A stretch of DNA of 63,008 bases, counting the filler, from Globobulimina sp. (taxonomy: Eukaryota): NCBI GenBank assembly GCA_003354225.1. It is 32 parts of 32 records of this genome, joined end to end, with 100 filler letters (N's around TTAATTAATTAA, not from the genome) between each part and the next. Parts side by side here need not be neighbours in the genome. Positions count along the whole stretch, not along the records: positions 11,843 to 13,715 come from PIVH01011023.1; 31 more parts are not named here. The stretch is one strand, 5' to 3'. The notes below the pieces were generated by a model. It ran no database searches and was not told where the DNA came from. It saw nothing but the letters and a program-made list of their open reading frames with translations. A program made the translations under genes and the position numbers. This document shows positions 1 through 63,008 of the stretch, one piece after another (positions within the stretch are counted from its first letter, which is position 1; every line of letters begins with the position of its first letter).

Positions 1-272
1 TTACTCACATATTGCCCGTCAGATGTTTCGCTTGTCTCGCGAAGCACAATTAAGCAACAATCTATGCGCAATTTTGATGCGCAGTTTGTTGACAAATGCG
101 CAATTTGCGAGCAATCTATCCATGGTTTTTGGGTGGCTTTTTGACATCACCTCTTAGTCAACGCATCAACAATAAAAATTCTGTGCCCACGCAGTACCAC
201 TAAGAAATTCTGCCTCGACATGGCCAGTGAGTGAGGTAGGAAGGAGAAAGTTCGAACGAAAGATTCATCACC

Positions 273-1300
273 ATAACAATTAAATCAACAGTCCAATTGC
301 GACAAAATTTGGTACGGTTAATTGACAGTCCGTAAGGTTTTAACACTAAAAGTGCATATTATGTGAATATAAAGGAAAGAATGATATAATCATTTTTGGT
401 ACAGACCAAACAATATAAAAACTGTACGTACGTATAAACGAGGCAAAACTGTTCGTAGAGCACAAAGGCATAATAATCGTTCTTAACTTTTGCTATCAGC
501 TAGTCAAGGCATCAACTGGAAAAATACTGTACCAACAAAATAACAGTAAGAAATTTTAGTGTGACATAGTCAGCCAGTAACCTGGCAAGAAGAAAATTTC
601 AACCAAACATTCGTTAGTATAACAATTAAAAGAAAGGTGTAATTGCGACGAAAACTTGGTACAATTACTTTACAGTAGGTCACACATATTTACAAACACT
701 ACTGATTTCGTTTGATTCCCTGCTTTCTTTTCCAGACACCAATTTTTATTCCATTTTCTGCATTAGCTGAGTACAAACATCAATGAAAGTTCAAAGATGA
801 ATCCAAAAAATACAACACTGTTAGTCTATCTCTATGTCTATCTCTCAAATGTCGGTTTGTCTATGTGTTTATCTATATGTCCGTGTATCTGTGTGTCTAT
901 TTTTCTGTCTATCTTTTTGTCTGTCTGTATATCTCGCTGTATGCTTATGCATGTGTATGTGTGTCTCTTTCTATATCACTCTTAGTGTTTGTCTGTGTAT
1001 CCTTTTGTCTGTCTGTCTATCTCTTTATGTGCTTATGTATGTATCTGTGTCTCTGTTTGTATATTAGTCAACGTGTCTATCTCTCTACCTATCTGTCTCT
1101 CTATCTGACTGTTTGTCTGCTTTTCTGTGTATCTGTGTGTCTCTCTGACTGTCTGTTTGTTTGTCTCTCTCTCTCTCTGTCTACTGTTAATTGACAGGCC
1201 GTAAGGTTTTAACAGTAAAAGTCGATATTATGTGAATATAAAAGCAAACAATGATATAATCACTTTCGTAGAGATCAAACAATATAAGAACTGTATGTAG
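273..1300 (+). repeat. Diverged direct repeats: ~312-434 vs ~1181-1300, and ~273-329 vs ~619-676
   Basis: gttaattgacagNccgtaaggttttaacaNtaaaagt...tattatgtgaatataaa...caaacaatataa...actgta occurs twice; ataacaattaaa...aattgcgac...ttggtac occurs twice. Confidence 0.8.
824..1185. repeat. Degenerate (TCTG/TCTA/TG)n microsatellite
   Basis: Continuous pyrimidine/TG simple repeat; explains the spurious C/L/S/V-rich ORFs. Confidence 0.9.
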
Positions 1301-1874
1301 TTATATGAATGTCAGCACCAGGATTGCATCTGTTTCGACACATAGGATAACCGACTTGATCGCATTTACGTGGCTTCCCGGATAAACCTTTTTGACATAT
1401 TTGGGGATCGTCTGTATGGGCTAAACCTTCATTGTAAACTGGCTATCTAATCGATAAAGTTTGAGACAGGACAGCTTTTCCGATATAGCATATTATTATT
1501 ATGCCTGGCACATGTCAAAGTACGCTGTATCAGCGCCGTTTCGAACGCAATACTTTGATGACTGCTTGGCATGTCTAGCATATAGTCAGAACAAGATTCA
1601 GCTTAATTTATTCTTTTAGTGCGCTGTCTGCTTTAAAGCGTTTCCTCTTCGTACGGAAACTGATGGTTTTACTTGCAATGTGAGAGTTAGTGTGTATCTT
1701 GACCTCCCAGCTGCACCAGCCTAGTCTGCCAGTCCTTAGTAAGCCTTTATTATTTTAATCTTTTTAACTTATAAATCAGTCTCTAGGCAGTTATTATTAT
1801 TATAATAATTTTCAGCACTTTGTGACTGATCCTTCTTCATCGTCATCATCTGCGATTCCCTCAATTGCCACTAC

Positions 1875-1974
1875 NNNNNNNNNNNNNNNNNNNNNNNNNN
1901 NNNNNNNNNNNNNNNNNNTTAATTAATTAANNNNNNNNNNNNNNNNNNNNNNNNNNNNNNNNNNNNNNNNNNNN
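1875..1974. other. Artificial contig spacer N44-TTAATTAATTAA-N44, the first of 31 (the rest start every ~1972 bp, from 3849 to 61039)
   Basis: Identical 100-bp blocks with a stop-in-all-frames linker; the contigs between them decrease steadily from 1874 to 1870 bp. Confidence 0.99.
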
Positions 1975-3848
1975 AACCATGACGAATATCATTTGGAAGC
2001 ATTTTGTTTTATGGCGTGTTTGATTAACTATCCGCCGATATTTATTATTGAAGACTTCCATGTGACTGATTTTCATTTGTTGCGAAAAGATATCATCGAC
2101 GGAGAGAGGAACAAAGTATGGCAAGTTTTGAAAAAGTTATCTGAGCAAAATGTCGATAAATGGTCCTCCGACAAAAGTGGTTCTGGAAGAGGTGGGAAGG
2201 GCGCTTTGGATAAGAATTTATCGCGACATGCTGCCTCAAGCCGGGAGCGATTTTGTTGCAGAGCTGGTCGCGATACGTGTTTTATGGACATTTATATTGA
2301 TATGTACTTTAATGTGGATCTCTTGAATCAACTGAAAAAACAGGAAGTAGGCTGCAGTACGAATAGATATGAATGGGTCAAAACTATTAAAATAACGCCA
2401 CTCTTTTATCATTTAGTAGTGGACCAAGAGAAATCGTGTCGAATGTTTCGATTAAAAGCGCATTTACGGAGGTCTGCGGTTACATTTTTACGGCTGGAAT
2501 TCCAATCAGCTCAACGCAAACCGCGCTGGTCTGAAGAATGGGAGTATGGCTCCTTTACACGACAGCAAGTGTATAATATGTTAACTTATGGCTTTTCCTG
2601 TGGCGCCAAATATGAATTTTTCTTTTTTTCTGATGGCCAGTTGCGCGAAAAGGTATGTTGGATGTATTCGTGCCAATTATCGAGAAACTTCAATTCCATC
2701 AAAGCTGTGCGAAACAATATGGGCAACTTTGAGAAAATACGCAATCCCGGAAAGAAAATGTCGAGAATGGGACTATATAACACCAAATCTACGCAAATCG
2801 CCACTGTAAAGTACTCGCAAGTGGAGTTTGTGGACGATCCCGTGGCCAAAGACGGCATCGAACTCACTGATGGATGCTCGATAATTAGTAAACAAATCGT
2901 GGATGAAAAGGTGGATAGAAATGTAGTGTCAATGTTGGCGCGGTTGGGAGGCGCTAAGTGTATGTTGATAGCATTGCCGAATGAATGGATTCGAACAGTA
3001 ATTAAAACGGATCAGAAAAATAAAAGAGAGATATTATTAAAGAAAATTAATCAGGAAAAGTCCAACGAAAATAAAGTAAAACTGCTCAAGCAGATATTGC
3101 AAGATAATGAAAACCGCAATTTCGACGCTGATGTGGTGATTACAAAGTCGTCGAATAAGTTTACATTCGATAAATATACGTTGGAGATCGGAGTAAAAAC
3201 AGTGACTGAGAGTTCCGGTGCATTGATCAACAAAGAATTCATCGGTGCGGCATATTGTCATTTTTATTTGAAAAAAGAAGAGAAAGCGTTTGAACAAACA
3301 TTACAGAAATATGCTTTATTATGGTTTGACATTTTGAATGGAGCGAGAAGGCCAAAAAATGGAAATAGGTTTGCCCGGATTGACCGTAAAAGTGCCGAGA
3401 TATTCTTACATTGCAACAAACATAAAGGAAGACATAAATTTTTATTATTTGATATGGGTTTGGTGAAAAGCGCCATTCGGGAGAATCAGCGTAGAGACCG
3501 CCGTAAATTTTGGCTGAAAAAATATCAAATTCGAGATCTTGAGTGGTTGTCTCGTATACGGGGTGAAGCTGACAGATGTAGTAACATTGCGACAGAGTGT
3601 TGGGTGAAGTTAGTGCGAAAACTTGGCATTTTTCTACCATGGCCTTCATGTCGAATGGAAGGTGTTGCAGATTGGACAGGTACGCTCTCAGAAAATGAGA
3701 TATTTTTGAAAGTCGAAGTACCACCAACTGTACAAATATGGTGCAAGAAATGTAACGCAAAACAACTGGAACCTTTGGAGCCGGTTTGTTCGAATCAATT
3801 TTGTAAAACACCGCGCCCAAAATATCTGGTATACGAAGGCCAATGCGG
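1975..3848 (+). CDS. Cellular RNA-dependent RNA polymerase (RDR/QDE-1 family), partial at both ends
   Basis: Motifs in RDR order: FFFFSDGQLREKVCW, FEKIRNPGKKMSRMG, TDGCSIIS, ARLGGAKCML, RMEGVADWTGTLSENEIF; the DLDGD motif would lie beyond the contig end. Confidence 0.88.
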
Positions 3849-3991
3849 NNNNNNNNNNNNNNNNNNNNNNNNNNNNNNNNNNNNNNNNNNNNTTAATTAA
3901 TTAANNNNNNNNNNNNNNNNNNNNNNNNNNNNNNNNNNNNNNNNNNNNTCGAAGTACATACAATCTACAAATTATAATATGTATTAAACCA

Positions 3992-5740
3992 GTGCCATAT
4001 TTTGCTTTTTCTCTGTTGGAATGGGTCGGCGATGGCACATATACAGTCCAATAATATTACATGTGTGGGACACTGCGACGGATATCGGTGTTATCATTGA
4101 TTGGCTGCAAGTTGCCGAAATTCAAACATTTTGGACCCACGACGTAACCTCATTATATTATGCTGTTTTGGCAATTTTATCCATAGCAATGTACCGTGTG
4201 ATCAGCGGCATTGCAATATGGAGAACATTAGGATGGAAATCCGGTGTTGCACAGTTTTTGGATGTAATGGTTTACAGAGAAGTATATGAAGCCTATGTGG
4301 ACGAAAAAATAAGGCCAACTATGCATTTTAGATGGATTCGAAAAATGGAAGGTATGTTTACGTGTGACAACTGTGCGGAATTCATGTCAATATAACAAAC
4401 ATATCGCACAGCAAATTTTGAAAGTTTCTGGCAAAGTCTTATTCAAACGGTATGGATCTTGAAGACTGAAGGCTTTGTTACTCCTTTGATGATATCTTCC
4501 ATTGTGTTGTCTGTATATTCCATCTCAAGCTCTATAATAAAAGACGATGAGTGGAAATTTGGAGGTACTGTATATGTTATTTGTTGCTCTGACATACTGC
4601 ATATAAAATGTGTACATAACAGGTAAGGACGGTAACTTCAGGAAAAAATGTCCGCCACATCCAAAATTTTTGGTGCGTTCTGCGTTCAGAATCAGCGAAG
4701 TGTTGGCCAGGTTATCCATAATGTCCTTGTTATGGCTGAAAACAACGGGGTATTATCTAAGTGGATGGTGTATATATCAGGGAATATTTTATTTGATGTT
4801 GTATAAACAACATAAATTAGGCAAAGATCCTGGCAATGCGTTCGCGATAATTATTGGTTATCCAAACCTGTCGTATCGAGACAACGATTATGTTAATTTT
4901 GTGTTGATGTTTACATATTTATCTATATTTATGATGATTGTTTTTGTGAAATAGCGAGAATTGAATTGGTTGATACAATTATTTGGAACATTAACTCTTT
5001 GGACACCGTTTTCTTATATTTGCAGGAGCAATGTAACGATTTTTTATGCAGCACGATTTAGCGAGAATTTTATTATTTTAATTGGATGTTTGGTGCTTGA
5101 GATGTTGTCATGGCGTCGGGATGACTGCGCGAAGCTATTTTTGTGTGTAGATATGTTCTTTTTCGGTGCTGCTATTGTTGGTATATTGTGCAATACATTT
5201 TTAATACGGATATATTTCAGTAAGATCCGAAGGTATTTGCATGAGATTGAGTATGGATTAAATTTGGATATTTGGGGTGTTTTAAAACAATCAGTGGAAG
5301 ATATAGATTTGTTGCGCCGTTTTATAAAGCGAGCTCCGACCACAATCAATAAAATAAATGTCGATGGAATGACGACTTTAATGGAAGCATCGAAACATAG
5401 CGATTTGACCGTATTGTTGTGTATATTGCACGGTGATGTTTATTATGATAAGAAAGCTTTGTTAACGGAGACAGTGACTGCGTTACAAAGGTTTGCATAC
5501 AATAAACAACAAAGAATGTTACACTTTAAAAAGCGAAAAGGAGATAAATGGCTGGCACCAAATGGATATATACGAGATAATGTAGGAAGGAGTTGTATTT
5601 ATTATCTGATGAAACAACATGCAAAATATCGTCAAACCATTTACAGGAATAATATTTGGAAACAAAATAAAGATTTCGAGGTATACTGTATATTAATTTG
5701 TAATAGACCTTTGGAATTTATCCGGTCGAATTCGCCTTGA
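3992..5740 (+). CDS. XK-related (Xkr scramblase-like) membrane protein with C-terminal ankyrin-like repeats; multi-exon, partial, boundaries approximate
   Basis: WDTATDIGVI; removing intron 4352-4411 gives MEANFESFWQSLIQT; FRISEVLARLSIMSLLW; ankyrin-like NKINVDGMTTLMEASKH and RDNVGRSCIYY. Confidence 0.7.
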
Positions 5741-6153
5741 GTTCGAGTGCTTGAAACCTATGGTGGAGTGTATATGATCTCTAAAGGGGTTTGTATGCAA
5801 ATATATTTCTCTACATCGAGTCNNNNNNNNNNNNNNNNNNNNNNNNNNNNNNNNNNNNNNNNNNNNTTAATTAATTAANNNNNNNNNNNNNNNNNNNNNN
5901 NNNNNNNNNNNNNNNNNNNNNNAGGCAAAGTCGAGTATCATCATTGGGTATTAAATTAAATATAAATAATACAAAAAATATTGAATTATTAAAACCTATG
6001 AATAGTGTCAATGAATGGAATGAATTCTCCGAATGGATGGGTGATAATATTAATGTCACAAAAAAAGTCAAAAACTCAAAGTGTAACTTACTACAAAATG
6101 TATTGTCCAAAGCAAGATAATGCAGCCTTGAAATTGATGGATTTAAGAATGAG

Positions 6154-7272
6154 ATGTTATATTTATTTAATAAATTAAATGATGATATTATTAACGATAC
6201 TGTGTTGTTTGGAAGAATATCACTAAGACATGAACAACAAATTAAAACATTTGCAAATAATCAAAAAATATGGATTGAAATGAAAATAAAATACGAGGAT
6301 ATTATAAATAAATTGGAACAAAATGAAGAAAATATCAGAGAGCAATTTAGTGAATTTAAGAGGGAAAATGTTGGAAAATTGAAAGAGATAATTATTGAAA
6401 GAAATGAATTAAAATTAAAATTAAATTCACAGAATGATGTTTCATTGAAATATAACAATCGATTACAAGATTTATTGGAAAAATTAAAATGTGCTGAGAA
6501 TGAACGTGAAACTTTGAAAATTGAGATAAAAAATTTGAAACAAAAAAAAGTGGAATTTGTATCGAAAGAATGTGATCGATTAAGAATAAAATTGGAAGAC
6601 AAACAACAGGAAATTAGTGATTTTTGTGATGCTTTTAATAAATCACAAAATATCATTGAAAAATTAATGAAATATATTGTTGAATTGAAAGAAAAGCAAA
6701 AAACAAAAAGTTTTGATGCGAATATTGATGAGAAACAAGAAATAATCCGAGAATTATTGAATAAAAATCAGAAGATGACAGTTGAAATAATTAATGATGA
6801 AAACATTGGATGTGATGATAAATTATCTGTTTTAAAACAGTGGAATCAAACTATTGTTACTGAACTGAAATATGCAATTTCGGAAAAGAATGACTTAAAA
6901 TATAATAATATTTTGATGAATGATCAACTGAGAAAAGGCAACATAGTGTTGGGTAAAATGATGGAACGGTTGAAATTGTATGAAACAACGGTTGGTGATA
7001 CAAAACAATATGATGGTAATTTGAGTGAAGAAAATGCGATGAAATTAACAGAAATGAATGTTGTTCGAAATGTATATGAAAATAAAATAGATATTCAATC
7101 AAAAGAAATTCAGAGATTAAGTAAAGAGAATTGTGATTTAAGAGAGGAAATGGAAGCAATGAAAAGATTGATAGAATGTGAAAATTTGAAAAATGATAAT
7201 GTTAAAAATGGCATACATATAGAAAGCGAAAGATGTCAATTAGAACAATTGCATGATCTTCAAATTATTTAG
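6154..7272 (+). CDS. Long coiled-coil protein of unknown function
   Basis: 372-aa E/K/N/L-rich heptad ORF. Confidence 0.6.
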   Translation: MLYLFNKLNDDIINDTVLFGRISLRHEQQIKTFANNQKIWIEMKIKYEDIINKLEQNEENIREQFSEFKRENVGKLKEIIIERNELKLKLNSQNDVSLKYNNRLQDLLEKLKCAENERETLKIEIKNLKQKKVEFVSKECDRLRIKLEDKQQEISDFCDAFNKSQNIIEKLMKYIVELKEKQKTKSFDANIDEKQEIIRELLNKNQKMTVEIINDENIGCDDKLSVLKQWNQTIVTELKYAISEKNDLKYNNILMNDQLRKGNIVLGKMMERLKLYETTVGDTKQYDGNLSEENAMKLTEMNVVRNVYENKIDIQSKEIQRLSKENCDLREEMEAMKRLIECENLKNDNVKNGIHIESERCQLEQLHDLQII

Positions 7273-8193
7273 TGCTGGCGTTACTTATTACATTTTCAGT
7301 TTTATAACAACATGCTATTTTATTTTGTTTGAGAAAAGTTATTTTTTTTGTCATATACATAAAAGGCCGTGATGAATACAAAAATGAAATGAAGGCGTTG
7401 ATGATTTTCTCAAACCTCCACAAAATAATCACCAAAAAAAAAACCCCACCAACCCAACTTTTCACATTTCCCTTTCACATTTCCCTTTCACAACACCAAA
7501 TTCCTCTGTCCTCACTAACAATATAAATACTATATATATTGCTGTATTTCATCGTGTTGCAGCAGACAAATTCAAACAATATACAAAAAAACACAAAAGT
7601 AAACTTCCACATTTGATATTCACAAATTCAGTGACATATCCAATTACAGTTAATCCATACATTTCTTATACGCAATAACGCACCATTATACACCTGAAAT
7701 CGTATACATTATACAGATTATATTATTAACGCAAATTAATTGTAGATAACATATTGGTTTAAAGCCAAACGTGCATGTTGTCAATTTTAAAGATGANNNN
7801 NNNNNNNNNNNNNNNNNNNNNNNNNNNNNNNNNNNNNNNNTTAATTAATTAANNNNNNNNNNNNNNNNNNNNNNNNNNNNNNNNNNNNNNNNNNNNCAGT
7901 TTCTGCAAAGTATATCTGTGATTACAATGCATATGTTTGCACACAGAAACACGCGTTTTTATAATTTTCTGTGTGTAATTCAAATGATATCGTAATATTT
8001 AAGCGGAGAACAAATACAAAACACCGTGGAAACACTTTTAACACAATGCTACTTTGATGAATTATATAAACACAGATTGGACACTAATACTTTAGAATAG
8101 GACTTGTTTGAAACACTGCTCATCACCATCTCCTAACAAAACGACTTGCGAATTTGCGGATTTTAAAAGTATGTGTTTCAAACAGGTCCTATT

Positions 8194-8433
8194 CTAAAGT
8201 ATATAATATAGAGGCATGCACTGACCCAATTTAGCGTTTTCATTGGAATTTAATGAATCAATGTTGATCTCATTCGCAATTAACGATTCTACATCTTCTA
8301 AATTTGTAAAATATGTTGATGTTGATTGAGTTGGCATAGTGTTCGATATCGACTCAGTAGATTGTGATGACTTAGTATACATTATACATATCAATAATAT
8401 AAGTGCTAACTCGAGACTTTGAAAAGAACACAT
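8194..8433 (-). CDS. First exon of a probable secreted protein
   Basis: ATG followed by hydrophobic LELALILLICIMY and an S/T-rich segment. Confidence 0.35.
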   Translation of the reverse strand: MCSFQSLELALILLICIMYTKSSQSTESISNTMPTQSTSTYFTNLEDVESLIANEINIDSLNSNENAKLGQCMPLYYIL

Positions 8434-8692
8434 TGTTGGTTACATGTTTTTTGCTTTGTTTTTTATTGTCCAAAACTCGTCGGCCATGACAACACAAAAA
8501 ATTACTCGTACCATTGTTGTGGATGCAGTGTCTGCAACAAAAACGAATATTCATCCAGATTATAAAAATAAGAATATGCATGGATTTAAAACATAAAACA
8601 ATAAATATGTTACAAACAAAACACAAAATAAATAATTACTATTATTAGAAGGTATTATATTTATATAAACAAACTAAAATCTCTTTTTTTTT

Positions 8693-9769
8693 TCAAGTAA
8701 CATTTGATTTTATTGTGTTAACCATATGAACTACATCGCCATCACCATCATAGCCCTCTGCCTGTTCTCCAGAATAATTATCATTTGCCAATGCTCCCGG
8801 TTCAGGTCCAATCAATTCAACATATCCTTTTGTAACATTATCATCTTTCGATGTTACCATATCTGTCGCATTGCCAATACCATCATATTGCTGCTCTTCG
8901 CTGACTGGTTTGCCGGATATGTGACTTGATAGCAGTTCTCTCTTTAAATCATTGTTTGCGTGTTTCAAGCGTTGTACTTTCTTTTTTTGCAACAAAAATA
9001 ATCCACCCAACACCAAAAACAATGCGATAACAACTACCAAGGTTATGATTGTGGGAGATAATGTTTTTGACGATTTAGTGTCGCGCATTGACAATGTAGT
9101 ATATTGAGTGAGCTGTGTTTGTGTGGCAGAATGTGAAATGGCTGGACTTTGGCTTGGAATTATTGCATTTTCAATTGTTGGTTTCATTGTTGGTGATAAT
9201 GATGGAATGGTTGGGTGAAATGTTGGATTTATTGTTGGTGTCATTGTAGGTGCAATGGACGGAGCCACTGTCGGTGCTGAACTTGGAGCTAAAATTGGTG
9301 CTGAACTCGGAGCTAAAATTGGTGATATTGTTGGTGCAAATGTCGGTGCTGAACTTGGAGCTAAAATAGGTGCAATGGATGGTGTTTGTGTTGGTGCTGC
9401 ATACGTAATGTATAAAAATGAATTATATGATTTGCAAAATACATTTTTCGATATATATACAACCTGACGATGGTGCAATAGATGGAGCCAATGTTGGTGC
9501 AAATGAAGGATTATTATTTGGTGCCATTGATGGTGGCGTTGTTGGTGCTGAATATAGATTATGTTTTGTAAAATATAAATATATCGTTACTCAGAGATAT
9601 TAACCTGATGATGGTACAGATGTCGGTGTAAATGATGGTGCCTTTGATGGGAAAGGTGTAGGTGCTGAACTAGGCCAATTTGAAGGGGGAACTGTTGGTG
9701 TTAGAGTGGGTGCAATGGAGGGTGGCTGCGTTGGAGCGAGTGCAGGAGCTAAAATCGGTGCTGTGGAAT
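8693..9769 (-). CDS. Type I membrane protein with a PT/APT (mucin-like) repeat stalk, 5'-partial, multi-exon
   Basis: APSSAPTFAPT repeats over several small exons; TM IIITLVVVIALFLVLGGLFLL followed by KKK. Confidence 0.75.
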
Positions 9770-9869
9770 NNNNNNNNNNNNNNNNNNNNNNNNNNNNNNN
9801 NNNNNNNNNNNNNTTAATTAATTAANNNNNNNNNNNNNNNNNNNNNNNNNNNNNNNNNNNNNNNNNNNN

Positions 9870-11526
9870 GGCATCGATCTGTTATACTTATTAGTATCAT
9901 CGTGCAAGGCAAAAAAACTGTCATTAGATAATCGGGGCCAAGTCATCATTGGCATGCTATTAATCATTGAGGAAAATACATCATTGGATGCCATCTCATT
10001 CAATGATGGTTCAAACATGCTTGAATTCAAAGGTGGCAGTGGTTGTTGTTGTTGCTGCGGCTGCGGCTGCGGCTGTATAGGTCGCCTGTTATTGTTAATA
10101 TTCATGTGATTCAATACTGAAAACGATGTCTGATAACTCTGGTTTAGTACGTTGTTCATATTACCATCTGTTATATGCATGTGCATAATGATTATAATAC
10201 GGAACACAAATTATCTGCGAAAATGCGTATAGGCGTAGGTAACATACGTGGATTACAATAATTTGGCATTGCTGGACCATATCTATTCATATCGTTCGTA
10301 TTCATACTGTGAATAGAATGTGGTGGATGTGCGTCAAATGAGTGATTGTTATGTCTCGGAGATGAGGATGTCGTGGACAATGAACCATTGATATTATCAT
10401 AGCAATTCTCATGTAACAAGGCATTATAATTTAAATTACGTCGGTTAATATGCGCATTGCTATTCATATTCTTTAAATTATCTCGCTCTCTCTCTGCATT
10501 CATTCGCATGCGTCTTTCCGCAGATAACTCGCGTTTTAAATTTAAAAACTGTTTCTTCCAATACTCTGCATCTGCACTCTTGCAATCTCTCTCTTTTTTG
10601 CTGGTACTGCTCGTATTTGTATTTGTATTCGTATTGCAATGAATAGTCTCATCATCATTATTAATGTTAATATTATTGTATCCTAGATATTGTTTCTTAT
10701 ACCGATGGAAATATAGATTCGATTTCCTCTCAAAATAACCGATAGCCTCTTCGAAACAGGATGGAAAGCCTTGAATATATTCGTGGTCCTCGGCGTAGGA
10801 TTGCAAGATCTCTTTTAGTCTCCCTTTCCTTTCAACGCTATTTTTACAGAAAAACGGGGCTTTCTTAGCCTGTTCATGCAATGAGACAGAGCAACGACAT
10901 AATTGTGCCAATACTTCATAGATTACAATGTCATAATACAATTTACCTTTTTCCTCGTTATCTGCAATTAATATTTTGCCAGTTTCGGATATATGTTTTT
11001 CAGCCTCTGAGATAAAAAAAGGGAACAATGTTTTGCCATAATTTGGAGCGCGTCGCCCATTTAACCAATTTTTGGATTTCTTTTCGTATTCTTTTTTCGT
11101 TTTTGGTGCTTTTGGACTGTTATCCACTCTCAAACCTGGCCAATTTAGTAAGAATTTTAAATGTTGCCTTGGTGCCACGTTAGAGATATATTGCTGAGGG
11201 AATTGCAATGTGGGTAGCCCCAAATTCATGTTCATCCGCGTTACACACTGCGTGTATATTCGTATTCAGATTAGATACATATTCAGAAAAGATACATCAC
11301 TCTAAATCTAAATCTAAAACCTACAAAAGGTACATACTTCGTTGATAATGTTTTGGCAACATTCAGATCGGGCCAATATATTTTGAGGTTCTGTAACAAG
11401 TAATTCACGTTTAACTTGTTCATACCATATTTGATATTGAGATTTTCTCTTTTTTTTGTGGAGCAGTGATGTTATGTGTATTGGTTCAGATTCGTTCATG
11501 CACGCAAACCACTTAACTGCTGGCAT
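9870..11526 (-). CDS. Hypothetical protein: globular domain, coiled coil and N/Q-rich tail (transcription-factor-like), multi-exon
   Basis: ORFs 11314-11526, 10192-11235 and 9870-10207 separated by short GT-AG introns. Confidence 0.55.
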
Positions 11527-11844
11527 ACTGATTTATAGGTAATTAATAATACAAAATGCTGATACTGCTAAATTTAAATTCACAAAGAGCTCACGTTAAA
11601 CAAAAACTGTTACTGTTAATATAAAGATAAAAAAATATTTAGATCAAAACAAAAAAAAAAGCAAGTGTTAACAAACCGCATCATCAATTTAATATATTGC
11701 ACTTATATAATACAACTATTTTGAGAGACATAGTTCGCACTGNNNNNNNNNNNNNNNNNNNNNNNNNNNNNNNNNNNNNNNNNNNNTTAATTAATTAANN
11801 NNNNNNNNNNNNNNNNNNNNNNNNNNNNNNNNNNNNNNNNNNGA

Positions 11845-13596
11845 CCCCGTCGTTTACAGGAAGATGTAGCAAATCGTGGAGGGAATGGTATTGGATGTTA
11901 TACTGAATATAGTACCATGATAACTGGCATGAATGGAACTAGTCAGAATCAATTTGAAGAAATATGGTGTACCTTAGCAGATAGCAAAGTAAGCGCTAAA
12001 GATTTTACCGGTAAAAATTATTGCATAAAAGCAATAGAAAATAATCATTTTCAATTTATTGTTATGGGAACCATCAAAGATTACTTAGATTTTATTGGAA
12101 AAATTGATAGTGGTGCAGTATCACGAACAGACGTGTATATATTAGATAAGTTTTGTAGATATTTTTATCAAAATATGAAATATGAGCAAAATCATTCAGT
12201 AATTGAAAACTGGATGAAATATCAAACTGCATTACAAATTATTTCAACCTATCAAAAAGATGAAGATGCAGATATTGATATTGATATTGATATTGATCAA
12301 GAACAAGAACAAAAAGATGAAGATGAAGATGAAGATGTAGATATTGATATTGATATTGATATTAATCAAAAAGATGAAGATGTGACCATTAAATTTCGAA
12401 CTGATCCAATTATTTTTAAATTTCCGCATAGTAAGTTATTAGAATTATTTCATAGTGTTACTGAAAACGAAACAGGAATTATAGCGGCAGAAAAATTGCA
12501 TACGACAATGATTGATGATTTTGGAGCAAAATATAACAAAGAAATGAATTTATATGTTATCCCTCACAGTTGTGAACATTTAGTAGCGACTGATTATGTA
12601 GCATATATTTGGAATATAGAAAATAAGCAAACAATGTTATGGTCGATTGACGATATAAATCCGCATTATGCAGAATTACAATGTGATTCATTGTACACGC
12701 GAATAACTCGACGTGCTCTCAATTCCGCAATAAATCTACAATGTCTTTCCTTTTATGATGAATTAATAAGAAGATTTGATAACGGCACATTAATGAATTT
12801 TAATATTGAGAGATTTTCGTTAATATCTAAGGATAATATGCGTGACGCGATTAATTTACAAGGAGAACTTAATTGGGTAAATGAAGCAATACTAAAACCA
12901 TTTAATGACCTTGGTATTGACTTTAGTTCAGCAACCAAATTGCCAGCAACTCTCAAGAAACAATTGCAAAAACAAGGAGTGAAAAATGGGAAACCAATTG
13001 TTGCCATAGAACTTGATAGTATTGATATGTTTGAATTGATTGCATCTGTAGTGATTGGTGTCAAAAATTTTGGATCCAATGGCGACTTAAGTTATCATTT
13101 TCGAAATCATAAATGCATCACTCCGGAAGTTATGAGAAAAGTATTATATTTATTACAGGAGAAATCAATTATTAAAGTCATAACAAATAAAAGACAAATT
13201 AAATATGAGTTTAAACCATTGGTCGAAGCTAATACAAATGCATATAATTCGAATGCATTTTATTTATTACAACATTTAGAACATTCCGATGCAGCAGCCA
13301 AAGCAAGGATCGTCATTGGTGCTATCAATATAGAAACATTATTAACTCAAACAGAAACATCTGCGGATAACAAAGATCGAGTTAGAAATGCATACAAATA
13401 TTGTTTAAAGGAAGAAATTAGAGAACAAAAGGAATTTATTTCGGATTTATTTCAAGAATATGCCAGATTAGCACCAATATCCATTGCAGGTGGGAGATTA
13501 ACACCAACTAATCCAGCGATTCAAAAGGGAAGTAAAAGAAAACGAGACGATAAAAACAATAATTCAGGACCTAGTAAGAAGAAAGCTAAAAAATAA
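11845..13596 (+). CDS. DUF3987/YfjI-like (MCM-related AAA+) helicase module with winged helix and NLS, 5'-partial
   Basis: Frame open from the contig edge: PRRLQEDVANRGGNGIGCYTEY...LADSKVSAKDF...FQFIVMGT...DSGAVSR; lid-like RRALNSAINLQCL...ISKDNMRDAINL; C-terminal KRKR...KKKAKK. Confidence 0.55.
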   Translation, partial: PRRLQEDVANRGGNGIGCYTEYSTMITGMNGTSQNQFEEIWCTLADSKVSAKDFTGKNYCIKAIENNHFQFIVMGTIKDYLDFIGKIDSGAVSRTDVYILDKFCRYFYQNMKYEQNHSVIENWMKYQTALQIISTYQKDEDADIDIDIDIDQEQEQKDEDEDEDVDIDIDIDINQKDEDVTIKFRTDPIIFKFPHSKLLELFHSVTENETGIIAAEKLHTTMIDDFGAKYNKEMNLYVIPHSCEHLVATDYVAYIWNIENKQTMLWSIDDINPHYAELQCDSLYTRITRRALNSAINLQCLSFYDELIRRFDNGTLMNFNIERFSLISKDNMRDAINLQGELNWVNEAILKPFNDLGIDFSSATKLPATLKKQLQKQGVKNGKPIVAIELDSIDMFELIASVVIGVKNFGSNGDLSYHFRNHKCITPEVMRKVLYLLQEKSIIKVITNKRQIKYEFKPLVEANTNAYNSNAFYLLQHLEHSDAAAKARIVIGAINIETLLTQTETSADNKDRVRNAYKYCLKEEIREQKEFISDLFQEYARLAPISIAGGRLTPTNPAIQKGSKRKRDDKNNNSGPSKKKAKK

Positions 13597-13996
13597 AAGA
13601 GTTAGATTGTAAACACTTATTTAAATTCATAAATTAAATTAAAAAGTCAGATAAAAAAAAAAAAAAAAAAAATACATAAAGATGAAATGTTAAAGCTAAT
13701 TTCAAATTAATATTTNNNNNNNNNNNNNNNNNNNNNNNNNNNNNNNNNNNNNNNNNNNNTTAATTAATTAANNNNNNNNNNNNNNNNNNNNNNNNNNNNN
13801 NNNNNNNNNNNNNNNCTTTTTTTTGTCATTTTTGCTCTGCGATTTGCTTTGTTTATGCTTGACGACATGTGTTCGATTAATAATATTATACAGTATTTTC
13901 ACCAACGTTTATCTTGTGTTTTTAGCAACGTTTTCTGATTAATTCATGTTTGGCTAAGTTTTTCCACACTTTAAGTGAGGAAAAACTGTACGTGAA

Positions 13997-15688
13997 ATGA
14001 CTTCAAACTTGAACTCGTTAAAACGGCCACCTCGAGCACTTCCCGCCTTGTCATCTCCCACTTCGCGCTCTATAAACTCCGTACCACAAAGTCCTCCAAA
14101 AATACCACATTTGAATACACTCAAATCCAATAATCATAAACCACCGGCACCGGCACCAAACACTAACAACAACAACGAGAACGAGAATGAGTCCGTGCTC
14201 CCACCGCCCGAGTTAGCCCCATTAAACTCCCCATCTCCATCTCCCGATCGCTTCCGCGGTATAAAATTACCGCTTGGATGGCTGCAATGTCCTTTGCAAT
14301 TCAGTCAGCCACTGCGCGACCATCGCATTTTAGTTTGTAAGACGCCAATTGATGTTGAGATAGCTCAATATTTGCAAATTCCAAAAGAGAAACATTTTTT
14401 GCCGCACACCATCTACACCCTACCCAATAAGCACTATATTTGTAAACAGCAACAACAGCAATTATCAGCCACAAAGAAAAGAGTGGTCGGCTTAGTGGTC
14501 GACCTCACCAATCAAATGTATTACGATCAGATCTCGTTCAATAACGGAAAAAAAACAAACAAAGTCAAGCGGCGCATCATTACCATGGACGACACCACCA
14601 AACCAACAGAGAGCGAAACCTCTGGCTTTGTCGGCTTAATCAAGTCGTACTTGGATGCCACCAATAATAAGGACAAATGGATTGTGATCCATGACGAGTT
14701 AGGCTACGATTTGTGCGGTTTCATGTGCTGCGCCTTCATGGTGAAGGAACTCAACTATTCTGTCGATGCCGCTGTGTACGAATTCAGTAAGAATAGAAAA
14801 CCGGGCATCTATAACGTGCAATTAATTCGTTTGCTGCATGGAATGTTTTCTGACGCAGAGGATTTGGATGTATTTGAACAAATGCTTAAAATCAAACCGT
14901 TGTCGAAACCGACGTGGTTGCAATCTGGACGTGACTCTCAGAAATGTATCAAACGTAAAGTCAAAGCAGCGGCTGCTGCTACACCCAAACAGTCAGAATT
15001 TGCAGTACCAACCACATCGATATCGGTTCGACGCAAAAGATCCTTTTCAGAGATGTCTTTATCTTCAAATGGTATCTTCAAAATATATATAAACAACACA
15101 TGTTTGTACATATTTATATTGTTTTAATTCTATAACAGGTGGCAATAAAGCAAGTGCATACAAACCAGAAGCAGCGCATAACAGTGCCACGAATATCATC
15201 ATGGAACCGAAACTGCTACAAAAAGCTCCGTCGGACATCATAATGGAACCGACGTTGTTGGAACCGGCGTTGAAAAAGGCTCGGACGGATATTGTTGTTC
15301 ATATTCCGCGTGAATTGAAACAACAGCATTCGTATTTAATTGCAGTGGGTGCACAGCAGCAACACTTACAGCATTTGACCACAATCGCTCTACAATTATC
15401 TAAAAACAAAGACCTATTCCATTCAATCCAAAGCGCGCCAGTTACGATACCCAGCTCCTCGTTGATGGCATTGGCAACAAAATATCGCATTACATGGCTA
15501 ACGCGCGGGTATATATTTTGGTTGATGATTTTGGGCAAAAAAGGCTGTTTTTTTGTAGATCCGTCGTATTTATCCACTGGGAAATTAGGCGGAATTTACC
15601 ATATTCCAGGCACCATTTTCTATGATGGCGCGAATAATAAATATATGGACGGGACACTGTGTAGTGGCGAATTGGTGGTTGATAATAT
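13997..15688 (+). CDS. mRNA capping enzyme (RNGTT-type triphosphatase + guanylyltransferase) homolog with degenerate catalytic motifs; intron 15072-15138; 3'-partial
   Basis: GWLQCP, CKTP, GLVVDLTN, HDELGYDLCGF, FSKNRKPGIY, then YRITWLTRGYIFWLMI and GTLCSGELVVD, collinear with RNGTT. Confidence 0.85.
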
Positions 15689-16178
15689 NNNNNNNNNNNN
15701 NNNNNNNNNNNNNNNNNNNNNNNNNNNNNNNNTTAATTAATTAANNNNNNNNNNNNNNNNNNNNNNNNNNNNNNNNNNNNNNNNNNNNCATTCGTTGGTG
15801 ATGATGATAGTTCTGATGAGGATATTGAAGATGTTGATTAATTGTTTTAATCACCGACTTTGAATGTATTGTAAATTAAATTAAGCCCAAAACGTTTTTA
15901 TTTGAATTAATTATAGTCCGAAACGTTTTTATTTGCATTTATCGAGGTAGCAGTCATCAGTACGTCCCTAGTTGAATTATAATAACACAACGTTCCGATT
16001 TTTTTAATGGGAATATAATCGAACAAATTAGCGGATGGAAAGTTATAATTATATAGCGTACGTTTTGTCACTCTCTGGGTTGATAATGAAATTGCAAATT
16101 AATAATTAAAAGCACATATTACAAAAAAATAAAAAATAAAATAATAAATTTAAAATGTTGGAATATTTGGTTCCATTA

Positions 16179-17107
<929 letters not shown>

Positions 17108-17761
17108 TTTGGATGGGATGGATGGATTGATGTCTTTTCTTTTGTTTTGGTGCTATTAAAACTAAGAATGAAAAGAGAAAGTGAGGTGGTGTTTTTGTGT
17201 TTTTGGGTTGAAAAGTTTTAAAATGAGTGAGAGTCCTCGGCATCCCTGATTTAACATCCATGATAAATTGTTCTTATGGCAAAGATTTTGCCAATCCAAT
17301 CGAAAAGTTGAAGTCCGACCACCACAATGAAAATTAGCGCAATAGGTGTCTTCAAAACACTAAGAAATCCATCCTTTGTGTTTCTTTGATCGATGTGATT
17401 TTCTACGAAAGTGTTATATTTTGTGTGCAATGACATAATTATTAATTAATTGTGTACAGTAAAGTGCATCATAATTACCCTAAAACTGTTGATGCCTATA
17501 AATATATCGAGTGACATTTAAAAACAAACAAGAAAACAAAATTATGGAATGATTAGAGTTTTTTTTTTATTTTTGCAATAATTCAATAGTAAATATCTAT
17601 ATGCTATGATTGTACATTAATAACTAATTTAATACTGATCTGGAATCATTTTTGATTGTTCNNNNNNNNNNNNNNNNNNNNNNNNNNNNNNNNNNNNNNN
17701 NNNNNTTAATTAATTAANNNNNNNNNNNNNNNNNNNNNNNNNNNNNNNNNNNNNNNNNNNN

Positions 17762-18593
17762 GGTTAAATAAACAGGCACAGCGCTCGTGGACAGTGCCAT
17801 TGTATTTTAATAAAATGGCGGGATCCACCAACCAAATGTTGATTAATTCGTCCATACTTTCTTCGATTTGGTCAAATAATTGGATGGTTCCTTTATGTTT
17901 TTCTATGGCACCGTACAATAAAATCATTTCAGTTTCAACATTTTGTATCTCAGTCACGATTTGCTCGATGATGCTCGCATCGATATTCATTTCATAGCCA
18001 TCATTTTCTAATTTATGCGTTTCTTTCATTTCGCGGATACTCTTTGAAAGCGGAATGGCTATTTTTGGTTTGATATCGACATTAAATAAATTTGCGTTAC
18101 ATTCTGGATAATTTCTGTCAAATATATAAAGTGATTAATATGCAAAAAAATAGTATAAATAACTCAACGGATCGTTAGTATGGTGTTTTGGGGGAGGCAT
18201 AAAACCATAATTCAATCCAACACCAGTTGTGATTAAAGCAGTTGCGATTAAAACTAAAAGGCACAGAAAACAACAGGTGGTTTGATTTATGGATGATTTG
18301 CTGTTTGATGTATCTGAGTTTGATGATGATGCTAATATTTGTTGTGCTAATTTTCGGTCATCGACCGTCTCGAATTCATTTGTATAGACTGGATTGCCGT
18401 GATTGTCCTGATAAAAATTAAAAAATTGATCCTGTGGACTTATTTGTGATGTGTCATCAGCGTTATTTTCTTGTGGTTGTATTGCAGTGGTTTTCTCTTC
18501 GATTATTTCCTTTTCTTCTTCATTCTGCTCAATTTGAGGTGTTCCTGCTTCAAATATACTTTTTTCTTTTTCTTGAGATTCCGTTGCGCTCAT
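17762..18593 (-). CDS. Single-pass membrane protein, 3'-partial, one intron near 18115-18190
   Basis: Acidic N-terminus, TM CCFLCLLVLIATALITTGVGL, downstream exon in ORF 17706-18029. Confidence 0.55.
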
Positions 18594-18657
18594 TTTGGTA
18601 TTAAATGTTTTTGTTTTATTGAGTGAAGAAAAAAACTTTTATAAAAATGTAACAAAA

Positions 18658-19634
18658 TACGTAGCTCCAGAACTAATTCGAAATGTGTCGTATGGCACAC
18701 CCGTAGACTTATGGGCATTGGGCGTAATAATTTATTTGTTATTATGTGGCTTCCCACCTTTTTTTGATACCAATATAAAGAATATGTTCAATGAAATAAA
18801 AAAGGGCAAATTTCATTTCCCCTCACCTTTTTGGGACACCATCAGCGACGAAGCCAAGGATTTAATAAAAAAACTATTAAATATCGACGCTAAAAAAAGA
18901 TACACAGCGAAACAAACTTTGAGCCATCCCTGGATTACCGGGGAATTTGTAGCTGCAGAGGCAGACTCGTCGTATATTGACAATATACCATTGCCGCAGT
19001 CCGCAGTTGCATTATCAGACCGCGGTTATGATGAAAAACAACCAGAGCCATTGCAACAGTCCGCAATTACACTATTCTCGCATGTGCCGTCCTGCGTATC
19101 CTATACGTCTGTGACTGAGAATAATAATCCAATAAGTCTGGAAAACGAAGAGTCAGTGGTTGTGCATAAATCGGTGCTATCCACTGACGGTGTGATTGGC
19201 ACACCGATCAATGAAGAAAGTGCGGCTTATAATAAAATCACATTATTATCACCCAAATCGAATATTTATTTCGGTGATCATGTCGTACAGACACCGCCGG
19301 TGCCCTTTCATGTGGAAAGCGAGTTATTTCCAGATATCGATGAGGGGAACAATGAGATTGTGAGTACGAGTGTGGATTTGGATGATGGTAAAAAGAAGAA
19401 TAAGATTACGCGCGTCCGGGGCACCACAAATGTGGCGTATATGGTGGACGGCACTATATTTCAAATACAGAAACAGCAAATCAATAAATTGAAATTGGAG
19501 ATACAATTGGAACAAAAGACTTTGGTTAAATTGTCAAATAAGTTGCAAATTGAAAGACAGACATTTATTCGGGAAAGGAAGCAATTTGAAGTGGATAGGA
19601 AAGAATGGCAGACATTAAAAAAAGGATGGATTGA
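18658..19634 (+). CDS. CAMK-group Ser/Thr kinase, C-lobe and tail only (N-lobe absent)
   Basis: YVAPE, VDLWALGVIIYLLLCGFPPF, ISDEAKDLIKKLL, KRYTAKQTLSHPWI. Confidence 0.85.
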
Positions 19635-19758
19635 NNNNNNNNNNNNNNNNNNNNNNNNNNNNNNNNNNNNNNNNNNNNTTAATTAATTAANNNNNNNNNN
19701 NNNNNNNNNNNNNNNNNNNNNNNNNNNNNNNNNNCACAGTAGAACTAGCACTAATGGG

Positions 19759-21186
19759 TTATGAAAATGGTGTTTTAAGCTTGCAACTACACCTAACAAC
19801 ACGTATCGATGGATTTGCAAATGAGTACGAACCAGAAGGTGTCTTTGTATTTAATAAATATACATCGCCGTCTAACTTTGTTGATTGGATACGAGAAGTT
19901 TGATATATAAATTGTTTATCAATCCAGATCCATAATCGCCAGTCGCTCCATCGTGTTGGTGGACTTGCCTCAATATTTCCTTCTTGAATTACATAATTCT
20001 GATCATTATAAACCATCAATGCTCTCTGTCCAATATTGCCAATAATATGGTACTCTTCAAACAATTGTTTATTATATACACTTTCCTCATATGTTATCCA
20101 TGACAGTGAGTCATCATCGACTCCGAAATTCCGTAGTATGCCAAAAGCATTTTGATCCAAATGAGTTATCCCATCATTGTAATGAAATCCAACATAAACA
20201 TTTATACCGCTGTTATCGTCATTTCTCTCTGCATGCCATACCGATGGTGTTCCTTCCAATTCTGCCCCACATCCCAATGTCAATGAGGCATTATACGAAT
20301 ATCTATAATTGCCAGTCAATAAATCGTTTTCTGTTCAATATATTTTAAATGCAAGTCTTGATGGTGCTGCAGAATGAGGAGCCATCCATTGTTCGTGTAA
20401 TAATAATACAGCGTCATTATAATCAAAATGGAGCCTATACAAGAATGGCATGTCGGCATTTGGTAATAATTGAATTATATGCGTCCAATGGATCAAATCG
20501 GGTGAAGTGGATAAATGTATATTAAAAACATTTGTATCTGTATCCAATGTGTGATAAGCACCATAATATAGATCTTTATTTGTCATACTTTGAATTATAT
20601 GAATGCCATCCATAGAATTTCCGATAGAATCATGAGCTCCAAATCGAATATGACTGTGATTGATATTTATCAAATCGCCCAATATTGATTGTATATCTTC
20701 GATATAGTTTCTATTATTTGCTTCTTCTGTTTTTGCCATACAATATGATAATAAATTATTTGTCAGTTGCATTATATTAAAAGTTTGTGATTCTGAAATA
20801 TCTTTCATTGCATAAGGATAATACCAAGCAAGTTGAGTAATTATTTCATTTCGTTGGTCATTTAATGGCATTGTTGATAATTTTGATATTGTTGTTATGT
20901 TATAATACCATAAAGCATTCGATGCATAGCTGTATCCAATTAAGTCATTTTCTGACAATTGTTGCAAACTATTCTTTGTATCACTTGTTAATTTTGCCAA
21001 TTCAACAATTAGTGTATTTGTGCAATCTTCTTGACTCATTGATGATACTTGTGTTGGTGTTCTGTATGCCAAATATTCAACAGTTGGACATGTTGAGCAG
21101 ATATTCGATGTAATATCATTTGCATGATCAAATGTCATGCCATAAATTGAATTAAGTAGTATCATAATAAAAAAAAACATATACAT
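19759..21186 (-). CDS. Secreted protein with two helical repeats and a GH43-like beta-propeller, interrupted by one in-frame TGA (20335-20337)
   Basis: Signal peptide; ORFs 20335-21186 and 19759-20319 are in the same frame (AFKIY*TENDLLTG); HLSTSPDLIHW, EGTPS, GNIGQR, SFANPS. Confidence 0.6.
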
Positions 21187-21707
21187 GGTGAGGTGCTCAG
21201 TAAAAATGTTTTTGTCTCGTACAAAATATATTTATATGGTCTTTTGGGATATCGTTTAGCGTCCTGCATCTTATAATAATCACTTCTATTATGATTCTGT
21301 GTATAAAAAGCTTCGCCGTTTACTAAAAAAAACTTTCCTCACTTCTTCCTTTACGCTCTAATTCTAGAACCTAAACCCTCGCCACCTTCACAGTGTCTTT
21401 ACGATGCAAAAATCAGTCTCGTTCATTGTGAAACAGAAACACATCTTAAATATACGGAAAGAATGGAAAAGAGGATAGTAATATCAAGCAATACAAATAG
21501 AAAACAAACAGTATTGAACAGATACAAAACAACAAAGCCTTATGAAATACACCTCCTCCATCTAAACACAACGCATTACGTAAATATATCCCATCAACTT
21601 TCCAACANNNNNNNNNNNNNNNNNNNNNNNNNNNNNNNNNNNNNNNNNNNNTTAATTAATTAANNNNNNNNNNNNNNNNNNNNNNNNNNNNNNNNNNNNN
21701 NNNNNNN

Positions 21708-21831
21708 AGATTTTTATTGGGGCAAGGTATAAGCAAACCGTTTCTGGTGACTGATAAAGGTAAAAACAATATAGGTTTGCCTTCGTTTCTCAGAAACAAT
21801 AAAAATCTGACGCTGAAAACCGGATGCTCTT
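21708..21831 (+). mobile_element. MITE family A, copy 1 (left end cut by the contig edge)
   Basis: Near-identical reverse complement of 47095-47217. Confidence 0.85.
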
Positions 21832-22195
21832 TTATACACAAAAAACATAACACAAGAACATCTATTGCCACCCTAACAATATGAGACAATAAAAAGACTT
21901 ATACTAACTTTCATAATCATTGTCGTTCATGTTTATCAGCAACGAATCTGTTACCCTAGAACGTTTTTGACAGCCAGCAATTCATTTGTATATGGACGCA
22001 AAGTTCTAAAAGTCCTGGAATTCCTAAAAACGACAATGATTATGAAAAGAAATTGAGCGACAATGATTTTGAAAATTAGACAAACAAAGTTGTTGAAAAG
22101 GCAATTTTATAGATTCAAGTGGCTTTCGATGAGTCATGAAATGTTTTAAAAAAGTAGTCCTGCAGAGCGAGCGGGTATTGCTAAACAATCATAAT

Positions 22196-23259
22196 TTAAA
22201 GTTTACTCTTTGTTTTATTCTTTTTTCTTTTCGATTTAACTCCTTTAATAACTTGCCTCATCATTGCATTCCCAAAGTACATATTCCCTCTTTCACCACC
22301 ACTCATTAACCACTGTCCTCCGTCAACCACCAATATTTCGCCTGTTATATACGACGCAGCATCACTTACTAAAAAAACACATGCGTCGGCAATTTCTTTT
22401 TTAGTCCCTGCCCTTTGTAATGGTATCGATGCCTTTAACGCTTGCTGTATTTTTTTATTTTGCATCATAAATCCACCCAAATTCTCCATTCCCTGCGTAT
22501 CACCGATTGGTCCCGGCGCAATCCCCACAGTTCTTATTCCATAACGACCCCATTCCTGAGCGGCATGCCTCAACAATGCATCTGCGGCAGCTTTAGCTCC
22601 GCCTGCATGATATTGCAACATCTCACCTTTGTAATGCAATGTGGCGGAAATGTTTACAATAACCCCACATTTGTTGGCTTTCATAGATTGTTTAAAGACT
22701 TGCTGCGTTGCATAAAAAGTACCAAATGCATCAATCTCAAACACTTTTTTCATTGCATTTACTGATAATTCCTCAATCTCACATAGAAAATTACCCGCTG
22801 CTCCATTTACTAAATATGAAATTGTCAATGCAATGCATTGTAAAATGTCCATATACAACATACCCAAAATATCAATGCGCGGAAATGTTTTTAATATGTT
22901 TGTGACTGTATTTGCGACTTGCTGCGGATCGGTGATATCCATTTGGTGATAGATGCATTTCGTGTTATTGTTTTTGCCGACTTTCTGATTTAATTCATTT
23001 GATGCGTGAATAAGACGGGGTGCGGAGCGAGAGGCAATGGCTACATTGCATCCATGGCGCATTAGAGCTTCAGCACAGCGAAAATTTATACCTGAACCAC
23101 CACCGGTTACAAATGCATATTTGTTTGATAATATTGTTGGTTTAAATATTGAATTGTATGTATCCTGTTCAATTTGTTGGCATGCATATTCTATCAATAC
23201 ATGGGTTGTTATGGAGCTAAATAATATAATACCAAGCATCTATCTGGGAAGGCTGACAT
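22196..23259 (-). CDS. DECR2: Peroxisomal 2,4-dienoyl-CoA reductase (SDR family) with a PTS1 signal
   Basis: TGGGSGI, NGAAGNF, NISATLH, AKAA, IAPGPI, VVDGG and C-terminal SKL; introns 23165-23232 and 22810-22863. Confidence 0.88.
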
Positions 23260-24085
23260 GCTGTGTAATGTGCTTGAGAAATATAGTAGAAAACCAAAAG
23301 TAAACATTTCATGCAATTATACGTTTGTTATAACTTTGCGCTGGATTTGCAAACCCAAGATAAAGTTATAACAAACACAACTGTGTAACAAATCCAAGTG
23401 GCCAAATATCAGCGATGTTGTTAACTTCGAGTAGAAATCCATATGTTGTAGCTTCCTTAATTTTTGGAAGGAAAATAGGTTAATAATAAAATGTTAATGG
23501 TTCCCGATGAAACACAACCTTTAAGAATTCAATTTTGACTTTCAATGTTTTTATTTTGAATAATCTGTAAAAAACTGTANNNNNNNNNNNNNNNNNNNNN
23601 NNNNNNNNNNNNNNNNNNNNNNNTTAATTAATTAANNNNNNNNNNNNNNNNNNNNNNNNNNNNNNNNNNNNNNNNNNNNATCATTTTGTTTATTTTGCTT
23701 TTCCAATGAATTTAATTTGATTAATTTTTTATTATATTCAAATAACAAATTTTTATATTTATACTGCAAAGCGTTGAACTTTTTGTGTAATTCAATATTT
23801 TATGAGCCGTAACCCATTGTTTTATATACTTTTTACCTTATTTATTCTTTCATTTTTTTCTATGTATAGATACATTGCAAATTTGCTATTTTGTATATTT
23901 TGTTTTGTTTATGAAAGAGTCCGCATTCGTTTTACATACTTTTTTATGATTTTTTGCTTTTATTATATGGTGTTTTTGTTATTATGTTTTTTCGTTTGTG
24001 TTTTATTTTTGTTTCACAGCAAGTTGTGAAAGACTCAAAGTTTTTTGAATTTTTATCAAGAAACTTTCAGTATTTACCTTTCACC

Positions 24086-24140
24086 TTAATTTATAAAGTG
24101 TGAATCAGTCCTTATTTGGACGAAACTAGTCACTAATTAA
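24086..24140 (+). ncRNA. Minimal type I hammerhead ribozyme-like motif (G3/C8 variant)
   Basis: agt-GTGAATCA-gtcc(ttattt)ggac-GAA-ACTAGT-C-act: 4-bp stem II, palindromic ACTAGT, stem I agt/act plus ttaatt/aattaa. Confidence 0.65.
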
Positions 24141-24361
24141 TTGACAAATTGCTTAGTATTTCGTTGAAGAGTGAATCTCGTCGCTAAATATAGATAATTC
24201 TATCCATTTAGTTCCACGTCTCCCCCTTATATCCATTCGTTGGAAGCTACCTCAACAACAACAATTTGCATCGCAAGATTGCAAATAAACTAAATCATTA
24301 CGATATCATTCATCGAACAATTTGAAGAATTAATTCAATTCATTCAATTATCATCAAAATC

Positions 24362-25551
24362 ATGTACAAAATTAAAATTAAAAACATTAAAAACAACAAC
24401 AATGATAAAAAAGAATCAAATGATGAATCAGCAAATAACACGCATGAAATTGATCGTATTCGAAACACAAATTTGAAACGTTCGCGTCGCGTATTTGCAG
24501 AAAACAATTCATTTGACAACAACAATAATCAGAATAGTCAGCAAAGTCTGGTATTGAGAAACAGTCAAAACGCGGAATTGCACGACAAAATCGATCAAAA
24601 TACGGCTATCATCGATAAATTTAATGATTTTTTAAACAAAAACGAGGATAAACCGAACAAATTAATCGATTCCAGACTCCATCCATATTTACAAATTGCT
24701 ATGAAGTTCGTATCGAAGTTTCAAAGCAAACGCATTTCAGCCATAAAATATGTGGATAAGATATCAAATGCAATTAATTCGCACACCGAAGAATTAGCAT
24801 TGAAAGGAAAGTTCGATAAATTTCCGTATTGGAACAGTTATAGAAATAACAGATTCCAACTCAGCCACCCTTTGATCCAAGAAAAATTAGATAATGTTTT
24901 GGCAAAATTAAATTTCAAACACAACAAAGAGATCTTAGAAGAGGTTGAATCTCATTTATTAGAGATAAACAAAGTGTATATGGGCGATTTAAAGGTGATT
25001 ATAGATCATGCTTTGGACGAACATCGTAAATGGTGCTGGATTCAGAGTGAGTTTAGTACTCAGAAGAAAGCACATAAATATACTTTGAACGTAGATTTAG
25101 AGAATGACGACCAACAAATTATCGATAAGCACATAAAATTAATATATGGTCGAGAATACCAATTGGATCAAAAGCGTTTATTTTTGCAAAATATCAGCAA
25201 AAACATTCAATTTCATATGCAAAAGAATAATGAAATTTATCTGCGTCCATCGATAGACCCCATTTATATGAATGCCGCAAAAGATTTGATTAGTAATCAA
25301 AAGAAAGCAAATAAAAATGTCTCATTATCTGCGAAAAACAAGAAATTTCCAAATAAAAATCGCAAAAATAAGCCATATAAAAACGCTAAAAACACCAAAA
25401 ACAACCACTCGTTTTTCACCAAAAACTTCAAATATGGCAAAAACAAAAACGTTAAAAACATTAAGAACAAAAACAAAAAGAAACAAAAGAAACATTACAG
25501 CGATTTGACGGATAAACAAAAATTTGGAAACTACAACAAGAATTTATTAGA
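24362..25551 (+). mobile_element. Putative Penelope-like retroelement ORF, N-terminal region (an RT domain would follow beyond the contig end)
   Basis: Intronless ORF with a helical domain and a very K/N-rich basic tract, 220 bp downstream of the hammerhead and a T-rich tract; no RT motif visible. Confidence 0.45.
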
Positions 25552-25651
25552 NNNNNNNNNNNNNNNNNNNNNNNNNNNNNNNNNNNNNNNNNNNNTTAAT
25601 TAATTAANNNNNNNNNNNNNNNNNNNNNNNNNNNNNNNNNNNNNNNNNNNN

Positions 25652-26178
25652 GGAATTTTATATATAATTCCAAAACAAAACGGAGTTCAACGAGGGAAAG
25701 GAACTGGTTTTTAAACGATATGAATGACAATGATCTATGGAATGTAATAATCGATATTGAGTTGTTGCGAATTGTGCGTTGGCAAAGGATTCCTTTCGAT
25801 GAAGTTATCGAATATTCAAGAGGTTTATAATTGTTATTGTTATTGTGGCGAACCGTTAAGTTGTTTTTGAGTTTGGTGAGTTGTGTGAGTGTGAATTATG
25901 TGATGTTATATGTACAGATTAGTGGAATTGCAAAGTGATTGGTTGAATTTAAGCATAACAGTTTTCAAAGCAATGCAACAAATCGGACTATATTCATTCC
26001 TTCCTATTTGGATTATTTATTGGCTATTTGTCGTGGTCATATTCCCAATGGAATTAATGGCTCAAATCACATTAAACTAAAAAAAGAATTTGGCGGTGTT
26101 CTTGCAAGTTGTTTAGCAAAGAAACAATTTATTAATATGGATATTGACAAAATAAAAAGTATATTATTACAAAAATAG
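25652..26178 (+). CDS. 3' end of a hypothetical protein with one intron
   Basis: Open exon at the contig start, GT-rich intron near 25823-25921, terminal exon ORF 25939-26178. Confidence 0.4.
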
Positions 26179-27335
26179 TGAATATATAACACCACAAATT
26201 ACTCCCAGACCAAATTGCACCACAAATTGCACCTTTATTCATATCCAAATTTTTAAAATATTTTGCTAAACATTTTCTATCATTAAAATTATCAATTCCC
26301 ATTGTATACAAATCATTAGTTTCAATCCCTGGTAAATCACCTCCACAAATTTGTTGTTTCTCCAATGCAGCAGACAATGCATTCATATATTTTGCAAATC
26401 GTTGATTTTCCAATGATAAAACATAACGACAAATCTGCTCAACTTTCCATAACTAACATAAATTATAATATGTGTGAATGATATTGCTTATATGTACAGA
26501 TATATTACACATAACTTTATAATTTTTGGTATCTGGAATCATTTCTCCATCAACTTTCTTATCCAACAATGCAACCGCGATTTTTATATTTTCAAAATCC
26601 TGTTCAAATTCTTTACATTCATCTAAAAATCCAGAGGTTTGTTGTTTAATTTTACCTAATTGTTCCATAGACATCTTTTTAATTATTTTATTTGCATTCA
26701 CCACTGCAACATTTATTACGTTCAAAGCAAACGATGCATTTTCCAATGAGATAAAAATTGAAGAATTATATGATCTCAAAATTGTATATTTATCATCTTT
26801 TCCATCACCATCAACCCATAAACGATATGCAATACCGTCAGTTGGTAAATTATCCACAGAAAATATTACATCTTTATTTTTATCATAAAATATTAAAATA
26901 TTTTTAGGAAAATACGCACGGTATCTCCAGAATGTAACTTTCTTTTTACAGCAAAAGACTGTGGTATTATTAAAACCAAATAGTGGCAAATTACTGTTAT
27001 GCAAAGTATATTACCTGTACGCTATTACTGTAATTTAATTTTCTGCTGCTGTCACCAGATTGGCGATGATAAAAACAAACACTGGTTGCTGTGCTGTAAC
27101 CCCATCCTGTTGTTTTGGCAGAATGTGATGCAATCCCTATGGCTCCACAACTTCTGTGTCCTGAATTTTCATATTTGATTACCCATTCATGACAACCAGA
27201 ACTAACAGATTTTGAACCATACACACATCCATGTTGTTGATCTTTCGACTTAACAACATTACCAGTAACAGTGTAACGATTTGGATCATGTTCGCCAAAC
27301 GCTTCAGGAGTTTTAAAATCTGACTGTTGTGCCAT
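26132..27335 (-). pseudogene. SPRY/B30.2 + coiled-coil + SAM protein with an apparent frameshift near 26905
   Basis: VYGSKSVSSGCHEWVIK...IGI; SGDTVRIFL then a frame change to KNILIFY; SAM-like ICGGDLPGIETNDLYTMGIDNFNDRK. Confidence 0.55.
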
Positions 27336-27777
27336 GTCGTAACGAGTTTTACTTCAAACAGAAATCAGTTGAATGTCAAAATAAAGAATGAAACAGTCAA
27401 AAAGCATTATATTTTTTGCAATTGGTTTAGCAATGAATTACATCATTTATTTATATTTACTGCGTGGCAGTCATACAATCATTGTAACTCCCATCACTCG
27501 CATTGATTACAACAAAACTAAAANNNNNNNNNNNNNNNNNNNNNNNNNNNNNNNNNNNNNNNNNNNNTTAATTAATTAANNNNNNNNNNNNNNNNNNNNN
27601 NNNNNNNNNNNNNNNNNNNNNNNTTCGCTGTGGCGACTTTCAAGCTGCATTCTAAATAAAATAAACTGCAGCACTAAAATCTCTACACTTGAGTCATGAG
27701 CGCGTTATCAACAGAACAAGAACTTACATATTACAAGTTACAATCATACAATTTATTACAATCATATACATACTGAC

Positions 27778-28821
27778 ATGCATACATAGCCCTGATATTA
27801 ATGCAGTTCATGGCAATGAAGAGGAAAAGGCAGATTCGATTATTTATAATGATATGACAGATAAAGGCGATGTCGATAAACCCAATAATATCGAACAAGA
27901 ATTAATATTGCAACCGGAATATAGCGAGCGACCATTTTGTATTACTTTCTTGATAGCCTATTACATTGGACATTGGGCATTCTTTATGTTGCATATTCTT
28001 TCTTGTTTACAATTTCTTCTTCGCCCTTGCTATATTTCTATTTGATGTAACAGCCATTGCGACATCACTCACATTATCGGTTCTATTCTGTATCGGTTTG
28101 GCATTATTATGGCTATCCTTTGAAATTATAATCCTTTTATCCCGCTTTGATTTAGGTAGTGAACATTTGCATAACTCCCATAATTAAATATAATTCTCAA
28201 ATAAATAGTTTTTCTATCTGTTTTCAGTACATTTGTATAGATTTTCATTTCACAAATTAAATATACATAGCAATGGCATATTATTTGGTGGAACGCGATC
28301 ACGATCAACGGGTGCAATTATTAAAAGTATCGGTGTATACGAAAGGGTTACCATTGTGCTGTGATACTAGTTGTTGTAAATTTGGATGCTTTTCCATAAT
28401 AACACAAAGAGCGAAACACTTATTTTTCTCAAGCAATATGTTGCATATTCTCATATATCAGATATTTATTCGTTGGATAATAACGTTTTTTGCAAGTATT
28501 ACGGTGCTATTTTGTGGCTATTTAGTTGGTATCATATCGACACCGATATGGTTTGCCATTGATAGCTCATTCTTCGATGATAGGAATATTTGTCCATTTG
28601 GGTCAAAAACGCAATGTCCAAATTGGAAAGAATGTGATTGTTATTTGCTAACTATAAATAATATTTGGATTTCCATTGTATTTTCTTTAATTGCTTTAGT
28701 ATTATTACCATCGGCATTTATGTTAACAAATATTGCGGCAAACATGGTTAAGAAATCCATATATTATTTTTATACTTATTATTATGGTAAAAATGTAGGA
28801 GATAGGAAATCATTGTTATAA
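27778..28821 (+). CDS. Multi-pass membrane protein resembling the 'putative sensor' domain; frameshift near 27957, intron near 28156-28270
   Basis: NFFFALAIF...TSLTLSVLFCIGLALLW...LSRFDL pattern; C-terminal TM helices with TNIAANMVK. Confidence 0.45.
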
Positions 28822-29143
28822 TACAAACGGTTCCATTTAATTGTTGTAGAATAAACATACGTTTTTAATCATTATTCATTGTGACTACTACATAATGTGT
28901 TCACTTCTATTTGTTTCTTATTGGAAACAGACGACACAAAAACGTTTTTTTATCTGAATTGTACAGATTGATGGCAAAGTAGCTGACTTCAAAAAACCTT
29001 GAAATCAATGATCTCACCTCACTGTCTTGTTGTGTTTGCATTTGGTTGAAATGAATAACAATGAACAGTTACAATTCAATGAAAGCATGGAAAAATTGTC
29101 GTTTTTATTATATACCAAAACGTATAAACTTCAAATTTCAAAT

Positions 29144-29495
29144 TCAAACAAAATATGCTTTAAATTTTTTAATTTTTTGACCCATAGTACCTCGTTGTTT
29201 TGCAATTTTAACAATTTCTCTTCTATCAGATTTCGATAATATATTCAAATCTGTTGGTTCAAATACATCAAATTTCAACAGCGTCAAAAACAAATCTTTT
29301 TGCCAAAATCCATGTTTCTGCATAAAAGGCTCCATTTTCTTCCTGACCATATTTTCTTTTTCCTTTGCATCCATTGAGTTTATTGCATCCACAGATAAAT
29401 TCATTGAGGATTTGGGTTTTTTAACACCTAATTTCTTTTTATGCCTATTTTTTTTTATTGGCATCATACTTTTACTTTTTCTTTGTTTTTTTTTT
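29144..29495 (-). CDS. 3' end of a hypothetical protein
   Basis: K-rich ORF open to the contig edge. Confidence 0.45.
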
Positions 29496-29595
29496 NNNNN
29501 NNNNNNNNNNNNNNNNNNNNNNNNNNNNNNNNNNNNNNNTTAATTAATTAANNNNNNNNNNNNNNNNNNNNNNNNNNNNNNNNNNNNNNNNNNNN

Positions 29596-30159
29596 ACCCA
29601 TCTCTCCGCATCATTATCTCCTTCCCAATATATTTGTTTTTGTGCTGAAGTAGCCGTGCAAACGAATTTGTTGCCTAAGAAACAGAAATGACTCGGCAAC
29701 GCAAGCTCTGTAAAAGACTCGCCTTGGATGCATGTATCACCATCTTTTGTTGCCGTATGGACTCTTGCCTCCATATGAGGACATTCTGCATGTATTTATT
29801 GATTATATATGGTAGCGTCTACCTGTCTATTTTGCGAATTTGCGGTGCAATGTATACATACTTGATTTACCGCATTGAAAAAAATCAGTATTAGTCTGGA
29901 CAGTCACTGTAAGCGAATCATCGATCTCAACACAATCGATATCATTAAATGTCCTTAGTTCAACACCACTGTTATTCTCTAAACAAGCATATTGTTTTGA
30001 TGTCTCTGCAACAACACCGCCAGCTACTAATCTGGTAGCAAAACACGTATCGATGGGATAAATCCCGGTTCCATCCCAAACTGCATTGCATAATATGTCT
30101 TCTTGATCACCACTTACGAAATATGTTAACGCTGCTAACAACAACAAAAGTGTTTCCAT
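29596..30159 (-). CDS. Secreted Cys-rich protein, 3'-partial, multi-exon
   Basis: Signal peptide METLLLLLAALTYFVSG; patterned Cys (YPIDTC, YAC, DIDC). Confidence 0.6.
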
Positions 30160-30425
30160 TCTGACTAAAACTTACTGCAGATTTTAAACGACAAGCATGT
30201 ACAAATTTGTTTGAAAAAATGAAAGCTCCACAGAGGTGGATTAACATCATATAATTATATAGTTCAAAATGAACATTCAAACAATTTTGAAAAAAAAACC
30301 TACACTTAAAAGGGAAACAATAATAATTGTCTGAGAAACTCTAAACTAAAAAAACAACTTCATGAACAACACAGTTACACACTAAAGAAAGAATATGTAA
30401 AATGAATACTTGGTTTAATATGGAT

Positions 30426-31374
30426 CTATTCTACATAATTAACACGAGGCTTTGTGTAGCCATTAACAGTGGAAAATGTTTGCATTTCTCGATGTCCAGG
30501 AAATTCAGAATCATATCGATGTGGATTATGCATAAAATCTACACCATCTTTTTTACGTCTTCTGCGACAACACCACCATGAACCTCCAGCAATACATAAT
30601 ATCAAGAAAAATAAAATTAAACTGACAACCACCCATTCAAACACACCATAATTTTGCGGATCAACCCACTTTTCATGCCATGCTTTATCATCATCATCCC
30701 CATCACCGTCAATTTCACCGCTTCCCGTTATTGTACTTTCAACATCAATGCTAGCGCTATCTATACCCTCTAACTCCGTCTCCATGTCACCTAAATATAT
30801 TAATATAACATAAGTGCAAGGATAAATATGCGCATTTGGTTAAAAACGTTATTAACTTTCAAGCGCAGCTGCAAAATCAGTTGGAATGTAAACTATCAAA
30901 GTCTCGAAATCTTCCATGTTGTTTGTTCGTATCGTGGAGTTGATCATAATTTCACCATCATAGACATCTGCATTTGTATTAATAATTGCAATGGAAGCAT
31001 GCACAGAATCGTAGACAATGGATATCATTTCGTTTAGATTCAATAGCTCCTGCAAATTTTGTAATAGTTCAATAAATAAACCTTTAATTTCTGCTAAATC
31101 GGCACATTCCATGCTTGCAATTGAATTATTCGCACATTGTAAGGTGATTATTACTTGAATATCAATAAAATAGTTGCCGACGGTGGTGGTGTGAAAGACT
31201 GTAGAATATATTGTTGTGGTTGGTGTAGACGTAGTTGACGTTTCATTTAATTGCCCTTAATTTAATTGATAAGATTAGTTAGTGGGAGGTGGACAGATCA
31301 CAGATGTAAATACCAAACTGACCATTAGCGACAAGAAATGACAACTGTAGTACTAGAAGGAACCATGCTAACAT
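30426..31374 (-). CDS. Type I membrane protein, multi-exon
   Basis: Signal MLAWFLLVLQLSFLVANG, Thr-rich linker, TM followed by CCRRRRKK. Confidence 0.65.
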
Positions 31375-31567
31375 GATTAGTGATTATTACACTCACAGAG
31401 TCATAGTAAAACTGCTGCATGGAACCAAATAATCTAAACTGTGTCCTAAATATACACTATACCGTCCNNNNNNNNNNNNNNNNNNNNNNNNNNNNNNNNN
31501 NNNNNNNNNNNTTAATTAATTAANNNNNNNNNNNNNNNNNNNNNNNNNNNNNNNNNNNNNNNNNNNN

Positions 31568-32190
31568 CAATTTTAACGATTTTATATTGCTGGAATGTCT
31601 CCAAACTAATCTGAAAGCATCAGCATTCGCTTTAAGTGGAATATTTTTCATTTCTTGAACAGTGTCCATTTGAATGTCATCTAAGTCCACCACAACACCA
31701 GTTTTATGACCAATATCTAAAGCTTTTTCATCCTCTGCCCATTCTAATATTAATTTGTTTTTATTGTCATTATTTAATGCAGCTGCGGTTTGAACTAATT
31801 TTAATTTAATATCAACAGTTCCATTTTTGTTATCTTTAATGGATATTAAAGAGGGTGTTATGGCTGCAAATTGTGATGAAATAGTTTCATAAGATGCAGG
31901 CACTTCGATTTTACGAATTATTGTATTAAGGGCAACTTTGTCGATAATATTTAAATCTAAATACGTAAATAAGTCAGCTGTGCCATTCATTAATTTTAAT
32001 TCAATTAACGCATCTCTGAAAATATAGATACGTTTCTATTTTTTTGCAATTATTTAAAGTTTATAACATACATTGAATCTAAATTAGCAGTGCATAATTT
32101 CTCTTTCAAAGACTGCGTAATACGTATTCCTTTGCGAAATAACCAGTCTTGAAAAGCAGATACATTTTGTTGACACTTTTGCTCTGACAT
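31568..32190 (-). CDS. Hypothetical protein, possibly with an FN3-like segment, 3'-partial
   Basis: Exon 1 MSEQKCQQ..., intron near 32017-32070, then ORF 31520-31990. Confidence 0.5.
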
Positions 32191-32233
32191 CTTTGCTACG
32201 TTCTTTTTGCAAAACCACTGAACGATATATTAC

Positions 32234-32375
32234 AAAAGATAACCCCCTGGTCGATAAGTTGTATACATTTTATTCATTTTATTCATGGACACTGCAAGTC
32301 GCAAAAGTTAAGGAAATCTTGATCAGAACAAATTTATAATTGAATTTTCAGTATACAAACAGGGGGTTATCTTTT
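32234..32375. mobile_element. MITE-like element B with 16-bp inverted repeats
   Basis: aaaagataaccccctg (32234-32249) / cagggggttatctttt (32360-32375), with imperfect pairing extending further. Confidence 0.6.
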
Positions 32376-32573
32376 CGAATATCGAGTGACTGAACTAGCT
32401 TGCAAGTTTTTTTTCAGATTTTTCTAATTCAATGAGATGCGTATTTCAGTGCATTCTAATTCACCAAACCCAAAAAATCAAGACCTTCTCTGATTATGCA
32501 TTGTCAAGACACTATCTGATGGTTCTGATATTTAAAAGTTTAAAAAATAATATGTCCAGTTTCAAATTCAATG

Positions 32574-33276
32574 TTATGATTTTTTTTTGACGACTTTTTG
32601 CATGGTCTCATATTGAGCTAACTGTTGTGTCAATTGATCCAATTCAGACTTGAGCTCTTGACATTTTTTATTTGATTTTTGTAAACGAGCTTCATTTAAT
32701 AACGATTCTTGCCGCGACATTTTCATATCAATATCAGTATCATCTGCTTTTTTATTTGATTCCTTTTTCTTTTTATCAACGTCATTTGTTTGCTGCTGCA
32801 TTAAATTTAATAATTGATTTGAAGCATTTGTGGCTTGTTTAGTCATCGCAGTCAGAGATTGTTGTAATCGGTAGGTTTTTAATACAGATTTACTGTGAAC
32901 ATAAATGATTGGTAACAATAACAAAGTAATTCCGCTCAATAATACGTCACGTTCATTCCGAGCCAATTCCAATTTTGCTGTGAAGATAAGTGGAAATTAA
33001 TAAATTGATCAATAAATGATGTGGTAATACATGACCTGTTGCGTCCATTGTATTCGTTGATACAGCATTTGAAAAATATACCTCTTTGAAGGTAGTACCG
33101 AAAATAAATAAAATGAATGACCAAAAAAACAAAAATACTAATTTTATTTTGGTGAATAAAGGTGCCAATGACAATAATAATGATCTCTTTATATTTGCTC
33201 CATATGGGACAAATATAATAAACAATGCAAACAATTCCAAATATAACAACCAGCGAAGGTAAAGGTCGACTTGCAT
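32574..33276 (-). CDS. BAP31/BAP29-like ER membrane protein; intron 32978-33035
   Basis: Three TM segments, splice gives AKLELARNERDVLLSGITLLL, coiled coil, C-terminal KKxx-type motif (KKKS). Confidence 0.75.
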
Positions 33277-33573
33277 GATGCTTCACGAATAACCAAACTG
33301 AAAAAAAACCGACAACTTTCCAATTGACTATGCCCAACTAAGTGATTTTCGAGACCGTTACATTTCATGTCTCCAATGTCTACACTTGTCTTTTAGATTG
33401 GCGATCCTAAATATGAATCTCATTAATGAATTTCGTCTANNNNNNNNNNNNNNNNNNNNNNNNNNNNNNNNNNNNNNNNNNNNTTAATTAATTAANNNNN
33501 NNNNNNNNNNNNNNNNNNNNNNNNNNNNNNNNNNNNNNNTATGCATGATTTATGTCTATATATATTTATAAAG

Positions 33574-34223
33574 TGACCATTTGTTTAAATTGGTATTAAT
33601 TGGGGATGCCACCGTGGGTAAAACCTCATTATTGTTACGTTTCGCAGACGATTCATTTAAAGATAATTATATAAGTACTATTGGTGTTGATTTTCGATTT
33701 CGTACTTTAACCATCAACGGAGAATTAGTTAAATTACAAATATGGGACACTGCCGGTCAGGAAAGATTTAGAACCATCACATCTGCGTATTATAGAGGTA
33801 AAAATATGTATAAATATATACAAAAACACTAAAAAACACTTTGTGATATGTGTAATAGGCACGGATGGCATCATTATGGTGTATGATATTACCAATATAT
33901 CATCATTTGATCACGTACAAGATTGGCTAAATGAGGTGCATAAAGTGACAGGATCCGCCATCACAAAATTAATCATTGGGAATAAAAATGATTTACAAAA
34001 TAAGAGACAAGTTAATAGTCACCAAGCACAACAATTTGCTCTCTCTTTGGGTGCCTCCATCATTGAAACGTCGGCAAAAACTGCAAATAATGTGGACAAA
34101 TCATTTGCGATGATCGCTGCGGAATTAGTTAAAAGAGGTAAAGTGCAAAGAAAATCAATTGTGATAAGAGAGAGTGACGACGATGATGATGACACTAAAA
34201 AAAAATGTTGTTTAATAATATAA
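33574..34223 (+). CDS. Rab1-like small GTPase, 5'-partial, intron near 33798-33858
   Basis: [44 protein letters not shown]-terminal CCLII. Confidence 0.92.
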
Positions 34224-34534
34224 ATCTTTTTGTAATAATATGTTTCTAATAGTTCTTTGGTTTTTTTTTGGCTTTGCTTTGGTCCGTTTTGTATGTTTTT
34301 TAATTTGATCTTTTGTTCGCAACTAGGTTTTCCTGTAATTAGTTTATGTACAGTATCACAAAGAAACAAGACAGCAATTACTGTTTTAATCATGATGCGA
34401 GGAAAAGTACAGTGAAACAAGAAATAAACAAACAAAACAAATATACGATAAAACAGTTGAAAAAAAAAAGAATTGAATAAAAACAATGTGGAGTTGACTT
34501 GGAAAGTATACATGAAATTAAATCAAAAATTAAA

Positions 34535-35411
34535 TCAAGACGTTACTGAATTTTTATCATTCAATACATCTTCATCACTCGTTCTATATTCCAATGGTGT
34601 GGTTGAACTCATTATAGATGCTGTATTTAACTCAATATCATCAATGTTTATCTCATTATTGCTCGCATTACTGGCAATATACAGATTATTATGACTCATA
34701 TTATGCTCATTTTCATTTACTTCCAATCCGACCTTCATTTGTCGCATATAAATATGATCGATTTCAGAGGGCTTACTCAATAATTGAGGAGTTATCATGG
34801 ATAGATTCGCTTTTTTCTCATCAACCATCATTTCTTTTGTGTTATCAATCACAACATTCATTTCCAATTCATTCGTGTTTGTATGCGTCTTTTTCGACCT
34901 TGTACTCTTTTCATAATCCGCACTATCCTTCTCATCCAATGCGGGCATTAATATATGATGTTCTACATTCAAATCATTCTCTTTATAATAGAAAGTCTCT
35001 GTAGCTGTTCATAGACGACATGCTGAAAAAAAAAGGTTTTTGAAAATAAAAACTTGCTTACTTACCTGTGGAGGATTTGCATGTCGGATGGGTCATAGTC
35101 GGTGACGCCATGGCTAACTCATGTTTGTTATTGTGTTGTTTTGAGATAGCTAACCTTGCAAAATATTGTTGTAAATCACTGGGTGACGCACCCGATTCAT
35201 GCCCCAACGCGTGACCGTGTCGTGAGGTAACGGATATCGTCTCTTCTTCGTCATTCTCAGCAAGTATAGTGATGGCAACCGGGAAGTAGGACTTATAATC
35301 CCGTTCAAAGGAGAGTGCCTCAATAACTAATTTGTCCAAAGCCCGGGGCTCTAAATCAACTTCTGAATTTCTGCTGAAGGTTAATATCTGTTTAACAATA
35401 TCTCTGGCTCG
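34535..35411 (-). CDS. 3' part of a hypothetical protein, two exons
   Basis: ORFs 35058-35339 and 34535-34972 joined by a GT-AG intron near 35023-35064. Confidence 0.5.
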
Positions 35412-35513
35412 NNNNNNNNNNNNNNNNNNNNNNNNNNNNNNNNNNNNNNNNNNNNTTAATTAATTAANNNNNNNNNNNNNNNNNNNNNNNNNNNNNNNNN
35501 NNNNNNNNNNNCA

Positions 35514-36671
35514 GTGATTTGTGATTTTCTGGGCGCCGTTTGCATATTTTTTGCAATAATATCCATCTCAAATTTATGTTTATCCATAAAACCATCGAAG
35601 ATGCGATTTGATGCAGATAGCGAGCCCTCCATTGTCGAGCTCTCATTCTTTATCTGTTTATGGTCCACTTTTATTTGTTTGTTCCCCTGCATTGTTTGTG
35701 ACATTTTATTCAAATCACAAAACATTTTAACCACAAACATTCCCGCTGCGAATTCAACTGTTTTTACAGTGAATATATTGCTAAATATCTGCATCTCGAT
35801 TGTCATCAATTCTTTTTACATATTCTCGTTCATTGCGTGTCTGTCCATTATGACCATATTATCCATCTCCATCTTATACCAATTCATTGTGTTAACGCAC
35901 GCCGTTTTATATTTTAATTTGATTGAAAAACATTGGCAGTTGCAAATATACCACACATTGTCATTAATGTGTGCCTATATTTCATGTTTCATTTATTTGA
36001 TTGTCCGCTTTGTAGAAAACAAACGACATTCAAAATTAACGTGGAACCAATACCTTACGCGACAGGATCGGATAAACTCAAATGAGTCATTTAATACATT
36101 GTTGTCGCGCTCGCAGCAAAACTTGAGCCAAAACACTAAATTCTCGACAACAGAAATAAATAATCATAGCGGTTTCGAACCGTTTCCAAATGGATTAAAT
36201 AACAGTTTTAATGGCAGCGTTCACCATATTCATAGCGGAATAAATTACATTCACAGAATAAAAAACCCAGAGTACGAACAGATGAATGAGTCCATAATGT
36301 CTCTGCCCTCCGAGGACGACTCAGTGGATGTCGACGAAAATGGGAACATCATTGACTATGAGACATATTTTACACCGACGGAATCGTCCAAACGCTTTCA
36401 TGGACCAAATATGCATAACAATAGATATGGACTGCCGGCATATATTCGGACGCCGCCAGCCAAGCAGGTCCAGGTTGGTGATAATGAGGAACAGGACATC
36501 TTATTCCATAGTAATTTGATTAAGGGAAATATTGAATATTATGAAAAAAATAAAAGTAATGTCAAGAAACGAAAAGGTAAAAAAAGAAAAAGTAAGAATT
36601 TGAACAAAGTAAGAATTGTGAAAAGGACTGCGTCGTTTGATGAGCGTGAGATTGATTATATAAATAATTAA
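35514..36671 (+). CDS. Multi-pass membrane protein with a long cytoplasmic tail, 5'-partial
   Basis: About five hydrophobic segments followed by a low-complexity tail. Confidence 0.65.
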   Translation: MICDFLGAVCIFFAIISISNLCLSIKPSKMRFDADSEPSIVELSFFICLWSTFICLFPCIVCDILFKSQNILTTNIPAANSTVFTVNILLNICISIVINSFYIFSFIACLSIMTILSISILYQFIVLTHAVLYFNLIEKHWQLQIYHTLSLMCAYISCFIYLIVRFVENKRHSKLTWNQYLTRQDRINSNESFNTLLSRSQQNLSQNTKFSTTEINNHSGFEPFPNGLNNSFNGSVHHIHSGINYIHRIKNPEYEQMNESIMSLPSEDDSVDVDENGNIIDYETYFTPTESSKRFHGPNMHNNRYGLPAYIRTPPAKQVQVGDNEEQDILFHSNLIKGNIEYYEKNKSNVKKRKGKKRKSKNLNKVRIVKRTASFDEREIDYINN

Positions 36672-36839
36672 ATTGTAACACAGTGTACATAAATACTTCG
36701 AGATAGTTGCTTTTTTAATTTAATTTTGAGGTCATTTTCAGTTTTGTATTTTAGATAATAGCTTCAAAAAAACCATACAGAATAAATATGTCATGTTTTA
36801 TTATATAGTTTGCAAATTAATTTTGCGTTCAATTTCTGT

Positions 36840-37383
36840 TCAATCATCAACATCGCACACAACATTCATCAAACTCTTAAACTCCTTCTTATCAATATTA
36901 CCATCTCTCGATAGCTGATTATCAATTTCATCAAATGTTTTATATTTATTTTCAATTTTTGCTCTATAATCATCAGGCAAAGATTTCAAAAACATTTGAT
37001 ATTCCGCCACATTTAACCCTTTTTGTCCATCAATGTCACGCACTTCAATGGCTTTAAATGCCTCAGTCAATACTCTCCGCACATTATCAGAGGCCTCGGA
37101 TCTCCACGTTTTTATCCAATCTGTGCATTTATCCAAAATCGCGGATTCACCCTCTTTAATCCCATCACCTTTCTCCTCAAATTCATGTACAAATTTTTCT
37201 AACGTTTTTATATTGGCGGACAATTTGGCATTGTTTTCCGCAAAGCCAGCAACCACTTTTTCTAATTTTGTGTTAACATCTTCTATGGTTTGGATCGATA
37301 GCTCCATTTTCTCGTTTTCTTGCACAAAATCTTGATTTAAATCCTCAGTGATTGCAATCTGTTCTTTTAAATAAAATATATCG
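36840..37383 (-). CDS. Coiled-coil + EF-hand protein, 5'-partial
   Basis: EF-hand-like loops DIDGQKGLNVAEY and SRDGNIDKKEF. Confidence 0.65.
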
Positions 37384-37483
37384 NNNNNNNNNNNNNNNNN
37401 NNNNNNNNNNNNNNNNNNNNNNNNNNNTTAATTAATTAANNNNNNNNNNNNNNNNNNNNNNNNNNNNNNNNNNNNNNNNNNNN

Positions 37484-39238
37484 CGAAACTATTAAATAAT
37501 AAAATCGGATTAAAAGATTTGGTGGAATTGTACTATTTTGTTGCGAGCATACCATGGATTAAAGAAAAATTGTCGCGCACAAAAAACGTCTCCTTCCATA
37601 CATTGAATGATGACGACGACGGCGACGACGATCTAAAAGATATTGTCGATGAGCAACCACTCGGTTTGTTATCGTCAGACTTTATTATTCCGATGGAAGA
37701 AATGGAAAAAAACTTCAATAGCTATCTAGCAATGATTGAGCAAGTCGTTGATTTGGATGAGGTGAAGCGCAGTCGGCAGTATTTGATAAAGGCAGAGTTT
37801 GACAGTGTATTGGATAAATTTGCTAAAAAAAAGAAGAAAATAATGGCCGATATGGAAGCGTGTCGCCATAAAATTATGGATAAATTGTCAGAAACAGAAA
37901 AGGTGATAAAATTAGAAAGACATAAGTCGTACGGATATTGTTTAAGAATTCAAAAATCAAAAGCAACAAAAATAAAAAAAAAAAAATACAAAAAAAAATT
38001 ATATTAAATAATAAACACAAAAAGGTGGCACCTTTTTTTTTCCAAAAGATAATAATTTGCGAAAATTAAGTAAATCGTATATAGATTATGAGAAAAAATA
38101 TAGTTTGCGACAGAAAGTGATTGTGGATAAATGCGTTGGTATCACAAAAACGTACATTCCAGTGATTAGTGGCGGCATTGTGGTGTTTAGCGAGTTGGAT
38201 GTCATATTATCATTGGCCTTCGTCGCCAGTCATAGTCCGTGCGGTGCCTACGTATTACCCAAAATCTATGCAAATAGCATTGCCAGCAGCAAACGCATAA
38301 TTATGCACAATGCGCGCCATCCATGCTTAGAATTAATACAATTGGATGGCGATGGTGGCGTCATAGCAAACAGTGTGCAATTACACGGCGATAAATCCTC
38401 ATTTTGTGTGGTGACTGGGCCGAATATGGGCGGCAAGTCGACATACATTCGAATGATTGGTTTGATTGTGTTAATGGCGCAGATCGGTAGTTATGTGCCC
38501 TGCGACTTGTGTGAATTGACAATAATCGATTCAATATTGGCGCGAGTTGGCGCCGGTGATAATCAGTTACGCGGTGTCTCGACATTTATGGCGGAAATGT
38601 TGGAGTCGTCGTCCATTTTAGAAGCAGCAACGCCTAATTCATTAATAATAATTGACGAATTGGGGCGGGGCACCTCGACCTATGATGGGTATGGCATCGC
38701 GTACAGCATAAGTCAGCATATCATCAATGAGTTGCATTCCTTTTGTTTATTTGCAACCCATTTTCATGAGTTAGCCATATTAGAGCAAGAATATAAATGC
38801 GTAATAAACAAACATGTGACTGCGCATTTTGACAAAGACGACGATTCATTGACAATGCTTTATAAAATAAACGATGGTCCATGTCCTCAATCCTTTGGTA
38901 TTCAGGTCGCAAAATTAGCAAAATTCCCACAAAGTGTTATACAAACTGCAAAAAATAAAGCGAATCAGTTAGAATCCACTGCAAACTCTTCTGTTTCATT
39001 ATATTCTTATAATTCAATTCAAAAAATTCTTGAAAAATATAAACAAATTCAACAAGATGTTGAAAAAAATAATTGGAACGAAAATGATCAACAATATATT
39101 GATTCCATTAAAGAATTTAAAACATTTATTGAAACAAAAATAAATCAAAATCCAGAGTTGGCTGATATTGCACATCAATTACGAAGAAAAAAGAAACATG
39201 ATAATAATAATAAAAATAATAAAATGGAAATTGATTGA
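37484..39238 (+). CDS. MSH2: DNA mismatch repair protein MSH2, 5'-partial; frame break in the homopolymer region ~37965-38045
   Basis: ARHPCLE, TGPNMGGKSTYIR, STFMAEMLE, DELGRGTSTYDG, FATHFHEL, QSFGIQVA. Confidence 0.92.
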
Positions 39239-39455
39239 TTGTGCAACTCGACATTGACAGTGACAGTGACTTACTTATTTATTTATAATTATTTTTCTCA
39301 ACAAAACACTATTGGTGGGTTGATCTGATCGGTATAGACCAAATAGTGCGGACTANNNNNNNNNNNNNNNNNNNNNNNNNNNNNNNNNNNNNNNNNNNNT
39401 TAATTAATTAANNNNNNNNNNNNNNNNNNNNNNNNNNNNNNNNNNNNNNNNNNNN

Positions 39456-41327
39456 CACTTTTCAAACTATTCAAAAGCAAAATCATTATACTCGGAAGGA
39501 TTCACGCCTTTAATCCGCAGTAAAACAAGGCCAATTTGGACCCGCTTACCATCACAAAATGTAAATTGGTTTAAATGCAACCGACACAAAAAGAATTGCT
39601 TTACAATCTCATTCACATTCGATAGAAGCGGCGATGAATATTTTTTTGCATATTCATATGTTTATACTTATTCATATTTGCAAAAGTTTTTAGCGGATAT
39701 TGAACAATTAAATTTACCATTTGTTACGCGAGAGTTATTAGGACGCACTGTGCAACAAAGAAGAGTCGATTGCTTACGAATACAGGGTCCGGACATGGAG
39801 AATAACCCTATTATTGACAGGCCTGTCGTAGTAATTTCGGCCAGAGTCCATCCTGTTTAGTATATAATATATATTGTTTTTGCTTTGTATATATCTGTAC
39901 ATTGCACATCGGAAAAACAGGGAGAAACACCAAGTTCTTATATTATGGATGGATTAATAGAATTATTGTTAAGCTCACATGAATCAGCAATGTTTTTACG
40001 TCGCAATGTGACCATATTAATAATACCAATGTTAAATCCGGATGGTGTATTTATTGGTAATTATCGCAGTACGTCGTTAGGATTCGACTTAAACCGTCAT
40101 TGGCATCATCCAGATTTTGTGCAACATCCAACAATTTGTTCACTAAAATTATTGTTACGACAATTGGATGTTGCCAATAAATTAGATTTTTATATGGATT
40201 TGCATGCTCATACCAATGCTCTCGATAGTTTTATGTATTGTAATCCATCGGAACCAGAGTCGGAAATGCAAATTGAAGAAGAAAATGAGAAACATTGTTT
40301 ACGCAATGATTTTACCACAATATTTCCACGTTTATTAGATTTGCATTGCTCTGAATATTCATTTGCAAAGACGAAATTTTGTAATAATCCGAAGAAAGCA
40401 GGTTCTGCCCGACGTGCAATGGAAGCGATTTTATCTGATATTCCGATTTGTTATACGTTCGAAGTTTCTTTTTATAAATCGAATGAAAAGAATTCGCAAA
40501 TAATAAAACAACCGCGTTTATATTCTCAAGAAACATATAGAAATTTAGGTCGATGTATGATTCAATCTTTATCCGATTTATATAAAATACCAAAAGATAA
40601 AAGACACGATTTTAATCTTTTCAACTTTAAAACTCGAAGATTTATGAAAGGCGATTTTAGGAGAAAGTTACAAAAAACTGCTGCAGCACAGAACAAACAA
40701 AAGGAATCTGAAAATAATAAGGTTTCAATACCAACTGTGCCTTCAACCGTGCCTTCTTAACATAATATATAGTATCTATTGTGTAAATTGTTCAATTCAT
40801 TATTTAATAATTAATTAATTACAATATATAAAACTAGTTTTTAATTACTAGTAATAACATGTTTCTATATTACTGGCTTTGCAAAGCGTTTTCTCAGACA
40901 ATTGAACGAAATGTATACAACTTATTGACCAGGTGCCGTGGGGTTATCTTTTTGAAATATATCGTTCAGTTATTTTTACGCTTTTTAGTTCTGTGTTCTG
41001 TATCATGTTTACTTTGAAACGATTAATGTTTGCTGTTATTATAGTTGGTATAAGTTTATTTGTTGCTAGTGGTAATCTTGGGCAAGTGCGTCATCACCGT
41101 GACAATGAATATGATCTCACCATTCGTGGGGATACAAACAATGAGAGACACTCCGTGTGGTTTTATTTCAGGGTCAAAGGCGGCATTGCTGGCAATAAAT
41201 TAATATGCCACTTTTCAAACTATTCAAAAGCAAAATCATTATACTCGGAAGGATTCACGCCTTTAATCCGCAGTAAAACAAGGCCAATTTGGACCCGCTT
41301 ACCATCACAAAATGTAAATTGGTTTAA
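39456..41327 (+). CDS. Cytosolic carboxypeptidase (M14D, AGBL/CCP tubulin deglutamylase), circularly permuted in the contig: N-terminal part ~41060-41327, remainder 39456-40760
   Basis: SGNLGQV...EYDL.IR.D...WFYF; ARVHP|GETPSS; PMLNPDGVFIGNYR; DLNR; DLHAH; YTFE. Confidence 0.9.
41209..41327 (+). repeat. 119-bp terminal direct repeat identical to 39456-39574
   Basis: cacttttcaaactattc...gtaaattggtttaa at both ends of the contig. Confidence 0.95.
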
Positions 41328-41428
41328 NNNNNNNNNNNNNNNNNNNNNNNNNNNNNNNNNNNNNNNNNNNNTTAATTAATTAANNNNNNNNNNNNNNNNN
41401 NNNNNNNNNNNNNNNNNNNNNNNNNNNT

Positions 41429-43069
41429 GAAATTAGAAAACGGTATAATGGTATCAGGTTGGATACAACGCTTACGATTCCCTGTTCTCATCCAAATTGC
41501 AACCAACAAATACCATTCAATCAGTATGAAACTCACCAATTACAACATCTTCATCATAGCAATAATAACAATCACAATCGCAATCACAATAATAGTAATA
41601 ATCTAATGATAGAATGTGAATTCAGTGATTGTAAAACAAAATGGATTCCAAAGAATGAGTACTTGGATCATGTAACTTTACATCGTTTACAATCCCAACA
41701 ACAACCAAATACATCCAATGATGCATTAATTGCATTTAACCATCAAACCCAATTAATACAACAACAAACTGCCACTGTCAACACGATCCCTGATCCGCGT
41801 CGTATATGTTTATCCAATGCATTTATACATTTGCAGTCCACCCAAAAACCTGTGATACCAATCCATGATACGTTAATATTAAATGGCACAGACACAAATA
41901 CTATGACTAATGATGCAGTTAATGTGCCGCGGAGGGACAACCATTACGTATCCGCCATAATTGAGAGCATTGATCATGTATTGTCATCTCGTACGCATCT
42001 CCAATATTATTTATGTGATCCATTGTTATTTTATTACAGAGATCGAGAGGATTATTCGTGGGGATGCGGCTTCAGAAATTGTCAAACATTAACCTCATCA
42101 CTGAATAATAGGAATAATATCTATTGCAACTATTTATTTAATGGCATTGGTTACGTACCAATGATTGAGCAAATACAAAGATATTTAGACTATGCGCATG
42201 TGCAAGGATTTGACCCTGAGGGCTTGAAAGAGTTAGGTTTGACCCAAGGGAGACGAGTATGGATTGGTGCCGTCGATGTTGCTGCGGTGTTGAGGAGCTT
42301 TTATATTCCTGCCGCAATATTTGATTTTCAATTAGCTCCACAAGAGACGTATCATAATGACTTATTTCAGTGGGTTTGGGATTATTTTGTACAAAGATAT
42401 AAATATCACCAAATCACTGCTTCTCCGAATTCAAGAAATCATCAAAATGAAACTCAAACGTTGATTTCAAGTTATTTTCAGAGTGCAAATAGCAATGTGG
42501 AGGATGGCGATGTTGGAATGAAGAAGAAAGAGAATAACAATAAAATGGAGATGAGCGAGGATAGTGACAGTGGCAGCAGTTTCAGTGGGAATGAAGCGGA
42601 CGAAAAAGAAAAAGAAAAAGAGAAGAAATCAGATGATAATGATCATGATTTATGTTATTGGGAGAAAGATGATGTTGGAGATCTATGTAAGAAACCGAAG
42701 AAAGCCAAGATACCGAAAGCAGAGATATCCATTAATAAAAATGATAAAAATAGGTTTATTCCGCCATTGTATTTCCAACATCAGGGACATTCGCGAACAA
42801 TTATTGGTATAATATACAACAAAAAAAGTAAGATCCGGCATTTATTGGTTTTAGATCCGTCAGTAAAAAAAGGTGGAATTAATTTGCTAAATAATATTAA
42901 AAATGGCAATATTCAGCAATTACTGAGATCAAAAAAACAAATAAAAGCTGCAAAATATCAAATTGTGGCAATTCCAACGTATGGTATTATGACAAATAAT
43001 GATCGGAATAGATGTAAAACAATACAATCGATGGATGTTACATTAATGAATAAAAATTCAAAAAACTGA
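41429..43069 (+). CDS. ZUP1: ZUP1/ZUFSP-like peptidase C78 deubiquitinase with N-terminal zinc fingers
   Basis: Two CxxxxC...H fingers; DYSWGCGFRNCQ, GFDPEG, WIGA, LYFQHQGHSRTIIG, LLVLDP. Confidence 0.85.
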   Translation, partial: EIRKRYNGIRLDTTLTIPCSHPNCNQQIPFNQYETHQLQHLHHSNNNNHNRNHNNSNNLMIECEFSDCKTKWIPKNEYLDHVTLHRLQSQQQPNTSNDALIAFNHQTQLIQQQTATVNTIPDPRRICLSNAFIHLQSTQKPVIPIHDTLILNGTDTNTMTNDAVNVPRRDNHYVSAIIESIDHVLSSRTHLQYYLCDPLLFYYRDREDYSWGCGFRNCQTLTSSLNNRNNIYCNYLFNGIGYVPMIEQIQRYLDYAHVQGFDPEGLKELGLTQGRRVWIGAVDVAAVLRSFYIPAAIFDFQLAPQETYHNDLFQWVWDYFVQRYKYHQITASPNSRNHQNETQTLISSYFQSANSNVEDGDVGMKKKENNNKMEMSEDSDSGSSFSGNEADEKEKEKEKKSDDNDHDLCYWEKDDVGDLCKKPKKAKIPKAEISINKNDKNRFIPPLYFQHQGHSRTIIGIIYNKKSKIRHLLVLDPSVKKGGINLLNNIKNGNIQQLLRSKKQIKAAKYQIVAIPTYGIMTNNDRNRCKTIQSMDVTLMNKNSKN

Positions 43070-43399
43070 TTTTCTTTTTTGATTGTTTTGGTTATTTTTA
43101 AATTTTTTTCAGACTCACGGATTGCGGGAACATCTCTAAACTGGACGTAAATCCGATTCCGGCTGGAACATCCTCGTCAGATACTTCTTTTGTGGTTGAC
43201 TAAGTTTTTTAGGGTTTTTTATAGTAAATATATATTTATTGATGACTAGCTCACTTCAAGAAAATCTTAATATCATGGTTCTCACCTCATAGACGACAGN
43301 NNNNNNNNNNNNNNNNNNNNNNNNNNNNNNNNNNNNNNNNNNNTTAATTAATTAANNNNNNNNNNNNNNNNNNNNNNNNNNNNNNNNNNNNNNNNNNNN

Positions 43400-44560
43400 A
43401 TAGATCTAAGTCGCGACATCGACATAGACGTCGAAAGCGAGACCGAGATCGAGACCGCGATCGCGATTCAGCTGACTCACAATCGCATTCCTGTGCAGGT
43501 ACAGATTCTCATTCGAGTTTAAAATCAGATTTTGTTGGCCTGAGTCATGAGATCGAGGATGGGGAAATCATTAAAGACGGAGCCGAGGCTGTGAGCAATG
43601 CTAATTTTGGGATAACACCGATGAGGAACAGCGGCGATGAGACCGTATCAGCAGTTGGCGATATGGCTGCTGGTGACTGTGATGCTGAAATAGCAGTGCT
43701 TAAACACGGCATTATGCGATTTCAAGAGAAGAAAAAGAACATTTTGCAAGATTTGCAAGTGTTGGGAAATTGCGAATTAATCTCCGGACGTATTACATCG
43801 TTGACTCATTACAATGCAGAGTTGCAGGCAAAAAGTAGGAAATGTAAGCAACACATTGGGGCCATGAAGAATAAATATTCGTTTTTCGACGATAATGTAT
43901 ATAAACAGCGGTCTCGATTATATTCAATGACGCAGCAATTTAGTGTATTTGTGGAGAGTCATGGCTCTGTGTTGGCGCAATGGAATAAGACGCGGACACA
44001 ATGGTTGCAGCAACAACTTGTGGCGAAGCAGGAAAATAGTGTTTTGTTGCAGGAGTTTTCTACGGTGACCCAACAGGTTCGCGATGAAACTGATGTTTTC
44101 GAGAAAGTTGATGTGGAACGAAAAGCAAAGCATGCACGGCATAGCGTGTTGCGGCATAAAATTGAAGCGAAGAAAAAAGAAATTAATCTGGAAGAGAAGA
44201 AATATAATAAATGTTGTAAGATGATGGAGGATGAATGTAATTCGGTTAAACTTAGATTTGAAACAGGTTTGTTTTTGCTTTGTTTTGTTCGGATGTTTGA
44301 GGTTTGATTTGCGTTGCATTTGATGTGCAGAACAAAAACAGCATGAGAATACGCAGCAGGTTTTAGCGGACACAGTGTGTAAAGTTAAGGAAAGCATTAA
44401 AAGTATAAATAAAAGAGCAAAGGAGAAAGATTTGATCATTAAGAGATTGCAGAATAGATTGAAACTTTATAAACATCATTTAAATGGATATGCTATACGC
44501 GATGGGATGGTGAAGGAAACGGGGAATAATTCGAATTCAAAGGTTGTTAGTATATCATAA
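43400..44560 (+). CDS. Coiled-coil protein with an RD/RS-rich N-terminal stretch, partial, multi-exon
   Basis: RDRDRDRD repeat, heptad-rich ORF, intron near 44267-44330. Confidence 0.55.
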
Positions 44561-44749
44561 ATTGTTTGATTAGATTTGAATTCTCTCTGTCTGTGTTAAA
44601 TTGTATTGTTTCTTTAATATATTCTTTGTGTACCTTTCTGTGCACCATATTATATAACACTTTTATGTAGAAATGGGTGTCACTCATTATTGTTGTATTG
44701 TATTGAATCAAATTGAAATGCAAAAAAAGAAGGAAACTCTTTAAAAACT

Positions 44750-45270
44750 TTGAAAATATCACAAAACATGGATGCTTTATATCCCTCAAATACAGAAATT
44801 TTAAAATGGGTTGATAGTTTACCTCCTGATCCAAAATATAAATTGCAAGATATTGAAGTCAATACATATGAACGCAAAACTCCATCAAATTACAGACGGC
44901 CAAAACAAAAGAAAACATACTCTTCATTACCATCATTGATTGTTGATGATTGGTTGTATTTAGGCTCGCATCAACATTGTAAATCAATACAAATAATTAA
45001 AGACTTAGGAATAACTCATATTTTATGTTGTAGCGACATTATTCCATGTTATTTTTTATATGACGATGAAATGAACATCAAATACGGAAGAATACGCATT
45101 GGAGATTGGTATTGTGCTGATATTTTTAATTATTTTCATGCGAGTACACAATTTATTGATCAATGCAATCCATTGTATAATATGGACAATACTAACAAAA
45201 TATTGATCCACTGTGAAATGGGCAAATCAAGATCGTCAACAATAGTGATTGCATATTTATTATCAAAGCA
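44750..45270 (+). CDS. Dual-specificity protein phosphatase, partial
   Basis: PSLIVDDWLYLGS, LGITHIL, HCEMGKSRSSTIVIAYL. Confidence 0.88.
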
Positions 45271-45627
45271 NNNNNNNNNNNNNNNNNNNNNNNNNNNNNN
45301 NNNNNNNNNNNNNNTTAATTAATTAANNNNNNNNNNNNNNNNNNNNNNNNNNNNNNNNNNNNNNNNNNNNTCTTTTCAACTTTTTTCCATCTTTTTTTTA
45401 AGGGAATCATGGAAATTGTTGTTTTTGAGGGAATCATCGCCATTCATCGAAATTATTTTTTTTAAGGGAATCATGCAAGGGAATCATGCATACGGTTTTT
45501 ATGAAATTAAAAGTTTTGAGGATTCAAAAAAAACCACACTTACAAAGTTGCATCGATTCGAAAAGACACATTACTTGTCGACCACTGGAGGGGTGGTTAT
45601 CTTTTGGAATATATCGTTTAGTCATCG

Positions 45628-46353
45628 ATGACGTCTCCAGTGTTAGTAATTTTAGTTGCATGCATAGCAAGAACTTCAGCAGTACCAACATTGAATAGTA
45701 ATCCAACTGATGCAGATTTTAGATCGTATCATTCAAATTATTGTACTGAGTTACAGAAAATTATGAAAAGTAAGGACGATTCAGAAGTTCTCTCATTTCA
45801 GACATTTTTACCACGGTCGAGTATATCCACTCAATCTGAATTTAAACTCATTGTGGATGGTGATGAATACACATATGGCGACTATAACAATATTGTTGAT
45901 GGTTTACAAGATAGTTTATCTTATGTAGCCTTAGGCTCATTTTTGACGTTAACCAAATGCGAATATCAATCCACACAAACTGGTACAGATGGCAATGGCA
46001 ATGAATATGTGATAATTGAATCAAAAGAGAATGTCGATGCTGTAGTATACGGCTATGGTGCCACTATTAGTGAAATAACAGCATATTACACGTTGAGTAT
46101 AAATCCAAATGGTGAATTAACGAAAATTGAATTAATTTCAAATGAAAATCCCGAGAATTTGTTAACTTCGATTGTGTCAAAATTATCAACATTTAGAAAA
46201 AGTGAAGCTGTACAGTTTCTTGTTAAATTACCAAAGCTATCCGGTTTAGTATTAATTATTACTGTATGTTTAACAATAATAGCCATGATATGGAGTGCTG
46301 TAAATTGTTGTTTTTGTCTTTATCGACCAACTGACAAACTCTATTATTTCTAA
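45628..46353 (+). CDS. Type I membrane protein of unknown function
   Basis: Signal peptide and C-terminal TM followed by CCFC; intronless, 241 aa. Confidence 0.65.
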   Translation: MTSPVLVILVACIARTSAVPTLNSNPTDADFRSYHSNYCTELQKIMKSKDDSEVLSFQTFLPRSSISTQSEFKLIVDGDEYTYGDYNNIVDGLQDSLSYVALGSFLTLTKCEYQSTQTGTDGNGNEYVIIESKENVDAVVYGYGATISEITAYYTLSINPNGELTKIELISNENPENLLTSIVSKLSTFRKSEAVQFLVKLPKLSGLVLIITVCLTIIAMIWSAVNCCFCLYRPTDKLYYF

Positions 46354-47092
46354 ATTAAATTTTTTTGTATGTACTAGTAATTAAATTTTTTTTTTTATAA
46401 TAAAAACATGTCCAAATGTTGTATTACCTAATTGTATACACAAATCCCTTGACGATTATTCACCATGTTTCAGCACTCTCTTCTTTGTTCATGTTTGTAG
46501 TTTCAAATGCCATCGAATTTGATAAAAATGTAAATATCTTGATTTGTTAAAATACTTCAAAATCTTAAAAAGTACAATTTCTGCAAAAAGGTCGAAAAAA
46601 TCAATTTCTGTAAATGTCACTTTTGCCTCAAAAAGCAGATTCATCCAAAAGTCAAATTATCAAAATTAAAATTACAATCCTTATTCCAATGGAACGCGTT
46701 ACATATTTTATTCTATTTAAGTGAGAAATGTTGCGATGATAATCACAGAGCGCCACCAATTAAAAAAGCAAAATTAACGAACAAATTATAACGAAGAACC
46801 GATATAATTATTTAAGCATTGCCTGGTTAAACTATTTAGGTTCAAACCAGCTACAAACGAAGATTTATCATTTAATATTAACGCGTTTAGAAAGTGCAAT
46901 ATTCCCCGTCTTAAAAAAAAGTCATACCAACGGCCGCTACAATAATTTAATTTTATTATCGGATTTCTTGACCGATTCGTACAACACTGGCGGTGAGATA
47001 TCATTGTTATCCTTGAAAGGATTATCCACATTTTTATGAGAAGTTATATGACATAAAAATTTCGGAGTCATCCCGCAAACCTGAAATGTATG

Positions 47093-47241
47093 TAAGAGAA
47101 TCCGGTTTTCAGCGTCAGATTTTTATTGTTTCTGAGAAACGAAGGCAAACCTATATTATTTTTACCTTTATCTGTCACCAGAAACGGTTTGCTTATACCT
47201 TGCCCCAATAAAAATCTGACGCTGAAGACCGGATGCTCTTA
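47093..47241. mobile_element. MITE family A, copy 2 (~149 bp, ~36-bp TIRs)
   Basis: taagagaatccggttttcagcgtcagatttttattg ... caataaaaatctgacgctgaagaccggatgctctta (2 mismatches). Confidence 0.88.
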
Positions 47242-47690
47242 NNNNNNNNNNNNNNNNNNNNNNNNNNNNNNNNNNNNNNNNNNNNTTAATTAATTAANNN
47301 NNNNNNNNNNNNNNNNNNNNNNNNNNNNNNNNNNNNNNNNNTTTTCCTCTATGTTTGCGTTTATTTTTTGTATGATTTTCGTTTTTTTATTTCAAATTGT
47401 AAATGTATGTATTGGTTATAATATTCTTTGATTTAATTTCATGTCAACTCTGCTTTCCAGATAAATGTAACAAATTACTTTCTATATAGTTAAACCACGA
47501 GGACTAAACTAATATTAGTCTTTTTTGAAATTTTGAAAACAAACTCTGAAACTCCAAGAAAATAGCTAGAAATAATTATAAAAAAGAACGAAGCCTTTAC
47601 TTTTCTATTTTTTTTAGGCATCTATATAAGAAAGAAAATTATCTGTTCTTTGTTCAGTATACAACGTAATTCAGTATACAACGTAGTGTG

Positions 47691-47799
47691 TAAGGGGTTG
47701 TTCTTATATGGCAATATAAATTGAGACCTAGGACTTAGGCCATCCTTAATTGCAATATCATGGTAACCTAGTCCTAGGTCTCAATTTATACAGCCCTTA
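47691..47799. mobile_element. MITE-like hairpin element C
   Basis: Perfect 21-bp IR at 47715-47735/47770-47790; outer taaggggttg/cagccctta. Confidence 0.65.
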
Positions 47800-47901
47800 A
47801 ACAGCAAAAGGCATTAAAGAATTGAGTTTACAAAGAGTTTTTCTTGAGATAAATTGCTCATCAGCAGGAGTACAGTTTTTATATGGATAGTCAATTTAAT
47901 A

Positions 47902-49212
47902 TCACTCATAAAACGAAGGGTAGTATTTGGTAGGTTTATTAAAAAACGAGTCATGCGTTCCTTTCTCAAGTAAAAGTGACATGGCACCTTTTAAGTTTCC
48001 ATCATCACGCGTCTGTATTGAAAGAAACGCCTCATTCAGATCATTCTCATGATTGTTGTTCTTACGATTGTTGTTCCTCTCAATCCTCTGTTCAATGTGA
48101 CATTGTTGTGTCAGCGACTTGGACATGATGGAATATTCCGTATCAGATTGATAACCGGGCACTAAATATTGAGGGCAATGTCCCAACAATCTCGATTTCT
48201 CCCTATTAAAATAGACATTATTCCAATATTCATGCAATTTGAACAATTTATACTGTTCTTTGATAGTATTATTATGTTCGATCATTTTATTGACAAAAAC
48301 CACATATTTGTCATCATGGATCAAGAGGCCGCCAATAATGAATAATAAGCCCATTAATTGGATCAAATTATACCATGACAATGCTTGGCCATATCCATCG
48401 GTGCTCACATAATGCAATAAAAGGTTACAACACCAAATCGCAATAATAGTCGCCACATATATTACACGCGAATGATATGGCGATAAATGATAGCGTGAAT
48501 CCTCCAAAACCATTTCGTAAAACATTGTAGAAACAACAAAGATGAAAATCAAAATAAAATATAAAGAGTTTGAACGCACACTGTCGAGAAATGAGACAAA
48601 ATCATCGTAAAAGACAACATTGGCGTCGTGCAGCCAAATATTCTCAAATAAAATCATGAGCGATGTGAGAATTACGCCGTAAAAGCCTTCCATGAAAATA
48701 AACTTTATATGGTTCCAATGCAGGAAAATCAATTTCTTTTCTTGTTCCAAGCGAACATTATTAAACTTCACATATAATTTGGCGATATTTTCGCGTTTCG
48801 ATGGAGGGACAGACGACAGTGCAACCGATTGGTTTTTAAGCGTCAAACATAGTCTCCAATAAAGATTCCATTTTTCATATAAATATTGATACGCAGTCAA
48901 ATAGAAACTGATAAAAACACAAGCAATGCACACGGAGGCCAACGCAAATATAATTTCATGCGTTTTCCACGACGTTGCATCTTTCAGTTCGGCGAAACTC
49001 GACAAAGCGACAATGATTACGCCGACAAACAGAAATAATAAACCCACCAAATGATAGATGCGAGAGATTTTGTGGAGGCCAGACACGCATTGATATAAAG
49101 AGGCGAATACTATCAACAACGAAGGGAATAACATCTGATATATGGACGCCGGCAAATAATACAACGAGATATTTAAAAATAATTCGCCACAAATTGTCAA
49201 AATGCTGAATAT
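47902..49212 (-). CDS. SLC35F-like drug/metabolite (nucleotide-sugar) transporter, 5'-partial
   Basis: LYYLPASIYQML, EGFYG, IW...GQALSWYNLIQLMGL; many TM segments. Confidence 0.75.
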   Translation of the reverse strand: MFSILTICGELFLNISLYYLPASIYQMLFPSLLIVFASLYQCVSGLHKISRIYHLVGLLFLFVGVIIVALSSFAELKDATSWKTHEIIFALASVCIACVFISFYLTAYQYLYEKWNLYWRLCLTLKNQSVALSSVPPSKRENIAKLYVKFNNVRLEQEKKLIFLHWNHIKFIFMEGFYGVILTSLMILFENIWLHDANVVFYDDFVSFLDSVRSNSLYFILIFIFVVSTMFYEMVLEDSRYHLSPYHSRVIYVATIIAIWCCNLLLHYVSTDGYGQALSWYNLIQLMGLLFIIGGLLIHDDKYVVFVNKMIEHNNTIKEQYKLFKLHEYWNNVYFNREKSRLLGHCPQYLVPGYQSDTEYSIMSKSLTQQCHIEQRIERNNNRKNNNHENDLNEAFLSIQTRDDGNLKGAMSLLLEKGTHDSFFNKPTKYYPSFYE

Positions 49213-49312
49213 NNNNNNNNNNNNNNNNNNNNNNNNNNNNNNNNNNNNNNNNNNNNTTAATTAATTAANNNNNNNNNNNNNNNNNNNNNNNNNNNNNNNN
49301 NNNNNNNNNNNN

Positions 49313-50644
49313 TTTATCATTATATTTTGCAATCGTTTTACTACAATTTCTATCAATACGGGTGGTGGCATTCAATTTATTTGTATTTAAATGATCCGTC
49401 ATTAAAACAACATTCTTGTTTAGAAATGGATTAATTCCCATTGCAATCAACTTATTTTCAGCATAACGTTTTTGCATTGAGTCCATGCGTCTGTTGAATA
49501 TCGCATTGTTCATAATACGCTCATTCACAATCTCCGATGATGCCATTTTTGTTTCTGATTTTTTATTATTTGTGTCATGATAATTACGGATTGAATTATC
49601 TGATTTTTGTCTGGCCATTTCGTGCCACCAATTTAGTTTATCCTCATTATTATCATCATGTCTTTTTTTTACCCGATTGTCGTGTTGAAACCATCGGGCT
49701 TTATTTCTTTTGTTTCCATGATCAGTGCGACTTGACCTAGATCGAGATGGTGACCTAGATCGAGACCTTGACCTAGATCGCGAATAAGATCTTGATCTAC
49801 GTCTGCTTTGTGAAATATCCTGATCCACATCGGCAACGATCTGCATTGTATCTCCGAGCGGATCCAAACGTGTCTGCCGCCGTCGTGATTGGTTGTCTTG
49901 CGGAACACCAACAGTTCGTGGCGGAGGACGTAGTAATTGTACCTGTTGCTGCAAACCAGCTTGTACCGCTTGAAATGCTTCCGCCGCAATCAAAGTATAC
50001 TCTTTATCAGATATCAGCTGCGGCAAAGTGTCTGCTTCAATTCTAATCGCATTCTGTTTAAAGTTATCGCACTTCAATAATATCGCCGCTGTCTGCTTGA
50101 CGACATGGCCAAACATATTACGTATCTCGTCCAGGACAGTGGCAGTGTCCCCACTCAATCCCCATTCACGCAATCGATCATATTTGATGTGTTTGAACGT
50201 TTTCGGACGTCCCGTACGCGTCGCGTTCAGATTCTGTAAGAATGCCGCCACTTTGCCACGAATATCTGTGACGGCCTGCCTCAATAACATAATTGTGTCG
50301 ACTTTCAACTTCGACACGGTACGCGTCAATAAAATACCAATCATCGTAATCGCGCGCTGCTTCTTCTGAAACGACGACAATGAGTCACCAATTAGGCATG
50401 CTTTGATATTGGTTGCCGCGTCGGCACGAATTTCAATTGGGATCAAGCACAATAACTCCTCGTTGCTGCCCAAAATCGCCTCGCAGTCATCTTCATCCTC
50501 CTCGCCAAACTCGACCGTATTATAATATTCCGGATGAATAACAAATTCAGTATTCACGAACTGTGCTGCCACAATCATTGATGCTGTATTCTGCATCGAA
50601 TTAATATTCTTTTTATCGAGATTCGCAATTCTTGAGAGGAACAT
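49313..50644 (-). CDS. Intronless hypothetical protein with an RS repeat; possibly a mobile-element ORF1/Gag-like protein, 3'-partial
   Basis: ORF of over 440 aa, GC-richer than neighbours, SRSRSRSRS tract. Confidence 0.5.
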
Positions 50645-50862
50645 TCTCAGTTTGCGACAGATTCGTTATAACGACGGTCTGATGGGAGGATGGTAAGAAG
50701 AAAAATGTAAACTGACACAAACACTAAAGAGTTTTTTTCAAACATACATAAACTACACAAACAATATAACTTTCACACAACAAACATATCTTCAATCTGT
50801 GAAACACTCGTTTTGAAAAGAACGTCATGTTTAGATGACAATTATCTTTAAAAAACCCTCTG

Positions 50863-51183
50863 TTATACTGTAACAGTCTTGAATTCAACACTATCAACTT
50901 TCCAGGTTTCATCTTTCAATTGAACCAAATCTAACAGCGCAAAGTTATTATTATCACCACCTTTTAAACTGCCTGGGTTTATTATCCTAACATTTCCGAT
51001 GTGTCCTTGGCCAAATCCTTTGTGTGTATGTCCATGAATATTCAAAAACACTTTATCTCTAAAGTTCGCATTTAACATTGATTTTGCAATACTCATACTA
51101 CCACTTGTTATTATTTTATTTTCGTCATTTAATCTCCAATCCATTGTTGTACTGCACAACGATGGTCCATTGTGCGTAAATAA
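50863..51183 (-). CDS. Calcineurin-like metallophosphoesterase, C-terminal part
   Basis: THNGP, IHGHTH, IINPGSL. Confidence 0.8.
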   Translation of the reverse strand, partial: LFTHNGPSLCSTTMDWRLNDENKIITSGSMSIAKSMLNANFRDKVFLNIHGHTHKGFGQGHIGNVRIINPGSLKGGDNNNFALLDLVQLKDETWKVDSVEFKTVTV

Positions 51184-51743
51184 NNNNNNNNNNNNNNNNN
51201 NNNNNNNNNNNNNNNNNNNNNNNNNNNTTAATTAATTAANNNNNNNNNNNNNNNNNNNNNNNNNNNNNNNNNNNNNNNNNNNNGTTGCAGGATAATCAAA
51301 ATAAAGAGAATGTACAGTTGATTACAGATTCAAGTGATGATGATGAGGATGAAGGATTATATGATATTCAAAGGAGAAATATGACACAAATAATACCATT
51401 GGATGATGAGGAGGATGTGGTTCCACAATGAGTGTGATATTATTTTTTCAAATGCATGTATTTTATTTTTATTTTAGTTTTTTTAACTTTTTTTTTAATT
51501 ATTTTACTTATTAATGTTGCAATTATGTATATTCTTTTTAAATGTGGATTGCCGATTGTTTATAAAACAATCGAGTTTAATCTTTAGTGCAAGGATAGGG
51601 TTAAATAATATTTTCCGTATAATACCGTTGTACAATGCATAAGAAACAACTACAAAATATCAAATACAAAAATATAGTATAATTGTTACAATATAAGAAT
51701 AAAAGCACGCGATCTAACAAACATTCACTGTGTCTGTTAGTGA

Positions 51744-53154
51744 CTACATCTGAAAACATTGTTTCTTAATTTCTATCCTCATCTCATCGATAGCCACAGT
51801 GAAATGCTTTAAACATTCAATTTTCGATACCTCCACATCCGATAATTCATTCTTCATTTTATATATTAACTCATTATATTCTTTTTTAATATTTTCCAAT
51901 TCATTGACATGTTTTAACTGCGTCTCGTCATCGACACCATTGCTTAAATACGATATTGTAAATCCAAACTCTTCTTTGTTATCCTCCTCATTTGCCGCTG
52001 CAGCATTCCTTGCAATTGGCGTTGACAGTGAAATATCATTAATTTGCACATTTAAATTGTCAATTTCATTTTTTTTATCCTCAAACCTATCCTCGTCATC
52101 GCGCAATCCTTTCAATACACTCTCCAACTCCATAATAGTCGCATTATGCGACCGCACATTTTTGTGTACCGCCGTCAATTCTTGCTTTACCGCAGTTAAT
52201 TCCTCTTCTTTCTGTTTATTTCTATCGCGTAATACTTGTATATTTGTGTTCATTTCTTCATAATCAGTCTCAATATTATCTGCAACCAATTTATAATCCA
52301 TTTCCATGTTTTTATATCTCTCATTTGCACCATTCAATAGCACCAAATTATTTTGTAAATGTATATTGATCTCATTTTGTTCTGATAGCATTTCCGAAAT
52401 ATTATTTATTTTACTATTTAAGCCTTTCATTTCGGTCTCATATTCAACGCGTTGCTGCAACAATTTCTTATTTAATCGTTTTTTGTCTTTGGCTTCGCGC
52501 TCTAATTTAAAATCGAATATCTCTGAATGTTTGAAGAACATTTCTTGTTCTTCCTCATACCGAATTTCTAACCGTTTGATCTCGGATTTCAATGAATTTA
52601 TCAGTTTATCCTTTTCATCCATATTCAAATTATCATTGCTATGCTCCTTTTCTTTGGCATATATGGTGGCACTTTTTGCCTGTTTTGCTTGTGAAACCTG
52701 TTGGATTCGCTTATTTATCTCACTTTCAATCTGTTCTTCGCATTCTTGCCGCACATTTTCCATGTCGGCATCATACATTTTTTTATTTTGTACTATGCTT
52801 TGTTTTAACTGCGCATTTTCCTGCATTAAGGCTTTAATTTTTTCATCTTTTAATTTAATTTCCAGTTTAAATTTTAATTCAGATTGTTTGATTTGTTTCG
52901 ATTGAGAAATGTGTTGCTTTTGAGTCTGTTTTAATTTGTGATTAATTTCTTGTAATTCAGACTCGTAATCGAGTTTGATTTTTTTCATTGAATTTCGTTG
53001 TTTTTTATTTTTGAGGACGCCAATAAATTCACCTTCGGTTTTTACTTTGTTTAATAATACTTGGTAATGATCGATTTGTTGATTATGTGATAGTGTCAGA
53101 TGTGACAAATCGTTTTTGGCTTTTTTTAACTCTGTTTTCAGTTTTGTCAATTCG
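51744..53154 (-). CDS. Long coiled-coil protein, 5'-partial
   Basis: 468-aa heptad-rich ORF. Confidence 0.7.
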
Positions 53155-53254
53155 NNNNNNNNNNNNNNNNNNNNNNNNNNNNNNNNNNNNNNNNNNNNTT
53201 AATTAATTAANNNNNNNNNNNNNNNNNNNNNNNNNNNNNNNNNNNNNNNNNNNN

Positions 53255-55125
53255 GACCGGCAATCTTACATCTCTGAAATATCATGTTTAACATTGAAAA
53301 GATTATATTATTTGTTATATGCCACATCATACACGACCGACACGCAATGTTTGATCAACGAATGCATTAAATTCTCGATCTCCGAGTTCCAACATGTACG
53401 CAATCAATCCATTCACGCCATACTTAGTAACCGCACCATCTTTAATTTCAAACCCTGCATTGAATGGGCTTTCCAATTTTGGATCAAGATATTAAGAGAT
53501 CTGACCTCAACAAAACACGAATTGTGGGGTGCTATCGCTGCCTTACTCGACAGTGCTTTGCTTACGGAGCTGATCTTAGTGAATCCCGAATTGCATCGCG
53601 AATTTATACTGACGGTGTTGAACTGCTCCATGCACAGAGAGCCCATAGTGCAGACGCACATATTTTGCTGTTTCTTGTTGTATGTGGCACAGAACCCATA
53701 TCAAACATTGTTCATTCCGCCGGCTTTAGCAAATGATAGTGATCGACAGCAGGAACTGGCAATGTTTAATGTTGAATGCAGTGAGAATTACAACAGGATC
53801 CACGAGGAATTATTATCATTTATTACATCAGGAAGCGATCCATTGGTCTCATCCCTATCTCAGTTAATATCCAATCTGCCCTTCGATGTGAGTCAAGTCG
53901 CACTATTTGATGCCAACAATATCTCTGCCAAAACTCTGTCAGTATTCCTACAAAAACAATGTGGCATCAATATAAAATCAAAAATGCTGCAATCTCTCAC
54001 AATGACACAAATTAAATCTATTATCCGCGAGTCTCCATTTTCTAAATTATTCAATAACGCACAATTGCAGCAAGATGATGACATTCTAAATAATAAAGCG
54101 TGTTCGTCGAATAATGTGCATTGGAAATACCAGTTAATGGCTTCCATATTGCTATGGAAGTCGTTGCGGCCAAACATTGCGCCAAACGCACAATTTGTGG
54201 AATATATTTTAAGTTTAATCGGGAATCAAGTTCCCGCATTGAATAGGATTGGATGCATTTCTTTGTGTGTTATTATCAATAATTATATGCCATTGTTACA
54301 TTACAAAGATATAATCAAAGATAAAAATCAATATCCTGCAGAACATACATTTAATTGTAAAGATATTGAGCTATGCAACAAATTGCCACTGTTTATGACA
54401 CCGCGAGCTATATTATCATACGACGCTGCGTCGATAATACACAACTATTTAAGCCAGAATCTAAAGGTTTTATGTCGTGCATTGTCATCCGATCATCCCT
54501 TAATAAATGATGGCGACCAAAGTGGCGATGATGAGTCACAAATGCAACAATTGGTGGATATGATTGAATTTTATCTGTCGTGGCCCTATAATGGCTTCAA
54601 TGTTTGTGTGGCTTCCTGGGAGGAAACGCATTGGATCTTAATTCGAGATATTTTACGAGCAAAATGGCCAAACAATGGCGAGGATGGCGTCGAATCCGCT
54701 GCAGAATGGAAATGTGATTATAATCTATGGCCAAACATGATTGATTTATTCAATTTGCATATTTCAAATTTCAAAGAGAAGAAAGACCAAATTGTAGGAT
54801 GTGAAATATTGGCAGGTACTATGCGAGCATATCATCATTTTGCTGCCATCCAATCATTCCCATTCCCCAATGGTATAAATATTGATTACTTATCAGATAA
54901 AATCACGAAACCATTGATAAAGATTTTCAATTCTTCACCGCAGGAATCACAAAGTATGATATGTTCTGCGTTACGCACCGCCACATATAATGCAGATATT
55001 TCGTATTTGCAATGGTTTATTCATCCAATTTTAAGCAAGATTGTGAGTAATATGCAAGTACTGCATCACGATGAAGATGAGGACGATGTGAAAAAAGAAA
55101 CGTTTATATCTCCAGCAGTACAAAC
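53255..55125 (+). CDS. PSME4: Proteasome activator PA200/Blm10-like HEAT-repeat protein, internal fragment
   Basis: HWKYQLMASILL...LRP and DQIVGCEILAG..R segments match my recollection of PA200 motifs; all-helical ORF. Confidence 0.65.
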
Positions 55126-55227
55126 NNNNNNNNNNNNNNNNNNNNNNNNNNNNNNNNNNNNNNNNNNNNTTAATTAATTAANNNNNNNNNNNNNNNNNNN
55201 NNNNNNNNNNNNNNNNNNNNNNNNNCA

Positions 55228-56397
55228 AAGGATAACTTAACAAACATAGTACCCAATTGGTTGTTGAAGCTGTTATTGATATTTTATTTAATCTGCGGAA
55301 TATTGATACTGACCTACTTTCGCAGCAAACAATTTTACAAGCTTAAGCATTCTGATGCACCTCAAATTACTCCAGAGATTCGCTTAACTAATGAAACTTC
55401 AAATGATTTAATAATTACAGCAGACTCAGCCGAAGCACAATTTTGGAGAAGAAAAATATTAAACAATGTTAAACTGTTACAAGAACCTGCAAATTGTGCA
55501 ACTACGAATTATCTCACATGTTCTACAACAACGCCATGTGGTTTTGGTTGTTATCTCAACAAAGTGTTACAATGTTTAGCTCATGGACATAAAGACCAGA
55601 AAACTGTCGTGTTAACGCAAGATCGAGCTCCATTTGATTGGGACAGTTTGCTATTACCAATATCTACATGTCAAGACTACTATAATTCAAATGCAGAGCA
55701 AATTAATTCTTTACCAACAACCACAAACTTTAAAGATCTGAGAAACGAATGGGAACCTCACAGGAAATGGGTGCCCAAGTATACAAAATCATTTTTGAAT
55801 GAAAAGAATATGAAGTGTCCTGTTGGATGGTTCATTGGAATGTTAAATGTTTATGTTATGAGAGGGTTTCCACCGAGAGTTGACCACTATATTACACAGA
55901 AAAGAACAGAAAACAATGTGCATAAATTAGATGTTTCTTGTCATATTAGAAGGACGGATAAAATTAGCTGGGGAGAAGCTGTATTATTCAGTGTTGACGA
56001 ATATGTGAATGAGATTGATCATTTTACAGTTATGAAAGATAACAAACGAAATTATCATGGACATTATGGCAAGAATTATGGTGTGAACGTGTATCTGGCT
56101 ACGGATGATCCGCAAGTTATTAATCAGGTTAAAACAAAATATGTGCAGTATGATTGGTTTTATAATGATATTGGTGCAGAAAGAGCAAATTCAGAAACAT
56201 GGAATAATCGATTAGTGGATAACAAAGGAATGATGGATGTCATATATGATTTAGTAATGATGAGTGAAGCGGATTATTTTGTTGGTACTTTGTCAAGCAA
56301 CATTGGAAGAATCGTAATGCAGTTATTTGCAAACAAATATATTGACCCTTCGAAGCATGTGTATTCTTTAGACGAGTGTTATATTGCCTATGTTTAG
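55228..56397 (+). CDS. Alpha-1,6-fucosyltransferase (GT23, FUT8-like), type II membrane protein without the SH3 domain
   Basis: CGFGC, HIRRTDK, VYLATDDP, DYFVGTLSSNIGR, SLD. Confidence 0.88.
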   Translation, partial: KDNLTNIVPNWLLKLLLIFYLICGILILTYFRSKQFYKLKHSDAPQITPEIRLTNETSNDLIITADSAEAQFWRRKILNNVKLLQEPANCATTNYLTCSTTTPCGFGCYLNKVLQCLAHGHKDQKTVVLTQDRAPFDWDSLLLPISTCQDYYNSNAEQINSLPTTTNFKDLRNEWEPHRKWVPKYTKSFLNEKNMKCPVGWFIGMLNVYVMRGFPPRVDHYITQKRTENNVHKLDVSCHIRRTDKISWGEAVLFSVDEYVNEIDHFTVMKDNKRNYHGHYGKNYGVNVYLATDDPQVINQVKTKYVQYDWFYNDIGAERANSETWNNRLVDNKGMMDVIYDLVMMSEADYFVGTLSSNIGRIVMQLFANKYIDPSKHVYSLDECYIAYV

Positions 56398-56649
56398 ACT
56401 ACAGATTTTGTTTTTTATTTCATAATAATAAATGACGACTTGATTGCATAGTACAAAGGCACAATTTGGCAACGGACTCCGTAAACCCAATAACAATCCT
56501 GATTGAGTCTTGTAAATATAGATTTTTTGAGTCTAAAGGAGAAGCTGCAAAATATAGATCTCGACTGGAAGTAAACAACATACTTGGGGAATGTTGTTAA
56601 ATTACGTGGGTATAGTAACTTTTGCACGAGAAATATGGTAGAAGAGCGG

Positions 56650-57096
56650 ATAGATATATGAAGTAGATATATGAATTTTCTTTAAACTTGATAGATATAT
56701 ATGAATTTATATGATAGAAAAAAAGAGAAAATAGCATTTTTCTATCATATTTCTATCTAAAAAAAATATTTGCTATTTTCTATATATTTTCTTTCAATTT
56801 TATTTTTTGATTTTTTCTATCATATTTTTAGCATATATATATTATGAACAGTATTTCTATCCATTTTGTATGCTATTCATATAAATAACATAGAAATAAC
56901 ATATAAATCTCAATCTTGTATCATAATACTATAATGATTTTTTCATTATTCATATATCTAAATCATTTATCTATCATATAACAAAACTATAAATTCTAAT
57001 AGAGAATAAATAGAAATATGATATAAACAAAAAAGAAAAACAAACTAGATAATAAGAAGAAAATAGTTTGATTTTTTTTTTTAAAAGTCATATATC
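56650..57096. repeat. Very AT-rich degenerate repeat with internal inverted copies
   Basis: atatgatagaaaaa / tttttctatcatat units in both orientations. Confidence 0.5.
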
Positions 57097-57196
57097 NNNN
57101 NNNNNNNNNNNNNNNNNNNNNNNNNNNNNNNNNNNNNNNNTTAATTAATTAANNNNNNNNNNNNNNNNNNNNNNNNNNNNNNNNNNNNNNNNNNNN

Positions 57197-59067
57197 AACT
57201 GGTGTCACACCTGCTTCTTGATGGCGAGTGAAAATTTCAGCCAATCCACCAGTGATTCCTTTTTCTCTTAACAGCGAGATACTCTGTTCATCAGGAACCA
57301 CAAAGTATATGTTAGGAGGTGTAGTGGATAACAAGTAGGGAACCAGTGCAGATTGGATTGTACAGTGGTTACTGAATAAATCTACCTTTCTCTCACGCCA
57401 TTGTTCTAACAATGTCTCAAGAGCAGGAATCATACAAAGACAATCTATTTTGACATATTCCATTATCCAGTCATACAAAGTCTTGCATTTTGTTTCATGC
57501 CATAATTTTACAAATTCTTGATAATTATTTTTGATTTCATTCTCATTTTTTCCCAGGGTGTTACCTTCCCCAATGTCAGAAGTGAAATCAGATATCTCTG
57601 GAATACCAAAATGTTTGAGATCATAGACTGTTTCAATCTTTTTCAGAAATTTATATGGAAACCACGCTTTGTCCACTTTGTCTTTTTGGTCTTTGGCAAA
57701 ATTAGAAACAAATGATCGCAAGGTAACAGCCTGACCACCCAAATAATTCAAAACATCAAGAAATCGTATATTGTTCCCCAAAATAGCATCATAACGGCTG
57801 GCACCTTGTTTCAACAGAAAATGTACTCCCGAATTTTTCTTTCCTTTTATCTTCTCGTTAGTTTTACTTTCCTCTGTTTCGTCATCGTCATCATCTGCAT
57901 TTTGCACTTTATCCATATTCTGCATTGAGTCCAAACCATTTCCAAATTGATGGAGTAAAGGAAGTAATTGTTCGCGCATCAAAGGTATATCGTATGAACG
58001 ACCATTGAAGGAAATCACATTAATCGTTTCCAAATGTCTATATAGCTTCACACGCAATAACTGCAAACGTCTCATAAAGTAGAATTGTTCTGGTTTCAGT
58101 TCAAGAACACCTATCTGTTCCTCTAGTTCATCAAAGATATATTGAGCTCGGGCAAAGTTTTTGTTCCTGGCCATGACCCGCCATTTTTCTACCTGAACCA
58201 AAAATTCTCTAAGATACTTGTCAGGTTGACTGGGGTCTTCATCATTGATAAATAACTTTGCTGTTTCCCCTGTAAGATTTGTTGCAGCACACAGAAGTAT
58301 TGCCTTGTGTTTATAGTCATACACTGTTTTGGTGGCAGACATCTCCTCGGTTGGCTTTTCCATACAACTTTCAGCATCAAAAACGACAAAATATGGTTGG
58401 AAAACATCCTCCATATTTTTCAGAAGAATTCCGATTTTTAACAACTGGTCCACCATGTTTGGTCGGTTCAGAAACTTGCCGGATTTGACCACTATCCTTG
58501 AACTGCCTTTGCAGTTAGCTTCATGCCAGTTACAATCACGTTTAGTGCGAGAAAACTTCTTGCACTTTTTACATCGAAAACCTCCAAGGAAACTTTCTTC
58601 GTGGTCAGGTTTAATCAGACAGAAATGTTTGTTTTTGAATCTGAACAATTGACAAATACCGTTTTTCTTTCCTTCCTGTGGAATTCGACAAAGAAATTTT
58701 GAATTGTTAGCCAATTCATTGTTCCCATATACTTTCAACCCAATATCGAAACAATTTTCAACAAGTTCAAGTTCACCCATTGTTATGCCAGGAAATGTAC
58801 AAAATCCAATTCCTCGTTCACCACAGTATTCTTTGCATAATTTTTTAGCTTCTTTTTCACACTTTTGTGGAGGTTTTTTAGTCAAGAAAAATGCTAAACA
58901 ACGAAATAGACAATAATTGTCATGAAGCAAGCTCTTTCCATTAGAACTTTTAATGAAACAATATACATCTCTCTGTTTCACTAATGAGTCGGGAAAGTCC
59001 TTTGGTTTTAAGTACCCACGAAGAGGAAAACCTTCCAGTGGAGTAACCTCTATTTGTCTATTTGTGG
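57197..59067 (-). mobile_element. Protein-primed family B DNA polymerase (Polinton/Maverick type), internal fragment
   Basis: DNYCLFRCLA, CKKC...HEANC, ExoI VFDAES, ExoII FNGRSYD, RFLD, KAWFPY, ExoIII YVKIDC, GITGGLAEIFTRH; intronless. Confidence 0.9.
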
Positions 59068-59210
59068 NNNNNNNNNNNNNNNNNNNNNNNNNNNNNNNNN
59101 NNNNNNNNNNNTTAATTAATTAANNNNNNNNNNNNNNNNNNNNNNNNNNNNNNNNNNNNNNNNNNNNACAATACATAGATAACCCGCATAGCATTATATT
59201 TCCATATTTT

Positions 59211-59945
59211 ATGTCTCGGCCAATGATACCAATGCAAGCCACCGCATTAATTGCAGAAAGTGCCTGTTATGACGACTGTGTGCCGCCTTTATTACTTCCC
59301 ATAGTTCCGGCTGCTTTTCAGCCATCATTGCATTCCGCCGGTGCGCGCTATCATAAATATCTGGGAAATCCGATCAAAAAACCATTTTATAAATCGCATG
59401 ACAACACATCATGGAAATTGGACGAACCACTCGATCCACACTATAAATATCATAAAACAGAGTGGTTTCCGCCCAGAAAATATGGGCATCCACAAAATTT
59501 AAAACAATGGATCAAAATCACGGAAAAATTTCCTTTTTGTAAAGAGAAAATCAATAAAATAAATAAACATTGGTATAAAATTGGTGGCGGCGCAGCGTAT
59601 ATAAAACAGAAAAAAGAAGCAAAAATCAAACGGCTGTTGCATAAAAAACGCATTTATAATGAAAATATGAAACGGTGGAACCGGAGAAGGAGAAAACGGA
59701 GAAAGAGATATAAAAAAAGAAATAAAATTGAAAAAGAATTGGAAACGGATCTAAAAACGTGCAGATTGCGAGGATATGATTTATTATTAAGAGCTGCGCA
59801 AAACGAGAAGGGCACCGATGATAATTTTACGGATTGCACCACGTGCAGTGATTATGACAGTTCCTCTTCGAATGCCGATTGTATTACTAATATGTTGTCA
59901 AAGCCGTTGAGTGAATCACACGGCAAACAAGAAAACGATGATTGA
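59211..59945 (+). CDS. Basic hypothetical protein
   Basis: 244-aa ORF with a K/R-rich helix. Confidence 0.5.
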   Translation: MSRPMIPMQATALIAESACYDDCVPPLLLPIVPAAFQPSLHSAGARYHKYLGNPIKKPFYKSHDNTSWKLDEPLDPHYKYHKTEWFPPRKYGHPQNLKQWIKITEKFPFCKEKINKINKHWYKIGGGAAYIKQKKEAKIKRLLHKKRIYNENMKRWNRRRRKRRKRYKKRNKIEKELETDLKTCRLRGYDLLLRAAQNEKGTDDNFTDCTTCSDYDSSSSNADCITNMLSKPLSESHGKQENDD

Positions 59946-60055
59946 GAATTTAATTATTGTTTAAGTACTTTGTATTAAAATTGTATTCATTATTTTTAAT
60001 ATTTATTCAGTCGCATAAAGTTTTTGTTTTTTTTCTCTAAACGCAGTAACTTATA

Positions 60056-60853
60056 ATGAGCAGCAGAAAAAGAGCCAAACCAAACAAAAATGCACAAAAA
60101 TCGCCCAAAAAGAAAGCAGCCACAAACACAACATCCAAAAAAGCAAAGATCTCCAAAGCGTATCCAACAAAACGCAAACCACGCTCACTCTCATTCTCTC
60201 ACATTGCCATTTTATTTGTTATCAGAATAAGCTCGGCATTGCTAAATCCGATCGCTGACTGCGACGAAACATACAATTACTGGGAACCCACTGCTTTTTT
60301 GTTGACCAAATACGGTTTGCAAACATGGGAATATGCGCCGCAATTTGCACTACGTTCATATTCATACTTATTGCCGCAATATTTCGTCGGTCAGTTTCTA
60401 GCGGCACTCACCAACAACAACCAAGTGATCATATTTTATGGCATTCGCATTTTTCTCTGTCTAATCTGCGCATTCTGTGACCTCTTTAAAAACATGGTTT
60501 GGCCGCAAAACGGTGTCTGCAACTTTTGCATTTATGACGTTCTCATCGGGAATGTTCAACTGCTGCGCCGCTTATTTGCCGCAGCAATTTGTGCTCTGTT
60601 TCATATTGTTATCCTTCGGTTCCTTCTTCAGAGAATACCGCATTTTGGCCATATTATTCATGGGCATCGCAGTCATTTTTGGCTGGCCTTTTATTGCATT
60701 GTTAGCGGTCCCGATGGCAATGGACTGCATATTTGTTTTGGGGCTCTCTGTTTTTGCAATGTACGTTATTTCATTTGGTGCTGTTTTGTGCGGTGTTTGC
60801 ATTGAAAGATAGTTTTCTTATTTTGTCGGTCAGTTTTCGTTTCCTACTTCCAA
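60056..60853 (+). pseudogene. ALG9: ALG9-like alpha-1,2-mannosyltransferase (GT22) pseudogene or disrupted copy
   Basis: IADCDETYNYWEP, GLQTWEYAPQFALRSY; frameshift near 60478 into SSGMF...AYLP...GWPF; stop at 60812 followed by SYFVGQF; truncated. Confidence 0.8.
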
Positions 60854-61142
60854 CAAAAAAACATTAAATAAATGAAAGATATCATGCATCAAATAGATAT
60901 TTCCGATTTAATACTCTCATAAAAACTAAATGCATTGATGTCGTTCATATATATGTATCCAAATTAAAAAAACGCAATATTCTTAATATAGTTCCTATAT
61001 ACATTTTGATTATATACATTTTGATTAGTCACTATATANNNNNNNNNNNNNNNNNNNNNNNNNNNNNNNNNNNNNNNNNNNNTTAATTAATTAANNNNNN
61101 NNNNNNNNNNNNNNNNNNNNNNNNNNNNNNNNNNNNNNTTTT

Positions 61143-61595
61143 ATGTTTAGAAAGAAATGCGGCGAGGTATTATCGACTGAAAATGTACGAGAATTTAACG
61201 AAAATAACTTGGATGATTCAAATATTAATGCATTTGCCCTCAACAATATTTATAATGCCTCGGCCAATCATATTAGCTCCGTTCCAGTCCCGAAACCGCT
61301 CCGTGGACCATTACTCGGTACGATCGATAACACTCAAAGTTTATTAGATGACCTACGTGGCAGTACTCCAACCTCCTCTGTTGACGCTGACGAGGAGAAA
61401 TGCGCTGTTTTAGATGTTCCAGCCCCGACAGCGGGTATCAACGAAATCGATTCGGTGACGGCTAAAGCATTTGTTAAACACCTTTTAGATGTTCCTGAAG
61501 CAGCAGCGACCGATACCAACGTCACCGCCAATGAATCCTTTTTAGATGATTTAGACATCGATTTCCTTTCTTTTCCCTGCGTCAATTTTACTTAA
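61143..61595 (+). CDS. Hypothetical acidic protein or fragment
   Basis: 150-aa ORF with no recognisable motif. Confidence 0.3.
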   Translation: MFRKKCGEVLSTENVREFNENNLDDSNINAFALNNIYNASANHISSVPVPKPLRGPLLGTIDNTQSLLDDLRGSTPTSSVDADEEKCAVLDVPAPTAGINEIDSVTAKAFVKHLLDVPEAAATDTNVTANESFLDDLDIDFLSFPCVNFT

Positions 61596-62167
61596 TTACA
61601 ATCATGGCATATTAAATCGAAATGGTATACAACCTGCGAACAGTCCTCCGGCCCCTCAAGACGTTATTCCTTACTTTCAGCGTACACCCATTCAGCGTAC
61701 ACCAATTCAGCTCCATTTATCTCAACAAATAGTTAATCATAATTTAGGCAACTGATAATGTTACTAACAATCGCAACAATCCCCATTCAGATCCCTCTGA
61801 CACATTAAATCAATCCGTTTCGGGAAATCACTCCGTTTCGGGAAATCAGTCCGTTTCAGACTCCGCCACTCATATTTTACGCAGTTCCAACCACTCCTCT
61901 TCCTCTCAAATTAAATTAGTTAACACCACTCCTACCTTTTCCCACCAATCATATTTGACGCATTACAACAACGCATCAAATATATTTATCACACATAACA
62001 TCAATAATCAACCGCATAGAGCATCGCCGGCACACAGACGTAATATTAACGTATCCCCCATCACGTCCTGTCACTCCCATGACCTCTCCATTGATATCAA
62101 TAAAACTTTTACAGCAATCAACAACGACGAATACCGTATTGACAGCACAGAATCACCGGAACAAATT

Positions 62168-62376
62168 TATTAAACCGTCTGGCGAGTTAATCAACGGAAC
62201 AAATTTATTTACAAAGCAAGATAGCTTTTTGTTTTCTGCGTGGAAATATTATTTTTTTGGTGGATGAATTATGTGTGTATGGTATTGTATTAACAATAAA
62301 ACATACCGAAAACAAAAAACTATCTTGCTTTGTAAATAAATTTGTTCCGTTGATTAACTCGCCAGACGGTTTAATA
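62168..62376. mobile_element. MITE-like element D with ~69-bp TIRs
   Basis: 62168-62236 and 62308-62376 are reverse complements with one mismatch; ends TATTAAACCGTC.../...GACGGTTTAATA. Confidence 0.85.
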
Positions 62377-62682
62377 TGTGATGTATAGATGTTATATGCT
62401 AATATTAACACAATCACAAATACCCAAAATGGCTCTACCATGATCAAGCATCCATTTAAAAAGAACTAAAATTTTTGAGCTCACCAGGAATGCAGTCATG
62501 ATCAAGCCGTTAATGATTTTTGGCAATATTGGCAATTTACAACAATGATTTTTTAGTGATTTTGTCAAAAATTGGGTATGGCACCCGGTGACAAAGCAAG
62601 AGAAGTTTGAAAGATTGAATCGCGTATTACTGGTATTGGTATTAATTATTATGAAGAAATAAAATGGATACAAGACATGCAA

Positions 62683-62813
62683 TTGACTTTTTAGGTTCAC
62701 ACTTCTTTTGTGATTGGCAAGGTTTTTGGGTTAGCTAGAGTGGTTTTCAACTTTGAATACTAGGATTCGAATACACAAAAGAAGTGTTTAGAAGTGTGAA
62801 CCTAAAAAGTCAA
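62683..62813. mobile_element. MITE-like element E with perfect 24-bp inverted repeats
   Basis: ttgactttttaggttcacacttct / agaagtgtgaacctaaaaagtcaa. Confidence 0.7.
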
Positions 62814-63008
62814 ATGGATAGAAAATATCAGAAACAAAAGTGGTTAAAACAACAAAAAATAATTTAAAACTAACATCCTTAAACGATGATTTGTAGAAAG
62901 TTATGTCGGTTTTATGTATATTAAATATTAGCGATGCAATTTGGATGCTGATGGTGTAGTTGCAGTTGATATCAGGATGAGTTTCATTACCACGTCCACT
63001 CCTACAGA

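Follow-up and report, generated by a model that had tools for sequence, protein, structure and literature searches.

In the reading that we favor on balance, the open reading frame at 11845-13596 is the downstream portion of a gene for a predicted DUF3987-like ring helicase, the second gene of a Mutator-like transposon; the helicase would let the element copy itself by replication and not by plain cut-and-paste. On the sequence, a FLYWCH-DDE transposase gene is followed by an AAA+ gene on the same strand, and the Walker A lysine, Walker B glutamate, and arginine finger of the AAA+ protein are all intact. The gene is a real member of an apparently undescribed helicase-bearing Mutator-like lineage, although this copy is probably broken.

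The window (the whole stretch of 63,008 nucleotides that was analyzed) consists of 33 contigs of about 1.87 kb, chained via N/TTAATTAATTAA spacers and drawn from an AT-rich eukaryotic assembly of 70 Mb in 48,370 contigs (G000). Spacer layout and own-genome placement assign positions 11843-13715 to contig C11023 (1873 bp; both ends are assembly ends), which carries the 3′ part of the putative element. The C-terminal 583 codons of the DUF3987-like AAA+ (SF6-like) helicase gene, out of about 808, run along its plus strand in one uninterrupted frame that ends in TAA (11845-13596). The first-pass annotation had called this an intronless ORF. The single open frame of 583 codons stands, but the ORF is incomplete: Since the frame is open from the contig start, the gene is 5′-truncated, cut by the contig end (a point absent from that annotation), and its N-terminus lies on another contig, C1817. 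Contigs of run X1, which may be the source sample, match 11854-12253 and 12375-13642 with zero differences and stop short of the C1817/C11023 join; no contigs covering the C11023 region were found in runs X2 and X3, and no RNA dataset is listed as carrying C11023. Elsewhere in the window, we note a 624-codon open frame that by eye resembles a cellular RNA-dependent RNA polymerase (1975-3848, plus strand) and a 623-codon open frame, possibly of Polinton type, with zinc fingers and a segment that by eye resembles a polymerase-B exonuclease (57197-59067, minus strand). A separate contig (13816-15688, plus strand) has an mRNA capping enzyme-like gene, triphosphatase-like and then guanylyltransferase-like, whose catalytic motifs look degenerate by eye.

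The start of C11023 and the 3′ end of C1817 share an exact overlap of 17 bases (11843-11859, plus strand), which is in frame, and the transcriptome protein P0001 spans both contigs colinearly. P0001 aligns with the ORF at 53% identity over 187 columns (E = 3e-65), has its Walker A motif upstream, and matches the missing N-terminal 224 codons at the extreme end of C1817 (52% identity, E = 6e-70). It had been proposed that the contig be extended in the 5′ direction to find Walker A and a primase domain. The helicase N-terminus on C1817 (3277-3948) does supply the Walker A motif, GPAGCGKT, but a primase domain (AEP or DnaG) is neither fused nor adjacent to the helicase in C1817 plus C11023 or in the related contig C18. 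In the joined gene, of about 808 codons, the Walker A motif is at 83 (leaving a preceding segment of only 82 residues), the Walker B glutamate at 246, and the arginine finger at 319.

The join also exposes an in-frame TGA at C1817 3949-3951, codon 225, directly preceding the first C11023 codon. The same column is arginine in 11 of the 12 relatives that have a residue there, two of the 11 being 99% identical to each other; the distant C18 group has arginine there too. The T of this TGA lies 18 bases from the contig end, C11023 begins one base after it, and among the run X1 contigs compared none bridges the 17-base join or covers the TGA base. Because it sits so near a contig end, on a base covered by no contig, the TGA reflects either a nonsense change of recent origin or an error of the assembly at a thin join; unless the base is such an error, the helicase copy is probably defective, with a stop in place of a conserved arginine. 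Recoding of the TGA is unlikely, since the column is arginine rather than tryptophan in 11 of 12 relatives, and a 21-nt GT-AG "intron" across it was set aside because it would remove conserved residues.

All segments quoted in the first-pass annotation as lying in order along the open frame were located at their places by position, and all are on the plus strand. We compared them in a MAFFT alignment (A7) of 17 rows, made up of family rows, four phage primase-helicases, and a prokaryote-like protein from contig C2982. The Walker B motif, GCYTE (11893-11907), has a glutamate that is invariant in 17 of 17 rows. That it reads TE instead of DE had been remarked on as a peculiarity; the TE is present, but it is the norm of the family. 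Across the family and the DUF3987-like proteins of phages, the residue before the glutamate may be T, S, E, D, or G, and the aspartate is likewise replaced (by G) in three of the four phage rows of A7. Since phage rows often read GE, we regard TE as a family trait and no lesion. The predicted presensor-1 hairpin and sensor-1 strand (11977-12072, with FQFIVMGT at 12049-12072) and the arginine-finger motif DSGAVSR (12106-12126; compare DGFLSR and EGLLPR in phage rows) stand in register with the phage primase-helicases in A7, the profile match in the hairpin and strand segment being weak. The Walker A lysine is shared with P0001, P0006, P0022, and the C18 protein.

An acidic D/I/E low-complexity insert of short tandem repeats follows at about 12259-12380 and varies among relatives. 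Beyond it, a helical block from TRRALNSA to ISKDNMRDAINL (12706-12858, the latter at 12823-12858) is conserved in relatives and is likely the AAA+ lid. A predicted winged-helix-like segment at 13090-13215, including MRKVLYLLQEKSII at 13132-13173, is conserved in P0003, P0005, and P0006, and residues 642-700 of P0006, in the winged-helix region, have a weak Pfam match to EAP30/Vps36 (E = 0.029). The motif scan found a bipartite nuclear localization pattern, KR-x10-KKKAK, at 13540-13590, as the first-pass annotation had it, and relatives of the helicase also terminate in basic clusters.

Among 1.84 billion representatives, a HMMER scan found 16 relatives at E ≤ 0.001: three expressed transcripts of Bolivina argentea and 13 metagenomic ENA/Logan records. 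As the B. argentea transcripts are the sole relatives with a named source, the host is probably a foraminifer. P0006 and P0022 are full-length proteins of 878 and 828 aa. Four of the fragments end, and two begin, at about one common column, which suggests an intron there in some hosts and hence that some of the helicase relatives may be spliced. Scans of a phage collection, IMG/VR, JGI metagenomes, and GTDB, which reach close relatives only, returned no relatives.

Language-model features associate the protein with DUF3987. In the ESM Atlas, the best matches of the window protein score 0.93-0.94, with 195-198 of 256 features common to DUF3987-named or related clusters; P0006 scores 0.96, with 217 of 256 features and 26 of 30 matches in PF13148 clusters, and its nearest cluster is 94% eukaryotic, mostly rotifer records. 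For both queries, the ten best family matches all fall in one family or clan (10 of 10). Searched by sequence against Pfam, PHROGs, and PDB, the window protein had no significant match. Pfam DUF3987 (PF13148) matched neither the window protein nor any of the 20 members of alignment A2, and a PF13148 scan of G000 left C11023, C1817, C18, and C25 all unmatched. A profile comparison with 11 DUF3987-like sequences gave a weak score of 27 (E = 0.03). Twenty shuffles reached at most 20.0, whereas the score of a spastin-like AAA control against A2 was higher than 27, at 35.6. PDB profile searches matched at the level of Walker A only. The best MCM match (E = 0.059) occurred in one of the 20 members, and neither the N-terminal OB/zinc domain of cellular MCM2-7 nor a Pfam match to the MCM P-loop domain was found; no Pfam DEAD or Helicase_C match occurred in the window protein, C1817, or the A2 members. 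We say "DUF3987-like" because the PF13148 cut-off is missed. The earlier assignment to a DUF3987-like AAA+ module thus holds for ESM features and motif register but falls below the Pfam threshold, and on those features and that register the protein most likely works like DUF3987. One paralogue in the assembly, on C4892 (15-2469), does pass the PF13148 cut-off (36.7 bits): It is a spliced, eukaryote-type DUF3987 gene with no neighbor visible on its contig, and a search for longer relatives of it found none. The PriCT-2 plus DUF3987 primase-helicase on C2982 (GC3 0.47) is prokaryote- or phage-like, and its probable source is a phage or bacterium assembled along with the host.

The weak clade assignment by HMM leaves some room for another function. 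The AAA+ protein could be a regulator of transposition that coats, bends, or scans target DNA, recruits the transposase, or remodels the spent transpososome, without any unwinding for copying. The layout of two genes, a DDE transposase and an AAA+ protein with no primase, fits this explanation, and there are precedents in IstB of IS21, TnsC of Tn7, and MuB, all of which recruit a transposase. Proteins of the IstB type are, however, roughly 260 aa long, unlike the helicase protein of about 800 aa with its predicted C-terminal winged helix. The sequence past Walker B aligns with phage primase-helicases, and for both queries the ESM features favor DUF3987, all ten of the best family matches falling in one family or clan. 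We therefore consider a purely regulatory role unlikely, though it is the strongest of the alternatives, and continue with the helicase reading.

The gene's partner lies on C1817 at 477-2988, on the same strand and 288 bp upstream of the helicase gene. It is a MULE transposase encoded in two frames (477-1694 and 1690-2988). Its interruption can be read as a frameshift or as a 37-nt GT-AG intron; the other candidate introns examined were at least 42 nt long. The FLYWCH finger of the transposase scores just under the cut-off (22.9 bits against 23.6; E = 9.5e-5), and its motifs IDGTF, ADSE, CLYH, and TNNLMECFN (D, D, CxxH, and E) are in register with other Mutator-like frames. By using nine of the 10 frames of G000 that match Pfam MULE (one was left out because its coordinates and score were identical to those of another), we built a custom profile, which matched the second half of the transposase with E = 4e-10, all reversed controls having E > 0.2. 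Pfam MULE (PF10551) itself matched neither C1817 nor C18, and we call the transposase "Mutator-like" because the link passes through the custom profile. The base composition is that of an element, with GC3 at 0.17-0.26 in the element frames versus 0.30-0.41 in six host-type frames. The first-pass annotation had offered a eukaryotic DNA element, a virus, or a domesticated copy. An uncharacterized eukaryotic mobile element agrees with what we find, but a virus does not: As the partner is a Mutator-like DDE transposase, we take the element to be a transposon, neither viral nor plasmid-borne in origin.

The pairing recurs. Both halves of the transposase matched one further contig, C18, in an uninterrupted frame of 1046 codons (24% identity over 645 columns, E = 7e-38). 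Farther downstream on that strand, C18 has small ORFs, a DnaJ-like frame (E = 0.011), and a 641-codon AAA+ frame cut at its 3′ end, which is homologous to the window helicase family (profile-profile probability 95.9%, E = 6e-9) and has an intact relative, P0023 (55%). This larger sister element, on the minus strand of C18 at 2-9331, thus comprises a MULE transposase, small ORFs, a DnaJ-like and RRM-like frame, and a DUF3987-like helicase, with the transposase before the helicase as on C1817/C11023. Because C18 was picked by its transposase only, the helicase there is an unforced result. In a background scan of the first 10 kb of each of 36 long contigs (C10-C45; 354,683 bases), with C18, P0023, and C25 rows removed from the profiles, there was one strong MULE match (E = 9e-28) and one strong helicase match (E = 3e-12), and C18 held both. 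Values near E = 0.01 were obtained for C25 and for a 68-codon frame of C34.

Other DDE-like genes of the assembly adjoin NTPase genes as well, on C75, C175, and C25, although several of these labels were given by eye. On C75 (777-8582), which came up in the MULE scan of G000, the MULE transposase precedes an OB-like frame, then a DnaJ domain (E = 7e-12) and an NTPase that by eye is D5/SF3-like; the order of J-domain and SF3 recalls polyomavirus large T. On C175 (730-6452), what follows the MULE transposase is also AAA+ but of a different type, a spliced gene that by eye looks DUF927/Cch-like. C25 (39-9389) has an AlkB-like 2OG-Fe(II) oxygenase (Pfam E = 7e-8), a Merlin-like transposase with a chromodomain, a spliced or split helicase that looks DUF3987-like rather than SF3, and a primase-like frame, "Merlin-like" and "primase-like" being labels by eye. 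The RPA-like labels on C18 and C75 and the AEP/primase-like label on C25, likewise by eye, found no match in Pfam or PDB. On C170 (382-7088), the assembly also has an apparently intact retroelement that by eye is DIRS/Ngaro-like: Its gag-like frames are accompanied by RT-RNase H and by a tyrosine recombinase.

The recurrence bears on whether the two genes belong together at all. The helicase could instead be a low-copy domesticated or captured foraminiferan gene or a virus remnant, with the MULE a chance neighbor or one that picked it up as a passenger in the manner of Pack-MULEs. The gene was found in one copy in G000, its relatives are expressed in B. argentea (some apparently spliced), no element ends were found, and C18 also has DnaJ-like cargo. 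Yet the pairing occurs twice, in one gene order and with transposases that are homologous to each other, and in the 36 long contigs the strong matches to both genes fall on one and the same contig. The family also varies more within this single genome (C1817/C11023, C18, C25, and C4892) than would a conserved host gene, and the copy in the window has a stop. Taken together, these points make domestication or chance adjacency improbable, and more so than the regulatory role above.

Flanking terminal inverted repeats, copy number, and recombinase or capsid genes had been put forward as the features to check. We found neither terminal inverted repeats nor a target site duplication on C1817 plus C11023; the ends of the element probably lie off these contigs. 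Own-genome searches of G000, whose counts are lower bounds, returned this one copy and no second. Among the ORFs in the 5.8 kb of C1817 plus C11023 there is no primase, polymerase, capsid, or recombinase, and neither these 5.8 kb nor C18 contain the protein-primed polymerase, capsid, or packaging ATPase of Polintons and DNA viruses, although the element may continue past the contigs. The 5′ 430 bases of C1817 were rejected as a terminal inverted repeat: They are the end of a dispersed repeat and have no match at the 3′ end. This repeat is about 840 bp long, has 22 DNA matches in G000 (72%-99% identity), and carries its own basic ORF of about 135 aa, with no terminal inverted repeats and no meaningful Pfam match. 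It adjoins unrelated host genes and large-ORF elements; C1817 1-432 is one end of it (L003), and its loci include L011, L012, L025-L027, L032, and others. On C53 and C631, clusters of long orphan ORFs lie beside the repeat, some with a possible RAG1/Transib-like motif by eye.

That the contig is a phage, plasmid, or bacterial contaminant we regard as very improbable: Although the assembly includes the prokaryote-like PriCT-2 plus DUF3987 gene of C2982 (GC3 0.47) and an IS256-like frame (C36323), the protein has no relative in phages, IMG/VR, or GTDB genomes, its named relatives are foraminiferan, and the locus combines a nuclear localization pattern and a eukaryote-type FLYWCH domain with an upstream repeat that has 22 matches in G000.

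Transposases of the IS256/Mutator family can make single-strand junctions that are resolved by replication into circles. Under the replicative reading, the transposase would nick and join an element end, and the helicase would load on the fork-like junction that results. It would form a ring and unwind DNA 5′ to 3′ as does the PriCT-DUF3987 protein AgaPH, opening the element so that host primase and polymerases could copy it. The copying may yield a circle or a second copy for insertion, with the donor kept. AgaPH is reported to be an oligomeric 5′-3′ helicase whose function depends on its Walker motifs and which binds its primase-polymerase (PMC11724360). DUF3987 is described as an SF6, MCM-related group with a C-terminal winged helix, and the same survey found no SF6 helicase in eukaryotic viruses (PMC4889955).

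A broader proposal, which we put forward tentatively and consider less probable than the reading of the single locus, is an undescribed class of eukaryotic self-replicating DDE transposons that repeatedly recruit phage-type replisome parts. These parts would be a ring helicase (DUF3987-like here and on C18 and C25; D5-like on C75) and, in some elements, a primase, a single-strand binding protein, and a J-domain loader. Amplification might be extrachromosomal or fork-driven, with Polinton-like logic but no polymerase or capsid, and the window locus would be the minimal, two-gene Mutator form. If a Mutator element does carry its own ring helicase, the long-standing question of how Mutator/IS256-type elements duplicate without loss at the donor site would become testable, and the locus would mark a route by which phage replication genes came into eukaryotic nuclei. 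The pairing also gives a context to orphan eukaryotic DUF3987 proteins.

With the DUF3987/YfjI SF6 proteins such as AgaPH, the window protein shares the order and, as aligned in A7, the register of Walker A, the Walker B glutamate, the predicted presensor and sensor-1 segments, and the arginine finger; it also shares a predicted C-terminal winged helix and the mobile-element context. Unlike them, it scores below the Pfam cut-off, has about 100 extra residues inserted between Walker A and Walker B, lacks a PriCT or AEP partner, bears a nuclear localization pattern, and is paired with a DDE transposase in a eukaryote. In the prokaryotic systems IS21 (IstA/IstB), Tn7 (TnsB/TnsC), and Mu (MuA/MuB), a DDE transposase is likewise followed by an AAA+ ATPase, but these ATPases are of the initiator clade, do not unwind DNA, and are much shorter.

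Among eukaryotic elements, FLYWCH-bearing MULEs (e.g., Phantom and MuDRx; PMC6446971) resemble the present element in their FLYWCH finger, their DDE triad with CxxH, and the presence of a second ORF. Here, in contrast, the second ORF is an AAA+ helicase-like gene, and neither terminal inverted repeats nor a target site duplication was found. The words "helicase" and "ATPase" occur zero times in the main text of that review. In the open-access literature, we found no MULE or other eukaryotic transposon described with a DUF3987/SF6 helicase, although subscription journals, Repbase, and supplements (e.g., Table S1 of PMC6446971) could hold one. KolobokH and AcademH are eukaryotic DDE transposons with RecQ/DEAD-type helicases, and Helitrons combine a Pif1 helicase with an HUH nuclease (PMC9587614, PMC10799480). 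AcademH and KolobokH are like the present element in encoding their own helicase downstream from a DDE transposase, but theirs is an SF2 enzyme of RecQ/DEAD type, whereas here a predicted ring-type AAA+ protein accompanies a Mutator-like transposase. Published MCM-clade DUF3987 helicases come from phages and from bacterial elements, and those eukaryotic DDE transposons that we found in print with a helicase carry SF2 enzymes; among the latter, the pairing of a Mutator-like transposase with a predicted ring helicase is apparently new.

Follow-up and report, generated by a model that had tools for sequence, protein, structure and literature searches.

A putatively inactive derivative of the bifunctional mRNA capping enzyme in the foraminiferan Globobulimina sp. 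and its relatives

A gene in the genome of Globobulimina sp. (GenBank assembly GCA_003354225.1) encodes a derivative of the metazoan/plant-type bifunctional mRNA capping enzyme that, to judge from its residues, should be catalytically dead. Both catalytic sites and the last domain of the enzyme have been lost, yet the gene is conserved, spliced and under selection, which points to a role other than capping. The best explanation overall, which we hold with modest confidence, is a selected, dead capping-enzyme derivative that would act as a non-catalytic binder at RNA polymerase II (Pol II).

The window, that is, the whole stretch of DNA that was analysed (63,008 nucleotides), consists of 32 unrelated contigs of 1870–1874 bp each, with linkers (N/TTAATTAATTAA) between them. 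The gene lies on a single 1873-bp contig, starts with an ATG at 13997 and runs off the contig end. The first-pass annotation had described it as intact. This stands for the reading frame, which is open over 1623 coding bases, and for the intron, which is removed exactly in a contig of run X2, but not for the gene as a whole, which is incomplete because the contig ends within it. Comparison with orthologs indicated that about 110 C-terminal residues are missing from the window copy, which represents the 5' two thirds of a real, spliced and selectively maintained gene. In tblastn searches, exon 1 matched the ortholog P0003 at 63% identity (E 2.9e-123) and exon 2 at 64% identity (E 1.6e-65), and the N-terminus of the window protein aligned with the N-termini of P0003 and P0005. 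The intron is also skipped in contigs of runs X6 and X7 and is present in X1 contigs; the X2 contig extends about 250 nt past 15688. The features are summarised in the table below.

Table. Coordinates of the gene, its predicted domains and its sequence motifs along the window.
Feature	Positions	Strand	Basis
Exon 1 (start codon 13997): disordered N-terminus, triphosphatase-like domain, first part of linker	13997..15071	+	Open frame
Cysteine-phosphatase-fold (RNA triphosphatase-like) domain, residues 90-289	14264..14863	+	phmmer against PDB; Pfam DSPc
Degenerate P-loop HDELGYDL (Cys to Asp, Arg to Leu)	14690..14713	+	Aligned under HCTHGFNR of human/mouse capping enzyme
Conserved linker motif FAVPTTSI..RKRSFSEM (basic, Ser-rich)	14999..15055	+	Conserved in P0003 and P0005, partly in P0004
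Intron, 67 nt, GT..AG, phase 1	15072..15138	+	X2 contig joins 15070/15071 to 15138/15139
Exon 2, open up to contig end	15139..15688	+	Open frame; 3' part of gene missing
Repeated short linear motif (I/L)(I/M)EPxLL in linker	15195..15266	+	Similar repeats in P0003, P0004, P0005, P0008
Nucleotidyltransferase-like (guanylyltransferase-like) domain, N-terminal half	15297..15688	+	Pfam PF01331; 66-75% identical to orthologs
Degenerate motif I TWLTRG, Leu at GMP-accepting Lys position (codon 15498-15500)	15492..15509	+	Profile alignment; motif table
Motif III SGE (Asp to Ser; Cys in orthologs), Glu kept	15663..15671	+	Profile alignment; motif table

The first-pass annotation had also set the gene against indel-ridden pseudogenes elsewhere in the window. 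That contrast is meaningless, since the 32 contigs are unrelated and the pseudogenes are neither neighbours of the gene nor a control for it. When canonical capping enzymes were compared with the window's other 31 contigs by tblastn, only one weak match was obtained, at 45134–45268. This match is not a second capping enzyme: it belongs to an ordinary dual-specificity phosphatase whose HC..R loop is intact.

The N-terminal domain resembles the RNA triphosphatase of the capping enzyme. It matched the human/mouse capping-enzyme triphosphatase structures 2c46, 1i9s and 8p4a with E-values of 1.4e-13 to 1.8e-12, the best match being the human structure 2c46 (E 1.4e-13), and the Pfam DSPc profile scored 35.1 bits (E 1.3e-8). 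The domain is 59–70% identical to those of the three orthologs compared. Active enzymes carry the loop HCxxGxxR, with its nucleophilic Cys and phosphate-binding Arg, which is found neither in the window protein nor in the other members of the family. Direct rereading of the codons and the placement of the loop by phmmer bore out the earlier claim that both residues are lost. The P-loop codons showed 0 differences in record 5 of run X1 and none in run X2. The Asp in place of the catalytic Cys would probably fill the anion hole of the P-loop, closing that pocket.

For the second domain, Pfam PF01331 was weak on exon 2 of the window alone (19.3 bits, under the 29.6 cut-off) and scored 55–69 bits in the full-length orthologs P0003, P0004, P0006 and P0008. 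Exon 2 alone gave no significant match in the PDB, the best being a chance match (E 1.7). A profile of three full-length orthologs aligned to human RNGTT covered both domains in two stretches (8p4a_M, E 9e-28), with the nucleotidyltransferase (NTase) part corresponding to RNGTT 273–441. In this alignment, K294 of RNGTT faces the family Leu. Motif I reads WLTRG in the window and WLG(H/K)G in the orthologs, compared with WKADG in human and mouse, so that the KxDG of active enzymes is absent; its codons showed no base difference in record 10 of run X2. At motif III, human Asp343 faces Cys in the ortholog profile and Ser in the window. The earlier readings of both motifs, with Lys lost from motif I and SGE instead of DGE in motif III, were upheld when the codons were reread and placed in the profile alignment. 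Motifs IIIa to V of the window copy lie past the contig end and were read from the orthologs. There, motif IIIa keeps its Arg and Asp (PR.L..D) and has Thr under human Y362 (Tyr362), motif IV keeps DG in foraminiferal orthologs, and the LKWKP of motif V has become L(R/K)I(A/T)L at the extreme C-terminus, without the motif V lysines. As a set, motifs III, IIIa, IV and V depart from those of an active covalent nucleotidyltransferase.

A search for orthologs with the same substitutions, proposed at first reading as a check, found the active-site losses in full-length proteins of other foraminifera (Ammonia sp. and Reticulomyxa filosa), of the radiolarian Astrolonche serrata and of environmental records, each of which terminates at motif V with no OB domain. 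Identity to the orthologs from Ammonia and environmental records is 50–63%, and the Reticulomyxa and radiolarian relatives are more distant. According to the motif table, the Cys/Arg and Lys are absent from P0003–P0009, P0011, P0012, P0014 and P0015 wherever the P-loop or motif I is covered. The family is common to foraminifera (Ammonia, Reticulomyxa) and the radiolarian Astrolonche; scans of metagenome contigs with the alignment A2 and with P0004 gave no confirmed relative. In addition, Pfam PF03919 (the OB domain) was detected in 0 of 9 dead proteins tested and was present in the canonical control P0017. All five of P0003, P0004, P0005, P0157 and P0158 end in ..GQRxL(R/K)I(A/T)(L/I), at motif V. 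The OB domain with motif VI, a part of active enzymes, is thus missing from the relatives, and the window copy is cut at 15688 before that region. In the AlphaFold model of the ortholog P0157 (domain pLDDT 70–89), the best Foldseek matches of the NTase domain were human RNGTT 8p4c_M (E 1.5e-17), 3s24 and 3rtx, and that of the triphosphatase (TPase) domain was 2c46. Descent from a fused TPase–guanylyltransferase (GTase) gene is indicated by the shared order of the two folds and by their significant similarity in sequence and structure (PF00782 plus PF01331; Foldseek).

Between the two folds lies a long, disordered linker of about 150–250 residues, which is 29–51% identical to those of the orthologs versus 59–75% for the domains. 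Its basic, Ser-rich motif is a possible nuclear-localisation or phosphorylation site.

Several observations bear on whether the codons are real and the gene is maintained. An assembly or sequencing artefact, or a transcript edited to canonical codons, would leave an ordinary capping enzyme; the contig is short, the assembly is fragmented, and base 15653 of the window differs from all four runs compared. We give this reading almost no weight, as contigs of X1 and X2, which come from two studies, match the window in all three sets of active-site codons (P-loop, motif I, motif III), and the orthologs carry the same residues. All five X2 differences spare the active-site codons, four being synonymous and one lying upstream of the start codon. 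Independent assemblies from the second study thus answer the earlier call to look for canonical codons with the same non-canonical ones. Expression, another proposed check, is supported by the X2 contig (depth 94), from which the intron is exactly absent, and by the Ammonia ortholog, whose record name carries an MMETSP transcriptome id. For X1 and X2 no library type is recorded, X6 and X7 were guessed to be RNA, and the intron-less X2 form could in principle be a DNA retrocopy. Among the 33 codons changed relative to the X6 and X7 contigs (90–95% identical), 28 carried synonymous and 5 non-synonymous changes, a count that covers only the listed differences (40 of 104) and in which multi-hit codons were combined by hand. 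X7 has two indels, of 6 and 12 nt, both of which preserve the frame. A pseudogene in decay, or a functionless duplicate that was inactivated recently, would account for the loss of every catalytic residue, and the window copy is incomplete; this is nevertheless very improbable, given the long open frame, the correctly spliced intron, the synonymous bias, and the recurrence of the same substitutions and C-terminus both in the closer orthologs and in the more distant Reticulomyxa and radiolarian relatives. Because of the ortholog conservation, the splicing and the mostly synonymous change, we regard the protein as a maintained, doubly dead, OB-less capping-enzyme derivative, in agreement with the double pseudoenzyme first proposed. 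With its catalytic residues lost, its activity presumably abolished, and its gene conserved under purifying selection and expressed, it is very likely, from the sequence evidence, a pseudoenzyme under selection.

Such a protein would neither hydrolyse the 5' triphosphate of RNA nor form an enzyme–GMP adduct and, presumably incapable of either catalytic step, would work by binding. The likeliest mode would be that of a non-catalytic adaptor or regulator at the early Pol II elongation complex. As a tentative best guess, we suggest a CTD-adaptor mechanism in which the retained NTase docking patch (equivalents of human R358, R411, L381 and P414) would hold the phosphorylated CTD, and the conserved linker motifs would recruit or hold partners. 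Excerpts of one report list the human CTD-binding sites as CDS1 (R330/K331/R386), CDS2 (R358/K403/R411) and CDS-Y2 (L381/F377/P414/F416) and describe CDS2 and CDS-Y2 as conserved from animals to yeasts (PMC8034621). In the profile alignment to RNGTT, family residues R, R, L and P face human R358, R411, L381 and P414, respectively, with a further R at −2 from R411; R330, K331 and R386 of CDS1 are not kept at the aligned positions, and K403 lies in a loop absent from the family. Moreover, the equivalents of R358, R411 and K413 are invariant or nearly so in 11 distant OB-less proteins. The same R, L and P residues are conserved in active enzymes, too, and their retention may serve the fold alone. 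Earlier work cited in the same excerpts found that K294A lowers CTD binding of the mammalian enzyme (PMC8034621); therefore, the loss of the Lys may weaken CTD docking itself.

The 5'-triphosphate or cap sensor suggested by the first-pass annotation is disfavoured: an acidic residue sits in the P-loop, which lacks its Arg, and motif V has been lost together with the entire OB domain, which holds motif VI. A broader possibility is that the protein reads a ligand or an RNA end through the NTase-like pocket, or performs new chemistry with other residues, such as the conserved Asp in what was the P-loop. The motif III Glu, the motif IIIa Arg and Asp, and R-x-K (human R411–K413) are invariant in 11 very distant OB-less members, in keeping with this reading, as is the retention of the motif IV DG in foraminiferal proteins. 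Asp also occupies the Cys position in foraminifera, in P0014, P0015, P0103, P0058 and P0075, and in three chytrids, a recurrence suggesting that the residue itself matters. We nonetheless consider a reader or new chemistry unlikely: the family has neither the nucleophile Lys nor the motif V lysines, lacks the whole OB domain and with it motif VI, and has Thr under human Y362, and an anion hole with an acidic side chain and without the P-loop Arg argues against phosphate binding. K460 and R528–K533 are named in the excerpts among the residues important for GTP and RNA binding (PMC8034621). Another reading is that the organism has no other capping-enzyme homolog and that this protein caps mRNA through an unorthodox mechanism. 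No rhizarian active enzyme appeared among the 10 nearest canonical matches looked up: five carried an organism name (Ichthyophonus, Intoshia, Didymoeca, Monosiga), all holozoan, and the other five had none or an uninformative label. P0159, the best canonical match by shared words, looks like an animal enzyme from its resemblance to animal proteins. This reading is highly improbable, as the Lys nucleophile, motif V and the OB domain, all lost, comprise everything that GMP transfer is known to require. Many protists have a separate, unrelated triphosphatase plus a stand-alone guanylyltransferase, and such split-type enzymes would not rank high in the searches used here. A non-catalytic binder at Pol II is thus the reading we prefer.

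Pseudoenzymes are common. Few eukaryotic RNA-processing enzymes have been studied as thoroughly as the capping enzyme, which is also a classic marker for relationships among eukaryotic lineages. In the literature searched, judged by titles and abstract openings, no description of a catalytically dead capping-enzyme homolog was found. Having kept both capping folds and given up the chemistry and the OB domain, the family would isolate the non-catalytic functions of the enzyme (transcription-machinery docking, allosteric surfaces) and offer a natural separation-of-function variant. Current automatic annotation of such proteins is misleading, with labels such as "mRNA-capping enzyme" or, for Chytridium lagenaria KAI8850409.1, "protein-tyrosine phosphatase-like protein".

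The OB-less architecture is shared by the family, chytrids (Chytridium lagenaria KAI8850409.1, Dinochytrium, Phlyctochytrium) and the chlorarachniophyte Amorphochlora amoebiformis (GAB5367021.1). A third homolog search, started from the distant alignment A4, was driven largely by the first sequence of that alignment and gained only two chytrid orthologs. The chytrid and Amorphochlora proteins are 22–29% identical to the family, have Thr in motif IIIa as it does (..FL(I/V)TD..), and possess P-loops without Arg, in which the Cys is replaced by Asp in chytrids and by Ser in Amorphochlora; the chytrids keep the motif I Lys (WKTQG) and lose the motif I Asp. In the tree, the foraminiferal family, the chlorarachniophyte and three chytrids fall on one side of a branch (SH-aLRT 93). 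A common origin thereby has moderate support, with long-branch attraction possible. Lineage-specific degenerate duplicates of the capping enzyme, known as predicted gene models, also occur in Phlebotomus papatasi (A0A1B0DMK0), Sergentomyia and Hirondellea gigas (A0A6A7G1Z7), where Lys294 and/or the P-loop Cys/Arg are lost, and likewise in Adineta steineri, Aquilegia coerulea and Withania somnifera. These animal and plant copies arose independently, because they are nested inside canonical animal or plant clades. We raise, as a rather doubtful extension, an old eukaryotic family of OB-less, doubly dead capping-enzyme paralogs, usually with Asp at the former Cys, that would have originated before the Rhizaria/fungi split (or spread between them) and persisted in Retaria, chlorarachniophytes, chytrids and several protist lineages. 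Its members would have a non-catalytic part in co-transcriptional RNA processing, for instance as an adaptor, bound to CTD/Spt5, that competes with or positions the active capping machinery. Should the OB-less clade (Rhizaria, chytrids and others) trace back to one origin, it would be an unrecognised ancient component of transcription-coupled processing and would bear on the exchange between fused cysteine-phosphatase and split fungal/protozoal capping systems.

Like human RNGTT and mouse Mce1 (2c46, 1i9s, 3s24, 3rtx, 8p4a), the family combines an N-terminal triphosphatase domain of the cysteine-phosphatase fold with a following nucleotidyltransferase domain, and it shares with them the motif III Glu, motif IIIa PR.L..D, motif IV DG and the R358/R411/L381/P414 equivalents. 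Unlike them, it has Asp for Cys and Leu for Arg in the P-loop, Leu for Lys in motif I, Ser or Cys for Asp in motif III and Thr for Tyr362; it lacks the motif V lysines, the OB domain and motif VI, and its long linker carries conserved short motifs. A parallel is offered by STYX and MK-STYX, conserved PTP/DSP pseudophosphatases of the PTP fold in which the catalytic Cys is replaced and for which a binding role is presumed. In STYX-type proteins the P-loop Arg is retained and phospho-ligands are still bound, whereas the present family has lost the Arg too, has an acidic residue instead of the Cys and carries, fused to this domain, another enzyme domain that is dead as well.

When exon 1 was searched with phmmer against every chain in the PDB, matches fell on the triphosphatase domain of the capping enzyme from human and mouse (2c46, 8p4a, and 1i9s; E 1.4e-13 to 1.8e-12), with HDELGYDL aligned beneath HCTHGFNR. 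Pfam scored the exon at 35.1 bits for DSPc, and exon 2 by itself gave a weak PF01331 match (19.3 bits). When a profile from three full-length orthologs was aligned to residues 273–441 of human RNGTT, the W-L of the family (OB-less capping-enzyme derivatives with both active sites dead) lay beneath W293-K294. In motif III, the family Cys, which is Ser in the window, lay beneath D343 and E345 was retained, and the family PRFLITD and DGLG were placed beneath human PRYLIYD and the motif IV DGLI. The degenerate residues that the first-pass annotation had read in the P-loop (from 14690), motif I (from 15492), and motif III are present, and the alignments to the human and mouse enzymes agree with them. 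Judging from these alignments, homology to the capping enzyme is far above chance. Every catalytic hallmark of an active bifunctional capping enzyme is lost, in whole or in part, in the gene or its family, but the protein descends from the fused capping enzyme.

The description of the gene as intact held for the open frame and the intron but not for the 3′ end, which is absent from the contig; the orthologs are ~110 residues longer. Since the N-terminus of the protein lines up with those of two full-length orthologs, the assigned ATG is probably the correct start.

Coordinates of the capping-enzyme homolog and of other coding features in the window
Feature	Position	Strand	Basis
Exon 1, open frame	13997 (ATG)–15071	+	Frame reading
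Intron, 67 nt, GT..AG, phase 1	15072–15138	+	Frame reading; absent from contigs of sequencing runs X2, X6, and X7
Exon 2, stop-free up to contig end	15139–15688	+	Frame reading
Dual-specificity phosphatase, truncated by contig end	44717–45270	+	HC(x5)R loop intact; Pfam DSPc 64.8 bits
Papain-family cysteine protease	16176–17152	-	Peptidase_C1 E 6.6e-17; I29 (cathepsin propeptide inhibitor domain) E 4.9e-13
Open frame, 583 residues	11845–13596	+	Long acidic repeat (D-I / D-E / Q-E), basic lysine-rich tail

The window (63,008 bases) consists of 32 pieces of 1870–1874 bp in order of descending length, separated by N runs flanking a TTAATTAATTAA linker (six-frame stop), and is an artificial concatenation of short contigs from a fragmented assembly, not one continuous locus. 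As the pieces are unrelated contigs, any "synteny" within the window is meaningless, and the earlier contrast with pseudogenes elsewhere in it carries no weight. The capping-enzyme homolog is confined to the piece at 13816–15688. The sole other phosphatase-fold gene was rejected as a capping enzyme, being an ordinary dual-specificity phosphatase. The protease lies on the neighbouring contig, its frame split over several frames presumably by introns, and the 583-residue frame had no Pfam match.

A word-based search identified three longer proteins carrying both Pfam domains, P0003 (735 aa, 63% identical), P0004 (628 aa), and P0005 (768 aa, from the rotaliid foraminifer Ammonia, with an MMETSP id in the record name), and a second search added P0157, P0006, P0007, P0008, and P0158. 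An exhaustive profile search of 1.84 billion representatives returned 901 proteins with E ≤ 1e-3. Ten of these reached E ≤ 1e-30, after which significance falls off sharply to canonical capping enzymes at ~1e-27. In motif columns taken from the alignment of all listed matches, the P-loop Cys and Arg were absent from every family row spanning the loop (H/F/Y/T, D or S, x, L/Y, G/S, x, N, L/I/M/T/V), and Leu replaced Lys after Trp in every family row spanning motif I; canonical matches read HCTHG(F/H/Y)NRTG and WKADG. Orthologs with matching active-site substitutions were found, for example P0003–P0005, a partial hypothetical protein of Reticulomyxa filosa (P0011, ETO16282.1), and a protein of the acantharian Astrolonche serrata (P0064). 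Because the latter two fell within a well-supported clade containing the window's family (SH-aLRT 95–96 in two trees), the family, as placed by these trees, spans Foraminifera and Radiolaria. Its members are named "hypothetical protein", "protein-tyrosine phosphatase-like protein", or "mRNA-capping enzyme(-like)" in the databases. Near motif I of P0005, MMAIKEKYRISWLGKGYHFWLM is present twice in tandem, which could reflect either an artefact of transcriptome assembly or a genuine duplication of the motif I strand.

Of nine dead proteins searched with Pfam, eight matched PF01331 and none matched PF03919 (the C-terminal OB-fold domain); the canonical control P0017 has both. Moreover, P0003, P0004, P0005, P0157, and P0158 share a C-terminal end, ..PPFGQRxL(R/K)I(A/T)(L/I), which lines up with the beginning of motif V, without its lysines. 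These two observations indicate, from domain content and alignment, that motif V, motif VI, and the OB domain are gone from the family. PMC8034621 counts K460 and R528–K533 among the residues that matter for binding GTP and RNA. For P0157, an AlphaFold2 model (nine-sequence alignment) had a mean pLDDT of 59.6, owing to a disordered N-terminus and 140-residue linker, with the two domains at 70–89. Its top Foldseek match in the PDB was human RNGTT (8p4c_M, E 1.5e-17), followed by the guanylyltransferase domains of human and mouse (3s24, 3rtx), the capping enzymes of yeast and Chlorella virus, and DNA ligases, and its N-terminal domain was matched by 2c46.

Logan contigs from four sequencing runs (X1, X2, X6, and X7) were compared with the gene's contig. 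X1, possibly the source sample, covered the P-loop with no differences and retained the intron. In X2, from a different study, a 1822-nt contig (depth 94) extended ~250 nt past the window piece and joined 15070/71 to 15138/39, skipping 67 nt (GT..AG). Its five differences from the window, four third-position synonymous and one upstream of the start codon, spare the active-site codons, confirming that these are real and not edited back to canonical codons. X6 and X7, from a third study, matched the window at 90–95% and had no intron; their differences were mainly T>C and A>G, spaced in threes, and X7 had two indels (6 and 12 nt). Among the differences listed (40 of 104, multi-hit codons combined by hand), 33 codons changed, 28 synonymously and five not, three of the five in the disordered N-terminus. 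In principle, the intron-less contigs could stem from a DNA copy instead of a transcript, as no library type is on record for X1 or X2 and the RNA nature of X6 and X7 is a guess. Furthermore, the domains were 59–75% identical to the three orthologs, versus 29–51% for the linker. Taken together, the run contigs, the synonymous excess, and the domain identity exclude a decaying pseudogene, and the proposal of a selectively maintained double pseudoenzyme is supported by these data and by the same losses in orthologs. X1 also contained an alternative form whose intron carries a 10-nt insertion (at 15108) and a divergent 88-nt contig across an N-rich low-complexity stretch (14123–14210), both probably allelic variants within one sample. 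At 15653, the window has G and all four runs, including X1, have C (synonymous, GGG to GGC); the G probably stems from misassembly or from a minor allele close to the contig end.

Further OB-less proteins with degenerate sites were present outside the Retaria clade among the profile-search matches, including P0045 from the chlorarachniophyte Amorphochlora amoebiformis, P0112 from Chytridium lagenaria (orthologs in Dinochytrium and Phlyctochytrium, 53–64% identical), P0015, P0103/P0156, P0058, P0075, P0028, and P0048. Many of them have Asp instead of the P-loop Cys, as well as Thr in motif IIIa. In a 57-row maximum-likelihood tree, all 20 OB-less degenerate rows lay on one side of a branch with SH-aLRT 93, below the 95 level, and the Retaria rows grouped with Amorphochlora and four further rows at 95; an earlier 66-row tree agreed. 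One ancient origin of the wider clade would fit this pattern, though the quick tree search, the long branches of deviant composition, and a sample without a canonical rhizarian enzyme call for caution. Seven other degenerate copies (sand flies, an amphipod, a bdelloid rotifer, Aquilegia, a cluster including Withania proteins, and one further record) nested within canonical animal or plant clades and are, by this placement, independent events, so duplicates of the capping enzyme appear to lose their chemistry repeatedly. P0079, P0147, P0029, P0124, P0043, and P0035, from sand flies, the amphipod, the bdelloid rotifer, and two plants, have lost the Lys of motif I, the Cys/Arg of the P-loop, or both, and are annotated "mRNA-capping enzyme". 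Going by database gene models, pseudoenzyme formation is suggested to be recurrent among capping enzymes.

With the chemistry apparently gone at both sites and the GTP-closing domain absent, the protein would act through binding. Our tentative preference is for an adaptor or regulator without catalytic activity that acts at the early elongation complex, given the retained equivalents of CTD-docking residues, the conserved linker motifs, and the acidic P-loop residue. The family has Arg beneath human R358 and R411 (with another Arg two positions ahead of the latter), Leu beneath L381, and Pro beneath P414, which, according to PMC8034621, belong to the CDS2 phospho-Ser and CDS-Y2 Tyr pockets for the Pol II CTD, sites conserved between animals and yeasts. 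The equivalents of R358, R411, and K413 are invariant or almost so across the 11 most distant OB-less proteins; the CDS1 residues R330, K331, and R386 are not retained in the family. Several linker motifs are conserved between species: FAVPTTSI..RKRSFSEM (basic and Ser-rich), a short motif (I/L)(I/M/V)EPx(L/I)(L/I) repeated two to six times, and the basic stretch EPPxK(K/R)x(K/R). They resemble signals for docking or localisation. Binding of a ligand or an RNA end, or a new enzymatic activity, ranks second and is somewhat less probable; the 5′-triphosphate sensor suggested earlier is disfavoured because an acidic residue occupies the former anion hole and the P-loop Arg is lost.

Beyond the first-pass annotation, the analysis adds the OB-domain loss, the spread of the family across Retaria, and possible deep relatives. 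No description of a dead capping-enzyme homolog was found in the main texts of non-subscription journals, as judged from titles and the openings of abstracts. A pseudoenzyme of capping-enzyme descent is the best classification for the protein. In principle it is akin to the pseudophosphatases; unlike them, it also loses the P-loop Arg and is fused to a second dead domain.

What the first reader, a model, noticed from the sequence alone, without database searches (positions are those of the whole stretch)
24086..24140. Variant minimal hammerhead ribozyme heading a Penelope-like ORF
Seen: core GUGAAUCA / stem II GUCC-GGAC / GAA-ACUAGU-C, with predicted cleavage after C24131. Relative to CUGANGA, the C3-G8 pair is swapped to G3-C8 and there is one extra nucleotide. 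Known: Penelope-like elements carry minimal type I hammerheads whose palindromic loop III allows cleavage as dimers, and the 3-8 pair tolerates covariation. Inference: a non-canonical ribozyme that standard descriptors would miss, marking a protist PLE family.
Basis: partly seen in the sequence, partly recalled or inferred. Interest (0 to 1): 0.72.

Follow-up and report, generated by a model that had tools for sequence, protein, structure and literature searches.

The report
Altered hammerhead RNA in protist retroelements
A small motif shaped like a self-cutting 'hammerhead' RNA, with two paired core letters swapped and one added, keeps that core unchanged in every found copy of a Penelope-like jumping gene from what is likely a foraminiferan, and two related element families carry more stripped-down versions that likely keep the same pairing, so it likely cuts weakly at best and offers a direct test of what these RNAs are for.

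Summary
The motif is real and selected. All 12 family copies found keep the G3-C8 core with one extra base, stem II, the palindrome and stem I: 30/32 columns invariant, against 31/100 in the flanks; loop II varies; one compensatory stem II pair. It lies in the pseudo-LTR of a Penelope-like element: motif, ORF1, one in-frame TGA, 691-aa RT, no GIY-YIG. The closest named RTs are foraminiferan. Two other endonuclease-less families carry a more eroded motif at the same place. With the register fixed by 'palindrome plus one base', pair 3-8 reads G-C, C-G, U-A and pair 2.1-1.1 reads U-A, G-C, C-G, and the palindrome changes but stays self-complementary. This supports a hammerhead-type fold and dimer helix. 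Cleavage is not shown. Against efficient cutting: published G3-C8 and A6a variants are weak, an upstream hairpin hides the core in all 12 predicted folds, and no copy starts or ends at the cut site. ORF1 and RT meet at TGA-CA in 15/18 junctions, likely readthrough. The scan noted this motif four times before on other DNA of this genome; the cross-family covariation and the junction did not come up in my look-ups. Verdict: new variant of a known kind.

The parts
23817..24226 (+). Pseudo-LTR: the 3' UTR of the family, repeated in front of ORF1; its 5' junction to flanking DNA lies at about 23817
   Evidence: Aligns with the stretch between RT stop and C-run of full copies such as L013, from -317 relative to C17
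24080..24104 (+). Rival hairpin: TTCAC 24080-24084 pairs with GTGAA 24100-24104 and would hide G3 to the extra base
   Evidence: MFE fold; probability 0.85-1.00 in 12 of 12 copies; 5 pairs kept in 12 of 12, one A-U to G-U change
24097..24134 (+). Type I minimal hammerhead-like motif: stem I 3 bp, core GUGAAUCA (G3-C8, one extra base after A6), stem II 4 bp, GAA, palindrome, C17
   Evidence: 30 of 32 non-loop columns invariant in 12 copies, loop II 0 of 6; stem II C-G to G-C in L014
24125..24130 (+). Palindrome ACTAGT; would form stem III between two copies (dimer helix)
   Evidence: Invariant in 12 of 12; self-duplex -4.8 kcal/mol; a 1-bp monomer stem III scores +1.8 against -4.4 without it
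24131..24131 (+). C17, predicted cleavage site (GUC); untested
   Evidence: By analogy; no copy begins or ends here
24220..24226 (+). C-run about 90 nt behind C17, at or near which 6 of the 7 copies that do not go on into ORF1 stop
   Evidence: 4 contigs break in the run, L015 and L006 pass into flank there, L011 stops at +57; one more contig leaves the sequence at 24228
24362..25549 (+). ORF1 of the element (396 codons up to the contig end; N/K-rich basic C-terminal part; no Pfam family). In sister copies it runs about 35 codons further to a TGA that is in frame with the 691-aa RT
   Evidence: 95% identical over 277 aa to L013 ORF1, which goes on TGA-CAG into RT; homologous to the N-terminal part of the Nonionella stella protein P0024, E = 7e-15; Pfam none

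Best explanation
This is a hammerhead-derived RNA motif in the repeated end of an endonuclease-less Penelope-like retroelement, which likely folds with the tertiary G3-C8 pair, likely pairs with a second copy through its palindrome, and would cut after C24131 only weakly and conditionally, probably with protein help. Shown: the motif, its conservation, its position, the element layout (pseudo-LTR, ORF1, TGA-CA, RT, no GIY-YIG) and the covariation across families. Inferred: tandem-derived RNA carries two motifs, which form a 6-bp intermolecular stem III; an upstream hairpin and a G3-C17 mispair hold the single motif off until refolding; uncut RNA is what gets reverse transcribed, from the C-run about 90 nt downstream; RT is made as an ORF1-RT fusion by readthrough of UGA-CA.
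For: Family A: 12 of 12 copies keep the core while the RTs are 58-74% identical to L017 and the flanks vary (30/32 against 14/39, 6/21, 11/40). The copies reached through RT protein searches carry the intact motif too, so this is not only a search bias. Families B and C carry a related motif 252 and 224 nt behind the RT stop (A: 297). With exactly one base between palindrome and stem I, pair 3-8 is G-C (A, 12/12), C-G (B, 13/13), U-A (C, 8/8) and pair 2.1-1.1 is U-A, G-C, C-G. The palindrome is ACUAGU, GGUACC (8) or GGAUCC (5), and GGCGCU. In B the third stem I pair is kept in 12 of 13 copies with five pair types. A9, G12 and A13 are kept in all 33 copies, G10.1-C11.1 in 32 of 33. In a Penelope hammerhead, C3G/G8C partly restores cleavage and cleavage needs the element's protein (PMC11167929). 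A natural A6a insertion has low but measurable activity (PMC3088659).
Against: No cleavage data and no RNA run. G3-C8 is reported less active with C17 than with G17 (PMC3884650, 'data not shown'); the G3-C17 form is 3.5 kcal/mol more stable than the active register. The upstream hairpin takes G3 in 85-100% of the predicted monomer ensemble. Two weakening changes are combined, and no paper I read tests both. Within family A there is only one compensatory pair, and 43 of 500 shuffles reach that score. The cross-family 3-8 signal rests on two independent changes and on my choice of register. B and C lack G5, the U-G-A turn, A14 and A15.1-U16.1, which suggests that catalysis may be dispensable in this group. 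No copy ends or starts at the cut site.
Confidence: 0.5

Rival explanations
1. The motif keeps the hammerhead fold but is not catalytic; it serves as an RNA dimerisation or protein-binding scaffold that positions the C-rich 3' stretch for priming.
For: Families B and C have lost core bases that published mutational work calls essential, yet keep stems, palindrome and the 3-8 pair. Element ends map 57-97 nt behind C17, not at it. Ribozyme mutants do not affect insertion in PAc (PMC11167929). In Terminons the fold is said to expose C-rich repeats for pairing (PMC6431247).
Against: Family A keeps U4, G5, A6, G12, A13, A14, A15.1-U16.1 and a GUC triplet in 12 of 12 copies. The 3-8 pair is a feature of the active conformation, and a scaffold need not keep it.
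Confidence: 0.35
2. It is an efficient ribozyme that defines the 5' or 3' end of the element RNA.
For: All catalytic positions of family A except the swap and the insertion are canonical and invariant.
Against: 0 of 12 copies begin or end at the site; all 8 hits to the downstream product also carry the whole motif; competing folds; published rates of such variants are low.
Confidence: 0.08
3. The sequence is kept for another reason (a DNA-level promoter or protein site, or only the two hairpins), and the hammerhead reading, above all for B and C, is a resemblance.
For: Rfam finds nothing for A, B, C or D. The upstream TTCRC/GTGAA hairpin is as well kept as the motif. In B and C an upstream pyrimidine run can pair with GAGG instead. 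The RT of C is far from A and B in a quick tree.
Against: Compensatory changes in stem I, stem II and the palindrome, and Watson-Crick 3-8 in three families; the position is that of Penelope hammerheads.
Confidence: 0.07

Closest known systems
Minimal, dimer-type type I hammerheads in pseudo-LTRs of Penelope-like elements (Cervera and de la Pena 2014, PMC4209133, parts 1-2 of 4 read; Lunse et al. 2017 not held, seen only as cited in PMC6765202)
   Same: Type I layout, short stem I, G10.1-C11.1, palindromic 15.2-16.2/loop III, place in the pseudo-LTR, covariation at 3-8.
   Different: G3-C8 (they report U3-A8); an extra base after A6; no extra base between 9 and 10.1; their protist examples have a large helix III, this one has the animal-type palindrome; sister families have lost G5, the U-G-A turn, A14 and A15.1-U16.1.
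Endonuclease-deficient Penelope-like elements Athena/Terminon and Coprina (passages of PMC8557442 and PMC6431247)
   Same: Two ORFs, RT without GIY-YIG, hammerhead near the 3' end followed by a C-rich stretch, partial tandems.
   Different: ORF1 and RT are in one frame across a single TGA-CA, where the Craig et al. Fig. 1 legend names a frameshift with a pseudoknot. Copies lie next to ordinary genes (L006, L194, L083) and I saw no telomeric repeat arrays. The host is likely a foraminiferan. Clade membership was not tested against reference sequences.
PAc hammerhead of Anolis Poseidon (Frangieh et al. 2024, PMC11167929, parts 1-2 of 4 read)
   Same: A Penelope hammerhead in which the engineered C3G/G8C form cleaves partly; insertions start downstream of the uncut ribozyme.
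   Different: There G3-C8 is an engineered mutant, here it is the natural state; PAc has a GIY-YIG domain and one ORF.
Natural hammerhead core variants (Perreault et al. 2011, PMC3088659, section 8 read whole plus passages)
   Same: Natural 3-8 covariation and an A6a insertion with low activity.
   Different: That section names only U3-A8; G3-C8 and the combination with A6a are not named there (figure and supplements not seen).
Stop-codon readthrough signals, CARYYA and UGA-C (PMC4132726, passages; Candida Tca2 gag-UGA-pol seen only in a search listing)
   Same: UGA followed by CA between an upstream ORF and an RT ORF in one frame.
   Different: Only 4 of 15 junctions match CARYYA exactly; the shared context is TGA CAN NYN AAY; no convincing downstream structure; not tested.

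Membership tests
Hammerhead ribozyme (type I, minimal) | Three-way layout with stems I and II and G10.1-C11.1 | tested here: met
   12 of 12 copies; stem II C-G to G-C in one; stem I 3 bp invariant
Hammerhead ribozyme (type I, minimal) | Consensus box CUGANGA | tested here: not met
   GUGAAUCA: C3G, G8C and one extra base; no Rfam hit
Hammerhead ribozyme (type I, minimal) | Watson-Crick pair between positions 3 and 8 | tested here: met
   G-C in 12/12; C-G and U-A in families B and C in the same register
Hammerhead ribozyme (type I, minimal) | GAAA, A15.1-U16.1 and NUH site | tested here: met
   GAA-A...U-C in 12/12 of family A; not met in B and C
Hammerhead ribozyme (type I, minimal) | Palindromic stem III/loop III for dimer formation | tested here: met
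   ACUAGU invariant; GGUACC/GGAUCC swap in B keeps the palindrome
Hammerhead ribozyme (type I, minimal) | Self-cleavage after N17 | not testable with these tools
   No RNA run listed; only contigs laid
Penelope-like elements | PLE-type RT with DKG-like motif and YxDD | tested here: met
   DKKMG/DKNMG and YIDD; the clade profile hits P0073, an RT plus C-terminal GIY-YIG protein, at 4e-49 in a 5-sequence search and 5.7e-17 library-wide. Pfam RVT_1 does not hit A or B directly
Penelope-like elements | Partial tandems with pseudo-LTR carrying a hammerhead | tested here: met
   L014: RT, UTR, motif, ORF1; L017: motif, ORF1, RT, UTR; window copy: UTR, motif, ORF1
Endonuclease-containing PLEs (Penelope/Poseidon, Neptune, Nematis, Hydra, Naiad/Chlamys) | GIY-YIG domain C- or N-terminal to RT | tested here: not met
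   No Pfam GIY-YIG and no pattern match in ORF1 or RT of A and B or in 13 close relatives; the pattern hits both controls, L200 and P0073
Athena / Coprina (EN-deficient PLEs) | No endonuclease, separate ORF1 | tested here: met
Athena / Coprina (EN-deficient PLEs) | Telomeric location and reverse-complement telomeric repeats behind the hammerhead | tested here: inconclusive
   A C-run marks the 3' ends but no repeat arrays were seen; some copies lie beside genes; contigs are short and the host's telomere repeat is unknown to me
Athena / Coprina (EN-deficient PLEs) | RT falls in the Athena or Coprina clade | not tested
Programmed stop-codon readthrough | Single conserved in-frame stop with conserved 3' context between two ORFs | tested here: met
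   TGA-CA in 15 of 18 junction rows, A 8/8 and B 7/10, the 3 others truncated or frameshifted; 0 of 16 TGA stops of long window ORFs are followed by CA, and the RT ORFs use TGG for all 33 Trp
Programmed stop-codon readthrough | Fusion protein made | not testable with these tools
   Needs a reporter assay, ribosome profiling or proteomics

The most novel reading that the evidence does not exclude
Foraminiferan endonuclease-less Penelope-like elements hold a natural series of hammerheads that have rewritten the 'invariant' core. The G3-C8-plus-one form here and the 6-nt-core forms of families B and C, which lack G5, the U-G-A turn, A14 and A15.1-U16.1, all still cleave as dimers using only G12, the 3-8 pair, A9 and G10.1-C11.1: a new catalytic-core subclass that no current descriptor finds. 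It sits in elements that express RT by gag-pol-like UGA readthrough.
Probability: 0.2. Interest if true: 0.87.

Novelty: new variant of a known kind. Interest (0 to 1): 0.62.

Why it matters
What Penelope hammerheads do is open: they cut poorly in vitro, are absent from some clades, and are not needed for insertion in the one reconstituted system. Here selection has kept the fold, the dimer palindrome and the tertiary 3-8 pair in three families while the classical catalytic boxes erode step by step. A handful of 40-nt transcripts can therefore decide between 'catalysis with a rewritten core' and 'fold without catalysis'. Either result changes how such motifs are searched for, and would mean that PLEs reported to lack hammerheads may carry unrecognised ones. 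The elements also extend endonuclease-less PLEs to a likely foraminiferan host and show an ORF1-RT junction that looks like readthrough.

Tried and rejected
Rfam: no hammerhead for A or for 7 loci of A, B, C, D and L200. No RNA holder listed; laid contigs are DNA-like and show variants in loop II and flanks, none listed in the core among the rows shown (152 rows hidden). Viral pattern scan: 91 hits, none of those printed with stem II of 4 bp or more has a palindrome plus stem I; taken as chance (output of 61 partly cut). Metagenome scans: the RT alignment gave 145 candidates and 0 confirmed; the motif pattern gave 6 hits, none with the fold, so no DNA from a second species was obtained. Word-index protein search: 1 hit of 6541 candidates. 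ESM Atlas for ORF1: best score 0.81, uninformative. A perfect-looking G3-C8 hit without insertion (L254) lies in a lectin-like coding stretch and was rejected. A broad pattern for B/C gave 36 hits, 29 loci returned; of the 13 examined, 10 were chance matches, mostly in coding sequence, and 3 were cut or decayed family C copies (L234, L217, L237). TGA as Trp genome-wide: rejected, 33 TGG and 0 TGA in four RT ORFs. An intron across the stop: no conserved AG at the junction. Selenocysteine: the site is an acidic linker, not a conserved Cys, and Rfam found no SECIS in L017; no dedicated SECIS search was run. Structure downstream of the TGA: covariation term +0.25, not convincing. No structure model of the RT was obtained, so the fold-level likeness to telomerase RT is open; the PDB sequence search gave only weak group II intron RT hits. 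Family D (L081) has a further variant (CUGUGA core, GUC, GGUGCC) in 4 copies plus a decayed one, but its stem I register is unsure, so I left it out of the covariation count.

Full report
Setting. The window is a chain of about 1.87-kb contigs joined by N spacers. The finding lies in G000:C11029 (L001, window 23680-25551).

Observation. The motif is as described: AGT / GTGAATCA / GTCC-loop-GGAC / GAA / ACTAGT / C / ACT, with G3 at 24100, C8 at 24106 and C17 at 24131. Rfam has no hammerhead hit at E up to 10. The two boxes alone are rare in the window (1 hit, 0.06 expected) but near chance genome-wide (90 against 69 control hits), so the case rests on the full fold and on copies.

Copies. A DNA search of the own assembly gave 12 matches, and a 15-nt pattern with one mismatch gave the same 12 plus 2 unrelated hits. 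All 12 keep the motif: 30 of 32 non-loop columns are invariant, loop II 0 of 6, flanks 14/39, 6/21 and 11/40. The two variable columns are one stem II pair that changes C-G to G-C in L014. That single event is weak alone: 43 of 500 shuffles reach it. The RTs of the family are 58-74% identical to L017, so these are diverged subfamilies. Contigs found through RT protein searches that reach the motif also carry it intact.

Element. Full layouts are in L013, L014, L015 and L017: motif, ORF1 of about 420 aa, one in-frame TGA, a 691-aa RT with DKKMG and YIDD, about 300 nt of UTR, motif again. The window ORF (24362-25549) is ORF1: 95% identical over 277 aa to L013 ORF1 and cut by the contig end about 35 codons before the TGA; a laid contig continues with the expected codons. 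The window copy starts at about 23817, inside the UTR, so it is a pseudo-LTR plus ORF1. No GIY-YIG was found in ORF1 or RT by Pfam or by pattern, and 13 close relatives end at the same C-terminal motif; both EN+ controls match the pattern. A profile search of 1.84 billion proteins gave 31 hits at E up to 1e-30. Of 10 hits looked up, 3 carry a name, all Nonionella stella, a foraminiferan. One of them, P0024, also carries an ORF1 homologue (E = 7e-15) fused to a shortened RT. A quick tree, the careful search unfinished, puts families A and B in one clade of 13 rows (SH-aLRT 98) with a Nonionella protein as sister to A (95); C and D are distant, partial and on long branches. The host is therefore likely a foraminiferan (inference).

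Sister families. Family B (RT 24-31% identical to A) has, 252 nt behind the RT stop, NUG / CUUAGA / GUC..GAC / GA / GGUACC or GGAUCC / A / CAN: 13 complete copies in 11 of 14 loci given, the other 3 cut or rearranged. The TA/AT swap keeps the palindrome (8 and 5 copies). The third stem I pair is G-U, G-C, U-A, U-G or C-G in 12 of 13 copies and a mismatch in 1, which fixes the register. Family C has UUC / UCUUAA / GUCUG..CAGAC / GA / GGCGCU / A / GAA, 224 nt behind the stop, identical outside loop II in 8 complete copies, out of 17 loci examined. With one base between palindrome and stem I in all three families, pair 3-8 is G-C, C-G, U-A and pair 2.1-1.1 is U-A, G-C, C-G. A9, G12 and A13 are in all 33 copies and G10.1-C11.1 in 32. 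B and C lack G5, the U-G-A turn, A14 and A15.1-U16.1. This is the best support for reading the swap as a kept tertiary pair, but it amounts to two independent changes, and in A and C position 3 can also pair with 17.

Against efficient cleavage. The predicted monomer fold uses TTCAC (24080-24084) to pair with G3 through the extra base, with probability 0.85-1.00 in 12 of 12 copies; that hairpin is itself conserved. Without it, the G3-C17 form is 3.5 kcal/mol better than the active register. Kalweit and Hammann note that G3-C8 is less active with C17 (PMC3884650, passage, data not shown). Perreault et al. report low activity for a natural A6a insertion and name only U3-A8 as natural 3-8 covariation (PMC3088659, section 8). 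Frangieh et al. show that C3G/G8C partly rescues a Penelope hammerhead, that it cuts only with protein, that mutants insert normally and that no reads end at the site (PMC11167929, parts 1-2 of 4). Here, likewise, copy ends do not fall at C17: 5' ends at -317, -346, -100 and -98, and 3' ends at +57 to +97, mostly at a C-run; all 8 hits to the would-be 3' product carry the whole motif.

Mechanism. Most likely (0.5) a weak, conditional, dimer- and protein-assisted ribozyme: tandem transcripts bring two palindromes together (-4.8 kcal/mol for A, about -8.2 for B and C), rival pairings keep single copies off, and uncut RNA is copied from the C-run. The main rival (0.35) is the same fold without catalysis, as a dimer or protein scaffold exposing the C-rich stretch, as proposed for Terminons (PMC6431247, passage). 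All of these steps are inferred; only sequence, conservation and layout are shown.

ORF1-RT junction. Of 18 distinct junction rows, 15 read TGA CAN NYN AAY (A 8 of 8, B 7 of 10); the others are two truncations and one frameshifted copy that still has TGA-CAT. CA is kept although the codon switches between Gln and His, which points to selection on the bases. None of 16 TGA stops of long window ORFs is followed by CA, and TGA is not used for Trp. In B the first Met lies 43 to over 100 codons after the stop, or is absent from the open stretch; in A it is codon 7 in 7 of 8, so separate initiation remains possible there. UGA-C and CARYYA are known leaky contexts (PMC4132726, passages); 4 of 15 match CARYYA exactly. 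Readthrough is likely but untested. Craig et al. name a frameshift with pseudoknot for ORF1 of EN-deficient PLEs (PMC8557442, passages).

Novelty. Nine literature searches listed no natural G3-C8 Penelope hammerhead, no foraminiferan PLE description and no PLE readthrough. Key papers were not held (Lunse 2017, Arkhipova 2017) or not looked up (Gladyshev and Arkhipova 2007, Weinberg 2015, Przybilski and Hammann 2007), and no figures or supplements were seen, so any of these may bear on the claim. Also consulted, by passages only: PMC6765202, PMC10085705, PMC11014351, PMC6155905, PMC8495972 and the 2026 retrozyme preprint; PMC4209133 parts 1-2 of 4. Hammerhead numbering and the roles of single core bases beyond G8 and G12 are from my own knowledge. 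Earlier scan notes saw the same motif on four other pieces of this genome and G3-C8 cores in phages; look-ups for family B and for the junction returned nothing on this element.

Verdict. A real, selected, hammerhead-derived motif of an endonuclease-less Penelope-like element; a new variant of a known kind; cleavage unproven. Interest 0.62, carried by the three-family series and its cheap decisive test.

Noticed in passing
L013:1051-1053, L015:310-312, L017:1846-1848, L046:1702-1704, L052:1951-1953 and others: Single in-frame TGA followed by CA between ORF1 and RT in families A and B, 15 of 18 junctions; likely programmed readthrough.
   Followed up: yes
L032:2298-2337 (family B) and the reverse strand of L194 around 495-535 (family C): More eroded hammerhead-like motifs with 6-nt cores CUUAGA and UCUUAA, GA and GG-NN-CY palindromes, at the same place behind endonuclease-less RTs.
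   Followed up: yes
L081:1930-2012 (G000:C5911): Family D: endonuclease-less RT with a further variant (CUGUGA, stem II, GUC, GGUGCC) closed by a conserved distal stem, and a CCCCACC-rich stretch downstream; register unsure.
   Followed up: partly
L200:3-2400 (G000:C5531): An ordinary EN+ Penelope-type ORF (RT plus C-terminal GIY-YIG) with a hammerhead-like motif about 95 nt behind the stop, whose box reads CUGUUGA.
   Followed up: partly
L291:452-520, L292:466-535 (also G000:C11108, C17201): Multi-copy repeat with CUGAGGA and GAAAC boxes but no ordinary stem II between them; possibly the permuted hammerhead noted earlier by the scan.
   Followed up: no
P0024 (Nonionella stella, EukProt): ORF1-like N-terminus fused in frame to an RT that lacks its N-terminal part and the junction region; may be a deleted copy or a spliced form.
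   Followed up: partly
L048:49-100 and 1187-1240; L051; L050: Family B copies with the motif twice as a direct repeat about 1.14 kb apart, or as inverted pairs, in line with the tandem and inverted structures of PLE insertions.
   Followed up: no
window 39456-39574 and 41209-41327: Identical 119-nt stretch at both ends of one contig that holds what looks like a carboxypeptidase-type gene (label recalled, not searched); probably a tandem gene or an assembly overlap.
   Followed up: no
window 21708-21838 and 47087-47217: 131-nt repeat, 96% alike, at the edges of two different contigs.
   Followed up: no
L081:2290-2540: Tandem repeat of about 48 nt right behind the 3' end of the family D copy.
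   Followed up: no
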